A model generated the notes under the pieces. The model ran no database searches. It was not told where the DNA came from and saw nothing but the letters and a program-made list of their open reading frames with translations. This document shows, piece by piece, positions 1 through 64,000 of a DNA stretch of 64,000 bases (positions are counted from its first letter, which is position 1; every line of letters starts with the position of its first letter). The translations under genes and the position numbers were made by a program. Source of the stretch: an uncultured Gemmatimonadaceae bacterium (GTDB lineage: Bacteria > Gemmatimonadota > Gemmatimonadetes > Gemmatimonadales > Gemmatimonadaceae); assembly GCA_963716745.1 (NCBI GenBank), contig OY970320.1, positions 2,016,001-2,080,000 of the forward strand, in the 5' to 3' direction.

Positions 1-1067
1 GGCTGTTGGTGAGCGGCGGCATCGACTCGAGCGCCGTCGCATCCAGCGCGTCGCGGGCGCGGGCCGGCATGAAAGGATTCGTGATCGGCTTCGACAGCCC
101 GGAGCATGATGAACGGGCATTCGCCCGACAACTCGCGCAGGGTTGCGGCATCGACCTTGTCGAGCGCGTCGTGGCCGCTGGGCAAGGCGATGCGCTCATC
201 GGCGAGATGGCGAGCGCCTATGACGAACCGCTCGCGGACACATCGACGCTGCCCTGCCTTGCGCTCTTCCGCCTGGTGCGGGAAAACAATTTCAAAGTCG
301 TGCTCGGCGGAGATGGCGGAGATGAATTGTTCAGTGGGTATCGGCGCTACGATCGTTTGGCGGATGCGGAAGGCGGGTCACAGGCGCCGTGGCCGGTGAA
401 GCTCGTGGGGGCGCAGAGCGCGCGGCAGGCGTTCCGGATCGCGTCGCGGCCGGCACGATACCCGGGCAGCGCATGGCGTACGTACTACCAGAACATCCGG
501 CTATTTTCCGTCGAGCAGCAGCGGTCGTTGCTGGCGCCCGAATGGCGGCCCCGCGATGAGGACGAACTCACGTGGCAGTTCCGTGAGTTCTGGAATGACG
601 ATCTCGATACGGTGAAGGCGGCGCAGTTGTACGATCTGCAGACGTATCTGCCCAATGACATCCTCACGAAGGTCGACCGGTCATCAATGTATTTCGGCGT
701 GGAGGCGCGCGTGCCATTGCTCTCGCGGAAGATGGTGGAACTCTCCCTCGGTACATCCACGCGCCTTCACCGGCGCGGCGGCCGCCGCAAGAACATCCTG
801 AAGAACGCGATCCGTTCGCGCGTACCGGACGAGTTGCTCTCGGACCGCAAGCGCGGATTCAGCCTTCCGCTGGAGACAACGATCGGGCCGAAGCTCCGCG
901 AGTGGGCCGGCGGCATGGCGAGCGCGGCCATCGTGCGGGACGGGTTGGTCGACTCGTCGCGCGGCGCCTGGACATCCGCGAATCTCGACCAGTTGTGGGC
1001 GCTCTTCGTGCTCGAATCGTGGTGGGTGCGCTGGTTGAAGCGACCTGCGACGGCGACGGCGCGATGA
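1..1067 (+). CDS. asnB: Asparagine synthase (glutamine-hydrolysing)-like amidotransferase, C-terminal part (5'-truncated by window)
   Basis: Motifs SGGIDSS, GDGGDELFSGY, KVDRSSM...EARVPLL, KRGF. Confidence 0.9.
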   Translation, partial: LLVSGGIDSSAVASSASRARAGMKGFVIGFDSPEHDERAFARQLAQGCGIDLVERVVAAGQGDALIGEMASAYDEPLADTSTLPCLALFRLVRENNFKVVLGGDGGDELFSGYRRYDRLADAEGGSQAPWPVKLVGAQSARQAFRIASRPARYPGSAWRTYYQNIRLFSVEQQRSLLAPEWRPRDEDELTWQFREFWNDDLDTVKAAQLYDLQTYLPNDILTKVDRSSMYFGVEARVPLLSRKMVELSLGTSTRLHRRGGRRKNILKNAIRSRVPDELLSDRKRGFSLPLETTIGPKLREWAGGMASAAIVRDGLVDSSRGAWTSANLDQLWALFVLESWWVRWLKRPATATAR

Positions 1068-1902
1068 CGGTGAACTCCGATGCGTTGACGATCGTGGTCC
1101 GCAGCGCGGACGAGCGGACCGAGGGACTCTGCGTGTCCACGATCAGGTCGCAGACCAATGCGGAGCTGCACGTCGTGCGCGAGCGTCCCGTTCCTCGCCG
1201 CGCTGCGCAGCTCGGTGAGGATCGGCATGAAGGCCGGCCGCGAGTTCACGCTGTGCGTGGACGCCGACGTGATCCTCGCGCCGGGGGCGATCGCTCGAAT
1301 GATCGGTCTCCTCACCTCGGCGCCGGATGCGTTCTTCGCGGGCGGGCTCTGGTGATGGATCGGTACTACGGGAGACCGAAGTCTCGCGGCGTGCACCTCT
1401 ATCGGACCCGCTTCCTGGCCGAGGCGGAGAAAGCGATCACCGATTCCGAGTCGGTCGAACGACCCGAGACTGAAATGAAACTCGTGCTGTTCGCGCGCGG
1501 GCGAACGAGCCAGCATGTGGGCGACCGGCTGCTCGGCCTGCACGGATTCGGGCAGTACTATCGCGATGTGTTCCGCACGATCGCGTGCCGGGGCCAGAAG
1601 AGTCCGGAAGAGTTCCAGCCGTTGATGGAGCGATTCTCTCGTCGGCGCGGGGCGGGATGTCGACCTGCGCGTCGCGATGTGGGCATTGATCGAGAGTTTG
1701 GACAGCGATTTCTCGCTGGACGCCGGCCAGTGGCGCGGCCACTTCGCGCGAATCCGAGGAGGCGACCGGGCTTACGGAGAAGGCGGAGATGACGCCGTCG
1801 GAGGCCGCGAGCCTCAAACGTTTGGCACAGCTATCGGCGGCGCCGCCGATGAGTTGGTGGCCATATCTCCGCCGATTCCGGCGCGTGGGGCGCACGGGCT
1901 AG
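1064..1902 (+). CDS. GT-A/GT2-like glycosyltransferase (frameshifted, end approximate)
   Basis: ATGA overlap with asnB stop; LTIVVRS start and LCVDADVIL DxD motif spread over several frames. Confidence 0.55.
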
Positions 1903-3037
1903 GTCGCACGGCGCTCAGTCCTCCGCATTGCTGCTCGAGTAGGCGGCAGGCCGTCCGATCGGAGATCCTGCGCGAAACGGGACAGGCCACAATTCGGCTC
2001 TATTCGCGGGACCAGCCACCGATCGCTCGCCGCGTCGGCGACGCCCGACTTGGTCGTGAAGCCGAGGCGATAACCGGCCGTCCTCAGCTCCGCGGCCGAT
2101 CCTTCCGTGGCATCTCCGTTGGGGTAGGCGAAGAAACGGCAGTCCCGCCCGCTCATTTGTTCGATCCGCTGCTTCGAGACCGATAACTCGGCGGCGCGAA
2201 CCGCGGCCGGCTGATCCGCATGGTGGATCTCGTGATCGACGCCATGACTCCCGATCTCGACCCCCGAAGCGGCCAACTCACGCACTTGGGTGGCCGTCAT
2301 GCTGCGCAGCGAAGGGAAATTTGCTGAGCAGGCGCCGGGATTCTTCTGCCGGGAACTGGGAGCGAAGCGCGCTCATCGCGCGAACGCGGTCGGCAGCGGG
2401 TAGCGACTTGAATGGCTGCGCAGTGCTCGGAACGCGATCTCGCGCTCGGTACGGGATCCGAGCGGCCAGTGCCGGTCGAACAGTTCCAGCCGCGCGCGAA
2501 TTGCCATGCAGCAGCAACATCGACAACTCCGCGGTCCAAATGGTGGTGCCGGCGTCCACGGGGCCGGTCGTTACGAAGACGGCCCACGGCAACCTCGCCG
2601 CCGCGAGCAGCTCGGCGGCGTAGAGATTGTTCGCGTATCCGTCGTCGAACGTGATCGCGACGGTCGTGCCTCGTTGCGGAACGCGCCTCTCCTCCAGCAT
2701 TGACGCCAGTTCGCCCAGCGGGATGACGCGAAGCCGGCGCAGGAGCGCGAGCTGCACGCGGAAATCCGGCGTCACGAGGAAATTGCGTTCAAGCAGTTGG
2801 ATCATCGAAGCGATCGACGATCCCATGGAAGAAGAGCACATGCACGCCACGAGAGGCGCGATTGCGCAGCGTGATCGCGCTGACGCGGACGCCGAGGGCG
2901 AGTTTGAGCGAGGCCAACCGGTCGGCGATCACGGCGCGCGCGCGCTCCACTGCTGTGAGTCGGCGGCGCACTCGATCGACGTTCAGTGCGATGCCCGTAC
3001 GGTAGATATCGAAGCGCCCGCGTTTCGCGGATGTCAC
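1899..3037 (-). CDS. Polysaccharide deacetylase (NodB/CE4), frameshifted
   Basis: AITFDDGY, EIGSHGVDH, FAYPNG motifs across ORFs 2789-3037, 2278-2850 and 1899-2300. Confidence 0.85.
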
Positions 3038-3965
3038 TTGCCTGCTGCACCTTGTACGCCTCGAGACCGTTCAGGAAATCGAATTCGTCAATGTCCGGGT
3101 CGGCCGCCGCGCGCGCGAGGAGGAAGCCGAGCAGGAGCTTCCCGGGGCTGCGCTCGATCGCGGGATCATAGCACGGCTTGTAGTAGTACTCGCGCCGCGC
3201 CCACCGGAATCCCGACGTGAGCCGCGATCAGGTCATCGCCCCACCACAATCCGTCGAGGTGCATCGCCTCTCGTCGCACTCAGCTCGGCGAGGAGCGCGA
3301 TGAGATACGCGCGCTCCTCGGGTCGTTCGAATTGGCTCTGCCGCGTTCTGCCCGCGCCATTCGCGAACATGGAGCGCCATGAATTGCTCGAGCAACGACA
3401 GCGTGAGCGCGGCGCCGGTCACGCGCTCATAGCGCAGCGGCCGGACGCGATCGAACCAGCGCCGATCGCCGCGATAGTGGCGCGTCTCGATCTTGTCCCG
3501 GCAGCGATCGAGCATTGGTCGCGTCAGGCGCGGGTGCGTGCGGGCCGAGCTCATCTGCGAGAGCGCGCCGCGGTACTGCGCCACGGGCACCGATGCCGGA
3601 ATGCGGCGCAGGATCAATCGCGACCAGTTTCCTTCGCGCCGAAGCCAGCTGAAGAAATCGTCCAGCTCGCTCGCGTGCTCCGGCGCGCAGAGAACATGAT
3701 TGTAGTCTCCGCGCTTATCGCCGAGCAGCCGCCAGATCCTTGGTGCGGAACGCTCGAAGTAGAATGGCGCGATGATCCGTGGCTCACCCTCCGCCGGCCA
3801 GACCGCGACGCGAAGCTCGCGGTCCGCGCCGAATGACCGCCACCACGCGGCGTAGAATTCCAGGCTGCCGAACACATCGTCGAAGCCCGATCGCGATAGG
3901 AGGCGCCCCCAGGCGGGCGCGAGCGGCGGCATCGCATCGAAGGACGTCACGAATCGCCCGGTCAC
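3034..3965 (-). CDS. GNAT acetyltransferase, CelD/BcsL family, frameshifted
   Basis: W..L...FGSLEFYAAWWRSF and DYNHVL; GTGA overlaps with both neighbours. Confidence 0.7.
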
Positions 3966-4797
3966 TCGCTCAAGCCTCGAGCACGTAGTGGACGTGCGGA
4001 CATGTCAGCGCGATGCGGGCAACGTCCATGGCGCGGGGCTGTGTCCGCCCTGGTGCGGGCAGTGCGGTGCGCCAAGCCGGGTTCCTTGAACCGATTGCTT
4101 CCGTACACTGCTCGCACTTTCAAGCCGAGGCTGGATACGAGGCGGAGTTGGCGAAAGGGCGCGCGGTGGTAAAGGATCTGTTCGCCGAAGTCGTCGCGAT
4201 AGACGCCATATCCCGCTGCGAACGTCTGCGGTCGCTGCGCGAGCACGAAGTTCATCTTCCGTCGCCATTCAGCGGCGAGTCCGTTCCGCCGGACCTGCCC
4301 CAGCGCGCCGAGCCAATTGTGACCGCTGAAGTAGAGCACACCGCCCGGCCGCACGACGCGATGCATCTCACTGAGCGCCTGCCGGCGGAGCTGCGGAGGG
4401 GAAAATGCCGTCAATGCCGTTGAACGAGAAGAGCGCGGCGTCGAACGACCGATCGGCGAACGCGAGCGCGGCGGCGTCCATCTGGAGGATCTCAGCGTCG
4501 AGGGCTCGAGACCGGGTCGCGGCGACCATGTCCGGGGAATAGTCGATCGCGGTCACCCGGTAGCCTCGTTGCGCGAGGGCGGCGGTAGTGCGTCCGGCGC
4601 CGCAGCCGATGTCGAGGACCCGTGCGCCTGGACGGCGGGAAATGTGACTCGATAATGTGGAGTTCCGCCGGATACAGCTGCCTCATCGCGGCTCCAGACA
4701 TCCGCGACCGCCGTCCGGCTGAAATACGCACTGATTCCGGGCAGACTCGCTCACTGGATCGACTCGCTCGACGAATGGAGTGTTCGGCTATCCCCAT
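3962..4797 (-). CDS. Class I SAM-dependent methyltransferase, frameshifted (start uncertain)
   Basis: VLDIGCGAGRT, AIDYSPDMV, FADRSFD, EMHRVVRPGG fragments. Confidence 0.8.
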
Positions 4798-4892
4798 CGA
4801 AGTGTACTTCTCGCACGTGCGGCGGGCGAGCGCTATCTCTTAGATTAGTCGATTGAAAATCCCCGGCACTATCCCCGGCAACTCCGCGTGAC

Positions 4893-5893
4893 ATGCGCAT
4901 CTTCTTGCTCGGAGTCACATCACAACCGGAGACGTTCCTCGAGCAGAAATTCGAGGCTTTCCGGCGAGCCGGCATCGACTTGGCCGTGTCGTCGCGCGTC
5001 GATGAGCGGCGTGATCCGACGCTTCCGTCCAGACATCATCCACTTCGAGTGGAATTCCGCCGCGATCAATGCACTTCCGCGGCGTGCGGTCTGGGAGTAT
5101 CCGGTGGTCGTCAGCTGCCGCGGCACGCAGATCCGGATCCGCCCGCACGTCACGCCCGGATACTCCGATGCCCTGCTCGAGACGTTCGTGCGCGCGAGCG
5201 CGGTGCATTGTGTGTGCGAGACGATCCGCGACGAGGCCGTCGCGCTTGGGCTCGACCCGAGCGAAGGCCGAGGTGATCTTCCCGGCGTCGATGAGCGGCG
5301 GTTCGCACCCGTCGCACGGACAGCCACTAACGGTCCCGTGCGGATCGTCGCCGTGGGCTCGCTGATCTGGACGAAAGGCTACGAGTACGCGCTGCTCACC
5401 CTGCGCGCGTTGGTTGATCGCGGCGTGGATGCCACGCTCGAGATCATCGGCGACGGCAACGAGCGCCAGCGCGTGCTGTTCACCATGCGCGATCTGGGTC
5501 TCGCCGATCGCGTCACGCTGCGGCTCACGGTGCCGCCGGCGCAAGTCCGCGAGGCAATGCAGCGCGCCGACATCTTCCTGCATTCGAGTCTGAGCGAAGG
5601 GATCTCCAATGCCGCGCTCGAGGCGATGGCGTGCGGACTGCCGGTGGTGACGACCGATGCCGGCGGGATGCGTGAGGCGGTGCGGGACGGACACGACGGC
5701 TTCGTGGTCCCTCTGCGTGATCCGGCCGCCGCCGCGAACGCCGTGGAACGACTCGCGCGCGATCCCGAGCTCCGCGCCCGCATGGGACGCGCCGGCCGCG
5801 CGACGGTCGAATCGAAGTTCCGCCTCGACGACCAGATCGCGCGCTTCATCGCCCTCTACGAACGCGTGGCCGCGCGCTCACGTGGCCGCCTAG
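4893..5893 (+). CDS. GT4 glycosyltransferase (WcaL-like), frameshifted
   Basis: PETF N-terminal motif, VGSLIWTKG, SLSEGISNAALEAMACGLPVV. Confidence 0.85.
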
Positions 5894-5895
5894 AA

Positions 5896-7763
5896 ATGTG
5901 CGGCATCTGCGGCGTGCTCACTCCCGACGGCGCCGCGGCATCGCCGGAATTCGCGTTCGCGGTCGCGAAGATGTCGCAACTCATGGCGCGACGCGGACCT
6001 GACTCGCACGGCGCCTGGGTGGACGACCGCGGGCTTCGCGCGCTTCGGATTTCGCCGGCTTGCGGTGATCGATACCTCGAGCGCCGCGCGATCAACCAAT
6101 GCTCAGCGCCGATGGTCGGTCGGCCATCGTCATGAACGGCGAGATCTACAATTTTCGCGAGCTGCGCGCGGAACTCGAATCGCTCGGCCGCCACTTCCGC
6201 ACGAAGTCGGACACGGAGGTGCTGCTCGCCGCCCTCCACCAGTGGGGACACGACGCGCTCGCACGCCTGAACGGCATGTTCGCGTTCGCCTGGTACGACG
6301 CCGAGCATCGCACACTGCTGCTCGCGCGCGATCACGCCGGGATCAAGCCGCTCTCGTACTTCGTGCATCCCGGTGGCGGCGGCATCGCATTCGCATCGCG
6401 CTACGATGCGCTGCTGCATACCCCATGGGGGCGGCCGGGAGGCATCGATCGCGAGACGCTCGCGCTGTACCTCCGTCTGCAGCATCTGCCCGCGCCCTAC
6501 GCGCTGCTCGAGAACACGCACCAGCTCGAGCCCGGCCACTCGCTCACGGTGAGCGCTGACGGCCGGACCGAGAAACGCTGCTGGTGGCAACATGCCGCGC
6601 GACCCGGCGCCCGACCTTCGCGGCGCGGCCGCGATCGATGCGCTCGGCGGCGCGCTCGAGAATGCGGTGCGGCGCAACCGGATCGCCGATGTGCCGCTCG
6701 GCGTGTTCCTCTCGGGCGGAGTCGATTCGCCGTTGATCTCGGCGGTCGCGCGCGAACAGGCGGGACCGGAATTGCAGGCGTTCACGATCGCGAACCCGGG
6801 CTGGCGGCAGGACGAGGGACCGGACGCCGAGCGATATGCGCGCACGTTGGGAGTTCAGCTCGTCAAGCACGATGCGACGGCGAGCGAAGCGCTCGCCGCC
6901 GTGAGCGACGTTCGCGAGGCGCAGTACGAGCCATTCGCGCGATTTCTCGATCCTGCCGACACTGCTCGTGAGCCGTCTCGCACGCGAGCGCGCGACGGTC
7001 GCGCTGAGCGGGGATGGCGGGGATGAGTTGTTCTTCGGCTATGAACGGCCGGTCTCATTGCTGCAGCGAGTGGACGGGATTTTCGGCTTCCCTGGCTCGC
7101 GCGCATCGCGAAGTACGCGATCTCGGCGCGCGGCCACCGGCCGTCGGCCATCGGATGTGATCGTGCACCGGACTGCCGGGGACTACTACTTCAGCGTCAA
7201 TTCCCGCATGAGCGCGGCGACCGTCAGGCAGCATCGCGCCCTCGCTCAGCACGATACCGGACGATTTCGATCTCTATGAGTCGGGGCCATATCGCGATCC
7301 GTTGCAACTCGCCAATTTCTCACGACGCGCGGAGTTCGAGGGGCAGCTGCAGCGCGGGCTGAAGAAGGTGGACATGGCGAGCATGCATCACAGTCTCGAG
7401 GTGCGCGTGCCGATGCTGGATCGCGAGGTGATCGAGGTGAGCCTGCGAATCGATCCGTTCGAGAACCTTCGCGACGGCGCGCGGAAGGCAGTGCTGCGCG
7501 ACCTCCTCGCCCGGCACGTGCCGAGGGAGATCATCCCCGCGGCGAAGCGTGGGTTCGCGGTGCCGCTCGGCGATTGGCTCCGTGGCCCGCTCAAGGATAC
7601 GGCGCAACAGGCGCTATTCGCGCCGGCACTGATGGGCACCGGCCTCTTCGAGAAGAAGCGGATCAATGCGTATTGGAAGCAGCATCTCAGTGGGCAGCAC
7701 GACCACAAGTGGGGCATTTGGACACTGATGACGCTCTCGTGGTGGCTGGAGCGCAACGCGTGA
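5896..7763 (+). CDS. asnB: Asparagine synthase (glutamine-hydrolysing)-like amidotransferase, frameshifted
   Basis: MCGICG Ntn start, RRGPD, NGEIYNF, RDHAGIKPL, LSGGVDS, SGDGGDELF, EVRVPMLD. Confidence 0.9.
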
Positions 7764-8884
7764 GCGCTCCGGTGAAGATCCTCTTCACGATCCCGAATTT
7801 CATCACGGCCGGCTCCGGCCGCGCGATGCTCAACGTCGTCGAGCGACTGGACCGCACGAAGTTCGAACCGAGCATCGCCGTGCTCAAGCGCGGCGGAAAG
7901 CTGGAGGCGGAGATCGAGCGCCGGGGGATCTCGCTGCTCGAACTTCAGTTCACGTTGAACGCGCGTCCGTACCACACACTGCGCGGGCGCGTGAGTGCGG
8001 CCGCCGCGCCATTCAAAGAGCATGGCTTTGCGCTCTGGCATTCGTTCCACTACGCCGATGATTATACGGAGCCGCTAATCGCGCGCGCGGCGGGAGCGCG
8101 CGGGTGGATCTACACCAAGAAGAACATGAACTGGCACGCACGCGCTTGGCACCTGCGATCGCTGCTCGCCCGGCGCATCGCCGCGCAGAACACGGACATG
8201 ATGCGTGAATTCTTCGCCGGCATCGCGTACCGGGCGAAGACGCGGCTCGTGCCACGCGGCGTGGATGTGGCCGCGTTCTCGCCGAGCGTGCCGGCGCGGC
8301 TCAAGCTGCGCGAGCAACTCGGAATTCCGGCGAGCGCGACGGTGGTCACGAGCGTGGCGCAGCTACTGCCGGTGAAAGGGCACCCGGTGCTCATTCTCGC
8401 GGCGGCGTCGGTGAAGAACACGCACCTGCTGCTCGCGGGCGGCGACGAGAAGTCCGAATACGCCGATTCACTGCGCGGACAGGTGAAACGCCACGGGGTC
8501 GGCGACCGCGTGCACTTCCTGGGCCGCGTGGACGACGTGCCCGCATTGCTCGCTGAGACGGACATTTTCGCGCTCGCCACGCGCGCGCAGGGACATGAGG
8601 AGGGCTGCCCGGTGGCGCTGCTCGAGGCGATGGCCGCGGGGCGCGCCTGCATCGCGACCGACGTCGCCGGTTCGCGCGATCTTCTCACGAACGGCCAGAG
8701 CGGCGTGCTCGTGCCCTCCGGCGATCCGCTGGCCATGGGCCAGGCGATCGATCGATTCGCGCAGAACGCGGGGGAGCGCCGGCGGTTCGGTCACGCCGCG
8801 CTCACGCGGGTGATCGAGAAGTTCACGATCGACCACGAGGTGCGCGCGCACGAGTCGCTCTATGCGGAGGCGCTCAACGCGTGA
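7760..8884 (+). CDS. GT4 glycosyltransferase
   Basis: Intact frame; VAQLLPVKGH and EGCPVALLEAMAAG; GTGA overlap with asnB. Confidence 0.9.
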   Translation: MSAPVKILFTIPNFITAGSGRAMLNVVERLDRTKFEPSIAVLKRGGKLEAEIERRGISLLELQFTLNARPYHTLRGRVSAAAAPFKEHGFALWHSFHYADDYTEPLIARAAGARGWIYTKKNMNWHARAWHLRSLLARRIAAQNTDMMREFFAGIAYRAKTRLVPRGVDVAAFSPSVPARLKLREQLGIPASATVVTSVAQLLPVKGHPVLILAAASVKNTHLLLAGGDEKSEYADSLRGQVKRHGVGDRVHFLGRVDDVPALLAETDIFALATRAQGHEEGCPVALLEAMAAGRACIATDVAGSRDLLTNGQSGVLVPSGDPLAMGQAIDRFAQNAGERRRFGHAALTRVIEKFTIDHEVRAHESLYAEALNA

Positions 8885-10629
8885 GTGCCTTCGCGGACTT
8901 CCACGTCGGGTTCGGCGCCGATGCGGCGGCACCGCCGGCCACGCGCCTTCTCGATGTGCCATGGCGCGCGGCCGGCGCGCTCGCGGGGTCGTGGAACGCG
9001 TCTATCGCGGCGGCGCCACGAAGCGCGCTCGTGCAGACGCGCGATGTTGCGCCATGGAGCGTCTGGCTGCTCGGAGAACTCGTGCGCTACGACGCGCTCG
9101 TTGCACCGGCGGACCCGCTCGGCGCTTTCGTGATGGACTTGCGCGCAGGACGCGCGAACGCGGTGCTGCTGGATGGACACTTCGTGATCTTCGCCTGGAA
9201 CGCCGACACGCGTGAATGGCACGTTTGGACGAATCGGTTCGGAACGGTGCACGCATACTCGGCGCTCGGCGCGAAACGCTCGGTGCTCGGCACGTTCCAT
9301 CCCGCGGTCTCGAAGAGCGTCGAGGCGAAACGCCTCGACTGGAGCGCGCTGAGCGGATTCTTCGCGACGGGCTACTTCCCCGAGGACCGCACGCACTTCG
9401 AAGAAGTGCAGATCCTGAGGCCGGCGTCGCACTATGTGTTCGATGTCACCGGGCTGATCGTGCGCGAGGAGCGCTATTGGCAGTGGGAGCACCGGCCCGA
9501 CCGGGCTCAAGGATTCGACGCGGCGCTCGAGAGGTTCGGTGACACACTCGGCACCGTGATGCGCGAGCGCACCGCGACGGGCCGGATCGCCGTGCCGATC
9601 TCCGGGGGATTGGACAGCCGCACCGCGGTCGCACTACTGCCCAAGGACGCGAGCCGGCTTTGGTGCTATTCCTACGGCTATGGGAGCGACTCGGTGGAGA
9701 CCCGGATCGCTCGGAAGTCGCCGCGGCGCGCGCGCTGCGGTGCGATGCGTTCGAGGTGGATGAGTATCTCTTCGCGCGCATGGACGATGTGCTAGCGGCG
9801 ACCGAGGGTTTCAATGATGTCACTCAAACGCGCCAAGTACGGGTGAGCAACGAGCTGGACGCGCATGCCGACTCGGTGATCGCCGCGCACTGGGGGGACG
9901 TGTGGCTCGACGATGCCGGAGATGCGACCGAATCGGACGCGGTGCTCGGGCAAAGTTCTCAAGCAGGGAAGCGGTTGGCTGCTGGAGAAGTTGTGCGCGC
10001 CCCGGATGACAGGAGAACCCGGGCACAGGCCGTACGCGAGGGAGTCGAGCGGGAGCTCGCGCGCGTGTCGCACATCGCGGAACCCGAGTTCCGGATGAAG
10101 GCGTTCAAGACGGACACGTGGAGCTTTCGCTGGACCGTGACCGGCGTGCGCTCATACCAGCTCGGCGCGTTCCCGATTCTTCCGTTCTATGACGCGCGGA
10201 TGGCCGATCTCTTCTGCGCGCTGCCAACGGATTACGTGCGCGAGCGGCGCCTGCAGGTGGAATGGCTGAAGCGGTACGCTCCGGATCTGGCGCGCATCAC
10301 GTGGCAGCAGCACGATGCCGATCTCTACATGTACCGGTACGCGAACACGCTGCTGCTCCCGAAACGCGCGATGAAGAAAGCGCTGGCGGCTGCTCACGCG
10401 CCGGCCGGTGATCGAGCGGAATTGGGAAGTGCAATTCCTGTCTCCTGCCGGGCAGGGGCGATTGCGCGATGCGCTCACGCGGCCCGGGCGCCGCGTGCAC
10501 GAGTTCGTGAGCGCGGCGGCGATCAAGGAATTGCTCGACCGCTTCTTCGCGCGGCCGCTGGAGGAGAAACGCGGCTATACCGTGAGCATGCTGCTCACGT
10601 TCTCCGAATGGCTGGAGCGTTACGCGTGA
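8881..10629 (+). CDS. Divergent asparagine-synthase-related protein lacking the N-terminal Cys, frameshifted
   Basis: TNRFG, PISGGLDSR PP-loop, LPFYD; no MCG start. Confidence 0.75.
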
Positions 10630-11863
10630 GCCGCGCGCGCGTGGCGCTCGTCGTGGCGGTGTTCCCCGCGCGGTCGGAGACGTTCATCACGTCGAAGGCG
10701 CTCGGCCTCCTCGCCGCCGGCTGGGACGTGCGCATCGTCTGCCAGCGGTTCGATGCGAAACTGTTCGCCGAACTCTCGCCGCCGGAGCGTGAGGCGCTGC
10801 GCGGCCGGATCTGCGCGGCGTGGCCGCACCGGCCGAAGTGGCTCGCTGCGATGCTCGCGCCGATCGCGATGGTCCGCTGCCTGGCGAGGCGGCCTGTGGC
10901 GACGGTCAGATACCTGGCTCGCGGCGGCACACTGAGACAGCTGTATCTCGATGCGGATCTCATCTGCCTTCGATCACGAGCTGATCCACTTCGAGTTCGG
11001 AACGCTCGCCGTCGGGAAGAATCGATATCGGCCGGCTCCTGGGCGCGGCTACGGTCGTGAGTTTTCGCGGATTCGACTTGAACTTCGCCGGACTCGATGA
11101 TCCGGGCTTCTATGCCAGTGTCTGGAGGCGCGCAGGAGCGATCCACCTCTTGGGCGACGACCTTTGGCAGCGCGCACATCAGTCGCGGCTGTCCCGCCGA
11201 CAAACCGCACGCGCTGATCAGTCCGGCGATCGACGCCGGCTTTCTTCGATGCGCGACACGCCGAAAGTCATTGAGCCGGTCGGGTCCGCCGCGAGGCCGC
11301 TCAGGATCCTCAGCATCGGCCGCCTCGAATGGAAGAAGGGGTACGAGTATGCGCTTCAGGCAGCGCGCATGCTACGAGAGCGCGGCATTCACTTCGAGTA
11401 TCGTATCATTGGCGATGGCGAATTCCACACCGCCACGGCGTACGCGCGATACCAGCTCGGCCTCGCGTCGACGCCGTGACACTGCTCGGCGCACGGCCCC
11501 GGGACCGGGTGCGCGACGAGACTCGAATCGGGCGGACGTCCTGCTGCACCCAGCGGTCTCCGAGGGATTCTGCAATGCGGTGATGGAAGCGCAGGCGATG
11601 GCGGTTGCCGGTCGTATGCACCAATGCCGACGGCTTGCCGCGAGAATGTCGAGGATGGCGAGCACGGGGATCGTGGTCTCCAGGCGAGACGCCGGCGCGA
11701 TCACCGAGGCGCTCGCGCGGCTGGCGAGCGGATCCGGGCTTGCGCGCGACATGGGTGCCGCGGGACGCCGCGCGTGCTCTGTCGCACATTCCGACTCGAC
11801 CGACCAGATCGCGGCGTTCAGCGCGCTCTATGAGCGCGTCCTCGCGTTATCATTGGCGAATGA
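10626..11863 (+). CDS. GT4 glycosyltransferase (WcaL-like), heavily frameshifted
   Basis: FPARSETFI, IGRLEWKKG, SEGFCNAVMEAQAM. Confidence 0.8.
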
Positions 11864-13500
11864 CGGCGCGCGTTGATCTCATTTGGCTCGGAGCGGCCGC
11901 CGAGCCGCCCGCGTGGCCGTTCGGTGCGATGTACCGCGCCGCCGCGAACGCGCGCGCCGTGCACGAACTCATCGCCGCGCGCGCCGCCCGATCGACCGCG
12001 GACGCATGGCTCTTCTGGGATTCCGCGCTCGCCCCGCCCGCGCCGGAGCGCGCGCTGGAGCTGCTCGATCGTCCCGGCGATGTCTGGCACGCGGGCCTCG
12101 CGCTCGGATCGGCCGGCGCGCCGCGGATCATCGATCTACATAGCGCCCACATGGACCTTCAACCGCGACGCCGACGCCGCGCTGGAGGCGACGAGCTGGC
12201 GCGTGTCGATCCGCGCCTGTCTCGCGCGCACGAGCGTGCTGCGGTGGAGCGCGCCGTGACCCGAATTCGATTCGCTCGAAGGCGCCGCGCTCGAATGGGG
12301 CCACCGATGCATCACGAACGGCGTGCTGCCGCGCCACGCGCCGTCGCTGCTCGGCGCGCGCCGGCTCCGCGCGACGTCACGCGCTCACGCTCGCCGACGA
12401 ATTCCGGTTCGCGCGCGCGCGTTTCGGCGCCCGCTGGTGCGCGTGGGCCGCGCTGCGCGCCGCGATCGTCGGCTATGCGCGCTTCGAGGACATCGCGGAT
12501 GCGTATCTCGTGTCGCGCGCGTCCAGGCGCGCCGTCGCGGCCGCTCGTGCCCTACGTCCGGCCGAGCGCCCAGCGCCTGGCGCCGAGACCTGCCGTCACC
12601 GTGCTCATCCCGACGCTCGACCGCTACGAGTATCTGCGCACGATCCTGTCGCAGCTTGCGCTCGCAGACCGTGCGCCCCCTCGAGGTGATCGTCGTGGAT
12701 CAAACGCCGCGGCGCGCCGCGACACCGCCGCTCGAACGGGAGTTCCCCGATCTCCCGCTTCACACGATCGTCGCTCGAGCAGGCAGGGCAGTGCACCTCG
12801 CGGAACGCCGGTCTCGCGCGGGCGCGCGGCGAGGCGATCCTGTTCGTGGATGACGACGACGAGATCGCGCCGGATCTGATCGAGCGCCACCTGGAGCATC
12901 TCGTCGGTCGGGCGGCGCGGTCTCATCCGGCGTCGCCGACGAGCCGAGCGCCGGCACGCTGCCCGCCGCCTTCCGGATCGCGCGGCCGGCGGATGTGTTC
13001 CCGACGAACAACACGCTCGCGCGACGCGCAGCGCTCGAGCAAAGCGGGCTCTTCGATATCGCCTATGACCACGGCGCGCGCGCCGATGGCGACCTCGGGA
13101 TGCGCGTCTATCTTTCGGGTTCCGTGATGATGCTCGAACCGGCGATCTCCGTGCTGCACCATCACGCGCCTCGCGGCGGACTCCGCGCGCACGGCGCGCG
13201 CGTGGTCACGTACGCGAGCAGCCGCCGCCGGATCACGCACCGGCATCTGCCGGAGGTCACCGAGGTCTACCGCTCGCTCCGCTACTTCTCGGCGCGCGCA
13301 GGTGCGCGAAGCGCTCGTGCAATCCGCGGTCGGGCACGCTCAGCGCGCACGGCGGCGTCGCTCGGCGCGCGCTCAAATTGGTCTATGGCGCGCTCATGAT
13401 GCCGAACACGATCTGGCGCCTGCGGGCGCGGCTCGCCTCCGCGCGCGCGATGCTCACGAAGTTCCCGCAGATCCCCACGCTGCCGCCGGCGCCGCGATGA
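11860..13500 (+). CDS. GT2 glycosyltransferase with N-terminal extension, frameshifted
   Basis: VTVLIPTLDR, EVIVVDQ, FVDDD motifs; ATGA overlaps at both ends. Confidence 0.75.
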
Positions 13501-15787
13501 AGCTCCTGCTGATCAGCTCCGAATTCCCGCCGGGGCCGGGCGGCATCGGGACGCACGCGTATCAGATCGGCGCTCAGCTCTCGGCGCTCGGCTGGGAAGT
13601 AGTCGTCGCGACGCCTCAGGATTATGCGCCCGCGGACGAGATCGAGAAGTTCAATGCGACGGCGCCGATCCGAAGTGGTGCGGCTGCGCCATATCCCGGG
13701 GCCGCCGCTCGAGGCGGCGTACCGATATCGCACACTCGCGAAGATCATTCGTGACTGGAGGCCGGACGCGATGCTCGCATCCGGCGAGCGGTCGGTCTGG
13801 CTCGCGGCGCGGCTCGCACGCATCCGCGGCACGCCATGGATCGCGGTGGGCCATGGCACGGAGTTCGGTACGCGCAATCGCTGGGAGCGCGCGCTCACGC
13901 GCGGCTCCTTCGGCGCGGCGAACGCGCGTGGTGTGCGTGAGCGAATACACCCGCTCCCGGATGCACGCCGCCGGCGTCCACGGCCGCCGCGAGCACGTGA
14001 TCCCTAACGGCGCCGACCCATCCGCTTTTCGGCATCTTGCCCGCGACAGCCGACAGCCGACGGCCGCAGGCCCGCGTGCTGCTTACCGTCGGCAACGTCA
14101 CCGAACGCAAAGGCCAGGAAGTCGTCATTCGCGCGCTGCCGGATCTGCCCGGCGTGCGCTACGAGATGATCGGCCTGCCCACGCGCGCGCCGGAGCTCGC
14201 CGCGCTCGCGCGGGAACTCGGCGTCGCCGACCGGATCGAATTCGTCGGCCGCGCGCCGCAAGAGGAACTGGTGCGGCGGCTGAACGCGTGCGACCTGTTC
14301 GTCATGACGAGCCGCAATACCGCGGGCGGCGACTTCGAAGGGTTCGGTATCGCGGTGGTGGAGGCGGCGCTCTGCGGGAAGCCGGCCATCGTGAGTTCGG
14401 GATCGGGCCTTTCCGAAGCGATCATCGCGGGTGAGACGGCGCTCGTCGTGCGCGAAGGAGACAGTGCCGACACGGCACGCGCGATCAAGGAACTGCTTGC
14501 GGATCCCGCGCGCCTGACGAAGATGGGCGCGGCGGCGAACGCGTACGCGCTCGCCGAGCAGACGTGGGCACATCGCGCCGAGCGGTACGATGCCGTGCTG
14601 CGCGAGGCGATGCGGCCGCAGGGGCGCAAGATCGTCGTGATCTCCGACACGCCTCATTATCGCCGCGCGGGGCGGATCGTGGGGTGGGGGCCCACCGTGC
14701 GGGAGCTGGACCAGCTCAGCACGCTGTTCGACGAACTGGTGCACGTCGCGCCGGTGAGCGATGAGACCGCACCGGCGAGCGCGTTGCCGTACGAGTCGGC
14801 GCGGGTGCGGATCCGCCCGCTCCGGCCCGAGCGGCGGCGAGCGGTTGGTGGACAAGTTCGGCATCCTGAATTGCGCGCCGGAGTATCTCGGGATCGCGTT
14901 ATCGGAGATGAAGGACGCGGAGGTCGTGCACCTGCGCTGTCCGGCGAGCGTGAGCATGCTGGTGGCGTTCCTGCTGCCGTTCCTCCGGCGGCCGGCGAAA
15001 CGCTGGATCAAGTACGCCGGCAACTGGAATCCGCGCGATGAGGAGCCGGTGTCGTACGAGCTTCAGCGCCGGTGGCTGATGAGGCCATGGCACCGCGCGC
15101 TGGTCACGGTGAACGGGAATTGGCCCGGGCAGCCCGCGCACGTGCGGGCGTTCTTGAATCCATCGCTCACCGACCGCGAACTCGCGGCGGGGCGCGCGTC
15201 GGCGGAGCAGAAGCAGTTCGACTATCCGGTTCGTCTGCTGTTCGTTGGGCGGCTCGAGGAGGCGAAAGGCGTGCAGGTGCGCGCTCGATGTGCTCACGCG
15301 ACTCAGCCGGCTGGGTTTCGCCGTGCAATTGGAGCTGGTGGGCGATGGACCGTCGCGGCCGGAGCTCGAGCGGCTGGCGCGGGAACGAGGCATTTCGGAG
15401 CTGCTGAAGTTCGCGGGGTGGGTACCGCACGGCGCGCTGGCATTGCACTATGCATCAGCGCATCTGATGCTCTTTCCAAGCCGAAGCGAGGGGTGGCCCA
15501 AGGTGCTGTCCGAGGCGATGGCGTTCGGCGTGGTGCCGGTGGCGAGCCGGGTGAGCAGCATCCCGGAATATCTCGTGCGCTTCGATCTCGGCACCGTCGC
15601 CGATCCCGGGGACGTCGAAGGCTTCGTGCAGGGCGTGCTCTCCTACGTGAACACGCCGGAGCGCTGGCGCGTCGAGTCACAGCGAGCCGTGAGCGCCGCG
15701 GAGCATTTCACGTATGGACGGTATCTCGTGAACGTGGCGGGGCTGCTCGCGCTCGCGGCTCCGAACGCGCCGGTGGCGGCGCCATGA
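13497..15787 (+). CDS. Tandem GT4-GT4 fusion glycosyltransferase, frameshifted
   Basis: First domain SEFPPGPGGI...EGFGIAVVEAA reads in-frame into second domain KIVVISDT...EGWPKVLSEAM. Confidence 0.75.
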
Positions 15788-17221
15788 GCGCGCCCGTGCA
15801 GGAGGTGCCGGTCGCGCCGCCGACCCTGCCGCCGCGCAGACCGCGAAGCATTCTGCCGCTGGAAATGACCGCAGGCTGGGTCGGGATCATTGTGTTCCTG
15901 CATGCGCTCTACGGGCTGATGATCGCGCGCTCATCGGCGATCGCGACTGCGCACGCTCTGCTCGACGCTGGCGCTCGCGATCTGGATCGCGCTTACGTCT
16001 ACCATGCGGCGGGTGGCGTTCGTATGCGCGTACATCGCGGGCAGCGAGATCCTCTGGCGCCTGGGGAAGGCATCGCTGCCATGGGAGTTCGGCAAATACG
16101 CGATCTGCCTCGTGATCTTCCTGACCTTTCTGCGCACCAAGCGGCTCAAATGGGACTGGCCGGTGATCGCGTACTTCGCGCTGCTCATACCCTCCACCAT
16201 CATCTCGTTCTCCGAACAGCCGTTCGATTTTGCGCGCAAGCAAGTCAGCTTCAACCTGTCGGGCCCGCTCACGCTGTCGCTCGCCACCTGGTTCTTCTCC
16301 GCGTGGCACCCCTCACGAGAGGATATCCAGCGGATCTTCGTTGCGCTCCTCGCGCCCATCGCGAGTCTCGCCGCGATCGCGGTCACGCACACCGCGAGCC
16401 TCGAGGACCTGAGCTTCACGGATGCGTCCAATTCCCAAACGAGCGCCGGCTACGGTCCGAATCAGGTCTCCACGATGCTCGGGCTCGGCGCGTTGCTCAC
16501 GGTGCTGCTCATCCTGCTGCTCGACCGTGGCGTGCGCGAACGCATCCTGTACGCGGGTCTCGGCGTGCTCTTTGCCGTCGAGAGCGCGCTCACCTTCTCA
16601 CGCGGCGGGCTCTTTTCGGCGTTCGGAGCCTTGCTCTTCGCGGCGCCGTTCGTCGTTTCCGGAGCGCGGAGCCGCGTTGCGCTACTGGTCGGCGCGGCCG
16701 TGCTGGTGGGCACCGTTGAGATCGTCATTCTCCCCCGGCTCGACTCGTTCACCCAGGGCGCGCTCTCCGAACGCTTCCACGACACGAATCCGACGGGCCG
16801 CGATGTCCTGATCCGGACCGAGCTCGAGACGTTCGCCCAGAACCCGATATTCGGCACGGGGCCGGCCGCACTGGACGACTATGGCGACATCGCTTCTTCG
16901 GTGCACACGGAATTCACCAGATTGCCGGCCCAGCATGGGGTATTCGGCTTGTTCGCCTTAGCGATGATGTTCGTGATCGCAGCGAGAGACTTCGCGCGGC
17001 AACAATCGGCGGCGGCGAAGGCGATCTGCGTCGCTCTCATCATTTGGAGCTTGCTCACGATGGGTCACGCGGCGATGCGGCTCGCGATGGCGCCCTTCGC
17101 CTTCGGATTGGCCGCGGCGATCTTCTTCGGCGCCGGCGCGAATGGAGTGCAGCGGCCCACTGCATTCGGCGCGAGAAGGCTTTCCAAGGGCAAGGATGTC
17201 TCGCGGGGAGCCGCGTTCTGA
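15784..17221 (+). CDS. O-antigen ligase/Wzy-type polymerase family membrane protein
   Basis: Many TM helices, GPNQ, TFSRGG, TGR...PIFGTG, HTEF; frameshift near 15965. Confidence 0.75.
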
Positions 17222-18262
17222 GCCGCGCGAACGGCGACTTGCCGCGCCTCGCCATCGTCGGGCCGATGCTCGGCCGCAATCCCGGATACGTCACCACGCA
17301 GGGCGAATTCCTCACGGATCTCTTTCGTGAGGCCGGCTACGATGTCGTCTCTACCTCGGTGCATCCCGGCAGGGTGCGCCGACTCGCGGACATCATTCGC
17401 ACGCTGCGCCGTGAATTGGCGCGCGTGGATGCGCTGATCGTCGAGACGTACAGCGGTCCTTCTTTCGTGGTGGAGGACGTCGCTTCCCAGATGGGACGGA
17501 ACCATGGCAAGCCCGTCATCATGCACCTCCATGGCGGAGCGATGCCGGTGTTCATGCAACGTTATCCCGGCTGGACGACTCGCGTGCTCAAACGCGCCGC
17601 CGCAGTGGTGACGCCGAGCGCGTACCTCGCGCGCGTCGCGCAGCCGGTGGTGAGTACCGTGCGCGTGATCCCGAACATCGTGGAACTGGAAGGGTATCCG
17701 TATCGGCTGCGCGAACGTGTCACGCCGCGGCTCTTCTGGATGCGGGCGTATCATGAGATCTACAACCCACTCATGGCAGATCCGGGTGCTCGCGCGCCTC
17801 CGCGCGATCCTTCCCGACGCCACGCTGGCGATGGCCGGGCAATCGAAGGGGATGTGGCAGGAAGTCTCCCGCGAGGCGCACGAGCAAGGCGTCGCTGGCG
17901 CGTTCGAGATGCTGGGTTTCCTCGATGAGCACACGAAGCGCGCGGTCGCCTCGCGCTGCGACATCTTCATCAACACGACGCACGTGGATAATGCGCCGGT
18001 GGGCGTGGTGGAAATGTGCGCCATGGGACTGCCGGTGGTATCCACGAACGTCGGCGGCGTGCCCGATCTCCTCACAAACGAGGCGACCGGATTGCTGGTA
18101 CCCGACGGCGATGTGGAAGCGATGACGAGCGCGATCGTGCGATTGGTGCGCGACCCTGCGCTCGCCGCGACACTCTCCCGAAACGGCCCGGCGCTCGCCG
18201 CGCGATGCGCGTGGCCCGCCGTGCGGCCGCAGTGGGAACAGGTCCTGTCGGAGGTGGTCTAG
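17218..18262 (+). CDS. GT4 glycosyltransferase (start approximate, frameshifted)
   Basis: MHLHGG, RVIPN, DNAPVGVVEMCAMGLPVVSTNVGG. Confidence 0.85.
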
Positions 18263-20104
18263 TGTGCGGCATCTGCGGCATCGCGGGGTCGCGGCGTCCC
18301 GCGGCCGACACGGAGCGTACGGTGCTCGCGATGCGAGAGACGCTCGCGCGCCGAGGACCCGATGATGCCGGCAGCTTCGTGGAGGATGGTATCGCGCTCG
18401 CGATCCGCCGTCTCGCGATCCTCGACCTCTCGCCCTTGGGACACATGCCCATGCCATCGCACGATGGGCGATACCGGATCGTGCACAATGGCGAGGTCTA
18501 CAACTACGTGCAGTTGCGCGAACGACTTGCCGCGCGCGGAACGCGCTTCCGTTCGCGCTCCGACACGGAAGTGATCCTGGAACTCTACGCGCGCGAAGGT
18601 CCCGCGATGCTCCACCGGCTGAACGGGATGTTCGCCTTCGCCATCTGGGACACGCAGGAGCGCTCGCTCTTCATCGCCCGGGATCGCATGGGCATCAAGC
18701 CGCTCTACTACGCGACCCACGAGGGTGCGTTGATGTTCGCGAGCGAGCAAAAGGCATTGTTCGCCGCGGGGGTGCCCAAGAGTTTCGATGATGAAACTTG
18801 GGAGGAGCTGCTCTGCTTCCGCTTCACGGCGGGAGAGCGCACGCCGCTCGCCGGCGTGAAGCGGCTGTTGCCGGGTCATTGGCTCCGGTGGCGCGATGGG
18901 CGCATCGAAACGGTGCGCTGGTGGAATCTTCGAGCGTGTGCATGAACGGAGATACGCCGGTACGGCGTCGGACGCGTGGTTCGCGGAAGCCTTCGATGAC
19001 TCCGTGTCGCTGCGGCGCATCAGCGACGTGCCGGTGGGCGTGCTCCTGAGCGGCGGACTCGACTCGAGCGCCGTCGCAGCGTCGCTTGCGGGCCAGACGA
19101 ACGAGCACACCGCCACGTTCACGGTGAAATTCGGAGCCGAAGGCTACGACGAGAGCGCACTCGCACGCGAAGTCGCCGGCAAGTGCCACTTCGAATATCA
19201 CGATCTCATCGTGCCCGCCGATGGGCTGCTCGCCGGGCTGCGCGATGCTTCGGTGCTCCGCGACGAACCGCTGGCGCACGTGAACGAGTTGCATCTCTGG
19301 CGCATCTCAGAGCTCGCGAAACCGCTCGTCACGGTGCTCCTCAGCGGCGAAGGCGCCGATGAGACGCTCGGCGGCTACGTGCGCTACCAGCCGCTGCGTT
19401 TCCTGCCGGAATTGTACGCGGCGCGCAACGTGATCGACGTGCTCGCCCAACTGCCGTTCGGACACCGCGTGGAGAAGATGGCGCGCTTCGTGGACCTCGA
19501 GAGCGCTCACGATTTCGTGCTCTACAATGCGTGCGAAGTACTGCCGCCCGATCTCCGCACGCTTGGCATGGAGCCCGGTGACACCTTCTCCGCACGGCGG
19601 CAGATGCTCGCCGAGGCCATGGCACTCTATCCCCGGGAGCCGGTGCGGCAGGCGATGTACCTCGATCAGCACGCGTTCCTCGGCTCGCTCCTCGACCGGA
19701 ACGACCGCATGACGATGGGCGCGTCCATCGAATGCCGAGTGCCCTTCCTCGATTATCGCCTAGTCGAGCGGCTCGCGTCGGCACCGTCGTCACTCCTTTT
19801 CTCCGGACTGCGTGGAAAGGCCGTGAGCCGTCGCGTGTCGGCCTCCCGGCTCCCCGCGTCCGTTCTCGCGCACAAGAAATGGGGGTTCGGCGTACCCTGG
19901 GACCGGTACTTCCGCGACGTGCCCGCACTGCGCGAGTTGATCGGCACGTTGCCCGCGCTCGAGCCGATCCGCAGTGGGCCGTTCGCCCGGAAGCGCCTCC
20001 GCGCGATGGTCGATGGTTTCCTGCGTGGAGAGGAGCGCGACAACGCATTGATCTTCCAGTTCGCCATGATCGCGATCTGGCACGACGCGTACGTGGCGGC
20101 CTAG
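18262..20104 (+). CDS. asnB: Asparagine synthase (glutamine-hydrolysing)-like amidotransferase, one frameshift near 18930
   Basis: GTG-CGICG start, RRGPDD, NGEVYNY, RDRMGIKPL, LSGGLDSS, SGEGADE, ECRVPFLD. Confidence 0.9.
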
Positions 20105-21491
20105 TGGGACGACTCGAAGCGATCTACGCGAAGCTGCCCACCTGGGGGCAGCACGCCGCGGTGACGTTCTACGGCGCATACTGGCGCCGGCTGCGCTTCG
20201 GCCCGGGATTCTCCGATGCGCTGCGTGACTATGAGTCCCGCGATCGCGCATTGCTCGCCGAATTCTCCGCATGGCAGCAACAGCGGCTGCAGCGCGTGCT
20301 CTCCATCGCCGCCGATCACGTGCCGCACTACCGGTCCGCGTGGACGGATGCCCAGCGCGCCGCCGCACGCAGCGGCACGCTCAGCGCACTCCCAGTTCTG
20401 GAGAAAGAACCGCTTCGAAGTGATCCGCGCGCTTTCGTGCGGGACGACGTCCGCATCCGGCGGCCGGTGATCTTCCACTCGAGTGGCTCGACCGGGACGC
20501 CCATTGTCTCCATTCGCACGGTGGAGGAACTGCGGCGATCCATGGCGCTTCGCGAGGCGCGCTCGGCGCGTTGGGCCGGCGTGTCATTCTCGGAGCCGCG
20601 CGCGACCTTCTCCGGGCGCATGGTGGAACCGGATGCCACGAGCCGGGGGCCGTTCCACAGGTACAATGCGGCCGAGCGGCAGGTGTACCTGTCGCCCTTC
20701 CATGTGAGCGCGGCGACGGCGGCGAGCTACGTGGCCGCGCTGGAGACGCACGGCGTGCGCTGGCTCACCGGCTATGCCGTGAGCTACTACCTGCTCGCAC
20801 GATTCATCCTGCAGCAGCGCCTCAAGGTGCGCGGACTCGGCGCGGTGGTCACGACGAGCGAGAAAGTGACCCCCGAGATGCGGCGCGTCATGGAAGAAGC
20901 GTACGGCTGCCGCGTGTTCGAGGAATACAGCACCGTGGAAACGGCGCTCTTCGCGAGCGAGTGCGAGCGCGGCTCGCTGCATGTGAGTCCGGATGTGAGC
21001 GTCGTGGAACTCCTGCGTGCCGACGAACGCCGTGCGCTCCGGGCGAGGCCGGCCAGGTCGTGACCACGTGCCTGCTGCACGACCATCGGCCGCTCGTGCG
21101 ATTCCGGTTGGGCGACGTGGCGGCGTGGTCGCCGGAAGCCTGTGCTTGCGGCCGCTCGATGCCGGTGCTGCAGGAAGTCGTCGGCCGCACCGAGGACGTC
21201 GTGACGGGACCCGACGGCCGCGAGCTGGTGCGATTCCACGGTGTGTTCGTGGACCAGCCGCACGTGCGGCTCGGCCAGGTGGTGCAGGAATCCGTGGACC
21301 GGATCCGGCTGCGAATCGTCGCGGCGGACGGATTCGGAGCCGCCGATGAGCGCGACCTCATTGCGCGAGTGCGTCAGCGGCTCGGGCCATCGGTGCAGGT
21401 CACCGTGGAGATCGTGGATCGGATCCCGCTCTCGGCGGCGGGAAAGTTCCAGGCCGTGGTGTCGCACGTGACAGGGAAGGATCCACAATGA
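20104..21491 (+). CDS. Phenylacetate-CoA-ligase/CapK-like adenylate-forming protein, frameshift near 21030
   Basis: HSSGSTGTP, EEYSTVE, RFRLGD, GRTED, GKF motifs. Confidence 0.85.
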
Positions 21492-22510
21492 GTTCGTCGT
21501 TCGTGACCGTGATCGTCCCGTGCAGGAATGAGCGGCGGTTCATCGAACGCTGTCTCGCGTCCATCGTGGCCTCGCGCTATCCCGCGGATCGCATGGAGAT
21601 CCTGGTAGCGGACGGCATGAGCGACAATGGGACACGCGACATCATCGCGGCGTCGATCGCGAGAGACACGCGGATCTCCATGCTCGACAACCCGGCGCGC
21701 ACATCTCCGGCCGCCATGAACATCGGCATCAAACGTGCGCGCGGCAATGTGATCCTGCGCATGGACGCGCACTGCGAGTATCCGCCGGATTACATCCCGG
21801 CGCTCGTGTCGGCACTCGAGACCACCGGCGCCGCGAACGTCGGCGGCGTGACAGCGGTCGTCCCGGCCGCCGACACGCCGGTTGCGAAGGCGATCGCGAT
21901 CGCGCTGTCGCACGTGGCGGGCATGGGCGATTCGCATTTCCGGATCGGCGCGAAGGAGGCCAAGTGGGTGGACACCGTGCCTTTCGGCTGCTGGAAGCGC
22001 GAGACGTTCGAGCGGGTAGGCCTTTTCGATGAGTCGTTGCCGAGGAACCAGGATGACGAGTTCAACATGCGTCTGTCGCGATCCGGCGGGCGCATCCTAC
22101 TCGTGCCCACGGTGGTCACGCGGTACTTCGGCCGAGAGACACTCGCGCAGCTTAGCCGCATGTTCTACCAATACGGGTACTTCAAGCCGCTCGCCGCGAT
22201 CCGTTCCGGTTCGCGGCTGCGCCCACGCCAATTCGCACCTGCGGCGCTCGTGCTCGGGCTGCTCGTCGGTACGCTCCTCGCGCCCCTTAGCACGGGCTTG
22301 TTGAGGGTGGTCGCGATCGCGTACGCGTTCTTCGTCGTGGGCGCCGCAGTGCCGACGGCGTGGATCTCCGGCCCGTCGGTGGGCGCGGCATTCCTGGCGG
22401 TCCTCCCCACGATGCATCTCGCGTACGGCGTGGGATTCCTGCGCGGAACGCTCCAGTTCGCCATCTTGAAGCGTGCCCCCGCCGCCGCTGCCCCCAAACT
22501 CTCCCGCTGA
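21488..22510 (+). CDS. GT2 glycosyltransferase (ExoA-like)
   Basis: VIVPCRNE, DGMSDNGT, RMDAH, RNQDDEFN; C-terminal TM helices. Confidence 0.9.
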   Translation: MSSSFVTVIVPCRNERRFIERCLASIVASRYPADRMEILVADGMSDNGTRDIIAASIARDTRISMLDNPARTSPAAMNIGIKRARGNVILRMDAHCEYPPDYIPALVSALETTGAANVGGVTAVVPAADTPVAKAIAIALSHVAGMGDSHFRIGAKEAKWVDTVPFGCWKRETFERVGLFDESLPRNQDDEFNMRLSRSGGRILLVPTVVTRYFGRETLAQLSRMFYQYGYFKPLAAIRSGSRLRPRQFAPAALVLGLLVGTLLAPLSTGLLRVVAIAYAFFVVGAAVPTAWISGPSVGAAFLAVLPTMHLAYGVGFLRGTLQFAILKRAPAAAAPKLSR

Positions 22511-23210
22511 CCGCGCCGCCTCGACGTCCGGCGAACGCATCCGCCTGGCGGCTGCGTACGCGCAGCGCGAAGCTGCCGCCTTCGACTCGTGGTTCGATCC
22601 GGCCTACCGGTTCCTGCGCCAGGACCGCGAGCGCCGGGTGCTCGAACTTCTCGCGCGCGAAGGCCTCGGCTCGCTCGAGGGCACGAGGATCCTCGACGTC
22701 GGCTGCGGCAACGGCAACTGGCTGCGCGACTTGGTACGGTGGGGCGCGACTCCCGCGAATATCACGGGTGTGGAACTGCTCGCCGATCGCGTCGAGACCG
22801 CGCGCCGTCTGGCCGCGCCGGGGATCACCGTGATGCAGGGCGACATCACGACCCTCGGCGTTGCCAATGCATCGTTCGACCTCGTCATCCAATCCACGGT
22901 GTTCAGTTCCATCCTCAATGACGCCCGCCGCCGGCGCACCGCGGCCGAATTGCGGCGCGTGGTGCGCCCGGCGGGCATGATCCTCTGGTACGATTTCCAC
23001 GTGAACAATCCGAGGAACTCCGACGTCCGTGCTGTGTCGCGTGATGAGATCACGGCGCTCTTTCCGGGCTGCGTGATCCGCATGCAGCGCATCACGCTCG
23101 CGCCGCCGCTCGCGCGAGCTCTCGCCCCGTACTCCCGCGTGATGTGCGAGGTCCTGTCGGCATTCCCCTTCCTCCGCACCCACACGTTGGCCGCGATCCG
23201 TCCCGCATGA
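22473..23210 (+). CDS. Class I SAM-dependent methyltransferase
   Basis: ILDVGCGNG, FDLVIQSTVFSSI, RVVRPAG. Confidence 0.85.
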   Translation: MPPPPLPPNSPADRAASTSGERIRLAAAYAQREAAAFDSWFDPAYRFLRQDRERRVLELLAREGLGSLEGTRILDVGCGNGNWLRDLVRWGATPANITGVELLADRVETARRLAAPGITVMQGDITTLGVANASFDLVIQSTVFSSILNDARRRRTAAELRRVVRPAGMILWYDFHVNNPRNSDVRAVSRDEITALFPGCVIRMQRITLAPPLARALAPYSRVMCEVLSAFPFLRTHTLAAIRPA

Positions 23211-24370
23211 GTCGCAGAGCAGAGTTCCTGCCGTTCTCGCCCCCCGACATCGACGAGACCGACATCGCCGCCGTCGCCGATGCCATGCGTTCGGGATGGA
23301 TCACCACCGGGCCGCGCGTGAAGAAACTCGAGGAGAGCTTCGCCACGTTCGTCGGCGCTCCGGCGGCCGCCGGTTTCAACTCGTGCACCGCGGCGCTGCA
23401 CACGGCGCTCATCGCACTGGGCGTCGGGCCCGGCGATGAGGTGATCACGACGCCCAACACGTTCTGCGCGAGCGTGAACGTGATCGAGCACGTCGGCGCG
23501 CGGCCTGTCATGGTGGATGTCGAAGCGGACACGCTGAACATCGATCCCGTGCTCGTCGCGCGGGCGATCACCGCGCGCACCAAGGCGATCATCCCGGTGC
23601 ACTTCGCGGGGCATCCGGCGGACCTCGATCCCATCATGGACGTCGCACGAAGCCGCGGCATCGCCGTGCTGGAAGACTCGGCGCACGCACTCCCGGCCAA
23701 GTACAAGGGACGGATGATCGGATCGGGGTCGAATCCGGTCGCGTTCTCCTTCTACGCCACCAAGAACATGACCACAGGCGAAGGCGGGATGCTCACCGGC
23801 GATCCCGAGCTGCTCGACAACGCGCGCGTGGCCGGCCTGCACGGCATGAGCCGCGATGCGTGGAAGCGCTACGACAAGGGCGGCAGCTGGTTCTACGAGG
23901 TGGTGACGCCGGGCTTCAAGTACAACATGCCCGACATCCAGGCGGCGCTCGGTCTTACCCAGCTCGCGAAACTCGAGCGCCTGCAGAAAAGGCGCTATGA
24001 GATCGTGCGCGCATACGATGCGGCATTCAGCGCCGAGCCAGCGCTCGAAAGGCCGGCCCGCCGCCGCGACGTGGACCACGCATGGCACCTGTACACTCTG
24101 CGCATCCGCCCGGAGATGCTCACGATCGGGCGTGATGAGTTCATCAAGGAGATGGCGGCGCGGAACATCGGGACGAGCGTGCATTTCATCCCGGTGCATC
24201 TCCATCCGTACTACCGCGACAAGTATGCGCTGAAGCCGGGAGATCTTCCCGTGGCGCTGTCTAACTACGAGCGGATCCTGTCGATCCCGCTGCATCCGCG
24301 GTTGAGCGATGCCGACGTGGCGGATGTGGCGGGTGCGGTGCTCGACATCGTTGCCACGCACCGGAAGTGA
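23207..24370 (+). CDS. DegT/DnrJ/EryC1/StrS PLP-dependent sugar aminotransferase
   Basis: SGWITTGP, NSCTAALH, EDSAHA, FSFYATKNMTTGEGG. Confidence 0.95.
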   Translation: MSRRAEFLPFSPPDIDETDIAAVADAMRSGWITTGPRVKKLEESFATFVGAPAAAGFNSCTAALHTALIALGVGPGDEVITTPNTFCASVNVIEHVGARPVMVDVEADTLNIDPVLVARAITARTKAIIPVHFAGHPADLDPIMDVARSRGIAVLEDSAHALPAKYKGRMIGSGSNPVAFSFYATKNMTTGEGGMLTGDPELLDNARVAGLHGMSRDAWKRYDKGGSWFYEVVTPGFKYNMPDIQAALGLTQLAKLERLQKRRYEIVRAYDAAFSAEPALERPARRRDVDHAWHLYTLRIRPEMLTIGRDEFIKEMAARNIGTSVHFIPVHLHPYYRDKYALKPGDLPVALSNYERILSIPLHPRLSDADVADVAGAVLDIVATHRK

Positions 24371-24963
24371 GGTGGTGGAAGCGGCCGCTCGACGTGACCG
24401 CCTCCTTCGTGGGGCTGGTGCTATTGTCGCCCATGTTCGTGTTGATCGCGCTGCTGATCAAGCTCGAAGGGGATGGGCCGGTGTTCTTCCGGCAGGAGCG
24501 CGTGGGCCGGACCGGCCGGTCGTTCCGGATCTGGAAGTTCCGCACGATGCGGGCGGACGCAGAGCGGCTGGGCGGACTGTTGACCGTCGGCGACGACCCC
24601 CGGATCACTGAGGTGGGACAGGCCCTGCGACGGTACAAGCTCGACGAGCTGCCGCAGCTGCTGAACGTGCTGGTGGGCGAGATGAGCCTCGTGGGGCCAC
24701 GGCCCGAGGTCGCCCGCTACGTGGCGCTCTACACGGCCGACCAGCGCCGGGTGCTCGAACTTGTGCCCGGCATCACCGATCCCGCGTCTATAGCTTATCG
24801 GGATGAGGCGGCCGTTCTGGCCGGCCATTCGGATGCCGAGACGGCCTATGTGAACGAGGTGATGCCGGCGAAGATCCGGCTCAATCTCGACTACGCCGCC
24901 CGGGCGACATTGGGCTCCGACGTGCTGCTCATTCTCCAAACGATCGCCCACCTTGGCCGCTAG
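24367..24963 (+). CDS. Initiating sugar (phosphoglycosyl) transferase
   Basis: KRPLD, FRQERVG, KFRTM, KLDELPQLLNVLVGEMSLVGPRP. Confidence 0.95.
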   Translation: MRWWKRPLDVTASFVGLVLLSPMFVLIALLIKLEGDGPVFFRQERVGRTGRSFRIWKFRTMRADAERLGGLLTVGDDPRITEVGQALRRYKLDELPQLLNVLVGEMSLVGPRPEVARYVALYTADQRRVLELVPGITDPASIAYRDEAAVLAGHSDAETAYVNEVMPAKIRLNLDYAARATLGSDVLLILQTIAHLGR

Positions 24964-24990
24964 AGAGTGCGGCGGGTATCTTAGTTCGCC

Positions 24991-25677
24991 ATGCCACCCG
25001 GACACATGAACCGATTCGCTCCGATCGCCCTGCTGATCCTCAGTGCATGCGCTTCGTCGCCATCCTCGGCGCCGGAGAATGCCCCAATGCCGCCGCCGAC
25101 GCCCGCGACGATCGCGAAGCAGGACTCCCTCGCGGGGCAATGGCTCGACGAGCTGAAGCCGGGCGATGTGCTCCGCGTCGTGGTGTGGCGGCGGCCGGAG
25201 TACTCGGGTGATATCCTTGTAGGACCGAACGGCGTGCTGATGCACCCGCTGTACCAGACCGTTCGCGTCGTGGACCTTCCCCCCGATTCCGTGCGGGCGA
25301 ACGTCGGGGCGTTCCTGTCCAAGTACGAGATGAACCCGCAATTCTTCGTGGAGCCGCTCTTTCGCGTGCTGGTCACCGGCGAGGTGCGGACCGGTGGCTT
25401 GCTGAGCGTGCCGCAGACGACGACTCTGCCGCAGGCGGTCGCGCTGGCTGGCGGTCCGACCATCGATGCGGACATTACCAATGTTAAGTTACTCCGGGGA
25501 CACATCGTGACAGTGTTCGACCTTGCGAACCTCGGGTTGGTGCTCGATACGCTCCACGTACAGTCAGGAGATCAAGTCGTCGTCGGGAAGAAATTCAACT
25601 TCTTGCGGGACTATGCCGGCCCGATCGCGTCGCTCGTCACAATGTTCATCTCCATCGGCTACTTCACCCGCCGCTGA
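24991..25677 (+). CDS. Polysaccharide export lipoprotein (Wza-like, SLBB domain)
   Basis: Lipobox LSAC, LKPGDVL, VTGEV..G, ALAGGPT; directly upstream of wzc. Confidence 0.8.
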   Translation: MPPGHMNRFAPIALLILSACASSPSSAPENAPMPPPTPATIAKQDSLAGQWLDELKPGDVLRVVVWRRPEYSGDILVGPNGVLMHPLYQTVRVVDLPPDSVRANVGAFLSKYEMNPQFFVEPLFRVLVTGEVRTGGLLSVPQTTTLPQAVALAGGPTIDADITNVKLLRGHIVTVFDLANLGLVLDTLHVQSGDQVVVGKKFNFLRDYAGPIASLVTMFISIGYFTRR

Positions 25678-25680
25678 CGC

Positions 25681-28131
25681 ATGTCCGAACTCCTTCCGCC
25701 TCCCAAGGAAAACGGTTCCGGCAATCTGCCGGACCAGATGCAGGCATGGCGCTCGCTGCAAGGCGAGGGCGAGCCCGAACTCGAGCAGGTGGATTTCAAG
25801 GAACTGCTCGCGACGGTCAGGCGCCGGTGGAAGCTCGTGTTACTCGTCACGCTCGCCTCGGTAGGCGCCGCCTGGTATCTCGCCATGTCGGAGCCGGCAC
25901 ATTTCCAGGCGATGGCCACGATCCGGCTGGCCGACACACGCCGGCAAATGACGAATGGGATCGACCAGACACAGACGGTCTACGGCGGCATCGCGATGTT
26001 CGCCGACCCGATCCTTTCGCAGATCCAGGTGTTGGACAGCCGGGCCGTCGCCATGGAAGTCGTCAAGCAGCATCCGCTCGGCCTACGCGTGATCCCGGTC
26101 GGAATCGGCGCGAAGTCACTGGATGACGTTTCGGTCATTTCGGAACCGATCGCCGATACGATCCATCTCGCGATCAAGGGCGGCATCGTGACGGCGACCG
26201 CCGGCGCGGCGAGAGTGCGCGCGCCGCTCGACTCATTGATCACGATCGGGGGCATCGCGTTCAGCGTGAAGTCCGACCCGCGATCCGAGAACCCGATGCT
26301 CGTGACCACATCGTTGACCAACGCAGCCAACGCCCTCTCGGCGGCCCTGACCCCACGCCAGCGGAAGGCGACCGATGTGATCGACGTGCTCTATGTTTCC
26401 GAGGATCCGTACCAGGCGCAGCAGGTCGTGAACGCGGCGGTGAACGTCTTCCGCGATGTGAACGCCCAGACGGCGCAGGCAGAATCGCGCCGCCGCCGGG
26501 AGTTCCTCGGAGAGCAGGTGAACCACAGCGACTCGTTGCTCCGGGAAGCTGCCGACCAGCTCAGCGCGTTCCGGAGTCGCGAGCACCTGTATGGCAGCAG
26601 CGACCAGATCACTGCGCAGCAAGGACAATTGCTCGCGCAAGAGGAGAAACGACAGGACATGGCGGCCGACCGCGATGTCCTCAACAAACTTCTCGCGACG
26701 ATCCAGCACTCGCGTGACAGCTCGCGCACGCAAGCATTGCGGGCGATCGCATCGTCGCCAAGCATCGCCTCGAATCCGATCATTTCTGGATTGTACTCAC
26801 AGTTGATGGATCTGGAATTGACGCGCGATTCGCTCACATCCGGTGAATGGGGGGCTGCGCCCACGAACCCCGACGTGCAGCGGACGAACTTGATGATCCA
26901 CGTGACCGAGGAGCACCTCGTGAACGCGGTGCAGAGCAATGTCGTGGCACTCAACGAGCGGATCGGCGCACTGGACCAGCAGCGGTCGCAGAATACGGGC
27001 TTGCTCGACGCGATGCCGGCGAAGCAGGCGTCGGAGGCGCGCCTGTCGATGCACGTCGAGACGATTAAGCGCATGACCGATCAGTTGCGCGACGACTACC
27101 AGCGGGCGAGTGTGAGCGAGGCGGTGGAAGCGGGACAAGTGGAGATCGTGGACCTCGCGATCCGGCCTACCAAGCCCATCGGTGCCCGGCTGCGCACCAA
27201 GCTCGGACTCGGATTGATCCTCGGCCTGTTCTTCGGCGCCGGCGCCGCGTTCATCGTAGAGCGGCTGAACACGGCCATTCGCCGCCGTGAAGAGATCGAG
27301 CGCTTGCTGCATGTGCCGGGGCTCGGCATCATCCCGCAGATCATGCCCAACCGCGTCGTGCGTGGGCACCTGAAGTTCGCGGGACTGAACCTGCCGTTCC
27401 CGCAGTCGCGCAAATCGGTGCGCCGGGGCATGGGCGACAGTGCCGCACTTGTGACGTCGCAGAACATGCGCTCCACGAGCGCTGAGGCGTTCCGCACACT
27501 GCGCACCAATTTGATCTTCTCGCAGGCGGTGCAATCGCTTCGCACGATCGTGATCACGAGCCCGTCGCCACAGGACGGAAAGACCACGACGGCGACGAAC
27601 CTCGCGGTGACGTTCGCTCAGCAGGGATTGAGAGTGCTGCTCGCGGACTGCGATCTCCGCCGCGGCCGGCTGCACAATGTGTTCCGCGTGCCGCGCGAGC
27701 CGGGGATGACGCAGTACCTAGCGGGCCAGAACACTTTCTCGGAAGTCGTGCGCGATTCGACGGTGGAACGCCTGTCGTTCATCCCCGCGGGAACGTTCCC
27801 GCCGAACCCGTCGGAACTGCTGGGGAGTGCACGCACGCGGGACCTGATGGCGCAGCTCTCCAGCCAGTACGACATCGTGATCCTCGACACGCCGCCGGTG
27901 CACGTCGCGGGCGATGCGCTCATCCTCGGCACGATCGCGGACGGCGTGATCCTGGTGCTGCGCGCTGGGAACACCGAGCGCGGGGCCGCGCAGCATGCGA
28001 TGCTGCGTCTCACGAACGTCGGCGCGCGAGTGGTCGGTGCGGTGTTGAACGATCCCGACCACAAGGTCCCACAGTACGGCGGCTATTACTACTACGACTA
28101 TTACTATGGGGACGAGCCCCAGAAGGCGTGA
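25681..28131 (+). CDS. wzc: Polysaccharide co-polymerase/BY-kinase
   Basis: Two TM helices flanking a coiled-coil; EAFRTLRTNL, SPSPQDGKTT, DCDLRR, DTPP, C-terminal Tyr cluster YGGYYYYDYYYG. Confidence 0.93.
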   Translation: MSELLPPPKENGSGNLPDQMQAWRSLQGEGEPELEQVDFKELLATVRRRWKLVLLVTLASVGAAWYLAMSEPAHFQAMATIRLADTRRQMTNGIDQTQTVYGGIAMFADPILSQIQVLDSRAVAMEVVKQHPLGLRVIPVGIGAKSLDDVSVISEPIADTIHLAIKGGIVTATAGAARVRAPLDSLITIGGIAFSVKSDPRSENPMLVTTSLTNAANALSAALTPRQRKATDVIDVLYVSEDPYQAQQVVNAAVNVFRDVNAQTAQAESRRRREFLGEQVNHSDSLLREAADQLSAFRSREHLYGSSDQITAQQGQLLAQEEKRQDMAADRDVLNKLLATIQHSRDSSRTQALRAIASSPSIASNPIISGLYSQLMDLELTRDSLTSGEWGAAPTNPDVQRTNLMIHVTEEHLVNAVQSNVVALNERIGALDQQRSQNTGLLDAMPAKQASEARLSMHVETIKRMTDQLRDDYQRASVSEAVEAGQVEIVDLAIRPTKPIGARLRTKLGLGLILGLFFGAGAAFIVERLNTAIRRREEIERLLHVPGLGIIPQIMPNRVVRGHLKFAGLNLPFPQSRKSVRRGMGDSAALVTSQNMRSTSAEAFRTLRTNLIFSQAVQSLRTIVITSPSPQDGKTTTATNLAVTFAQQGLRVLLADCDLRRGRLHNVFRVPREPGMTQYLAGQNTFSEVVRDSTVERLSFIPAGTFPPNPSELLGSARTRDLMAQLSSQYDIVILDTPPVHVAGDALILGTIADGVILVLRAGNTERGAAQHAMLRLTNVGARVVGAVLNDPDHKVPQYGGYYYYDYYYGDEPQKA

Positions 28132-28152
28132 GGTGATCCCAGAAAGCGAGTC

Positions 28153-28809
28153 GTGATCCCCCGCGATTCGAATCTCCTCCGCTCGCTGATCAGCGAGCAC
28201 GTCCGTCGTGCCGTGGCAGAGGGTCGGCTGCGCGGCCGGATCCTCAATATCTCCGCCGGATCGATCGACTATCGCGCGCTCATCGAGGCGCAGCCCGGCA
28301 CGCAGATGATCGCCACCGACTGGTTGCACGCGCCGACGAAGGTCGCCGTCAATGTGTACTGCGACGCGGGCGCGCTGCCGTTCGCCGCCCGATCGTTCGA
28401 CGGGATCCTTTGCACGGAGGTGCTGGAGCACCTCGCTGCGCCCGCGCGGACGCTCGCCGAAGCGATGCGCGTGCTGCGGCCCGGTGGATGGCTGCTGCTC
28501 ACGACGCCGTTCATGTATCACGCGCATCAGCGGCCGTACGACTTCTTCCGCTACACCGTGGCGGGACTCGAAATGCTTCTGAGTGGAGCGGGCTTCGTGG
28601 AGATCGAAATGCGCAGATCAGGGGACTCACTCGCGGTGCTGTTGCACAGTCTCAAGATGCAGCGCTGGCGAGGCACCTCCACGCTGCTCCGTTGGGCGGA
28701 GCGGGCGTACCTCCGGCAACGCGGTGAGATCGCAGTCGGCTCCGAGATCGCACGCGATCCAATGGCGCTCGGATACTGCGCGATGGCACGGTCGCCGAGC
28801 GCGCTCTAG
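28153..28809 (+). CDS. Methyltransferase type 11
   Basis: LPFAARSFDGILCTEVLEH, RVLRPGG, PYDFFRYT. Confidence 0.85.
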   Translation: MIPRDSNLLRSLISEHVRRAVAEGRLRGRILNISAGSIDYRALIEAQPGTQMIATDWLHAPTKVAVNVYCDAGALPFAARSFDGILCTEVLEHLAAPARTLAEAMRVLRPGGWLLLTTPFMYHAHQRPYDFFRYTVAGLEMLLSGAGFVEIEMRRSGDSLAVLLHSLKMQRWRGTSTLLRWAERAYLRQRGEIAVGSEIARDPMALGYCAMARSPSAL

Positions 28810-29109
28810 CGCTCTTCACTTCGCTGCCCTGGGCACTCTGGCCCCTCCTCCTCATCGCAAGCCATTCTACGCCGCCTTCATCAACGATCACTGTAACGGG
28901 GAAGAACGGCGTAAGTTGTAGGGGCGTGAAGATCGGCTCGCTGCGCGTGCCCCGATTTGCAGGCCGCGGCCACCTCACGCAGCACTCTCGTTAGCATTCG
29001 CGAAGAGATCTCGCACTGCTGCTCGACCCGCGGTGTAAGCTCGGAGGAAATCCATGGAGTCTCGTTCGGGTTCGGAGAATGGGATCCTGTCAGTTCGGGT
29101 CGCCGGGGC

Positions 29110-30939
29110 ATGACGAGTGTTCTCGGCATCTCGGCCTATTACCACGACTCCGCCGCGGCACTCATCGTCGACGGCGAGATAGTTGCTGCCGCGCAGGAAG
29201 AGCGATTCACGCGCAAGAAGTTCGACGAGACGTTCCCCGTGCACGCGGTCGCTTACTGCCTGAGAGAGGCGGGGCTTCGGCCATCGGACCTGGATTATGT
29301 GGGCTTTTATGAGAAGCCAATGCTGAAGTTCGACAGGCTGGTCGAGACATTTCTTTCGTTCAGTCCGCGAGGGTACTCATCCTTTGCCAAGGCTGTGCCA
29401 GTTTGGTTGCATACCAAATTGCAGATCCCTCGCGCACTCGATCGTGCCCTGGGTGGGGCGTATACCAAGCGCTTCGTTTTTCCCGAACACCATGAATCAC
29501 ACGCCGCAAGCGCCTTCTACCCTTCGCCATTCAATGAGGCGGCAATTCTCACTCTGGACGGAGTCGGCGAATGGGCGACGACTACGTGCGGATCTGGCCA
29601 AGGGAATCGCATCACGCTCAGTCATGAGATCCGTTTCCCCCACTCTCTCGGATTGCTGTACTCTGCATTCACGTATTACTGTGGATTCCGGGTCAATTCG
29701 GGTGAGTACAAACTCATGGGGCTAGCGCCGTATGGGGAGCCTCGCTTTGAGAACGCGATTAGACGTGAGCTGATAGACATCAAGGAGGACGGCTCCTTTC
29801 GTCTCAATCTCCAATATTTCGACTTTCCGCACGGCCTCCGTATGACGTCCCGAAAGTTCCATGAGCTATTCGGTGGCCCTCCGCGACAGCCGGAGGCGGC
29901 CATAACGGAGCGGGAAATGGACATTGCAGCATCGATCCAGGCGGTGACCGAAGACATCATGCTGAAGTGCGCGCGATACGTGCATCGGACGACCCGGATG
30001 AAGAATCTGTGCCTTGCGGGCGGGGTGGCCCTCAATTGTGTTGGCAATGGTCGCATTCTTCGCGAGGGTCCATTCGATGACATATGGGTTCAGCCCGCCG
30101 CAGGCGACGCCGGTGGCGCACTCGGAGTTGCGTCGCTCATTTGGCATCAATTGCTTGGAATGCCCCGTCGGCCGGCTCTGCCGGATTCTCAAAAAGGATC
30201 TCTGCTGGGCCCTGAATTCGACGATGAGTCCGTTCGCAAGTTCCTGGATGGTATCGGCGCGCACTACAGGTTCTTCGAGGATGATGCCGCACTTTGTGGT
30301 TGTGTCGCGGAGTTGATCGGCGCGGAGCAAGTCGTCGGTTGGGTGCAGGGCCGAATGGAATTCGGTCCGCGCGCCCTCGGTGCGCGAAGCATTCTTGGTG
30401 ATGCGCGCCGCTCAGGAATGCAGTCGCAAATGAACCTGAAGATCAAGTTTCGGGAATCTTTCCGGCCATTCGCCCCGTCGGTGTTGCGAGAGCGCGTGCA
30501 GGATTATTTTGAAACGCCGACAGCGCTGGACAGCGCGTACATGTTGATGGTCGCGAGCGTGCGCGAGGACAAACGGCTTGGATCGGTCGACGGGACCGTT
30601 CGCGGTCTCGAGAAGCTCAAGCAGGCACGCTCTGTGATACCGGCGGTAACGCACGTTGATTTTTCCGCACGGATCCAAACGGTGGATCGCCGGCATGGCC
30701 GCTTTTACGATTTGCTGAAGAATGTAGAGGCGCTGTCGGGGTGCCCGGTGGTGATCAATACGAGCTTCAACGTGCGAGGTGAACCGATCGTTTGCACGCC
30801 GCAGGACGCGTACCGGTGCTTTATGGCCACGAATATCGATGCTCTCGCTGTTGGGCACTTCGTCATGCTAAGGACGGAACAGCCGCAGCTGAGTGCCGAT
30901 GAGGTTCGCCGGTACATCTCTCAATTTGAATTGGACTGA
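29110..30939 (+). CDS. Carbamoyltransferase (NodU/CmcH/SxtI family)
   Basis: LGISAYYHDS, EERFTR, HHESHAASAF, DGVGE, GEYKLMGLA, EFGPRALG, RESFRPFAP, NTSFN. Confidence 0.95.
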   Translation: MTSVLGISAYYHDSAAALIVDGEIVAAAQEERFTRKKFDETFPVHAVAYCLREAGLRPSDLDYVGFYEKPMLKFDRLVETFLSFSPRGYSSFAKAVPVWLHTKLQIPRALDRALGGAYTKRFVFPEHHESHAASAFYPSPFNEAAILTLDGVGEWATTTCGSGQGNRITLSHEIRFPHSLGLLYSAFTYYCGFRVNSGEYKLMGLAPYGEPRFENAIRRELIDIKEDGSFRLNLQYFDFPHGLRMTSRKFHELFGGPPRQPEAAITEREMDIAASIQAVTEDIMLKCARYVHRTTRMKNLCLAGGVALNCVGNGRILREGPFDDIWVQPAAGDAGGALGVASLIWHQLLGMPRRPALPDSQKGSLLGPEFDDESVRKFLDGIGAHYRFFEDDAALCGCVAELIGAEQVVGWVQGRMEFGPRALGARSILGDARRSGMQSQMNLKIKFRESFRPFAPSVLRERVQDYFETPTALDSAYMLMVASVREDKRLGSVDGTVRGLEKLKQARSVIPAVTHVDFSARIQTVDRRHGRFYDLLKNVEALSGCPVVINTSFNVRGEPIVCTPQDAYRCFMATNIDALAVGHFVMLRTEQPQLSADEVRRYISQFELD

Positions 30940-30941
30940 CA

Positions 30942-31361
30942 GTGTCGCTCATACGACTCAACCTGACTCCGTCCGCATTCGAGCTTCGATGGTTTGGGTG
31001 GCTTTGGTTCCCGCTTTTCGTACTCGCGTCCGGCTTTCTCGCGCATAAATGGATCGGGGGCTGGGAAGCTTCTTCCGTCGTCTGGATATTGGGCGCCGTC
31101 ACTGAAGGCGCAATGCTCGCAGCACCACGTTTCGCACGGTCGGTCTATGTCGGCTTGTCCCTAGCCACCTATCCGATCGGCGTTGTGGTGTCGCAGGTGG
31201 TGCTCGTTCTCATGTACTTCCTTGTGATCACGCCAATCGGGCTCATTCTTCGAATTGGAGGACGCGACGTGATGAATCGTCAATTCGAGCGAGACGCAAC
31301 CACGTACTGGCGGGAACGCGCTGGCGAACATCCGCCCTCCGACTATTTCAATCAATCGTGA
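30942..31361 (+). CDS. SxtJ-family membrane protein
   Basis: ELRWFG, YFLVITPIG, TYW, C-terminal YFNQ; position after the carbamoyltransferase. Confidence 0.8.
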   Translation: MSLIRLNLTPSAFELRWFGWLWFPLFVLASGFLAHKWIGGWEASSVVWILGAVTEGAMLAAPRFARSVYVGLSLATYPIGVVVSQVVLVLMYFLVITPIGLILRIGGRDVMNRQFERDATTYWRERAGEHPPSDYFNQS

Positions 31362-31582
31362 GCAGTGAGCCGGCGGACCCGAGGCGCGGCGATGCGCGCG
31401 GTCAGGAGTTCGAGCAGGCCGCTTCCGGGAAACGCATAGGAGTAGTCAGTGACTTCCTCAGGCTTCTGGGCGAGACCAAGAAGTGGTGGCTGGCTCCGAT
31501 CCTCGTGCTCTTCTTGGTTCTGGGACTTGTCGTGGTGTTAGCGAGTACTGGCGCGGCGCCTTTCATATACACGCTCTGGTAG
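31358..31582 (+). CDS. DUF5989/SxtK-like small membrane protein
   Basis: KKWWLAPI...APFIYTLW signature. Confidence 0.85.
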   Translation: MSSEPADPRRGDARGQEFEQAASGKRIGVVSDFLRLLGETKKWWLAPILVLFLVLGLVVVLASTGAAPFIYTLW

Positions 31583-31590
31583 GTCGCACC

Positions 31591-32729
31591 ATGCGCCGGC
31601 GCCGCGTCTTCTTGTTCCTTATTGCTGTCCTTGCGCTCTCGCTTACCGAGGCGGGATTGCACCTGATAGTGAGGCGCCGGGAGAATGTGCAACTCTTGTT
31701 CGGGAGGCCAGGCTACTTCCTGGTACCGATCGATACACCGACTTCAATGCCGAGCATTGCGCGCAAGCCCGGCTCGTACCGCAGGTACGACGCGATGCTC
31801 GGCTGGACTATTGCGGAGAACGGCGCCGACCCGCCGTTGTACTTCTCGGATTTGAACGGGGTACGCGTTACAGAGGCTCAACACGCTGCGAAATTCGTTG
31901 CTACTCGAACCCCTCGGGTCCTTGCAATCGGAGATTCGTTCACGCACGGCGATGAGGTCAGAGCCGAGGATGCGTGGCCCTCGCAGCTGGCGGATCGTCT
32001 CGGCGTGACGGTCGTAAATTATGGGGTCGGAGGTTACGGCATCGACCAAGCCATATTACGCTGGCGTGAGAGCGATGTCTCCGCGTCGATCGTGTTGCTG
32101 GGAGTGATCGCGTCCGACTTGGAACGTGCGACGACGCCCATTTACAATTTCGAGCGCGGCGGCACTAAGAGCAAACCGATGTTCCAGTTCGACTCGCTAT
32201 CGGCCTCGATCGCCAATCAGCCGGCGATTTATGGCACTGAATTGAAGAGAGAATTTCAGCGTGGGGAGGCAAGCAAGTTTCTGCAACTCGATCTGAGTTT
32301 CGACCCGAACATGTTTCACCATACGAGCCTCGACTGGTTGTTCCTTTACCGGGTGCCGAGGTCGGCGCTGGCATGGCGTGCTCACCGTTTGCAGCCGATC
32401 TACCGTACGCCCGGGCCGCGTTTCGAGTATACGATGCGCATCCTTCAGTTCGCGAAGGACCTTGCGATCCAACGCAAGAGTCGATTCGTCGTTGTACTGC
32501 TGGACAACAACAATACGTTCTCGGATCGAGCGGTAGTCAAGGATCCGTGGCAGTTGATGCGCACTTCATTGAGAAAGAGAGGCATCGAGTTCATTGATAC
32601 GACTGGCGAAATGTCGCCATGTACGAATTGTCGCACGCGAGCGTAATTAACGCCAATGGTTTGCACTATACTGTTGAAGCTAACAAGAGAGTAGCAGATA
32701 TCATTGCGATGACATTGGGTGGTGAGTAA
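31591..32729 (+). CDS. SGNH/GDSL hydrolase-like protein (frameshift near 32615)
   Basis: N-terminal TM, IGDSFTHG, NYGVGGYG; the shifted frame gives GLHY..ANKRVA and TAA at 32727-32729. Confidence 0.8.
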
Positions 32730-33258
32730 GACGAGGCTTGAAGGAGCCTCAGTACATGGTGAGCGCATGTGAGTAGTCCCGTTGCTGAACAACGCTGTGG
32801 TCGCCGCTCACAAAGAGAATGGGGTTGTTCAGGCAAGTGAAGGCGCAGGGGCAGGGAGTCGGAGGCAACGAGACCACAGCTATGCTGTCGCCGCTACCTC
32901 CAGCAGCATTTCCTGGCAAGCGGCCCCACCTGCTCCCTCAATGCGTGCCTTCCCGGCGATCGCTTTGAACCATGACCTCTCCACGCCCGGGTTGGGAGGG
33001 TTCGTCAATCTTGAGAGGGCGGCATTCAATTCTCCGATTCCTCTCGCGATGAACCTCCAAAACGAGGCCGGCAACACGATGGCTCCCTGGCGCCTCGACT
33101 CACACTCATCACGCGCCGCGCCTCGGTGTGCCGCCGCGTACGGCCTGAGAGGGCGAATCCGAGCACGGACTGGTCGAGGCCGATACCGAGGTGAACGACC
33201 TGATCATGCGAGAAGCCCTGAATCGACCGACTCGCGTGCACGAATTCGCACGTTCCTA

Positions 33259-34720
33259 GTGCTCTTCAACTCGCTGCAGTTCCTTGTCTTCTTCCCGGTC
33301 GTCACGGCGCTCTATTTCCTCGCGCCGCACCGGATTCGCTGGCTGCTGCTGCTCGTCGCCAGCTGCGTGTTCTACGTCGCGTTCATCCCGAAGTACCTCC
33401 TGATCCTGTTCTTCCTCGATCGTCGTCGACTACTCGGCGGGGATCTGGATCGAGGACGCGCGGGCGCGCGCCGCCGGGCGATGCTCGTCATGAGCATCGT
33501 CGCGAACGTCGGCATGCTCGGCGTTCTTCAAGTACTATCAACTTCGTCGACGCGAATCTCACGGCGCTCTTCGGCACGCTGCACTGCGGCTGGGCGATCC
33601 CGCACCTGGACATCATCCTGCCGATCGGGCTGTCGTTCCACACGTTCCAGTCGATGAGCTACACGATCGAGGTGTATCGCGGCCAGCAGCAGGCCGAGCG
33701 GCACTTCGGGATCTACGCGCTGTACGTGATGTTCTACCCGCAGCTCGTGGCCGGGCCGATCGAGCGGCCGCAGAACCTGCTCCACCAGTTCCGCGAGCCG
33801 CACGCGTTCGACGCCGAGCGCGTCGATCGACGGCCTCGAAGCTGATGCTCGTGGGGCTTCTTCAAGAAGGTGGTGATCGCCGACCGGCTCGCGCTGTATC
33901 GTCGAACGCGGTCTACGACACCCGCAGCAGCAGCACGGGCTGGCGCGCTGATCATCGCGACGTACTTCTTCGCGTTCCAGATCTACTGCGACTTCTCCGG
34001 CTACTCCGACATCGCGATCGGCGCCGCGCAGGTCATGGGCTTCGAGCTGATGGACGAATTTCGACCGGCCCTACTTCGCGACGTCGATCGCCGAGTTCTG
34101 GCGCGCTGGCACATCTCGCTGTCGACGTGGTTCCGCGACTATCTGTACATCCCGCTCGGCGGCAATCGCGTGCGCGGCGCGGCGCTGGTGCTTCAATATC
34201 ATGATCGTCGTTCCTGGTGAGCGGCCTGTGGCACGGTGCGAACTGGACGTTCATCGTGCTGGGGCGCGCTCACGGCGTGCTACTTGATCGCGGGCGTCGC
34301 GACATTCGCGTGGCAGCGAAAATTCTTCGAATCGGCGCCCATGGCGCCGGATCGCTGGAGCCGCGCGCTGGATCAGATGCAATCGTCACATTCCATCTGG
34401 TGCTTGTCGGCTGGGTATTCTTCCGTGCCGCCTCCGTGAGCGACGCCGGATATATCTTCGCGCCATCGCGTTCCAGGACTCGACGTCACCTCGATCGAAG
34501 TCCGATCGTCACGACGGGAGCTATTCGCGCTGGAGCGTAGCGTTCATCGCTCTTCATGGAGTGCGTCCACTTGATCGAGCGGCACGGCGACATGCGCCGT
34601 TTCCTGGATGACAAGCCCGATCGTGGTGCGTTGGGGCATTCTACTACGCGCTGATCCTGCTGATCTGCGAACTTCGGCATGTTCCACAATCCTGCGCAGT
34701 TCATCTACTTCCAGTTCTGA
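33259..34720 (+). CDS. MBOAT O-acyltransferase (AlgI/DltB-like), heavily frameshifted
   Basis: LFNSLQF, LPIGLSFHTFQ, FYPQLVAGPIER, QIYCDFSGYSD, RWHISLSTWFRDY, GLWHGA, FIYFQF end. Confidence 0.9.
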
Positions 34721-34722
34721 TC

Positions 34723-35686
34723 GTGACGCGCGCGGGCCTCCTTTGGCGGTACGGCGCGTCGCCGATTCACCGCGATGCTTGCTGGCTGGGTGCTGGGCGC
34801 TCGCGACGGTATACAATGCGTACGCACGAGAGGATCAGACGATCAAGGTCAATTGGTTGTTCGCGATGCACGGCCGCCGCCTCGATTTCGCGGTGCTCGG
34901 TTCCTCGCGGTCATATCTCACGGTCGACGTGCCCATTGTGGAGCGGGCGATCCAGGGTCACGGGCTCAATCTTTCGATGAATGGTGCCGAGTTCCCGGAG
35001 CTCGCGTTGGTGCTCGACCATTTCCTGCAACGAAACACGACGCGCGAACTACTATTGGAAGTTGACCCGTTCGGACTCGACAGCAAGTCGTTCAGCATAT
35101 CCGTTCCACGCATACTTCTATGTGCCGTATATCGACGAAGCCCCTAGTCGCCGCGCATCTCCGGGCATATTTCGGTCATCGAGAGTTGCTCTGGGAATAC
35201 GCGCCACTGTTCAAGTACGCGGAATTCAATGATCGGATCGGATTGAAGAGCGTGCTCGCGTCGTTCTCCAACGCACCACGTGACTTCGACGCATGGGGCT
35301 CACGTTTGTCCACGGCTACCTGCCCGCGGCAGGCGGGCCACGCGGTTCACGACACCTCTACGCGATCAGCCCGAGCCGCGTTGCTGCCTTCGAGCGACAT
35401 TCTGGAGATCGCGCGCGCCCACAGGGTTCACGTCTCGATCTTCGTCGCTCCCGAGTTTGAGACCGCGGTGCAGGCGACAAGAACGGGGCGAGATCATGAC
35501 GTTACTATCGGGAGGTCGCTGTGCGGACCGGCGCTCGGTTCCTGGATCTCGGCGAACGACGCGTCGCTCTCATTCGGGGATACGCTTTATTTCCGCGACC
35601 CAGAGCACCTGAATCACCATGGTGCGGAGAAATTCTCGAAAGAACTCGGCGATTCGCTCGCGGTGTACTGGACGGAGAAGCGGTAG
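34723..35686 (+). CDS. SGNH-like (DltD/AlgJ-type) partner of the MBOAT, frameshifted
   Basis: VLGSSR, NLSMNG, FRDPEHLN..GA. Confidence 0.65.
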
Positions 35687-35687
35687 T

Positions 35688-36575
35688 TCAGCCGCCTGCA
35701 GCGGATCCGAGTTCGCCGGCGTCTGCCGCTGCACCTGGTTGCACAGCAGAAGGATCGGAGCGCCCTGTTCAATCGACGTCCAGCCACGCCGGGAACGGCC
35801 AATCCTTCGGCTGGAGCAAGAGATGACAACGCCCTCGATGCTCGAATTCGTTCGGCGGCGATCATCTCGCACCGCTCCTTGAGGACCACGCATCGTATGC
35901 CACCTGCTCACACCATCTCAGCACTTCCGCTCGCATTCGTGAGCATTGAGAGTTCGGGGTTCGAGTGCATCTCGACCAGGAATCGCGTCTCACGCCGCGC
36001 CGCGATCCGGCGACTGCCGGCGAGTACCTTCGCCTCTGCTCCTTCGACATCGATCTTGATGAAGTCAGGCTGAAGTCCTAGCGCGACAGCCGACAGCGTC
36101 GAGTGTCGTCGTCGCAACCTGTATTGCATCACCTCGAGCGGCGGCGGTCTTGGCGTGTTGCGGCGAACGCGCTTCCCGCCTCACCCAACCCGGTGGTCCA
36201 GAACGTGACGCTGTCGCCTGCACGGTCGCCAGCGAACCCAGAAACAAAGCGGGCGCGCTCGGTCAATCCGTTCAAGGCCAAATTGCGCTCTGCGACTGAC
36301 AGCGCTTCGGGATTCGCCTCGATGAGCGCAACGATCTCAACCTTCGAGAACGCCAGCGCCAGGACAGCATCGTAGCCAACGTTCGCTCCGACATCAAAGA
36401 TGACCCTCGACCGCATCGCGCAGGCGAGGAACCAGGCGTCGTCGTAGTCGGGCGTGTGCCGGAAGGTGCCGGTTCGGAGGCGCAACGTGCGGCCAAGGAC
36501 CTTCACGGACTCATCGAATGGGCCTGCGCCGAGGCGCGTCATCACGCGGCGCCAGAGTTCACCTGCGGATCCCAT
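35688..36575 (-). CDS. FkbM-family methyltransferase, frameshifted (end approximate)
   Basis: FDVGANVG, EANP, PDFIKIDVEGAE, LVEMH. Confidence 0.85.
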
Positions 36576-36579
36576 GGTG

Positions 36580-37651
36580 TCAGTTCTCGCGGTGCGGCGC
36601 GCGCACCATCAATGCCGTCCACTTTCGCGCCAAGCGATACGGCCTGAGCACGTGATACAGGCCCCGCAGTCCGGCGGGCAGGGCGGTCACCTCCAGATCA
36701 TCGATGGTCGGCGTGATCGCCGAGCGCATCGCGAACGCCAGCCGATCCCGCGCTCGCTCACGCATCGCGAACTGGAATCTCGTGCTCTCGACGAAACCGG
36801 GCGCATCGCTCCCGCTCATCATCCGTCGGCGGATCTCTGCGACCAACGCAGGCGGGCACGCGTGAGCCAGCGTCTGCGCGGCCTTCGGCAGCGGGGACTC
36901 GGCGATCTCCGCCGCCAGCGCCAGCGCGAGTCCCGTCATTCGCGCCGTCCCCAAACTCGCGCTCGTCCGCTGCACGAACTCCCAGTCCATCGGCTCCAGC
37001 CTCGCCACTGCCGCGATATCCCCGATCCACCGGAGATGCGGCCATTCGTGTTTCCCACCGTGGATCGCAAGATAGACCAACGTCAACTCATTCGAGAGCG
37101 CCATTACCTCGGCCCCGCCCACCGGCACGCGTTGGGCGTTCTCCCACCAGAGCCCCTCGCCGCACGCTCAGCCCGAACTGCCGCTTGATGATCCCCCAAT
37201 GCAACTCCACGCTCGTGCCCGCCGCGTTCACGAGCGAGTGATGGTACTCGATCTCGCGGAACGCCGCATCCTGCCCCGGCGCGAGCTCGTGCACCCGCGA
37301 ATATCCAGCCGCCGACAGCTCCGCGATCGCGCGATCCACATCGCGCTCGTGCACCAGCAGGTCCACATCCATCTGCGGCCGCAGCGCGAGATCCCCGTAC
37401 GCGTGCGCCGCAAGCACCGCGCCCTTGAGCACGATCGCCGGCATGCCCGCGCGCTCCAAGCGCCGGCTGAGCGAGACGGTCTCGCCAGCGAGCATCAACG
37501 ATTGCATGGCCTGGGTCCTCGCGCGCCGCGCGATGTCCTCGCGCACCGGCGCCGGAACTGAAGAACTCGGCGCGGCCGCCACCCAGCGCGCCACCAGTGG
37601 CATCACGCCGTGCCACTCCGCCAGCTCCACCAGCGCGCTCCACTCACCCAC
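36580..37651 (-). CDS. Uncharacterised nucleotidyltransferase (NTP_transf_5-like), one frameshift near 37160; start may lie slightly upstream
   Basis: HGVMPL, VLKG..LA...Y...ALR...DVDLLV, VELHW, H..KH...LRW..D. Confidence 0.85.
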
Positions 37652-37733
37652 CGCCGCCGAGCGTGCCGTCAGCTCGGCGATGGCCGCACCCGGGTCGGCC
37701 GCCCTCGCGAGGAACGCGAGGGCGCCGCCCGTG

Positions 37734-39719
37734 CTAGTGCCCGCCGTACTGGTACGCGGTGAAGTCCTTCCACATCTGCTCGATCATCTTCCCTTGCAGC
37801 GTCAGCTTGTACTGCTTGAGCGTCGCCTGGTCGGTGATGGTCACCGTGTACGTCGCCGTCGACCCCACCGCGCGCGGCGCGAAATCGTTCACGCGATACA
37901 CGTAAATGCCCTGGTATGGCATCGCTTTCCCCGCGAGCTTCATCTGCTCGACGTTCAGCATCGCCGGCACCCGCACCTTCTCCACGGGAATGATCTCCAC
38001 GCCGTCGCGGAAGATGCGCATGTTGCCGAAGCTGCCCTCGCTCACGTTCTGCACCTTGTCCGGCTGATAGTACGGGAACTCGGTGCGGTCGGGGAACACG
38101 TTGAACACGATCACGGCCTTGCGGTCGTTCAGGAAATCGTCCCAATCGGTCCAGCCCTGGATCGGGTCGATCTTGGTGAACGTGCCATAGCGCTTGGGAT
38201 CGTCCTGCTTCTTGTCCGACAGCGCGTTCACGGCCTGCTGCTGACGCCACGCCATGAGCTGCGGCGTCATCATGAAGATCTTGAACGGGCCCTGCTCGGC
38301 TTGATACACCTCGATGTTCATGTCCTTGCCGAGCTTCGCCACCGCCGCGATCGGCGCCATCGGGAAGGGCTCCCGCGGCACGATCGGCAGCAGCTCGTCG
38401 CTCACCGGCTTCGCCACGAGCGACGGGATCGAATCGCGCGCCTTGGCCATGAACGGGAGGAGCACGGGCGTCGCGACGCTCGTCTCCACACGCGTACCGC
38501 CCTGGTCGCTCGCGGCCTTGTCGCTGTTCAACCCGAGGACGAATCCGTCCTTGCTCACGAGCGGACCGCCGGTGTTGAATTCGCCGACCGCCACGTCGCT
38601 CGTCACGGTGTTCGCGTCGGCGTTGCTCACGAGCCCCAGCGAGAAGACGCCGAGCTTGTTGAGCGGCGAGCCGAACGCGAGCACGCGGTCGCCGGGGCCG
38701 GGCGGCGCCGAATGCGCGCTGTCCGGGAACTGCAGCACCGCGCACTTCGGGCAGCGCTTGGGATTCACCGCGAGCACGGCGATGTCCTTGTCGCGGTCCT
38801 TCGCGATCACGCGCGCGTACACCTTGGTGACGCTGTCGAACTGGACGCGAATGTCGTCGCTGAACTCCACGAGATGCAGGTTGGTGAGCACGAAGCCGTT
38901 CGAATCGGCGTAGAAGCCGGTGCCGCGGAATTCCGTGCCGTACACCATGAACAAACCCGAACGGTCACGCTCGAAGATCTCCTTCTCGGTAAGCACTCTG
39001 GGCGGCGGCGGCGCGGCGATCCGCACGGTGTCGTGCGTCGCGATCGCGGTGCCGCCCGCGGCCGCGCCGAGCGGATTCACCGCCTCGACGCTCGCGTTCT
39101 TCTGCGTGAGCTCGATCGGCGCCATGTCTCTCGCGATCACGGCATTGAACGCCCACCGATAGCGCATGCCCGCGACCTCGGCCATCGATTCGATGCGGTA
39201 GCCGCCGGGGCGGAGACTGCGCGTGAACTTCCCTTCGAGATCGGTGGAGACGTGCAGCGAGTCGCCGCGCGGAGTGATCAGCAGCAGGTCCAACTGCGGC
39301 AGCGGACGCACCGTGAGATCGGGATTCACGACGGCCGCGCGAATGACCACGGGAACGAAGGTGTCCACCGGCGCGGAAGCGACCGGCACGGGCACGGCAC
39401 CCGGCATGACGCGGTGCGCGGTATCGGCGGCGACCTTCGGATTGTTCGGATTGCAGACCGTCTCGAGTCCGCTGATGAGATCGCTCGTGCCGCCCGCGCG
39501 CTTGAGCACCGTCTCGACGTCCGGCGTCATCACGAAGCTGATGCAGTTCTGCTTCGCCAGCGTCAGCACGCGCGTGCTCGCGACTTTCCGCTTGAGCAGT
39601 CCCACGAGATCATCGAGGGAGTACGCTTTGCCCTGGCCGGCGGCGACGGAAGATCCGGCGAGGAGCAACGCCACCGAGATCATCATGGCGCGGCAGGTCA
39701 TTTTGGGCACAGATCGCAT
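37734..39719 (-). CDS. Secreted protein with a carboxypeptidase-regulatory-like domain and a trypsin-like (S1C) domain, catalytic Ser replaced by Thr
   Basis: Signal peptide, GTGF, LTNLHLV, DIAVL, GEFNTGGPL. Confidence 0.75.
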   Translation of the reverse strand: MRSVPKMTCRAMMISVALLLAGSSVAAGQGKAYSLDDLVGLLKRKVASTRVLTLAKQNCISFVMTPDVETVLKRAGGTSDLISGLETVCNPNNPKVAADTAHRVMPGAVPVPVASAPVDTFVPVVIRAAVVNPDLTVRPLPQLDLLLITPRGDSLHVSTDLEGKFTRSLRPGGYRIESMAEVAGMRYRWAFNAVIARDMAPIELTQKNASVEAVNPLGAAAGGTAIATHDTVRIAAPPPPRVLTEKEIFERDRSGLFMVYGTEFRGTGFYADSNGFVLTNLHLVEFSDDIRVQFDSVTKVYARVIAKDRDKDIAVLAVNPKRCPKCAVLQFPDSAHSAPPGPGDRVLAFGSPLNKLGVFSLGLVSNADANTVTSDVAVGEFNTGGPLVSKDGFVLGLNSDKAASDQGGTRVETSVATPVLLPFMAKARDSIPSLVAKPVSDELLPIVPREPFPMAPIAAVAKLGKDMNIEVYQAEQGPFKIFMMTPQLMAWRQQQAVNALSDKKQDDPKRYGTFTKIDPIQGWTDWDDFLNDRKAVIVFNVFPDRTEFPYYQPDKVQNVSEGSFGNMRIFRDGVEIIPVEKVRVPAMLNVEQMKLAGKAMPYQGIYVYRVNDFAPRAVGSTATYTVTITDQATLKQYKLTLQGKMIEQMWKDFTAYQYGGH

Positions 39720-39915
39720 GGCGGTTGGGCGGGGACGGGGAATTCGAGGGGTTGACGGTCCCCCAATTGTAATGCACATCACACTTTAGCGCGAACTACG
39801 AGATCGGCCATTGGCCATCGACCATAGCTATCGTAACGACGTAATAGCGGGCGGGGAGTCACATGACTTCGCGCGGTTCCGACAGCCGACAGCCGACGAG
39901 CCGAGACCCGCGTAG

Positions 39916-41610
39916 TTACGGGCACTCCGGCGGCGTGGCGCCGCGCGAGAGGGCATCATCGCGCTCGGCTTTGCACGCGTTCGCGTTCGCGGCGGTCGCG
40001 GCGGCGATCTCCTTCTTCAGCTGCTTCAGCGCGGGCGAGTCGGGGTATTTTCGGGCCAACTCCGAGAGCTTGTCGCTCGCGTTACCGTAGTCGACGAGCG
40101 CCATTTCATACTCGCCGTTGTTCTTTCGCGACGTGCCCGCCGCGATCGCATCCCTGATCGGCTGGATCACTTCGGTGAGATCCGTGGTGGACGGTACCGG
40201 AGCGATGCGCGGGCCCTTGGCCTTCGCGATGCTGTCCGCCTTCAGCTGGCTGTCCGCGCGCGCCAGGCTGTCGCGAAGGGCCGCGGCGATCCTCGCCTCG
40301 GAGTCGGGCTTGGCAGCGCTGTCCGCGACCGGTGCGGTGGCGGCGACGGCCGTCTTGGGCGGCTGCTGCTGCGTGTACCACCAGTAGCCGCCGCCGCCGG
40401 CGCCCGCGAGCACGACGAACAGCCCCACGAACAGTCCGGTGCGGCTCTTCTTGAGCCCGGCGCTCTCGGCCAGCTCGCCGGTGTTGCCGCTGCCGACGGT
40501 CGCGGTGGGACGGCGCGCTCCGCCGGTCGGCTGCGTCGCGGTCTCGCCTCCGAATCGTCTCGCTTCGGTGCGCATCGGATTCAACGCACTGTCCGCCGCG
40601 TGCGACGCCGTGATCGCGATCGTGCCCTGCTGCGAGAGTGCCGACTGCGGCATGGACGCGACGGCCTTAACAAGATCGCGGCCGAACTGGTTCACGTGCT
40701 GGTACCGCTCGCCGGGATGGTTCGACAGCGCGCGGTCCATCACCCACTGCATCTCCTCGGGCCACTGCACGTCGGGCGCGATCTCCATGAGCGTGCGCGG
40801 CTTCTCGGTGAGGCGCATGATGAGCGCCTCGCGGCTGGTGACGGCGGGGAAGGGCAGCTGTCCCGTGAACATGTTGAACGTGACGAGGCCGAGCGAATAG
40901 ATGTCGGTGCGCGAATCGAGCTGGTCGCCGCCGAGTTGCTCGGGCGACATGTACTCGGGCGTGCCGATCGCGAGCCCGGTCTTGGTGACCTTCTGCTCGT
41001 CGTTGCTCATGGCTTTCGCGATTCCGAAGTCCACGACCTTCACGACGTCTTCGCCGGCGCGGCCGCGCGCGACCATGATGTTGTCGGGCTTGAGATCGCG
41101 ATGCACGATGCCCATCTCGTGCGCGGCCTCGAGCGCTTCACTCGTCTGCCGCGTGATCTCCGCCGCGCGCACGGCGGGCAGCGCGCCCTGCCGCTCGATG
41201 ATCTTCGTGAGCGGCTCGCCGTCCACGAATTCCATCGCGAGATAGATGAGGCCGTCGGCCGTCTCGCCGAAATCGTAGATCGCGGCGACGTTCGGATGCT
41301 GGATGGAGCTGGCGTTGCTGGCTTCGCGATTGAAGCGCTGGATGGCGTCCTGGTCGTGCACCATGCCCTGGTGCATGACCTTCACCGCCGATTTGCGCTT
41401 CATCTTCACGTGCTCGGCGAGATACACCTGGCCCATGCCGCCTTCGCCGATGCGCTTGAGGATCAGATATCGGTCGGCCACCACGGAGCCCACGAGATCG
41501 CTCCCCGGCGGCGCGCGCAGCGTCGAACCATCACGCGGACAGAAGCGCTGCTCGGCGTCGTAACTATTGCCGCATTGCGGGCAGGTCTTCTGGGCGGGGG
41601 CGGGGGACAT
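39916..41610 (-). CDS. Hanks-type Ser/Thr protein kinase with N-terminal Zn ribbon and a TM helix
   Basis: CPQC..FCPRDG, IGEGGMGQVY, AVK, HRDLKPDN, DFGIAK, GTPEYMSPEQ. Confidence 0.95.
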   Translation of the reverse strand: MSPAPAQKTCPQCGNSYDAEQRFCPRDGSTLRAPPGSDLVGSVVADRYLILKRIGEGGMGQVYLAEHVKMKRKSAVKVMHQGMVHDQDAIQRFNREASNASSIQHPNVAAIYDFGETADGLIYLAMEFVDGEPLTKIIERQGALPAVRAAEITRQTSEALEAAHEMGIVHRDLKPDNIMVARGRAGEDVVKVVDFGIAKAMSNDEQKVTKTGLAIGTPEYMSPEQLGGDQLDSRTDIYSLGLVTFNMFTGQLPFPAVTSREALIMRLTEKPRTLMEIAPDVQWPEEMQWVMDRALSNHPGERYQHVNQFGRDLVKAVASMPQSALSQQGTIAITASHAADSALNPMRTEARRFGGETATQPTGGARRPTATVGSGNTGELAESAGLKKSRTGLFVGLFVVLAGAGGGGYWWYTQQQPPKTAVAATAPVADSAAKPDSEARIAAALRDSLARADSQLKADSIAKAKGPRIAPVPSTTDLTEVIQPIRDAIAAGTSRKNNGEYEMALVDYGNASDKLSELARKYPDSPALKQLKKEIAAATAANANACKAERDDALSRGATPPECP

Positions 41611-41707
41611 GGGCAGATAATTGACGATTCGCGGAGGGTTGCGTCAACAATGTGGTCCAACGGCCAACCACTAACGACAGGCGGTTGGCTGTCGGCTGTC
41701 GCTGACT

Positions 41708-42769
41708 CTAACTCCCTGTGAACACCGGCTGCAGTTTCCCTTTCGCCGCCGCTCTCGCCGCGAAGAATCCGACGAGCATGAAGAGGACCGAAACGGCAAT
41801 GAAGATCGACGGCAGGCCGCTGTATTCGTGCACGAGGAACGCCTGCGTCGGATCGGTGGGATCGTACCAAGCCGTCGTGCTGTCGCCGCGATGATAGCGT
41901 GAGGCGATGTGCTGGGCCCACATGCCGCTGCGGCTCTCGCGCATGACGGTGGTGTTGCTGCTCACGTAGTCGCGCTCGCCCACGTGATATCGATAGGTGA
42001 CGATGGGGCTGTAGGTCACGCCGCCCTTACTGCCGCGATGCGATTCGACGTCCGTGAAGAGCACGACGGCGGGCGCGGACACGTAGTTGCTGAGCTTCCG
42101 GTACTGCTGGTAGTTGAGCCAGCTGCCAAGGGCCGTGAAGCATCCGGCGAAGAGAATGAACGCCGCGATGGGGAAGCGCCGGCCGGAGACGCCCCGCGAC
42201 TGCATCGTTCTCACGGTAGCGGCGATCCCGGGCGGGAGATCGCGCAGCTGGGCGTCGAGCGGGTCGGGCGTTGGTGTCGCGGGCGGCGTCTCGACGATCC
42301 CGAGGAATTGGCGCGCAGCGGCGGCGGCTTGGGCGTGCGACGTACTGCTCGTATACCAGCTCGTGAGAGGGAGCCGGTATCCGTCGCGCAGCACGATCGT
42401 GACGCGGAAGGTGGCTTGCGCCGTGCGTTGCGTGTTGGCGGAGACGCTCTGCTCGGCGACGACATCGGAGACCTTCGAGAGGTCCACCTCATCGCGCGTG
42501 GTGGTGCGAAGCGTGTGCCGCGTGATGACGAGCGTATGGCTGGGCCGGTCGAACGATGCGGTGACACGGGACGGGAGGAGCACGAACGCGAGGCCGATGA
42601 CGCCGAGGATCGGGCCGATGAGCATGGCCATCACGTTGTGCGCGGGATCCCTCACGCCGGCGAAGAGAAAGGCGGCTCCGACCGCGACGAAGATGCCTCC
42701 GATCGCGCGGAGCGAGGCGCCGGAGTCGGCGAGGACGAGTCGGTCGGGAGTGCGGAGTAGGATCTTCAC
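41708..42769 (-). CDS. Membrane protein with a C-terminal DUF3592-like domain
   Basis: Four TM segments; YSPIVTYRY, WYDPTDPTQAFL. Confidence 0.7.
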   Translation of the reverse strand: MKILLRTPDRLVLADSGASLRAIGGIFVAVGAAFLFAGVRDPAHNVMAMLIGPILGVIGLAFVLLPSRVTASFDRPSHTLVITRHTLRTTTRDEVDLSKVSDVVAEQSVSANTQRTAQATFRVTIVLRDGYRLPLTSWYTSSTSHAQAAAAARQFLGIVETPPATPTPDPLDAQLRDLPPGIAATVRTMQSRGVSGRRFPIAAFILFAGCFTALGSWLNYQQYRKLSNYVSAPAVVLFTDVESHRGSKGGVTYSPIVTYRYHVGERDYVSSNTTVMRESRSGMWAQHIASRYHRGDSTTAWYDPTDPTQAFLVHEYSGLPSIFIAVSVLFMLVGFFAARAAAKGKLQPVFTGS

Positions 42770-42991
42770 GCTGTCATAGACGATTCGGTCGATGGTGGCG
42801 CGATAGTGGTGCTAAACTGTAAACGCAGACTGTCGGCTGTCGGCTGTCGCCTGCGACGGCGGGCCAGAGGGCGAGTTACGCGGCCGCGGAAAAAATCGTC
42901 TTGGCACATCGAAAGGACCTGCATCACGCGCGACGCCCTCTTCCATCGTGGATCAGGGGGCACAACCTGTCCGACCGGAGGAGCGGCTACC

Positions 42992-43367
42992 ATGAGCAAG
43001 AACAAGAAGGGCTTCACGCTGATCGAGCTTCTGATCGTCGTGGTCATCATCGGCATTCTGGCCGCGATCGCGATTCCGAAGTTCGCCAACACGAAGGAGA
43101 AGGCCTACGTCGCGTCGATGAAGTCCGACCTTCGTAACATGGCGACCGCGCAGGAGAGCGTATTTCGCGGACAACCAGACGTACACCACGGTGCTCGCGA
43201 ACATGAACTTCACGGCGTCGCAGGCGGTGATCGCGACCGTGACGGATGCGAAGGGCACGGGTTGGGCGGCGAACACGTCGCACCCGGCGACCGCGATCAC
43301 GTGTGAAGTCGGTTTCGGCGCGGACTCGATCGCCGGCGTCGGCGATGGCGTGATCAAGTGCCAGTAA
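42992..43367 (+). CDS. Type IV pilin (one frameshift near 43160)
   Basis: KKG/FTLIELLIVVVIIGILAAIAIP prepilin motif, GGAG RBS; shifted frame gives a C-terminal Cys pair ending VIKCQ. Confidence 0.93.
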
Positions 43368-43388
43368 CTCCGAATACTGCTCTAACTC

Positions 43389-43421
43389 AACGGGCCCGGC
43401 GATCATCGCCGGGCCCGTTTT
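43389..43421 (+). terminator. Rho-independent terminator after the pilin
   Basis: aacgggcccggcgat-c-atcgccgggcccgtt followed by tt. Confidence 0.85.
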
Positions 43422-43434
43422 GCATCCAGTCGGT

Positions 43435-43520
43435 ACTGCAGACTGAGACGTTAGACCTAGACGTTAGAATGCGACTACTCGCCGCATTCTAAGTCTAAGT
43501 CTATAGTCTCAGTCTGTAGT
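43435..43520. repeat. Hairpin of (T)TAGAC(G)-type short tandem repeats
   Basis: Arms 43435-43473 and 43483-43520 are imperfect reverse complements; related copy at 62480-62518. Confidence 0.85.
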
Positions 43521-44843
43521 TCAGCATCCCCCACCGTCGCTCCCGATCGTGTACTGCACGCTCGTCCAACGCGAATCGACACCGGCAGCGAAGCCGTCGA
43601 TACCGAACACGGCGGTCGAGGCGACGAATTGATTCTGCGTCGCCTGCATTCCGCCGGGTGGACCGTAGTTGCGCGTGATCACCGCCGTGCCATCGACGCA
43701 GAGCGTCGCCGACGTCGTGCCGATCTTGCGCAGCCGGTACGTATGGAACGCGGTGCCCGTGAGCGCGAACGTCGCGCCCCGATTGGTCCATTTGCCGCTT
43801 CCGTTGTTGTAGGTCGCGAAGGAGACTCTATCGCTCGCGATCCCCACGAACTCCTGTCTGCGGCCGCTGCCCTGTGGCTCGGCAAAGCCGAATACCGCTT
43901 GGATCGTGCCCGCGGAGGCATTGACCACGCGGAGCCTCGCGTCCATGACCGCGGATCCGGTTCCCAGCGAATCGTGTCGTGAGTAATAGAGGCTGGTATT
44001 CGCGGTGCCCGCCTGCAGCCTCAGTTCGGTGCCCGCCGTGAAGGCCGCGGTGCCGAGCGTCGGATCGCCGGTGGACGCGAACGTTCCCCAGCGCGGTTTG
44101 CCGTTGAGATCGGGCAGAGAATCCTGCGTGCCATCGTAGATCCGGAGCCAGGTCGTCTCATGCGGCGCCGGCCACGATGCGCTCACCATGAGCGTGAAGA
44201 AGAAGGCGTGCACCGTGTCGGTGACGCCGGGATTCCAGTTGCTGGTCTTGAAGAGCCATACGATGCGATTCGTCGTATCCTTGCCCGCGGCACCGCCCGT
44301 GTAGGCTGACGGACGATTCGGATAGAAGAAATACTTCTGCCCCGCCGCGGTGAAACTGCCGGTGCCCGACTGATTGCTCACGCTCACGGCGCAGCCGACG
44401 CACGGACTCGGCCGCGAGACGTTCGGTGCGACGGTGAAGAACGCGAACACCCCCGACGTATCCGGCGCCGCCACCTCCGGATAGTTGGAACCGATCGCGA
44501 ACGCCTGGCGATTGCGAAGTTCCACGTGCGTGAACCATGTGCGGCTGCCCGCGGGGCCGACGCCGACCACATTGTGCAAACTGTCCACGACGCCGAGCAC
44601 GTCGATCGTCACGCCCTGCTGGCCATAGATCGCGGGACTGATCTTCGTGTCCGTCAGGCCCGCAATGCTGCCGGAGAGCGGCACGAACGTCGTCGTTATC
44701 GTGTTGCCGCTGATCATGCCGTTGACGAAGCCGAGTACGGGTGTCGACGGCGTCGTTATTGGAGCGGAAGGCGCCGGCTCGCTGCACGCCGCGGCGAGCA
44801 GGACGAGGGCAGCCGTTGGTATCAGTCTTGTGTGAGAAGTCAT
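43521..44843 (-). CDS. Surface lipoprotein of unknown function, beta-rich (possible lectin-like C-terminal domain)
   Basis: Lipobox LAAAC, Thr/Gly/Ser-rich sequence, intact frame. Confidence 0.7.
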   Translation of the reverse strand: MTSHTRLIPTAALVLLAAACSEPAPSAPITTPSTPVLGFVNGMISGNTITTTFVPLSGSIAGLTDTKISPAIYGQQGVTIDVLGVVDSLHNVVGVGPAGSRTWFTHVELRNRQAFAIGSNYPEVAAPDTSGVFAFFTVAPNVSRPSPCVGCAVSVSNQSGTGSFTAAGQKYFFYPNRPSAYTGGAAGKDTTNRIVWLFKTSNWNPGVTDTVHAFFFTLMVSASWPAPHETTWLRIYDGTQDSLPDLNGKPRWGTFASTGDPTLGTAAFTAGTELRLQAGTANTSLYYSRHDSLGTGSAVMDARLRVVNASAGTIQAVFGFAEPQGSGRRQEFVGIASDRVSFATYNNGSGKWTNRGATFALTGTAFHTYRLRKIGTTSATLCVDGTAVITRNYGPPGGMQATQNQFVASTAVFGIDGFAAGVDSRWTSVQYTIGSDGGGC

Positions 44844-44929
44844 ACGAAGATACCTGTGCGAGAAAGTGTGCTGCTCTTCGGTCAATGTATAACGGCCAAA
44901 TGCGCGCCGCATCAGCGACGTGCATCACA

Positions 44930-45844
44930 CTACGGGAACAGGATCGCCGGCTCGCGTTCCTGCGCGGCGGTCCCAGGGAACAGCACTTGGATCGAGTCCG
45001 GCGTCAACACGAGCGCCTTCATCGAACTGTTCGCCGCACCCATGGCCGCCGCGAAGATGCAGTACGACGCGTTGCAGCTCGCGGGGCCGCTCGCGGTGAG
45101 CGAGTCCGGGATCGCGTTCATGGGGTTCGTGCCGGTCGCGTCGATCCGGCGGAGGATCAGCTCCGGAACGGGCGCGATGTAGTAGATCTTCGTGCCATCC
45201 GCCGACCATGTCGGCGAGAACGCGCCGCCGCCTTCGTTCGTGATGCGCGTGGGCGTCCCGCCGCCGCTCGCCACGACGTACACCTGCGATGTTCCGGTTC
45301 CCACGCCCGTGTACGCGATGGTGTGGCCCATCGGATTCCACGCGGGCGCACTCACGGGGCTGTACACCGGGTCGCCGGTCGCGAGCATCTGCGCAGAATC
45401 CATCGTCCCCTGGTCCAGCGCCGGCGCGCGGATCAGCCACACCCTCGGCACGCCCGTGCGCGTGCTCACATAGGCGATGGAATCGCCGCTCGGGCTCAGC
45501 GCCGGCGTGTAGTCGAATGCGCCGCTATGCACGACGCGGTGCGGGGTCGTGATGTCGAGGTCGGCAATGTAGATCTGCGGGTAGCCGTCGCGCTCGCTCG
45601 TGAACACGATGCGCGATGCCGCACTGTTGGGATCGTAATTGTTCGATCCGGCGGTGAGCACGACCACGGAGTCGTTCCGGAATCGCACGAGACTCGTGAA
45701 GCCACCCGTGTCGGCCACATACACGAACGCCGGCAATGTCCCGGGCGGCGGCCCACCGCCACCATCGGTGCCCGTCGAGTTGCTGCAGGCGAGCGCGCCG
45801 ATCGCGAGGGCGGCCGCAAGAATGCGCACGGCGTCAGCTCGCAT
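44930..45844 (-). CDS. TolB-like (PD40 repeat) beta-propeller lipoprotein
   Basis: Lipobox ALAC, IVFTSERDG, PALSPSGDSIAYVS, PAWNPMG, PTWSADG; start overlaps the end of the PqqD gene. Confidence 0.85.
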   Translation of the reverse strand: MRADAVRILAAALAIGALACSNSTGTDGGGGPPPGTLPAFVYVADTGGFTSLVRFRNDSVVVLTAGSNNYDPNSAASRIVFTSERDGYPQIYIADLDITTPHRVVHSGAFDYTPALSPSGDSIAYVSTRTGVPRVWLIRAPALDQGTMDSAQMLATGDPVYSPVSAPAWNPMGHTIAYTGVGTGTSQVYVVASGGGTPTRITNEGGGAFSPTWSADGTKIYYIAPVPELILRRIDATGTNPMNAIPDSLTASGPASCNASYCIFAAAMGAANSSMKALVLTPDSIQVLFPGTAAQEREPAILFP

Positions 45845-46103
45845 CGGCCACCAACAATCCGGCATCGTTGAGCGCCGCGATCAGCGCGCGTGTCTCTTCG
45901 CGCGCCACGGGCTCGGTCACGGTGTACTCCGCCGCGAGTGTCTGCACGATCTCATCCTCCACGCGCCCCTCGAGCAGCAGCGCCCAGATGCGCGTACCGG
46001 TCGCGTTCAGCGAATGGTAACGATTGGTGCGGAGATTCAACAACACCGCACCCTCGGCGAGCGTCGCGGCGAGCGCGTCGGGTGTCGCGCGCCATCGGGT
46101 CAT
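45834..46103 (-). CDS. PqqD-family protein/RiPP recognition element (RRE)
   Basis: 89 aa with GAVLLNL....YHSLNATGTRIW.LL and L...Y.V.......L...GLL pattern; ATGA overlap with the kinase. Confidence 0.9.
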   Translation of the reverse strand: MTRWRATPDALAATLAEGAVLLNLRTNRYHSLNATGTRIWALLLEGRVEDEIVQTLAAEYTVTEPVAREETRALIAALNDAGLLVADAS

Positions 46104-46859
46104 GACAGCGCACCCGCGAGCGTGCCGGCGATCGCGTGCAACTGCCGGGCGGTGTGAGCTGAGACGGAACGCCGGGGCGTCCGTTACGAGCGCCCGCAGC
46201 GTCTCGAGGTGCGCCTCCGAGTGGCCGTCCGGCATCATCACCCAGGTGGATTGTCGTACGAGCTGCAGCAGTGCTTCCGCGGCCGCCATGGGCAGCAGCT
46301 CGTCGCGGTCGCCGCGCTCCAGGAAGACGATCGCCGCGACGCGCGCGCGCTGCACGACGGGAAATCGCATCGGTACACGGTCGCGCTCATCGCGGAATCC
46401 CGGAGGCGGCGCGACGCCGGTGAGTTCGGGGAATTCTGGGGCGAGCGCACGGCTTACGGCGAGCGGTTCGCGCCACGCGTGCGCGACGACTCCCGTCGGT
46501 GTGCGCTCGACGATCACGCCATCGTCGCCCATCAGTCTCCAGCCGGCGCGTACGAGCGCGTAGGCGAGCGTGGACTTTCCCGTTCCGTTCCCGCCGGCGA
46601 GGATCCAGGCGCGGCCCTTCGGATCCGCCACCGCCGCGGCGTGCACGTGGAAGCGGCCGAGGGCGCGCAGGCGCACGATCGCGCCCACGCGTGCGAGGAA
46701 CTGGCGCTCGGGGGTGGCGGTGGTGGCGTAGCGATCGCCGCGTTGCAGGCGGCCACGGCGCACGGTGAGCGTGCCGCCGTCGGGCATCAGCTTGAGCACC
46801 GAGCCGGCTGCGTCGGTGAAAGCATCGATCGGACCGGCGGTCCAGGCGAACCCGGGCAC
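46100..46859 (-). CDS. HPr-kinase-related P-loop kinase (probable frameshift near 46158)
   Basis: HVHAAAV, AGGNGTGKSTLA, GWRLMGDD; GGAG RBS before GTG at 46859. Confidence 0.85.
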
Positions 46860-46879
46860 GGGCTCCGCCTGTTGCGGCG

Positions 46880-47104
46880 TCAGCAGCCGAACTTCTGTCC
46901 GCTTACTCCACAGGTGATCTGCAGCGCGAACGCGACGCCGGCGGGGCCGAAGAAATGCTTCGTCAGCACCGTGAGCGATTCGTGGGTCGCGAGCTGCGGA
47001 GTCTCCCAACGGAGACGCGCCGCGCCCGATGTGTCGGGAGCGGGATCGCCGGAGCCGAGCGGAATGTTCGAACCGTCGAGGGGAGAATTGGCCATCGAGC
47101 GCAT
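46880..47104 (-). CDS. Putative RiPP precursor peptide with a lasso-type leader
   Basis: WETPQLATHESLTVLTK matches (Y/W)xxPxLxxx(G)xxxxxTx spacing; first gene before kinase and RRE. Confidence 0.7.
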   Translation of the reverse strand: MRSMANSPLDGSNIPLGSGDPAPDTSGAARLRWETPQLATHESLTVLTKHFFGPAGVAFALQITCGVSGQKFGC

Positions 47105-47275
47105 GCGAGTTAGGGACTAACTCTCTTCATATTCCAATGACTCGCACGGGTTCCGGCGGTCACTTTTTCTATCGCGAGGGCGGAGGTGACCCCTGTCACA
47201 GAGCGTTCCAGGGTGCTCCCATACCGCTTAGAGAAGAATGTACGGCGAGAGGAAGGGAGGCGCAACCGAACAACC

Positions 47276-47300
47276 GACGTTGGACGTGAGACGTTGGAAC
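47276..47300 (+). repeat. 3x GACGTT(R)-like heptamer plus GAAC
   Basis: gacgttg gacgtga gacgttg gaac. Confidence 0.7.
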
Positions 47301-47346
47301 CCCTCTCGCTTGACCTACAGGGGGCGCGGGGGCAGGATGGACGCCC

Positions 47347-48777
47347 ATGACGCGTAACAGATGGGTCGCGGTGGGGATCGGAGCGCTCGCCGCGATCGGG
47401 GCGGGGTTCGTTTGGTATGCGACGAGCGCGGGAGTGGGGCTGTTAAGCAATGACTCGTTCCTGTATGCGACGCTGGCGAAGGAACTGCGCGGCGGGCGGG
47501 CGCTGTCGAGCATCGCGGTGCCGCCGGGATTCCCCGCGATGCTGGCGATGGGCGCGGATCCGTTCGCGACCGCGAGGATCCTGAACGTCGTTTCCGTCGC
47601 GGCGTTGGTGGCGCTCACCGGCGGCATCGTGTGGTGGAGCACGCGACGCGCGGCGCCGTCGATGTTCGCGGCGGCGCTCGTGGCCGGCGCCAAGCCGCTG
47701 CTCGCGGTGCACGCGATGATGCTGTCCGAGCCGCTGGCGCTCGTGGTGGGTGCGGCGGGGCTCTGGCTCACGCTCGTCGCGCTCGACCGCGACCGCACTT
47801 CGGTCTGGTGCGCGGCGGCGCTCGCGCTCGGGCTCGCGGCGTTCGTGCGATACGCGGCGGTGGCGTATCCGCTCGCGGCCGTGACGCTGGTCGCGCTCGA
47901 GCGGCGCTGGCGCCGGGCCGCGCTGCTCGCGGCGATCTCGGCGCTCCCGCTCGCGATCTGGCTGGCGCGCAACATGCTCGTGGCCGGCGCTCCGACGGAT
48001 CGCATGTTCGCATACCACGCGATGCCGGCGCGCGTCGCGGGCTGGGGACGCGACGCGGTGAGCGTGTGGTTCGACCCGCTCGGGATCGCATTCGGCGGCC
48101 ACCCCGACCTGCGGTGGACCGCAGTGATCGCCGCGGCGCTGCTGTTCGCGTGGGCGATCGCACGCGGTGGCCGCCTCGCGCGACTGGCGGGCCTGTTCGC
48201 GGCGATGTACGTGCTCTTGCTGGTCGTGGTGATCGAATTCTTCGACGCATCAACGATCTTCGATTCGCGAATGCTGGTGCCAGTGTACGTCGCAGCGGTG
48301 CTCGCGGGATCGTGCGCGTTCGCGGCGCTGCTCGTGGCGCCGCGCTGGGCGCCATGGGCGGCGGCCGCGGCCACGCTATTCGTGATCGCGCACGCGTACG
48401 CGGATGTTCGATTCGCGCAGCGAATCCATCCGCAAGGCTGGGGCGCGACGATCGCCGCCTGGCGCGAGTCGCGTCTGGTGGGCGCCGTGAATGCGCTGCC
48501 GCCCGGCACGGAAGTCTGGACGAACGCGCTCTTGCAGCTGCCGTGGGTGAGTGCAGAGCCGGTGCACGCACTCCCGCGCCCCCGCACGCGCATTGGTGGC
48601 GTGCCCTGGGCCGGCTACGATTCCGCGCTCGCGGCCATACCCAGTGGCGCGTACGTCGCACAATTCGGCGATTCTGCGACGTACCAGGGAGCCGCGGTGC
48701 GGGATCTCGTGCGCACGCGCGGGTTGGAAGTTGTTGCCGAAGCGCCGGAGGGCGCGCTCTACAGGGTGAAACGTTAG
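47347..48777 (+). CDS. Polytopic membrane glycosyltransferase (GT-C, ArnT/PMT-like)
   Basis: DSFLY, PPGFP, LSEPL, VRY motifs; many TM helices; TTGACC-17-CAGGAT promoter-like site upstream. Confidence 0.7.
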   Translation: MTRNRWVAVGIGALAAIGAGFVWYATSAGVGLLSNDSFLYATLAKELRGGRALSSIAVPPGFPAMLAMGADPFATARILNVVSVAALVALTGGIVWWSTRRAAPSMFAAALVAGAKPLLAVHAMMLSEPLALVVGAAGLWLTLVALDRDRTSVWCAAALALGLAAFVRYAAVAYPLAAVTLVALERRWRRAALLAAISALPLAIWLARNMLVAGAPTDRMFAYHAMPARVAGWGRDAVSVWFDPLGIAFGGHPDLRWTAVIAAALLFAWAIARGGRLARLAGLFAAMYVLLLVVVIEFFDASTIFDSRMLVPVYVAAVLAGSCAFAALLVAPRWAPWAAAAATLFVIAHAYADVRFAQRIHPQGWGATIAAWRESRLVGAVNALPPGTEVWTNALLQLPWVSAEPVHALPRPRTRIGGVPWAGYDSALAAIPSGAYVAQFGDSATYQGAAVRDLVRTRGLEVVAEAPEGALYRVKR

Positions 48778-48794
48778 ACGTTGGACGTTAGAAC
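48770..48794 (+). repeat. 3x GACGTT(R)-like heptamer plus GAAC, supplies the stop codon of the upstream gene
   Basis: aacgtta gacgttg gacgtta gaac. Confidence 0.7.
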
Positions 48795-48874
48795 TTCCGA
48801 ATGAATTCGAGTGGCTTCACCATGCGCATGATCGTCCGCCTCCTGGCACGCTTCACTGTCGCGGAGGATCCCAC

Positions 48875-50371
48875 ATGCGTCACACACTGATCATCTCTGG
48901 CCTCGCTTCGTGCGTGGCCGCTATTGCCGGTTGCAAGTCCAACGATACGGGCTCGACGGGTCCCACGGGCCCGAGCGGATATGCGGCCAACATCACGAAA
49001 GTGAGCGGTGACGATCAGACGGGCACGTTCCTATCGCCCGTTCCAGTGCCGCTCGTCGTCGAGGTGACCGACTCAGCGGGCAAACCCGTGACCGACGCCA
49101 GCGTCGCGTGGGCGGTCAACCTCCTCGATGCCTCGCAGCTCCTGCAGGTATCGACCACCGATGGCAGCGGCCAGACTCAACTCTCGCCCGTTCTCGGGGG
49201 GCGGCCGGGCGCCTTCTCCGTGGTGGCCGCGATCAACAGCAAGGCCGTCACCTTCACGGGGACCTCGAACGTGGCCTTAGGCGCGGGTCTCAAGAACTTC
49301 ACGACCAATCTCTTCGCCAAGTGCGCCCTCGACACGCAGGGCAACGCGCTCTGCTGGGGCAACGGTCTGTTCGGCCAACTCGGACCCACGACGACCGGCC
49401 CCGTCACCGGGCCGGTGCCGATTCCTGGTGGCCACGCGTTCACGCAGATCAGCGGCAACGGGGGCTTGGACTGCGGACTCACGGCCGGCGGCGCAATGTA
49501 CTGCTGGGGCAACGCCATGTATCCGCAGATCGGAAGCGGAGCGCCGGGCACCGGAACCTTCACGACGCCGGTCGCGGCCGGCAATGGCAAGATCTTCAGT
49601 CAGATCGCGGTCGGCTACGCGGTCGCGTGCGGCATCTCGTCGGGCGTGACGTATTGCTGGGGCTTCGGCCACCAGGGCGCGCTGGGCACGGGAGACACGG
49701 CCACACGCTTCGTGCCCACCGCGGTGCAGGTCCCGTCGGGAGTCGCGTTCACCTCGCTTGCGGCAGCCAGCGGCGGATTCACCTGCGGGCTCACATCCGC
49801 AGGCGCGGCGTATTGCTGGGGTGAGAACGACGTTGGAGAACTTGGCACGGGCAGCAGCTCGCCGAGTATCTCGCTCGTGCCCCTCCAAGTGACCGGCGGT
49901 CACACATTCAGCACGCTCGTCGTGAGTCTCTCGGCGGCATGCGGATTGACCTCGGGCGGCGCCGTGTACTGCTGGGGACATGGCGCCAATGGCAACGGCA
50001 CGACGGCCGACGAATATTCTCCCACGGCAATTTCGCAGAGCGGCCTGACCTTCACGCAGCTCTCCGCGACCGGCGGTCTGGGTGCCGTCTGCGCCTTGAC
50101 GTCCGCGGGCGCGGCGTACTGCTGGGGCAGCAACATATACGGCGATTTGGGAAGCGGGTCGTTCGCGACCAGCGGTACGACGCCTGTTCCGGTGACCGGC
50201 GGCCACGTCTTCAGCGCGGTCGTGCCCGGTCCGTTGAGCACCTGCGGATATTCGACGGGCCAGGTGATGTATTGCTGGGGCGCGAACCAATCGAGAGAGC
50301 TCGGACTCGATCCCGGGGCCGACACGATGTACGCGGTGCCGCAGGCGGTGCCGGGGTTGGGCAAGCCGTAG
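48875..50371 (+). CDS. Lipoprotein with an Ig-like domain and RCC1/BLIP-II repeats
   Basis: Lipobox IAGC, SGDDQTG Ig motif, repeated CGLT..GAAYCWG.N..G.LG. Confidence 0.9.
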   Translation: MRHTLIISGLASCVAAIAGCKSNDTGSTGPTGPSGYAANITKVSGDDQTGTFLSPVPVPLVVEVTDSAGKPVTDASVAWAVNLLDASQLLQVSTTDGSGQTQLSPVLGGRPGAFSVVAAINSKAVTFTGTSNVALGAGLKNFTTNLFAKCALDTQGNALCWGNGLFGQLGPTTTGPVTGPVPIPGGHAFTQISGNGGLDCGLTAGGAMYCWGNAMYPQIGSGAPGTGTFTTPVAAGNGKIFSQIAVGYAVACGISSGVTYCWGFGHQGALGTGDTATRFVPTAVQVPSGVAFTSLAAASGGFTCGLTSAGAAYCWGENDVGELGTGSSSPSISLVPLQVTGGHTFSTLVVSLSAACGLTSGGAVYCWGHGANGNGTTADEYSPTAISQSGLTFTQLSATGGLGAVCALTSAGAAYCWGSNIYGDLGSGSFATSGTTPVPVTGGHVFSAVVPGPLSTCGYSTGQVMYCWGANQSRELGLDPGADTMYAVPQAVPGLGKP

Positions 50372-50475
50372 GCGCTCGGCGCGCGCCGCTCTCTTCTCCG
50401 GCTAGAGCGCCAGGTCTATATTCAGCGATCGGACGTCCATTGTCAGTCGTCAAACGTTGGCCGTTCGAAAACTGC

Positions 50476-50547
50476 GGCGCGGTAGCCAAGTGGTAAGGCA
50501 GCGGTCTGCAAAACCGCTATTCGCCGGTTCGATTCCGGCCCGCGCCT
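50476..50547 (+). tRNA. tRNA-Cys (GCA), CCA not encoded
   Basis: Cloverleaf: acceptor GGCGCGG/CCGCGCC, anticodon loop CTGCAAA, T-arm GGTTCGATTCC, U73 discriminator. Confidence 0.97.
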
Positions 50548-50554
50548 CTCTTCA

Positions 50555-50599
50555 GAACGACGCGCGCCCGGCAGACTGCCCGGGCGCGCGTTGTCGTTC
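50555..50599. terminator. GC-rich hairpin between convergent tRNA and CDS
   Basis: gaacgacgcgcgcccgg...cgggcgcgcgttgtcgttc. Confidence 0.65.
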
Positions 50600-50612
50600 A
50601 GGTCCTGCGCGG

Positions 50613-52220
50613 CTACGGAGAAGTGAAGGCCACCAGCCCGGAATAGCTCACCCCATAGAGCAGGCCGCCCTTCGACGGGTCGTTCACGATCACCGGGTTC
50701 CACACCGTATTCGGATACGCGAGCACCAAGTGCGAGAGCTGGCGGCCGGTGATGAGATCGAGCACATGGATCCCATCGGAGTTCGATGTGGCGATCAGCG
50801 TGGCGCTCCCGAGCGCGGCGGCGAGCGTGGTGGTGGGCCCGCCGATCGAACCGATGTACGTGCTCAGCCCGTTGATCGTACCGGAGCGCCAGAGGAGCGC
50901 ACCCGTCGCCGCGCTGTGCGACTCGACGCCCGTGGAGGTCGCGATGATCACCGCGCGATTCGCGATGACCGGTGCCTGCTGCCCCGGGCTGGAAACGGTC
51001 CATGACCACACGACATGCAGGTCCGACTGCGCGCGCGCGACGAGTGTGTTGTTGTTCTCGATGAGGTACACGTTCGCGGCATCGGCGCTGATCTTGCTCG
51101 TCGGCTTCGTGCCGACGAACGCGAGCCTCGTGCCCACGGCCTTCGAGAGCGCGTAGACGCCGGGGAGCGGCGGATTGGTCACGGTGGCCGCGGCCCAGTA
51201 GTCGCCGGCGACGAACAGCGTGGTGCCGCTGAGCGCGATGCCGGCGATGTCATCGTATCCGTCGCCGCGCGCGGTGCCATAGCTGTTCGCGGTCCACGTT
51301 TTCGCCCCGGCGGTGGTCATGCGGGCTACGAAGGGGCCGGGTCCGTCCACGTGCCAGCGGTGGTCCACGTACAGCCCGCTCGTATCGGCGAGCGTCTCTC
51401 CCCAGCGGTCCACGCCGCTGAACCAGAGCCGCGAGCCCGAGCTGGTGTCCAGGAAGCCGATCCCGTCATCCTGGAACACGAAGCGGGTGCCCCACACCGA
51501 GCCCCACTGGCCGATGTTGGTGTCGTAGCCGCCGTCGAAGGTCCACGCGCGATGGCCGGCGGTGGTGACGCGGTCCACGTCGGTCGCGCCGGTGTAGCCG
51601 CTGCCGAGCACCGACTGCGCGCTCCACTGGAGGAAGATCGCGTCGGCGGTGGGCAGCGCGTTGAGCACGTATTGGAACGGGCGCGTGCTGGACGGCGCCG
51701 CCGGCGTGTAGCTCCACGCTTTCGTGAGCGGACCTTTGATGCTGGCCTGCGACGCGCCAGCGCGGGTGCCATCGTGCCCGTAGGTGACCCAATCGTCGCG
51801 CACGCCCGGCGCGGCGGCGGTCGCGTTGAAGGTGAGCTTCGTCGACAAGTCGGTCATCGTCGCGAGCACCGAGCTCGTACCGGCCAGGCCGCCGAACGTG
51901 AGCGTCGCTTGCGCTCTCCCATTACGGTCGGTGACCGACGTGGGCGCGTCGAGCGCGCCCTGTCCGGCGACGGTCCAGGTGATGGTGAGGCCCTCGATGG
52001 GCACCGTGTCGGCATCCGTGACTCTCACGACGAACGGGCGCGGGAGCGCCGTGTTGATCACCCCGAACTGCGTGTCGCCGCTGACGATCGTGAACGACGC
52101 CGGCGGGCCGTGTTTGGGCTGAGTGCTTTCATTGCACGCCAACGCGAAGAGCGAAAGGCCAGCGAGCACCGTCAGCACCGCTGCGGGCTTGCGCGAGGTT
52201 CTCGGGATCATCGGGACCAT
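50613..52220 (-). CDS. Lipoprotein with an Ig-like (Big_1) domain and a PQQ-like beta-propeller
   Basis: Lipobox ALAC, VSGDTQ Ig motif, DWVTYGHDGTRAG, repeated G..LW blades. Confidence 0.8.
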   Translation of the reverse strand: MVPMIPRTSRKPAAVLTVLAGLSLFALACNESTQPKHGPPASFTIVSGDTQFGVINTALPRPFVVRVTDADTVPIEGLTITWTVAGQGALDAPTSVTDRNGRAQATLTFGGLAGTSSVLATMTDLSTKLTFNATAAAPGVRDDWVTYGHDGTRAGASQASIKGPLTKAWSYTPAAPSSTRPFQYVLNALPTADAIFLQWSAQSVLGSGYTGATDVDRVTTAGHRAWTFDGGYDTNIGQWGSVWGTRFVFQDDGIGFLDTSSGSRLWFSGVDRWGETLADTSGLYVDHRWHVDGPGPFVARMTTAGAKTWTANSYGTARGDGYDDIAGIALSGTTLFVAGDYWAAATVTNPPLPGVYALSKAVGTRLAFVGTKPTSKISADAANVYLIENNNTLVARAQSDLHVVWSWTVSSPGQQAPVIANRAVIIATSTGVESHSAATGALLWRSGTINGLSTYIGSIGGPTTTLAAALGSATLIATSNSDGIHVLDLITGRQLSHLVLAYPNTVWNPVIVNDPSKGGLLYGVSYSGLVAFTSP

Positions 52221-52324
52221 CCGGTGAGTGTGAGCCGGTCGAACGCTAGACGGCCCGACACGGCTTGGGCAACCGAATGGAAGGCGTCAATTTCGTGGCG
52301 CGTGGAACGGTTCTTGCCTGCCCG

Positions 52325-54013
52325 TCACTCCCTGTCGGTCGAGACGCGGAACGGCGGCGCCTTGTAGCCGGGCGGGCGCTGCGATTCAGGAATGGCCAAG
52401 GCGTTGCCGTCGCGCAGCGCGAAGAAATTGGGCGACATGATCTCGACACCCGCGGCGTTGAACTTCTCCTGGATGCTGCTGTGCAGATCGCCGTAGATGG
52501 CCGGCTGCAGATCGGCGCGGGTCGTGAACGCGTTCAGCTGATAGGCGACATTGAAGTCGCCGAGTCCGGTCTGAAGCACGAAGGGCGCGGGATCGGTCTC
52601 GATGTAGGCGGTGGCATGCGCGGCCGCGATCAACAGTTCGTGCACCCTTCGCCACGGCGCGTCGTAGCCGATGGTGACGGTCGTGTGCAGGATGAGTTTC
52701 CCCAGCCCCGCCTGCGCGGTGAAGTTCTCGATCGGTCCCGCGAGCACGACGGCGTTGGGCACCGAGATCTCGACGTTCTTCGGTGTGCGCAGGCGCGTCA
52801 CGAGCAGCGAGCGGGCGATCACCGCGCCCTCCACGGCGCCGATGCGCACCCAGTCGCCCACGTGGAAGGCGCGCGAATAGAGCAGCACCAGGCCGGCCAC
52901 GAGGTTCGAGATCGCCGAGCTGGAACCGAACGAGACCAGAACGCCGAGGAAGATCGAGACGCCCTTGATCGCGTCGGAATTCGCGCCCGGCAGGTACGGG
53001 AACATCAGGGCGAAGGCCAGCGCGACGATGAACGCACGCGCGATCTGGAACGTGGGCGCCGCCCATTCGCGCTCGAAGTTCTGGATCTTGATGTTGCCCG
53101 ACCGGACGGCATTGAAGAACGCGCGCACTCCGCGCAGGACCACGCGCGCGCCGAACCCGATGATGACCAGGACCACCAGGTCGGGCAGATAGTCGACGAC
53201 CGCGTTGGCCGCGCTCTTGAGCGGCACCGCGACGGACGCGATCAACCGGAGCGCGAAATCGGCCGTCTGCGGGAAGTCCGACAGCACCGTGGGCACGTAC
53301 ACAGCGACGAGGACGGTGTAGAACACCCAGCGAGCGAGCCCGGTGAGTCCGAGCAGGAAATCCACCACCCGATCGGCGGAGAGCCCTCCGATCCCCAGAC
53401 CCGCGATGAAGTCCGTGAGCTTCGCGCGGCTCCGGTCGAGCGCGCGGAGGAGGCGCGGGAAGAGCAGTCGTGCGATGAGCACGAGCACGAGCGCGATGCC
53501 CGTCTGCGTGGCCGCGACGCCGACATCGCGCCACATGGCGCCGGCCGTGCGCTCGGCCGCCGCCAGTGGGAGCATGCCGCGCACGCGCTTCGCGTAGAGT
53601 TCGGCCGCGGCATCGCGCGTGAGACCGACAGCCCGTGCATCGGAATCGGTGACGAAGAAGAGCGGCTGCGATCCGAGTGACACTTCGGTGCGCCGCGCAT
53701 CGCTGTAGACGCGCACCGAGTCGCCGGCCCCGACGCCCTTCTTCGCGACATTCACGAGCGCCGTGCTCACCCGCTTCGCCCGATCCGCGCTGGAGTACGC
53801 ACTCGTGCCGTCGAACAGGAAGAACAGCGTGTCGCCGTCGAGGACGATGGGACTGCCGGACTCGGCCATCGTGTCACGGGCGTCGGCCGCCGGCGGCGCC
53901 TGCGGCTTCGGCGATGCCTGGGCGCCGAGAGGCAGCGCCGGGGCCGCCAGCAGCGCCACGACCGCAAGGGCCGCGACGATGACCGATGGCCGATGGCCGA
54001 TGGCCGAGTTCAC
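52325..54013 (-). CDS. Small-conductance mechanosensitive channel (MscS family) with a periplasmic N-domain
   Basis: SSSAISNLVAG, FHVGDWVRIG, ISVPN, VTIGYD, GVEIMSP; GTGA overlap with the amidase. Confidence 0.9.
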   Translation of the reverse strand: MNSAIGHRPSVIVAALAVVALLAAPALPLGAQASPKPQAPPAADARDTMAESGSPIVLDGDTLFFLFDGTSAYSSADRAKRVSTALVNVAKKGVGAGDSVRVYSDARRTEVSLGSQPLFFVTDSDARAVGLTRDAAAELYAKRVRGMLPLAAAERTAGAMWRDVGVAATQTGIALVLVLIARLLFPRLLRALDRSRAKLTDFIAGLGIGGLSADRVVDFLLGLTGLARWVFYTVLVAVYVPTVLSDFPQTADFALRLIASVAVPLKSAANAVVDYLPDLVVLVIIGFGARVVLRGVRAFFNAVRSGNIKIQNFEREWAAPTFQIARAFIVALAFALMFPYLPGANSDAIKGVSIFLGVLVSFGSSSAISNLVAGLVLLYSRAFHVGDWVRIGAVEGAVIARSLLVTRLRTPKNVEISVPNAVVLAGPIENFTAQAGLGKLILHTTVTIGYDAPWRRVHELLIAAAHATAYIETDPAPFVLQTGLGDFNVAYQLNAFTTRADLQPAIYGDLHSSIQEKFNAAGVEIMSPNFFALRDGNALAIPESQRPPGYKAPPFRVSTDRE

Positions 54014-55615
54014 AGCTCCGCCGTCGTGAGGAATCGCGGGGGCCGGCGGAGCTTGGAGGCCTGCTCGTACGCGAAGGCCAGCTTGATGAGCGTCGGCTCC
54101 GACCATGCGCGGCCGAAGAAGCTGACACCCACGGGGAGCCCGAACGCATATCCCGCCGGGACGGTGATCGACGGATAGCCGGCGACCGCGGCGGGCGTGG
54201 AGCTGCCGCCGCCGTCCGCATCGCCGTTCACGAGATCGATCGGCGTGGGCGGTTCAGCGGTGGGCGCCACCAAAGCGTCGAGCTGGTACTTGTCCATCGT
54301 GGCGTCGATGCCCTCGGTGCGGGACAGGCGAATGCACTCGGCGCGCGCGTCGAGATACGCCTGGTCGGTGAGCGGCCCCTTGGCCTGGGCCTCGAGGAAG
54401 ATCTCCTGGCCGAAGTACGGCATCTCCCTGAGCGCGATGCGCATCGTTGAACGAGATGAGATCGGCGAGCGTGCGCGCGCTGGCGCCGGGCGCGAGTGTC
54501 GCGAGATACGCGTTGATGTCGTTCTTGAATTCGTAGAGGAGCACCTCGTATTCGGGCTTGCTCATCTTGCCCGCTGTCTCGATCGGCGCGGGGTCGATGA
54601 TCGTCGCGCCGGCGGCGCGCATCACTGCGATCGCCGCGTCCACCAGTGCATCGGCTTTAGGGCTGTAGCCGAAGTAGTGCGGACGCGGAACGCCGATGCG
54701 CGCGCCCGCGAGCCCTTTCGCGTCGAGGAACTTGGTGTAGTCCGGCGCGATGTGGCCCCTCGCCGCGGCCGTCGCGGGGTCGCGCGGATCCTCGCCGGCG
54801 ATCGCGCTCAGGACGATCGCCGCATCCGTGACCGTGCGCGCCATCGGGCCCGCTGTGTCCTGGCTGTGGGCGATGGGGATGATGCCGCTCCGGCTGACGA
54901 GTCCGACGGTGGGCTTGATGCCCACGATCGAACAGCGCGACGACGGATCGACGATCGACCCGTCGGTCTCGGTGCCAATGGCGACGGCGCACAGATTCGC
55001 GGCGACGGCGGCGCCCGACCCGGAGCTCGAGCCCGACGTGGTGCGGTCGAGCGCGTACGGATTGCGACATTGCCCGCCGCGCCCGCTCCAGCCGCTCGTG
55101 CTGTGCGTGCTCCTGAAATTCGCCCACTCGCTCAGGTTCGCCTTGCCGATGATCACCGCGCCGGCCGCGCGCAGCCGCTCGACAATGAACGCATCGCGCG
55201 GCACGCGGGAGCCGGCGAGCGCGAGCGAGCCGGCGGTGGTCTGCATCCCTTCGCTGGTAGCGATATTGTCCTTCAGCAGGATCGGGATGCCGTGCAGCGG
55301 GCCTTTGATCTCGCCGCGCTGCCGGTCGCCGTCGCGCGCGGCGGTGTCGCCCGCCAGATCGGAATTCACTTCGATGACGGCGTGCAGCGACGCGTTCTTC
55401 GCGCGGATCCGCGCGACGTACTCGTTGGCGATGCCGGCAGCATCGATGTTCCCGCCGCGCATGAGGTCCTGCAGCTCAGCGATCGTGATCTCGTCCTTCA
55501 CGACAGCGCCGGCGCTAGGCGCGAGGCGCTCGGCGGCCTCCGCCGCACGCGCGATCTGCGAGGCGGCTCCGGCCGCGATCGCACCGGCGACGAACTCCCT
55601 CCGAGTGGGCGACAT
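54010..55615 (-). CDS. Tat-exported amidase (amidase signature family), frameshift near 54440
   Basis: TRREFV Tat motif, LLKDNI, SGSSSGS, GTETDGSI. Confidence 0.9.
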
Positions 55616-55616
55616 G

Positions 55617-57296
55617 CTACGGCGCCGTTCCGACGACGGACGCGCCCTGCTCGAAGATGACGTCGATCGGAACGCCGAGCGTGGCGAGACGGGCAAGATC
55701 CTGTTGTGTCTGCGGCGTCACCTTGCCGTACTGATCGTTGAACGCGCCCACGGCGGCGTAGTCTCCGTCGCCCTGCATCGTGATGATCTTCGTGGCGAGC
55801 GCGTTCATGCCCGCACGGAACTTGTCGAAGTCCACGCGATAGCGCGCGGTGGCGCTGTCGCGCGCGAAGGCGCCTTGCTGCTGCAGGAAATTGAACGCCG
55901 CGATGTTCGCGCGGCCATGCGCATCGGCGGCACTGAATCGCATCGACCGGAAGAGGCTCGCGAGGAAGCTGACATAATTGGCGCGGATGTCCTCCTTTCC
56001 GAGATCGCCACGAGCATTGAGCTCCTGGACCATGCGGAGGCCGAGGATGTCGGCCTTGCCCTCTTCCAGCGCGCCGCTGCGCTCCTTGAGCGCCTGGCGC
56101 ACCGTGGCGGTGTTATTCGTGATGAGGTGCCGCGGGCCGAGGCCATGCGCGACCTCGTGGAACATCGTGTTCTCGAAGAACGCGTCGAAGTTGAGGTAGC
56201 TCAACTGATCGTCGGCGATGAGCGCGCGCGCGATCGGCATGAGGATCACGTCGAACTTCGCGCGCATCGCGTTCTTCAGCTGGAGCCGGCGCGAACCCAT
56301 CGCGTTCGTGATCGACTCATCGTTCGGCAGGTTGATCGCGATCGTCTTCGGGCCGGTGTTGGCCTGGCCGGCGTAGTAGAGCACGTCGTAGGCGTTGAGG
56401 TCCGAATTCGTGCCCGGCTGCTCCTTCTTGTACGGCGCCGCGACGGGCAGCCCCTTCTGCAGGTCGGGGAGCATCCCAATGTAGCGTGCGAGGCGCGCGC
56501 TCCACGCTTTGTCCTTCACGAGGACGATGCCCTCGTGCGCCGTCTTGTAGCCGAAGAGTTCGTCCTCGTATGTCTCCGTCGGACCGACGACGATATCGAG
56601 CGTGTTCTTCTTCATCGCCATCCAGGCGGAATCGGACGGGCGGTAATCGTCGCTCTTGAGCGCGGCGGCCTTCATCGTCAGGAAGCTCTTGAGGCCGGGA
56701 TCGTCGGCGAGCTTCGCGGCGGCGAGCAGCTTCGCGGCGGCGATCCCATGCGCGGCGGCGAAGAACTTGGAGTAGGGGATCGCGATGAGGCGGCCGTTCG
56801 CATCGCGGCGAATCATCGTGTAGAGACTCTTGAGCGAATCGCCGCGGGCCTTGCTCGTCGCGGCGGCGGAATCGAACTCGCTCTTGGTCATCCCGGCGGG
56901 ATAGTAGTTGGCGCCCTCGGGCTTGGGACCGATCTCGGGGACGAACGGCGCGTTGTTGCCGAGCCGGTTCCAGGGCCCGTAGTTGATGTCCACCAGTTTT
57001 CGCGCATCGGCGCCGCTCACGTGCTTCATGAGCGAGTCGCGGTCGCCGTACGTCTCCATCCAGAAGGGCGCGTTCATCGCATCCGCCGCGTCGATGAGCA
57101 GCGGGATCATCTGCTGCTCATTGGGCGTGAGCGCTTTCAGGTCGGTGGTGAGCTTCACCGTGGCATACTGCGCGAGCAGCGCCGAATCGGTCATCGCCGG
57201 CGCGCTGCTCATCGCCGCGGGTTTCTGCGGAAGTGACTCCCGGCCGCACGCGGCGAAGAGGAGAGCGACGAAAAGGGCGGAGCGAGAACGGGGCAT
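55617..57296 (-). CDS. Dipeptidyl-peptidase III (M49)-like Zn peptidase lipoprotein, HEXXH variant
   Basis: Lipobox FAAC, GPTETYED, INLPND, FHEVAHGLG, LEEGKAD. Confidence 0.85.
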   Translation of the reverse strand: MPRSRSALFVALLFAACGRESLPQKPAAMSSAPAMTDSALLAQYATVKLTTDLKALTPNEQQMIPLLIDAADAMNAPFWMETYGDRDSLMKHVSGADARKLVDINYGPWNRLGNNAPFVPEIGPKPEGANYYPAGMTKSEFDSAAATSKARGDSLKSLYTMIRRDANGRLIAIPYSKFFAAAHGIAAAKLLAAAKLADDPGLKSFLTMKAAALKSDDYRPSDSAWMAMKKNTLDIVVGPTETYEDELFGYKTAHEGIVLVKDKAWSARLARYIGMLPDLQKGLPVAAPYKKEQPGTNSDLNAYDVLYYAGQANTGPKTIAINLPNDESITNAMGSRRLQLKNAMRAKFDVILMPIARALIADDQLSYLNFDAFFENTMFHEVAHGLGPRHLITNNTATVRQALKERSGALEEGKADILGLRMVQELNARGDLGKEDIRANYVSFLASLFRSMRFSAADAHGRANIAAFNFLQQQGAFARDSATARYRVDFDKFRAGMNALATKIITMQGDGDYAAVGAFNDQYGKVTPQTQQDLARLATLGVPIDVIFEQGASVVGTAP

Positions 57297-57362
57297 GAAG
57301 CGATCTCCAAGGGGGAGAACGAGACATTGGCACGCAATCCGCTCGGAATCAACTGCTACTCG

Positions 57363-57634
57363 CTACGAACGGCGTGAGTCGCACCCCTGAACGCCGTGCG
57401 TCGTACCCCGAACTCCGTGAGTGCCGAGTCGTGCGTCGTACCGATTGTAGGGCGTGACTCGCACCCCGAACAACGTGAGTCGTGAGTCCACGCACGGAGT
57501 TCGGGTTGCGACGCACGGTGTTCAGGGGTTCGACGCACGCAGTGCAGTCGGTGCGACGCACGACTCGGTACTCACGGCGTTCGGGGTACGACGAACGGTT
57601 CTAAGGGGTGCGACTCACGCCGTCTTGTTCGTAG
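57363..57634. repeat. Roughly 270-bp imperfect palindrome built from ~21-bp (3x7) units
   Basis: 57371-57388 pairs perfectly with 57604-57621; unit approximately CGTG(A/C)GT CG(C/T)ACCC CGAAC(G/T)C. Confidence 0.9.
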
Positions 57635-59538
57635 GCCGTCGCCCGACCACCCACAGTGAGTACAGCACAATGACCGTCCCCACCTGCGGGATCAGCGTCT
57701 GCCATGTCGCGTAGATCCCCAGCAGATCCGAGCTCCAATTCCATCCGGTGCTCGTCACGGCGAGGATGCCGGTCTCTTGCAGCGCGTGCAGCCCTTTCCC
57801 CACGAGGATCACCGCGAGCGCCGCCATCAAGAGCGATGAGAGGGTGAAGATCCGGCGGATCGGGATGCGCGCGCTGTAGCGCAGCAATGCCCACGACAGG
57901 CCGAACAGGATCACGAACGACGCGCCGACGCCGAGCAGCATCGCCGTCGTTCCGGAAGCACCGCCTTCGAGCGTGATCGCGCGCAGGAAGAGCACGCACT
58001 CGAACGCCTCGCGAAAGAGCGCCATGAACGCGATGGTGAAGAGCACCCACCGCTTCTTCCCTTCGAGCGCCGACCGGACCTGCACGTCCAGGAAATGCCG
58101 CCAGCGCGTGATCTCGGTGCGGCTGTGCAGCCAGAAGCCGACGTACAACAGCACCGCGACGGCGAGCAGTGCCGTGATCCCCTCGAGCAGTTCGCGCTGC
58201 ACGCCGCTGATGGCCATGAGCCAGCCGGAGAGGAACCACGCGATGACCCCCGCACCGACGGCGGTGATCCAGCCGCCGTGCACCCACCATTCCGCGGTCG
58301 TATCGTTCGCCGCGCGGATCACGGCCAGGAGCGCGATGAGGATCAACACCGCCTCGAAGCCCTCGCGCATCAGGATCCCGGTCGTGAGGATGAACGTCAC
58401 CCACGGGCCCGACGCGTGCGCCGAGAGCCGCTGTTCCGCCAGGTCGATGCTCTGCTGCGCCGCGGCCACCGCGCTGCCGACGTCGGCGGCGGGCCGCCCC
58501 GACTCGATCGCCGCACGCACGCCGGCCATGCGGGATTCGAGCGCCTCCGTGAATACGCGGTCGTTCGCGCGGAGGCGGGGCTCCACCGGCTCGATCCCTT
58601 CGAGATAGGCGCGCAGCGCGTCGCTTCGCGCGGCCGAAGCATCGCCGGCTGCATACGAGGAATCGGCGCGCGCGAGATACCGGCGCGCGATCGCGAGCGG
58701 TTCGGCCACGCTCGCGGCGGCGCTCGAATGGAGGCGCAGCGCCGCAACACGCGCGCGCCGCGCTGCGCTGTCTCCCGGCAGCAGCGCCATGAGCGCGCTG
58801 TCAGAGTGCGTGGCGGCCATCGCGAGATCGGCAGTGGTCATGCGGCGCGCGAATATCTGGAACGCCGGTCACGTGCAGCGACGTGACGTAGAACGCGAGG
58901 TCCCAGACGTCGGCGTCGGACAGATCGGGATGCGCGGCCATCGGCGTCTTCGGCAGCCCCACGCGGATCACGTTGAACGCACGGAATGGCGTGATCCCGT
59001 TCGCGACGGCCGGGCTCAGGAAATCGGCGGGCTTGGGATCGAGTGCCGCGCCTGCCGGACCGTCGCCCGCGCCGTGAGCGCCATGGCACGACGCGCAGTT
59101 CTCCCGATAGAGCGAGGCGCCGTTCGCGAGACTCGGCCAGCGCGCCGGCACCTCGGCGATCCCTGAACGGAGCACGATGCGCTGCTTCACGGCGAGTGCC
59201 GCGGCCGACACGTCGGCTGCGCTCGCTCTGCGGTCGATGAGCGCGCCCACGTCGCGAAGACCGGCGAGACTCGCGCTGTCGTCGCGGATCGCCGGGACCG
59301 CCGCGGCGATCGACAGCGCCGAACGGGCGAATTCGACTTGTTCCTGGTATTCCGGCGCGCTCGTGATCCGGCCATTGGAAACGGCGCCGGCGTAATCGCG
59401 CGCGAGGTAGTCGAGCAGATTGACCACGACGCGCGCAGAGCTGTCGCCGGACTGTGCAGGGGCGAGGATCGGGACAGCGGCTAGCAGGAGGAACGCGGCG
59501 AGCCAGCGGATGGTGCGCAATTGATCAGTACGTCTCAT
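57615..59538 (-). CDS. Cytochrome c-FTR1 iron permease fusion (PbrT-like), frameshift near 58850
   Basis: LLDYLARDY..AV, EYQEQ.EF, CASCH heme motif, REGFE and REAFE FTR1 motifs. Confidence 0.9.
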
Positions 59539-59569
59539 CCCGGGGGTGCGACGCCGGGGCAGGCGGTGT

Positions 59570-59584
59570 TGAGAATCGTTCTCA
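59570..59584. promoter_or_regulatory. Fur-family 7-1-7-like operator
   Basis: TGAGAATCGTTCTCA, about 30 bp upstream of the iron permease start. Confidence 0.7.
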
Positions 59585-59701
59585 GTCGTCGATTGAAGAT
59601 AATGCTAGTGATTCACTCGGGAAAGAACTTCCCGTCTCGATTAGAACGCGCTAAGTGTCGATGGCGACGAAACGTCGGGGCTTGCAGGGCGTCCTTAACG
59701 T

Positions 59702-62476
59702 ATGGCAACCGGAGAACACCCAGCGAGTGGCTGGGCGCGAACGCGCGTGTGGATAACCGACTGGGGGAACGCGCTCGCCGTTCTCCTGGTGTTGTATTGC
59801 GGCAGCTACATCTCATTCCAGCTGAGTCATCGCGGAAGTGAGACGCTGCGCTTCGTCGCGGCACATCTCGCGTACCTCCCGCTCAACATCGGGACCGCCA
59901 CATTGGCGTTCCGCGCGGCCACCCGGGCCAGCACGGATAGCCGGATCCGCCGCTCGCTCGCGCTCTTCGGCCTCTGCTTCGCGCTGATCGCAGTCTCGAA
60001 CCTCCTGCTGTTCTACATCGGCGTCGTGCGCGACGGCGACTCACTGAATTCGTGGGTCAACCTGGTAGCGCTCAGTTGCTATCTCGTGGCGCTGGTCGCG
60101 TTCCTGTCGCTGCCGATGGCGCGGCGCGTCGAGGGAGAGTACTGGAAGTTCGTGCTCGACGCGGCGGTGGTGATGGTCGGCGGCGGACTGGCAATGTGGT
60201 TCTTCGTGTTCGCGCCGAGCCTCGACTGGACCACCGGCGGCACCACGGGAAAAGCGATCGCGCTCGCGTATCCACTCCTCTCGCTGCTGCTCTTCTTCGG
60301 CGTCGTGACGGTGCTGCTGCGGCGGCCGGCCGATATCCGGCGCTGGGCGCCTGGCCTGCTGTTCGTGGGATGGCTGCTGTATCTGATCGCCGATTTCACG
60401 AACGACATCGTGGTGCAGAACGTCGGCTTCTACGCGATCAGCTGGTTCGACTACACGTACATCGCGACGTACTGCCTGCTCGTATGGAGCTTCCGGCAGT
60501 ATTACTGGCGCGTGCCGGAGGTCCGCATCCAACCGGAGGTCGAGTCGCCGTTGGCGCAACCGCAGAGCCTTCTGCCGTACGCCGCGATCGCGGTGACGTA
60601 CGGCCTCGTGCTCTGGGCCGCATCGCGCGAATGGCCGCGGCAGATCGCGGTGCTCACTGTGGGCGCGGCGGCGGTCGCACTTCTCGTGCTCCTGCGCCAG
60701 ATCCTAGCGGTGCGGGAGAACGTGCGCCTGCTCGATGAGCGCGCGGCGCGTGAGACGGAGCGCCGCTTGCACGCGCTCGTGCAGCGCTCGTCCGACGTGA
60801 TCGCGATCGTCGACTCGCGCGGCATCCTGCGCTACACGAGTCCCTCGGTCACGCGGAACTTCGGCTACGCGCCCACGGAACTCGAGGGCGTGAACATGAT
60901 GGACCTGATCCACCCGGACGATCACGCGCACGCGAACTCCCTGTTCGCCGAGGTGCTCAAGCCGCACGCCCTCGCCGGACCGGTGGAATGGCGGGGGCGC
61001 CACGCCGATGGCAGCTGGCGCAACATCGAGGTGTCCTTCACGAACCTGATGGACGAGCCCTCGGTGCGCGGCATCGTGGCGAACGCCCGCGACGTGAGCG
61101 ATCGCAAGGCGCTGCAAGCGCAGCTCACGCATCAAGCGTTCCACGACCAGCTCACCGGGCTCGCGAACCGCGCGCTCTTCCTCGACCGCGTGACACACGC
61201 GCTGACGCTCGCGCGGCGCCATCAGCAGAAGCTCGCGCTCATCTTCCTCGACATCGACAACTTCAAGACGGTGAACGACAGTCTCGGCCACAGCGTGGGC
61301 GACCGGCTGCTCACGATCGCGGCCCAGCGCCTGCTCGCCAGCGTGCGCACGGCCGACACCGTGGCGCGTCTCGGTGGCGACGAGTTCGCCGTGCTCCTCG
61401 AAGATTCGGAGCACGACTCCGGCGCGGTGGCGGTCGTGGAGCGCATCGTGCAGGCGCTCCGTCACCCGTTCTCGCTGGATGGACGCGAAGTGTTCGCGAC
61501 GGCCAGCATCGGCGTCGCGATCGCGGGAGAGGAGGAGACCTCGCAGGACCTGGTGCGCAATGCCGACATGGCGATGTACCTCGCCAAGCGCGACGGCAAG
61601 GGACGCTACCAGATCTTCGAGCCGCGCATGCATACGCAGGCGCTCGAACGCCTCGAGCTCGAAGCGGACATGCGCCGCGCGATCGACCGCGAGGAATTCG
61701 TCGTGCACTACCAGCCGATCGTGCTGCTGCACACCGGTGAGATCACCGGCGTGGAGGCGCTCGTGCGCTGGCAGCACCCGCGCAAGGGGATGATCGGGCC
61801 GCCGCTCTTCATTCCGATCGCCGAGGAGACGGGACTGATCGTACCGCTCGGGCGCTGGGTGGTGCGCGATGCGTGCCGCCAGGCGCAGCGCTGGCAGACC
61901 ATGCGCGGCGTGCCGCTCACGCTCACGGTGAACATCTCCGGCTACCAGCTGCAGAGCGAGTCGGTGGTGGAGGATGTGCGCTCGGCGCTCGTGGACAGCG
62001 GCCTCGATCCGCGGCAGCTCGTGCTCGAGATCACCGAGAGCGTGCTGATGCAGCACAACGAGATCCTGCTGGAACGGCTGCGCGCGCTCAAGTCGATCGG
62101 GGTGCGCCTCGCGATCGATGACTTCGGCACCGGCTACTCATCGCTCGGTTACCTGCAGCGATTCCCCATCGACATCCTGAAGATCGACAAGTCGTTCGTC
62201 GACAACGTGGGGATGACGGGTGGCGAGCCGGCGCTCGCGCGCGCGGTGATCGCGCTCGGCGAGACGCTGCGGCTCCAGACCATCGCCGAGGGCATCGAGC
62301 AGCGGCGCCAATTGAGCGGGCTGCAGGAGCTGGGATGCGAGATGGGGCAGGGGTACTACTTCGCGCGGCCGGTGGCTCCGTCGGCGATCGATGCGATCCT
62401 CGCGGGCGACAGCGGGACGATCTCGGTGCCGCCGTACGAGCGGCTGGTGACGCGGAGGGAGGGAGCGGCGAACTGA
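59702..62476 (+). CDS. Membrane sensor-PAS-GGDEF-EAL c-di-GMP enzyme
   Basis: N-terminal TM bundle, PAS (IHPDD), intact GGDEF and EAL, DDFGTGYSS. Confidence 0.95.
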   Translation: MATGEHPASGWARTRVWITDWGNALAVLLVLYCGSYISFQLSHRGSETLRFVAAHLAYLPLNIGTATLAFRAATRASTDSRIRRSLALFGLCFALIAVSNLLLFYIGVVRDGDSLNSWVNLVALSCYLVALVAFLSLPMARRVEGEYWKFVLDAAVVMVGGGLAMWFFVFAPSLDWTTGGTTGKAIALAYPLLSLLLFFGVVTVLLRRPADIRRWAPGLLFVGWLLYLIADFTNDIVVQNVGFYAISWFDYTYIATYCLLVWSFRQYYWRVPEVRIQPEVESPLAQPQSLLPYAAIAVTYGLVLWAASREWPRQIAVLTVGAAAVALLVLLRQILAVRENVRLLDERAARETERRLHALVQRSSDVIAIVDSRGILRYTSPSVTRNFGYAPTELEGVNMMDLIHPDDHAHANSLFAEVLKPHALAGPVEWRGRHADGSWRNIEVSFTNLMDEPSVRGIVANARDVSDRKALQAQLTHQAFHDQLTGLANRALFLDRVTHALTLARRHQQKLALIFLDIDNFKTVNDSLGHSVGDRLLTIAAQRLLASVRTADTVARLGGDEFAVLLEDSEHDSGAVAVVERIVQALRHPFSLDGREVFATASIGVAIAGEEETSQDLVRNADMAMYLAKRDGKGRYQIFEPRMHTQALERLELEADMRRAIDREEFVVHYQPIVLLHTGEITGVEALVRWQHPRKGMIGPPLFIPIAEETGLIVPLGRWVVRDACRQAQRWQTMRGVPLTLTVNISGYQLQSESVVEDVRSALVDSGLDPRQLVLEITESVLMQHNEILLERLRALKSIGVRLAIDDFGTGYSSLGYLQRFPIDILKIDKSFVDNVGMTGGEPALARAVIALGETLRLQTIAEGIEQRRQLSGLQELGCEMGQGYYFARPVAPSAIDAILAGDSGTISVPPYERLVTRREGAAN

Positions 62477-62479
62477 GGA

Positions 62480-62518
62480 ACTACAGACTTAGACTCTAGA
62501 CTTAGACGTTAGAAGGCG
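62480..62518 (+). repeat. TAGAC-type tandem repeat, dispersed copy of the 43483-43520 arm
   Basis: actacagacttagactctagacttagacgttagaaggcg versus rc(43483-43520) actacagactgagactatagacttagacttagaatgcg. Confidence 0.85.
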
Positions 62519-62614
62519 AACGGCGGCGCTTGCGGAGCTTCTCTTCCGCGGGGGCCGCTATCTTATTTCGAGGCGAAGATTAGCGGGTACAGTCCCCAAC
62601 CAACGAGCGTGCCT

Positions 62615-63443
62615 ATGCGCAACGAGCTGATGTCTGTCACGATCGCGCTTGCGGCGATCGTCGGAGTGTCGTCAGCGCAGGAGTCCGCGAGCGGCATGAC
62701 GGAGCAGGAGAAGATGGCGAAGCTCGCCGAGGATGGCGCAGAACCCTGTGGCCAACATGATGAGCTTCCCCTTCCAGTTGAACACGAGCTTCGGGCTCTA
62801 CGGCGCGGATAACCGCACGCAGAACATCCTCAACATCCAACCGGTGATCCCCGTTTCGATTGCGGACAAGAAATGGAACGTGATCAATCGTCTGATCCTG
62901 CCGGTGGTGTGGCAGCCGGATTATGCGCCCACGGGAATGACGTCCGGGCTCGGCGCGGTGAACTACACGGCGTACTTCTCGCCGGCGGCGCCTGGGAAAC
63001 TGATCTGGGGCGTGGGTCCCACCATCAACTTCGCCGCGACGGACGCCGCGTTGGGCCCGCGCACGTATTCAATCGGCCCGGCGGTGGTGTTGATGCGTAT
63101 CGAAGGGCATTTCACGTACGGTATGGTCGTGAATAACACCTGGTCGTTCGCGGGCGCGGCCGGTGCGCCGGCGACGAACTCGCTCTATAGCCAGGTGTTC
63201 GTGAACTACAATCTGCCCGACAGTTGGTACCTGACCACGTCGCCGATCATCACCGCGAACTGGCTCGCGGAGAGCGCGGCCGATGTGTGGACCGTGCCGG
63301 TGGGCGGCGGCCTGGGGAAGATCCAGAAGATCGGACGGTTGCCATTCAACATGAACATCAGCGCGTACGGCTACGCGACGCGGCCGGTGGGCGGCCCGAG
63401 CTGGACGCTGCGCACGCAGATCGCGTTGCTCCTGCCGAAATAG
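62615..63443 (+). CDS. Secreted/outer-membrane beta-barrel-like protein (QNPVA family), frameshift near 62730
   Basis: Signal peptide, AQNPVA, LNIQPVIP, WTVPVGGG, C-terminal LLPK. Confidence 0.7.
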
Positions 63444-63539
63444 ACGCGGCTCGGCTTGCACTGCGGGGCACCGTCCGGTCTATTTGCGCGAGCGAGGCGC
63501 CGGTCGGGCGCCGTCGATCTCCTCAGCGCGAGACCCCGA

Positions 63540-64000
63540 ATGCCCCGAATCGCCTCCCGGATCGCGCTCGCCGCCGTCGTCGCGGTCCTCCTATCGCGGC
63601 TCTTGCCCCTCCCGCCAGCCGGCGCGCATGCACTCCACGTGCCGGCTCCCGGACTGCGCGTCGGCATTTCTTTCGCGGCGCAGCAGAGCGCGGTGCCGCT
63701 CGATGGGCGGATGCTGTTCCTCATCTCCACCGATAGCAGCGCGGAGCCGCGCTTCCAGATCATCGACGGCACGGCGACGCAACAGGCGTTCGGCGTGGAC
63801 GTGGACGGTCTCGCGCCCGCGCAGGAGGCGATGTTCGACGCGGACGTGCTCGGATATCCCGTCGCGAGCCTCGCCGGCGTGAAGCCGGGCGACTATTGGG
63901 TGCAGGGGCTGCTGCACGTGTACACGACGTACCACCGCGCCGATGGACATGTGGTGAAGCTGCCGGCCGACCGCGGCGAGGGACAGCAATGGAACCTCGC
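63540..64000 (+). CDS. Secreted putative esterase-family protein, N-terminal part (3'-truncated by window)
   Basis: Open frame MPRIAS...LDGRMLFLIS..EPRFQ..FGVDV..GYP..PGDYWVQGLL..GEGQQW; family assigned from recall only. Confidence 0.55.
   Translation, partial: MPRIASRIALAAVVAVLLSRLLPLPPAGAHALHVPAPGLRVGISFAAQQSAVPLDGRMLFLISTDSSAEPRFQIIDGTATQQAFGVDVDGLAPAQEAMFDADVLGYPVASLAGVKPGDYWVQGLLHVYTTYHRADGHVVKLPADRGEGQQWNL

Follow-up and report, generated by a model that had tools for sequence, protein, structure and literature searches.

The idea of a peptide pathway in which an RRE works with an HprK-like kinase and without a cyclase already has a precedent in the linear polyphosphorylated peptides (LPP) of Bacillota (Popov et al., Nat Commun 2026, May; PMC13381572). 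The cluster of Paenibacillus alginolyticus is given there as lppA-K-B-S-D-N and is hosted by a capsule locus, the HprK-like kinase phosphorylates the RRE-bound precursor, the leader consensus is YxxPxVLxHQxIxFETxxS, and the phosphate is accepted by the third core residue, a Ser at +18. The paper calls LPP restricted to Bacillota and presents the characterised HprK-like enzymes of RRE-dependent peptide clusters as kinases in every case (PMC13381572). Phosphorylated lasso peptides of the paeninodin type also combine an HprK-like kinase with a nucleotidyltransferase (PMC13381572; PMC8498205). A further point of comparison is given by the solved complexes of lasso B1 proteins (TbiB1, 5v1u/5v1v; TfuB1, 6jx3). 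HprK-related kinase A/B with PqqD_rel_X, ScmC of the SynChlorMet system, and GeoRSP likewise pair a P-loop protein with PqqD, often together with a radical-SAM (rSAM)/SPASM enzyme, and we know of no substrate assigned in these systems. Paeninodin-type clusters contain a B2 peptidase and a cyclase, and their product is a threaded macrolactam.

The window analysed here is a stretch of 64,000 nucleotides from an uncultured Gemmatimonadaceae bacterium (contig OY970320.1, positions 2,016,001 to 2,080,000). Compared with LPP, it has the same kind of [Y/W]xxPx[V/L] leader, a discrete lasso-derived RRE, an HprK-like kinase, no macrolactam cyclase, adjoining polysaccharide genes, and the same kind of NTP-transferase nearby; the His +8 and Thr +15 of the LPP consensus coincide with the window leader. 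The differences are that the window leader has Trp where LPP has Tyr, that the acceptor Ser at +18 is replaced by Phe (which we count against our main reading), that the RRE has in TbiB1 a closer relative than in the Bacillota RREs, that the operon lacks the SpI/SipW-type peptidase and MsbA-like exporter of LPP, and that two lipoproteins are conserved partners in a Gemmatimonadaceae host. The locus shares with the paeninodin type an HprK-like kinase that works with a B1 RRE on a leader of the WxxPxL kind, a possible partner of NTP_transf_5 type, and nearby polysaccharide loci, but it has no cyclase and no acidic acceptor residue. It resembles the lasso B1 complexes in the PqqD alignment and the aromatic-x-x-Pro-x-Leu knobs, although the partner enzymes differ and the window pair is known from sequence and prediction. 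Scores on the kinase and PqqD models of the HprK-related kinase A/B (TIGR04352, TIGR04355, and TIGR04353), ScmC, and GeoRSP systems were 45.4 against a cut-off of 200, 29 against 200, 27.5 against 125, and 19.5 against 35, and therefore the locus falls outside these equivalogs.

All five ORFs of the operon lie co-oriented on the minus strand, as an earlier note on this DNA had described, and the coordinates that it gave for a 74-aa precursor-like peptide (46880..47104) and for a kinase beginning 20 nt later were confirmed. The HPr-kinase-like P-loop protein (46100..46859) has a GTG start at 46859, preceded by AGGCGGAG. The PqqD gene (45834..46103) runs from ATG 46103 to a stop at 45834 and encodes 89 aa. 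The overlap of the next gene, a TolB-like lipoprotein of 311 aa (44930..45865), with the end of PqqD was also borne out, and amounts to 32 nt, or 11 nt if the in-frame ATG 45844 is used. A second lipoprotein follows (43521..44912, likely start 44843). The claim that PqqD is coupled to the kinase by an ATGA held in part: the ATGA is present at 46103-46100, but the kinase frame as read runs on into PqqD to form a single 341-aa ORF.

This kinase-PqqD fusion is only apparent because the window contains one extra base, at 46158/46159, in an alignment with three congeners (G002, G003, and G004). The base is also absent from metagenome contigs of X1 (depth 2.6 of 2.6) and X3 (depth 6.12 of 6.12); no other run covers this site, and one of these contigs has, apart from the extra base, 1 mismatch in 206 nt. 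Its absence from the three congeners and both metagenome contigs restores the ATGA overlap, and the base is probably an assembly indel. With it removed, the kinase C-terminus reads ...FRL.HT..QLHAIAGTLAGALS, followed by a stop that is the TGA of the ATGA. Therefore, with the extra base discounted, the true stop of the kinase is most likely the TGA at 46102-46100.

The peptide includes WETPQLATHESLTVLTK and consists of a variable N-terminus, a conserved leader (R30, W33, P36, L38, H41, S43, and T48), and the core HFFGPAGVAFALQITCGVSGQKFGC. The leader pattern RRxWxxPxLxxHxSLTxLT has lasso spacing, with P at +3, L at +5, H at +8, and T at +15 when W is set to 0. In 43 aligned sequences R30, W33, P36, H41, S43, and T48 were invariant and L38 nearly so, whereas position +18 is not conserved as Ser/Thr in the family. 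A profile of the peptide matched 43 proteins from metagenomes and, at E<=1e-3 among 1.84 billion proteins, 62 representative clusters. Within the phylum, it was found in 15 of 401 genomes, in two families of one order. The module occurs in soil Gemmatimonadaceae. Subfamilies retain the leader and C-terminal loop but have a hypervariable stretch in mid-core, and the HFFGPAGVAFALQI.CGVSG.KFGC core type is near-identical across many contigs. Among 84 distinct cores, 59 have at least two Cys, 25 have none, and not one has exactly one; the window-type core has two, in a predicted product of about 25 residues. A Ser/Thr adjoins the Cys/Gly position in 69 of the 84 cores against a shuffle mean of 17, for a motif that was defined post hoc, after the sequences had been inspected. 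The peptide has no signal peptide, whereas both lipoproteins are exported, and this also counts against our main reading.

The PqqD-family protein matched PF05402 at 3.9e-17, above the cut-off, and lasso_PqqD_Strm (NCBIfam) at 58.6 bits, under the cut-off of 70. Among solved structures, the best match was TbiB1 (5.6e-13, with PqqD residues 11-84 aligned), followed by TfuB1 (1.4e-6) and PbaB1 (0.022); the PDB search at E<=1 did not return LppB (9x8z). By these comparisons, the RRE is of the lasso B1 type. When the RRE was modelled together with residues 24-74 of the peptide, the predicted complex scored 0.48, whereas the best of three controls gave 0.00; the runs shared at least 71% of contacts, and the partner pLDDT was at least 53. 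Of 157 solved complexes, 116 passed the mark used, as did 2 of 215 mismatched pairs; the passes at <=0.60 comprised only 18 of the 157 but both of the mismatches. These counts are only approximate because custom alignments were used. Moreover, because similar RRE-leader complexes have already been solved, the pass may reflect likeness rather than binding. The prediction thus lends weak support to binding of the leader by the RRE.

The kinase showed weak matches to Hpr_kinase_C (1.1e-4, under the cut-off), HprK_rel_A/B, and ScmC around its P-loop GGNGTGKST and a GDD motif, and on every named HprK-related NCBIfam model it scored far under the cut-off (45.4 against 200). Its P-loop and DD motif align with HPrK/P, and G89, G92, G94, K95, S96, T97, D112, and D113 were invariant in 48 aligned homologues. 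The fold was modelled for the G004 orthologue, which is 92% identical to the window kinase over residues 1-234; the model had a pLDDT of 93.7, and its best folds were PEPCK and HprK/P (E 2.6e-6 to 4e-6). With the Walker A GxxGxGKS/T, the DD motif, and this predicted fold, the protein is assigned an HPr kinase/PEPCK-like P-loop fold.

The TolB-like protein is a PD40 beta-propeller (PD40 1.4e-21) without a peptidase domain, and all its orthologues have a signal peptide ending in Cys. The second lipoprotein, which from its likely start gives MTSHTRLIPTAALVLLAAAC, has 20 homologues, none of them named. It is modelled (pLDDT 77) as an N-terminal beta domain and a C-terminal concanavalin-A-like/GH16-like jelly roll that lacks the GH16 acid motif, with lectin/glucanase folds matched at a target-normalised TM of about 0.6. 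Judged from their recurrence at related loci, both lipoproteins are conserved members of the module.

The operon lies beside an EPS locus that occupies 1-35 kb of the window. An NTP_transf_5 (PF14907) nucleotidyltransferase, a possible accessory enzyme, is located on the same strand 9.2 kb downstream (36580..37651); it is split into two frames in this assembly (4.3e-37 and 1.3e-13), is whole and syntenic in G004 and G002, again 9.2 kb from the operon, is in-cluster in G031 and G085, and is on other contigs in the remaining genomes. On the plus strand, a divergent membrane protein (47347..48777) with weak PMT_2/GT-C-like similarity (PMT_2 8.6e-4, under the cut-off) holds the same position in G004, G002, and contig L103, and adjoins the peptide in close relatives only. 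Among the ORFs of the 36-64 kb region that were scanned with Pfam, none was an ABC transporter, and the sole ABC_tran match was the kinase's own P-loop. The operon encodes neither a leader peptidase nor an exporter, a further point against our main reading.

Related loci were compared with respect to gene content. The kinase was present in 15 of 19 loci with a peptide match, and the four without it had the weakest peptide matches; among the same 19, PqqD was found at 10 loci and the propeller at 12, with the lectin lipoprotein at 8, rSAM at 6, and B2 at 1. In 14 further loci, the kinase was found in 13 (the contig of the other ends 33 nt past the peptide), PqqD in 8, the propeller in 7, which is every contig extending that far, and the lectin lipoprotein in 3. 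These loci are partly non-independent, as L112 repeats the values of G003. The propeller comes after kinase/PqqD wherever the contig is long enough. Five kinase-bearing loci (L079, L080, L087, L088, and L089) gave no PqqD match, and the RRE may therefore be dispensable or be provided in trans. Sister clusters contribute extra genes for a radical-SAM enzyme, a B2 peptidase, or an NTP_transf_5 protein. Six loci couple the peptide with an rSAM/SPASM enzyme, mostly with Cys-free cores, and the architecture of HprK-like protein, PqqD, and rSAM/SPASM occurs in sister loci of G031, G206, and G304; B2 is in-cluster only in G018 (59.2 bits against the NCBIfam lasso B2 cut-off of 33).

These comparisons bear on what the earlier note had proposed for the system as a whole. 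A small ORF with a W..P.L...T leader does recur beside orthologous kinase/RRE pairs in other genera and in metagenome contigs, the recurrence by which the proposal was to stand or fall, and the suggested modelling of the RRE-leader complex gave the weak support described above. The link to EPS loci agrees with the position of the operon and of the NTP_transf_5 gene. The absence of a cyclase and peptidase holds for the operon, with a B2-like gene about 900 kb away and Asn synthases in the EPS locus, and the cluster is, as stated, not a standard lasso cluster. The word "orphan" was too strong, given the two lipoproteins conserved in the module and the sister loci with rSAM, B2, or NTP-transferase.

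Two alternatives concern whether the locus has been classified correctly at all. The idea that GC-rich DNA upstream of the kinase has given rise to the 74-aa ORF by chance can draw on a genome of 65-70% GC with many long spurious ORFs and on the lack of any Pfam or NCBIfam match to the peptide in the family scans. Against this, dN/dS was 0.13 in the peptide frame (W33-C74, compared with congener G003), whereas pN/pS in the other two frames exceeded 1.8 (1.85 and 2.88), homologues with six invariant residues occur in both protein sets, and the kinase-adjacent position is conserved across genera. We give a chance frame next to no probability, and on this evidence of purifying selection and conservation the ORF is a genuine gene that forms a family. 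A lasso peptide was considered and rejected: the leader and B1 RRE fit, but the in-cluster B2, cyclase, and core acceptor are absent. The 25 residues after T48-K49, that is, the core, contain no Asp/Glu, so there is no macrolactam acceptor, and Asp/Glu at core position 7-9 occurs in only 15 of the 84 distinct cores. The product is thus not a lasso peptide, because the core lacks Asp/Glu and there is no lasso cyclase. In favour of a true lasso cluster with its cyclase and peptidase elsewhere are the lasso-like leader spacing, an RRE whose nearest relatives are lasso B1 proteins, the genome's lone B2, and, within 46 kb, three Asn_synthase genes (the AsnB/XrtA-type amidotransferases of the EPS locus). 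However, on NF033535, the lasso cyclase model (cut-off 525), the window's Asn synthases scored only 39.4 and 51.9 bits, as against 168-174 bits on the XrtA/PEP-CTERM amidotransferase model, being best described as XrtA/PEP-CTERM amidotransferase or AsnB. The queries run on the 33 related loci, a set without Asn synthase, brought up no cyclase. No B2 transglutaminase-like peptidase is found in the window's cluster, and the genome's only PF13471 (B2-like) match lies about 900 kb from the operon (G000 2965767-2966072). All 18 peptide-bearing genomes have B2-like genes, but so do 78 of the 101 genomes of the family, and so this co-occurrence says little. Together with the missing acceptor, we regard this dispersed lasso cluster as extremely unlikely.

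The other two alternatives accept the module and read its function differently. In one, the pathway is a RiPP pathway in which the HPr-kinase-like protein is an ATP-binding scaffold or another ATP-dependent enzyme, as may also be true of ScmC-type HprK-like proteins in radical-SAM cassettes, and the defining chemistry is Cys pairing or cross-linking of the conserved C-terminal loop, carried out in sister clusters by rSAM enzymes. ScmC and HprK_rel_A/B are matched about as weakly as HPrK, six peptide loci have an rSAM/SPASM enzyme, the Cys parity is strict (0 of 84 with a single Cys) alongside a conserved C-terminal loop, and the LPP acceptor position is not conserved here. However, the invariance of the P-loop GxGKS/T and DD motif in 48 homologues is as expected of an active phosphotransferase, the window's cluster has no rSAM, and the characterised HprK-like enzymes of RRE-dependent clusters are all kinases (PMC13381572); we consider this reading unlikely. 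In the other, which we hold to be quite improbable, there is no natural product: the small protein would be a phospho-switched regulatory or structural partner of an envelope/EPS system, with PqqD as its chaperone and the lipoproteins as the working parts. The near-identity of the HFFGPAGVAFALQI.CGVSG.KFGC type across many contigs is unusual for a RiPP core, the operon has no peptidase or exporter, and the peptide is tightly linked to two lipoproteins and the EPS locus. Yet the leader geometry, with its Thr where cleavage takes place, is exactly the one that lasso/LPP RREs recognise, one sister locus has a B2 leader peptidase, and a hypervariable core middle between a kept leader and C-terminal loop is the pattern of a precursor peptide.

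We think it fairly probable that the locus is a cyclase-less peptide-modification module built from lasso-peptide parts, the Gemmatimonadaceae counterpart of the Bacillota LPP. For such a module we infer the following path, from leader binding through phosphorylation, cleavage, and export to the part played by the lipoproteins. The discrete B1-type PqqD/RRE would hold the 74-aa precursor through W33-x-x-P36-x-L38 and hand it to the HPr-kinase-like P-loop enzyme, which would phosphorylate a conserved Ser/Thr; the acceptor could be S43 or T48, both invariant, or else the Ser next to the first Cys in the conserved C-terminal loop. A protease encoded elsewhere would cut the leader at or next to the invariant T48. 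The genome's lone B2-type cysteine protease is the obvious candidate, and the SpI-type peptidase of LPP was not found in the genome, in which the best TIGR02228 score was 19.3 bits (at 1.79 Mb), under the cut-off of 51.85. The product of about 25 residues, with two Cys that are probably paired, would reach the cell envelope, where, in the setting of the neighbouring exopolysaccharide locus, the co-conserved propeller and lectin-fold lipoproteins may bind it, transport it, or neutralise it.

A bolder reading, to which we assign a very low probability, places the chemistry in the conserved C-terminal loop rather than near the leader. The Ser beside the first Cys would be phosphorylated by the HprK-like kinase, the phosphate eliminated, and the dehydro residue captured by the flanking Cys to give a lanthionine-type ring; a radical-SAM enzyme would form the ring in the Cys-free ...PGS.GFFP subfamily, and the lipoproteins would hold the ringed peptide on the exopolysaccharide. 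It starts from the Cys parity, the Ser/Thr by Cys/Gly in 69 of 84 cores, and the mostly Cys-free rSAM loci. If true, it would mean that a lanthionine-type ring is built from lasso-derived parts without LanB, LanM, or LanKC.

The locus shares with LPP the kinase, the RRE, the leader logic, and the EPS context, and it has lipoproteins in place of the SpI peptidase and exporter. The module looks like a Gram-negative cousin of LPP.

The 74-aa, precursor-like peptide ORF at 46880-47104 on the minus strand of the window is a gene. The peptide was found in the same genus at 100% identity in congener G002 and at 99% in congener G004, and congener G003 has a copy that is 75% identical over residues 27-74, with an N-terminus that could not be aligned. 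Over W33-C74, G003 and G000 (the genome holding the window, at C1:2016001-2080000) differ at 15.5 synonymous and 9.5 non-synonymous positions, a dN/dS of 0.13, whereas the other two frames of the same DNA gave pN/pS values of 1.85 and 2.88. A chance ORF was rejected on this basis. More distant copies in the relatives G031 and G018 adjoin kinase orthologues and have the leader in common. The peptide had no match in Pfam or NCBIfam. A four-sequence profile matched 43 proteins, all unnamed, in a set of 5.8 billion, and a profile of this 43-protein alignment matched 62 representative clusters at E ≤ 1e-3 among 1.84 billion proteins. In the phylum, the peptide occurred in 15 of 401 sampled genomes (14 of the 395 of good quality); by family, it was present in 11/93 genomes of the window's family, 3/166 of the sister family, and 0/141 of ten other families. 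Its neighbours in a protein atlas, taken as leads only, were unnamed Acidobacteriota peptides (0.87-0.89) and the lasso-precursor family Subterisin (0.77). Matches to the stretch among the sequencing runs all came from DNA contigs of soil or rhizosphere, with shares no higher than 0.39, and there was no RNA run among them.

The N-terminus of the peptide is variable and has no hydrophobic signal. It is followed by a leader of the pattern [RK][RK]xW-x-x-P-x-L-x-x-H-x-S-L-T-x-[LM]-T and then by the core. Residues R30, W33, P36, H41, S43, and T48 are invariant in the 43-protein alignment, and L38, L44, T45, and P54 are nearly so. Relative to the W (position 0), the P is at +3, the L at +5, and the T at +15, the same spacing as in the leaders of lasso peptides and of the linear polyphosphorylated peptides (LPP) of Bacillota. 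There are three types of core: a hydrophobic HFFGP...LQI.C(x)nC, which is that of the window, ...[IV]PCSQGFCP, and ...[IV]PGS.GFFP. Between types, the central part of the core is hypervariable and the C-terminal loop is retained. Among 84 distinct cores (family members P0001-P0043 and P0185-P0239), 59 contain at least two Cys residues, 25 contain none, and not one contains exactly one. Next to the Cys/Gly position, 69 of the 84 have a Ser or Thr, compared to 17 on average and at most 28 in shuffled sequences; this motif was chosen post hoc. The Cys-free ...PGS.GFFP cores are those found beside radical-SAM (rSAM) enzymes in the relatives G206 and G304.

The five co-oriented minus-strand genes described in the earlier note were confirmed, with one correction of frame at the kinase-PqqD junction. 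The P-loop kinase ORF starts at a GTG at 46859 (-), 20 nt past the peptide stop, and is preceded by AGGCGGAG. The PqqD ORF runs on the same strand from an ATG at 46103 to a stop at 45834 (Pfam PqqD, 3.9e-17), and its end is overlapped by the PD40 propeller ORF at 44930-45865 (-; PD40, 1.4e-21). The second lipoprotein ORF of 463 aa is at 43521-44912 (-), with a likely start at 44843, from which a lipoprotein signal ending in LLAAAC is read. On the 5′ side of the peptide gene there is a 242-nt gap and then a divergent membrane protein gene with weak GT-C likeness, and a pilin gene downstream is convergent with the operon. A promoter scan of the minus strand upstream of the peptide, uninformative for this phylum, found no sigma-70-like site. 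Positions 1-35000 (+) of the window are occupied by a large exopolysaccharide locus encoding GT4 and GT2 glycosyltransferases, Wzy, Wzz/BY-kinase, Poly_export, an aminotransferase, methyltransferases, and a carbamoyltransferase. The operon is flanked by two more predicted surface proteins, at 48875-50371 (+; RCC1-repeat and Big_1 domain) and 50613-52220 (-; BamB-like PQQ_2 propeller and Big_1 domain). Between the operon and a nucleotidyltransferase gene (NTP_transf_5, PF14907), the segment 37734-42769 (-) encodes three proteins that are syntenic in G002 and G004: an HtrA/trypsin-like serine protease whose N-terminal region is long, a Ser/Thr protein kinase that begins with a zinc ribbon, and a DUF3592 membrane protein.

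In the window as read, the kinase frame continues through the ATGA at 46103-46100 into PqqD without a stop, giving a 341-aa ORF and thus an apparent kinase-PqqD fusion. When its DNA is aligned with that of G002, G003, and G004, the window has an additional base at 46158/46159; when it is removed, the kinase ends in ...FRL.HT..QLHAIAGTLAGALS at the TGA of the ATGA, and the more distant G031 orthologue has the same C-terminus. The base is also absent from both metagenome runs covering this position among public soil-metagenome contigs aligned to the stretch; contig X1 otherwise has 1 mismatch in 206 nt, and contig X3 is from a relative of ~93% identity. Elsewhere in the window, an Asn synthase gene (6592-7751) is broken by frameshifts into three pieces and the NTP_transf_5 gene (36580-37651) into two, and the G004 orthologues are intact. 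These frameshifted genes, together with a completeness of 89.8% for a genome whose window is part of a single 3.29-Mb contig, point to indel errors in the assembly. Because the congeners and metagenome contigs lack the base and other window genes are frameshifted too, we read the fusion as an assembly indel and rejected a real fusion as the likely state. Therefore, the ATGA coupling of kinase and PqqD proposed earlier is likely the true arrangement.

The closest solved relatives of the PqqD-family RiPP recognition element (RRE) were the lasso RREs (B1 proteins) TbiB1 (5.6e-13) and TfuB1 (1.4e-6), followed by PbaB1 (0.022), and LppB was not matched in this search of solved structures. The kinase gave HPr-kinase-type matches around its P-loop in Pfam and NCBIfam, all below threshold. 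A model of the G004 orthologue, which is 92% identical over residues 1-234, was built with 48 homologues (pLDDT 93.7), and its best fold matches were PEPCK and HprK/P at 20-23% identity; the Walker A and DD motifs are invariant in the 48 homologues and align with those of HPrK/P. The 249 close kinase homologues are unnamed and carry Pfam PF27840, and the window system failed the cut-offs of the HprK_rel_A/B, ScmC, and PqqD_rel_X models. The second lipoprotein has 20 homologues, all unnamed, and was modeled with a pLDDT of 77 (88-98 in the C-terminal half). This half of the model matches concanavalin-A-like lectin and GH16 jelly rolls. A glycosidase was considered and rejected, as the GH16 match is under the Pfam cut-off and the GH16 acid motif (ExDxxE-type) is absent from the sequence; we therefore read the modeled domain as a probable lectin-like binding domain. 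Paralogues of 39-40% identity were found on contig C1 of G000 at 1598184-1599476 (+) and 944324-945487 (-), and the lectin-fold lipoprotein therefore belongs to a small lineage-specific family.

Because the GC3-based gene caller was unreliable at lower-GC loci, synteny was evaluated by tblastn with the window's proteins at 19 genome loci and then at 14 more drawn from genome and metagenome collections, some of which are not independent (L112 repeats the values of G003). The kinase was present at 15 of the 19 loci; the four without it have the weakest peptide matches, and in two of these an rSAM enzyme adjoins the peptide. PqqD was found at 10 loci, the propeller at 12 (two of those without it, L086 and L038, end before its expected place), and the second lipoprotein at eight, upstream of the peptide in other genera and downstream in the window. 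An rSAM/SPASM enzyme was present at six loci, and a lasso leader peptidase (B2) at one, in G018, where its score of 59.2 bits is above the NCBIfam lasso B2 cut-off of 33. At the 14 further loci, the kinase was found at 13, the remaining contig ending 33 nt past the peptide; PqqD was found at eight, the lectin lipoprotein at three, rSAM at one, and the propeller at seven, which is every contig long enough to reach it. All orthologues of the propeller and second lipoprotein have a signal peptide ending in Cys. NTP_transf_5, which was found by a Pfam family search and gave no match in related loci when the split window pieces were used in tblastn, is in-cluster in G031 and G085, 9.2 kb off in G000, G002, and G004, and elsewhere in other genomes. 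In G031 (L082 2398-4221), it is in frame with the PD40 propeller gene in one 608-codon open frame with no stop between and a lipoprotein signal (…ALSGC) mid-way, which may be a read-through, a sequencing error, or a real fusion.

The lasso-type leader and B1-like RRE might suggest a lasso cluster. This was rejected, since a cyclase is absent, the operon has no B2, and the core contains no acidic residue, in agreement with the earlier view of an operon that lacks a cyclase and is not a standard lasso cluster; the three Asn-synthase-like genes of the exopolysaccharide locus score as XrtA/PEP-CTERM amidotransferase or AsnB and not as lasso cyclase. The closest described system is the LPP family, for which a 2026 account gives the first experimental description of such cassettes, covering Bacillota only (PMC13381572). 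In that account, LPP were found by means of a signal-peptidase marker, are called restricted to Bacillota, and are left open as to function and relation to the envelope and exopolysaccharide (PMC13381572). LPP clusters have in common with the window system the kinase and RRE, a leader geometry that includes H at +8 and T at +15, the absence of a cyclase, and the polysaccharide context. They differ in having an SpI peptidase, for which the best TIGR02228 score in the window genome was 19.3 bits compared to a cut-off of 51.85, and an exporter, which the window system lacks; in an acceptor Ser at +18, which is not conserved in the window's peptide family; and in a leader Tyr in place of Trp. Unlike LPP, the window system includes a conserved pair of lipoproteins, and its sister clusters contain rSAM or B2. 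We read the window system as a variant of the recently described LPP kind with a different partner set. Literature searches on HprK-related kinases and on Gemmatimonadetes RiPPs yielded no paper on this peptide family; a genome survey reports lasso calls of the antiSMASH type for 29 marine MAGs.

The sequence analysis shows the genes together with their conservation, folds, and synteny, and the earlier interpretation of an RRE-dependent peptide-modification system is supported. Structural modeling of RRE-leader binding, suggested in the earlier note, was done with the RRE (10-row alignment) and peptide residues 24-74 (42 rows) and gave a score of 0.48, compared to 0.00 for the best of three controls, with at least 71% of contacts in agreement between runs and a partner pLDDT of at least 53. 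Of 157 solved complexes, 116 reached the mark, as did 2 of 215 mismatched pairs; at ≤0.60 it was reached by just 18 of the 157 plus both passing mismatches. These counts are rough here, as our own alignments were used. Because similar RRE-leader complexes have already been solved, the pass, which supports binding weakly, may reflect likeness rather than binding.

On balance, we lean toward a scheme, each biochemical step of which we infer by analogy, in which the RRE would bind the WxxPxL leader, the kinase would phosphorylate a conserved Ser or Thr, and the leader would be cut at or next to T48 by a protease acting in trans. The two-Cys product would then act at the envelope, and there it might be bound, carried, or neutralized by the propeller and lectin lipoproteins. 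The candidate protease is encoded by the lone lasso-B2-like gene at 2965629-2966096 (+) on C1 of G000, which has a transglutaminase core; a GGDEF gene immediately precedes it, and no RRE, kinase, or peptide gene adjoins it. B2 was found in 18/18 peptide genomes; it is also common in the family (78/101 genomes, a tally that includes G012, G430, and G431), so that the co-occurrence proves little and was set aside as non-discriminating. These three genomes are flagged as unpublished; G012 also enters two other tallies, and nothing else claimed here depends on them. Single copies are also present in congeners, including G005, where the kinase query gave no match and the peptide query a chance-level one.

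To our knowledge, no substrate has been named in the long-standing annotations of HPr-kinase-like/PqqD cassettes near polysaccharide loci. In relatives, another 24 kinase/PqqD loci were searched for small ORFs with an aromatic-xxPx-hydrophobic motif and a Thr near +15. In our judgement, six contained convincing precursor-like ORFs with other leader types, and the other hits look like chance. These ORFs, in kinase/PqqD(/B2) cassettes, have Gly- or aromatic-rich cores and are in some cases tandem: G055 (L040 119-1067) encodes three tandem FxxPxLxEEASLxxITLVSGG peptides, G019 (L051 1889-2367) and G020 (L048 1122-1499) encode YxxPxLxxxGxFxxLTQ peptides, and others are in G038 (L042 911-1111) and G030 (L058 1076-1306). 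The earlier suggestion that such cassettes may have small-peptide substrates thus seems to hold more generally in the lineage, and the window peptide may be one of several families. A paralogous cassette ~24 kb past the window end (G000 C1:2103663-2109118) encodes an RCC1-repeat protein, rSAM/SPASM, a TolB-like lipoprotein, PqqD, and an HprK-like kinase, and contains no peptide matching the window-peptide profile; a 'P.L..H.SL' match before its rSAM gene was rejected as an out-of-frame reading of the rSAM start. An RCC1-repeat gene flanks this cassette as well as the window operon. A third PqqD-family match, at C1:147394-147585 (-), adjoins genes for a PQQ-dependent dehydrogenase-like protein and a c-type cytochrome, and may be part of PQQ metabolism instead of a peptide cassette.

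Gemmatimonadota is a Gram-negative soil phylum with few cultured members, and the window locus places LPP-like logic in it. The precursor family is clearly defined, with 62 representative clusters, six invariant leader residues, and three core types, and its partners differ from those of LPP in the two lipoproteins and sometimes an rSAM enzyme, B2, or NTP transferase. It gives a concrete candidate substrate for such kinases. The window system lacks the signal-peptidase marker by which LPP were found (PMC13381572). The leader profile offers a marker-independent route for mining such clusters, and the family also provides a handle on the relation of such peptides to the cell envelope and exopolysaccharide.
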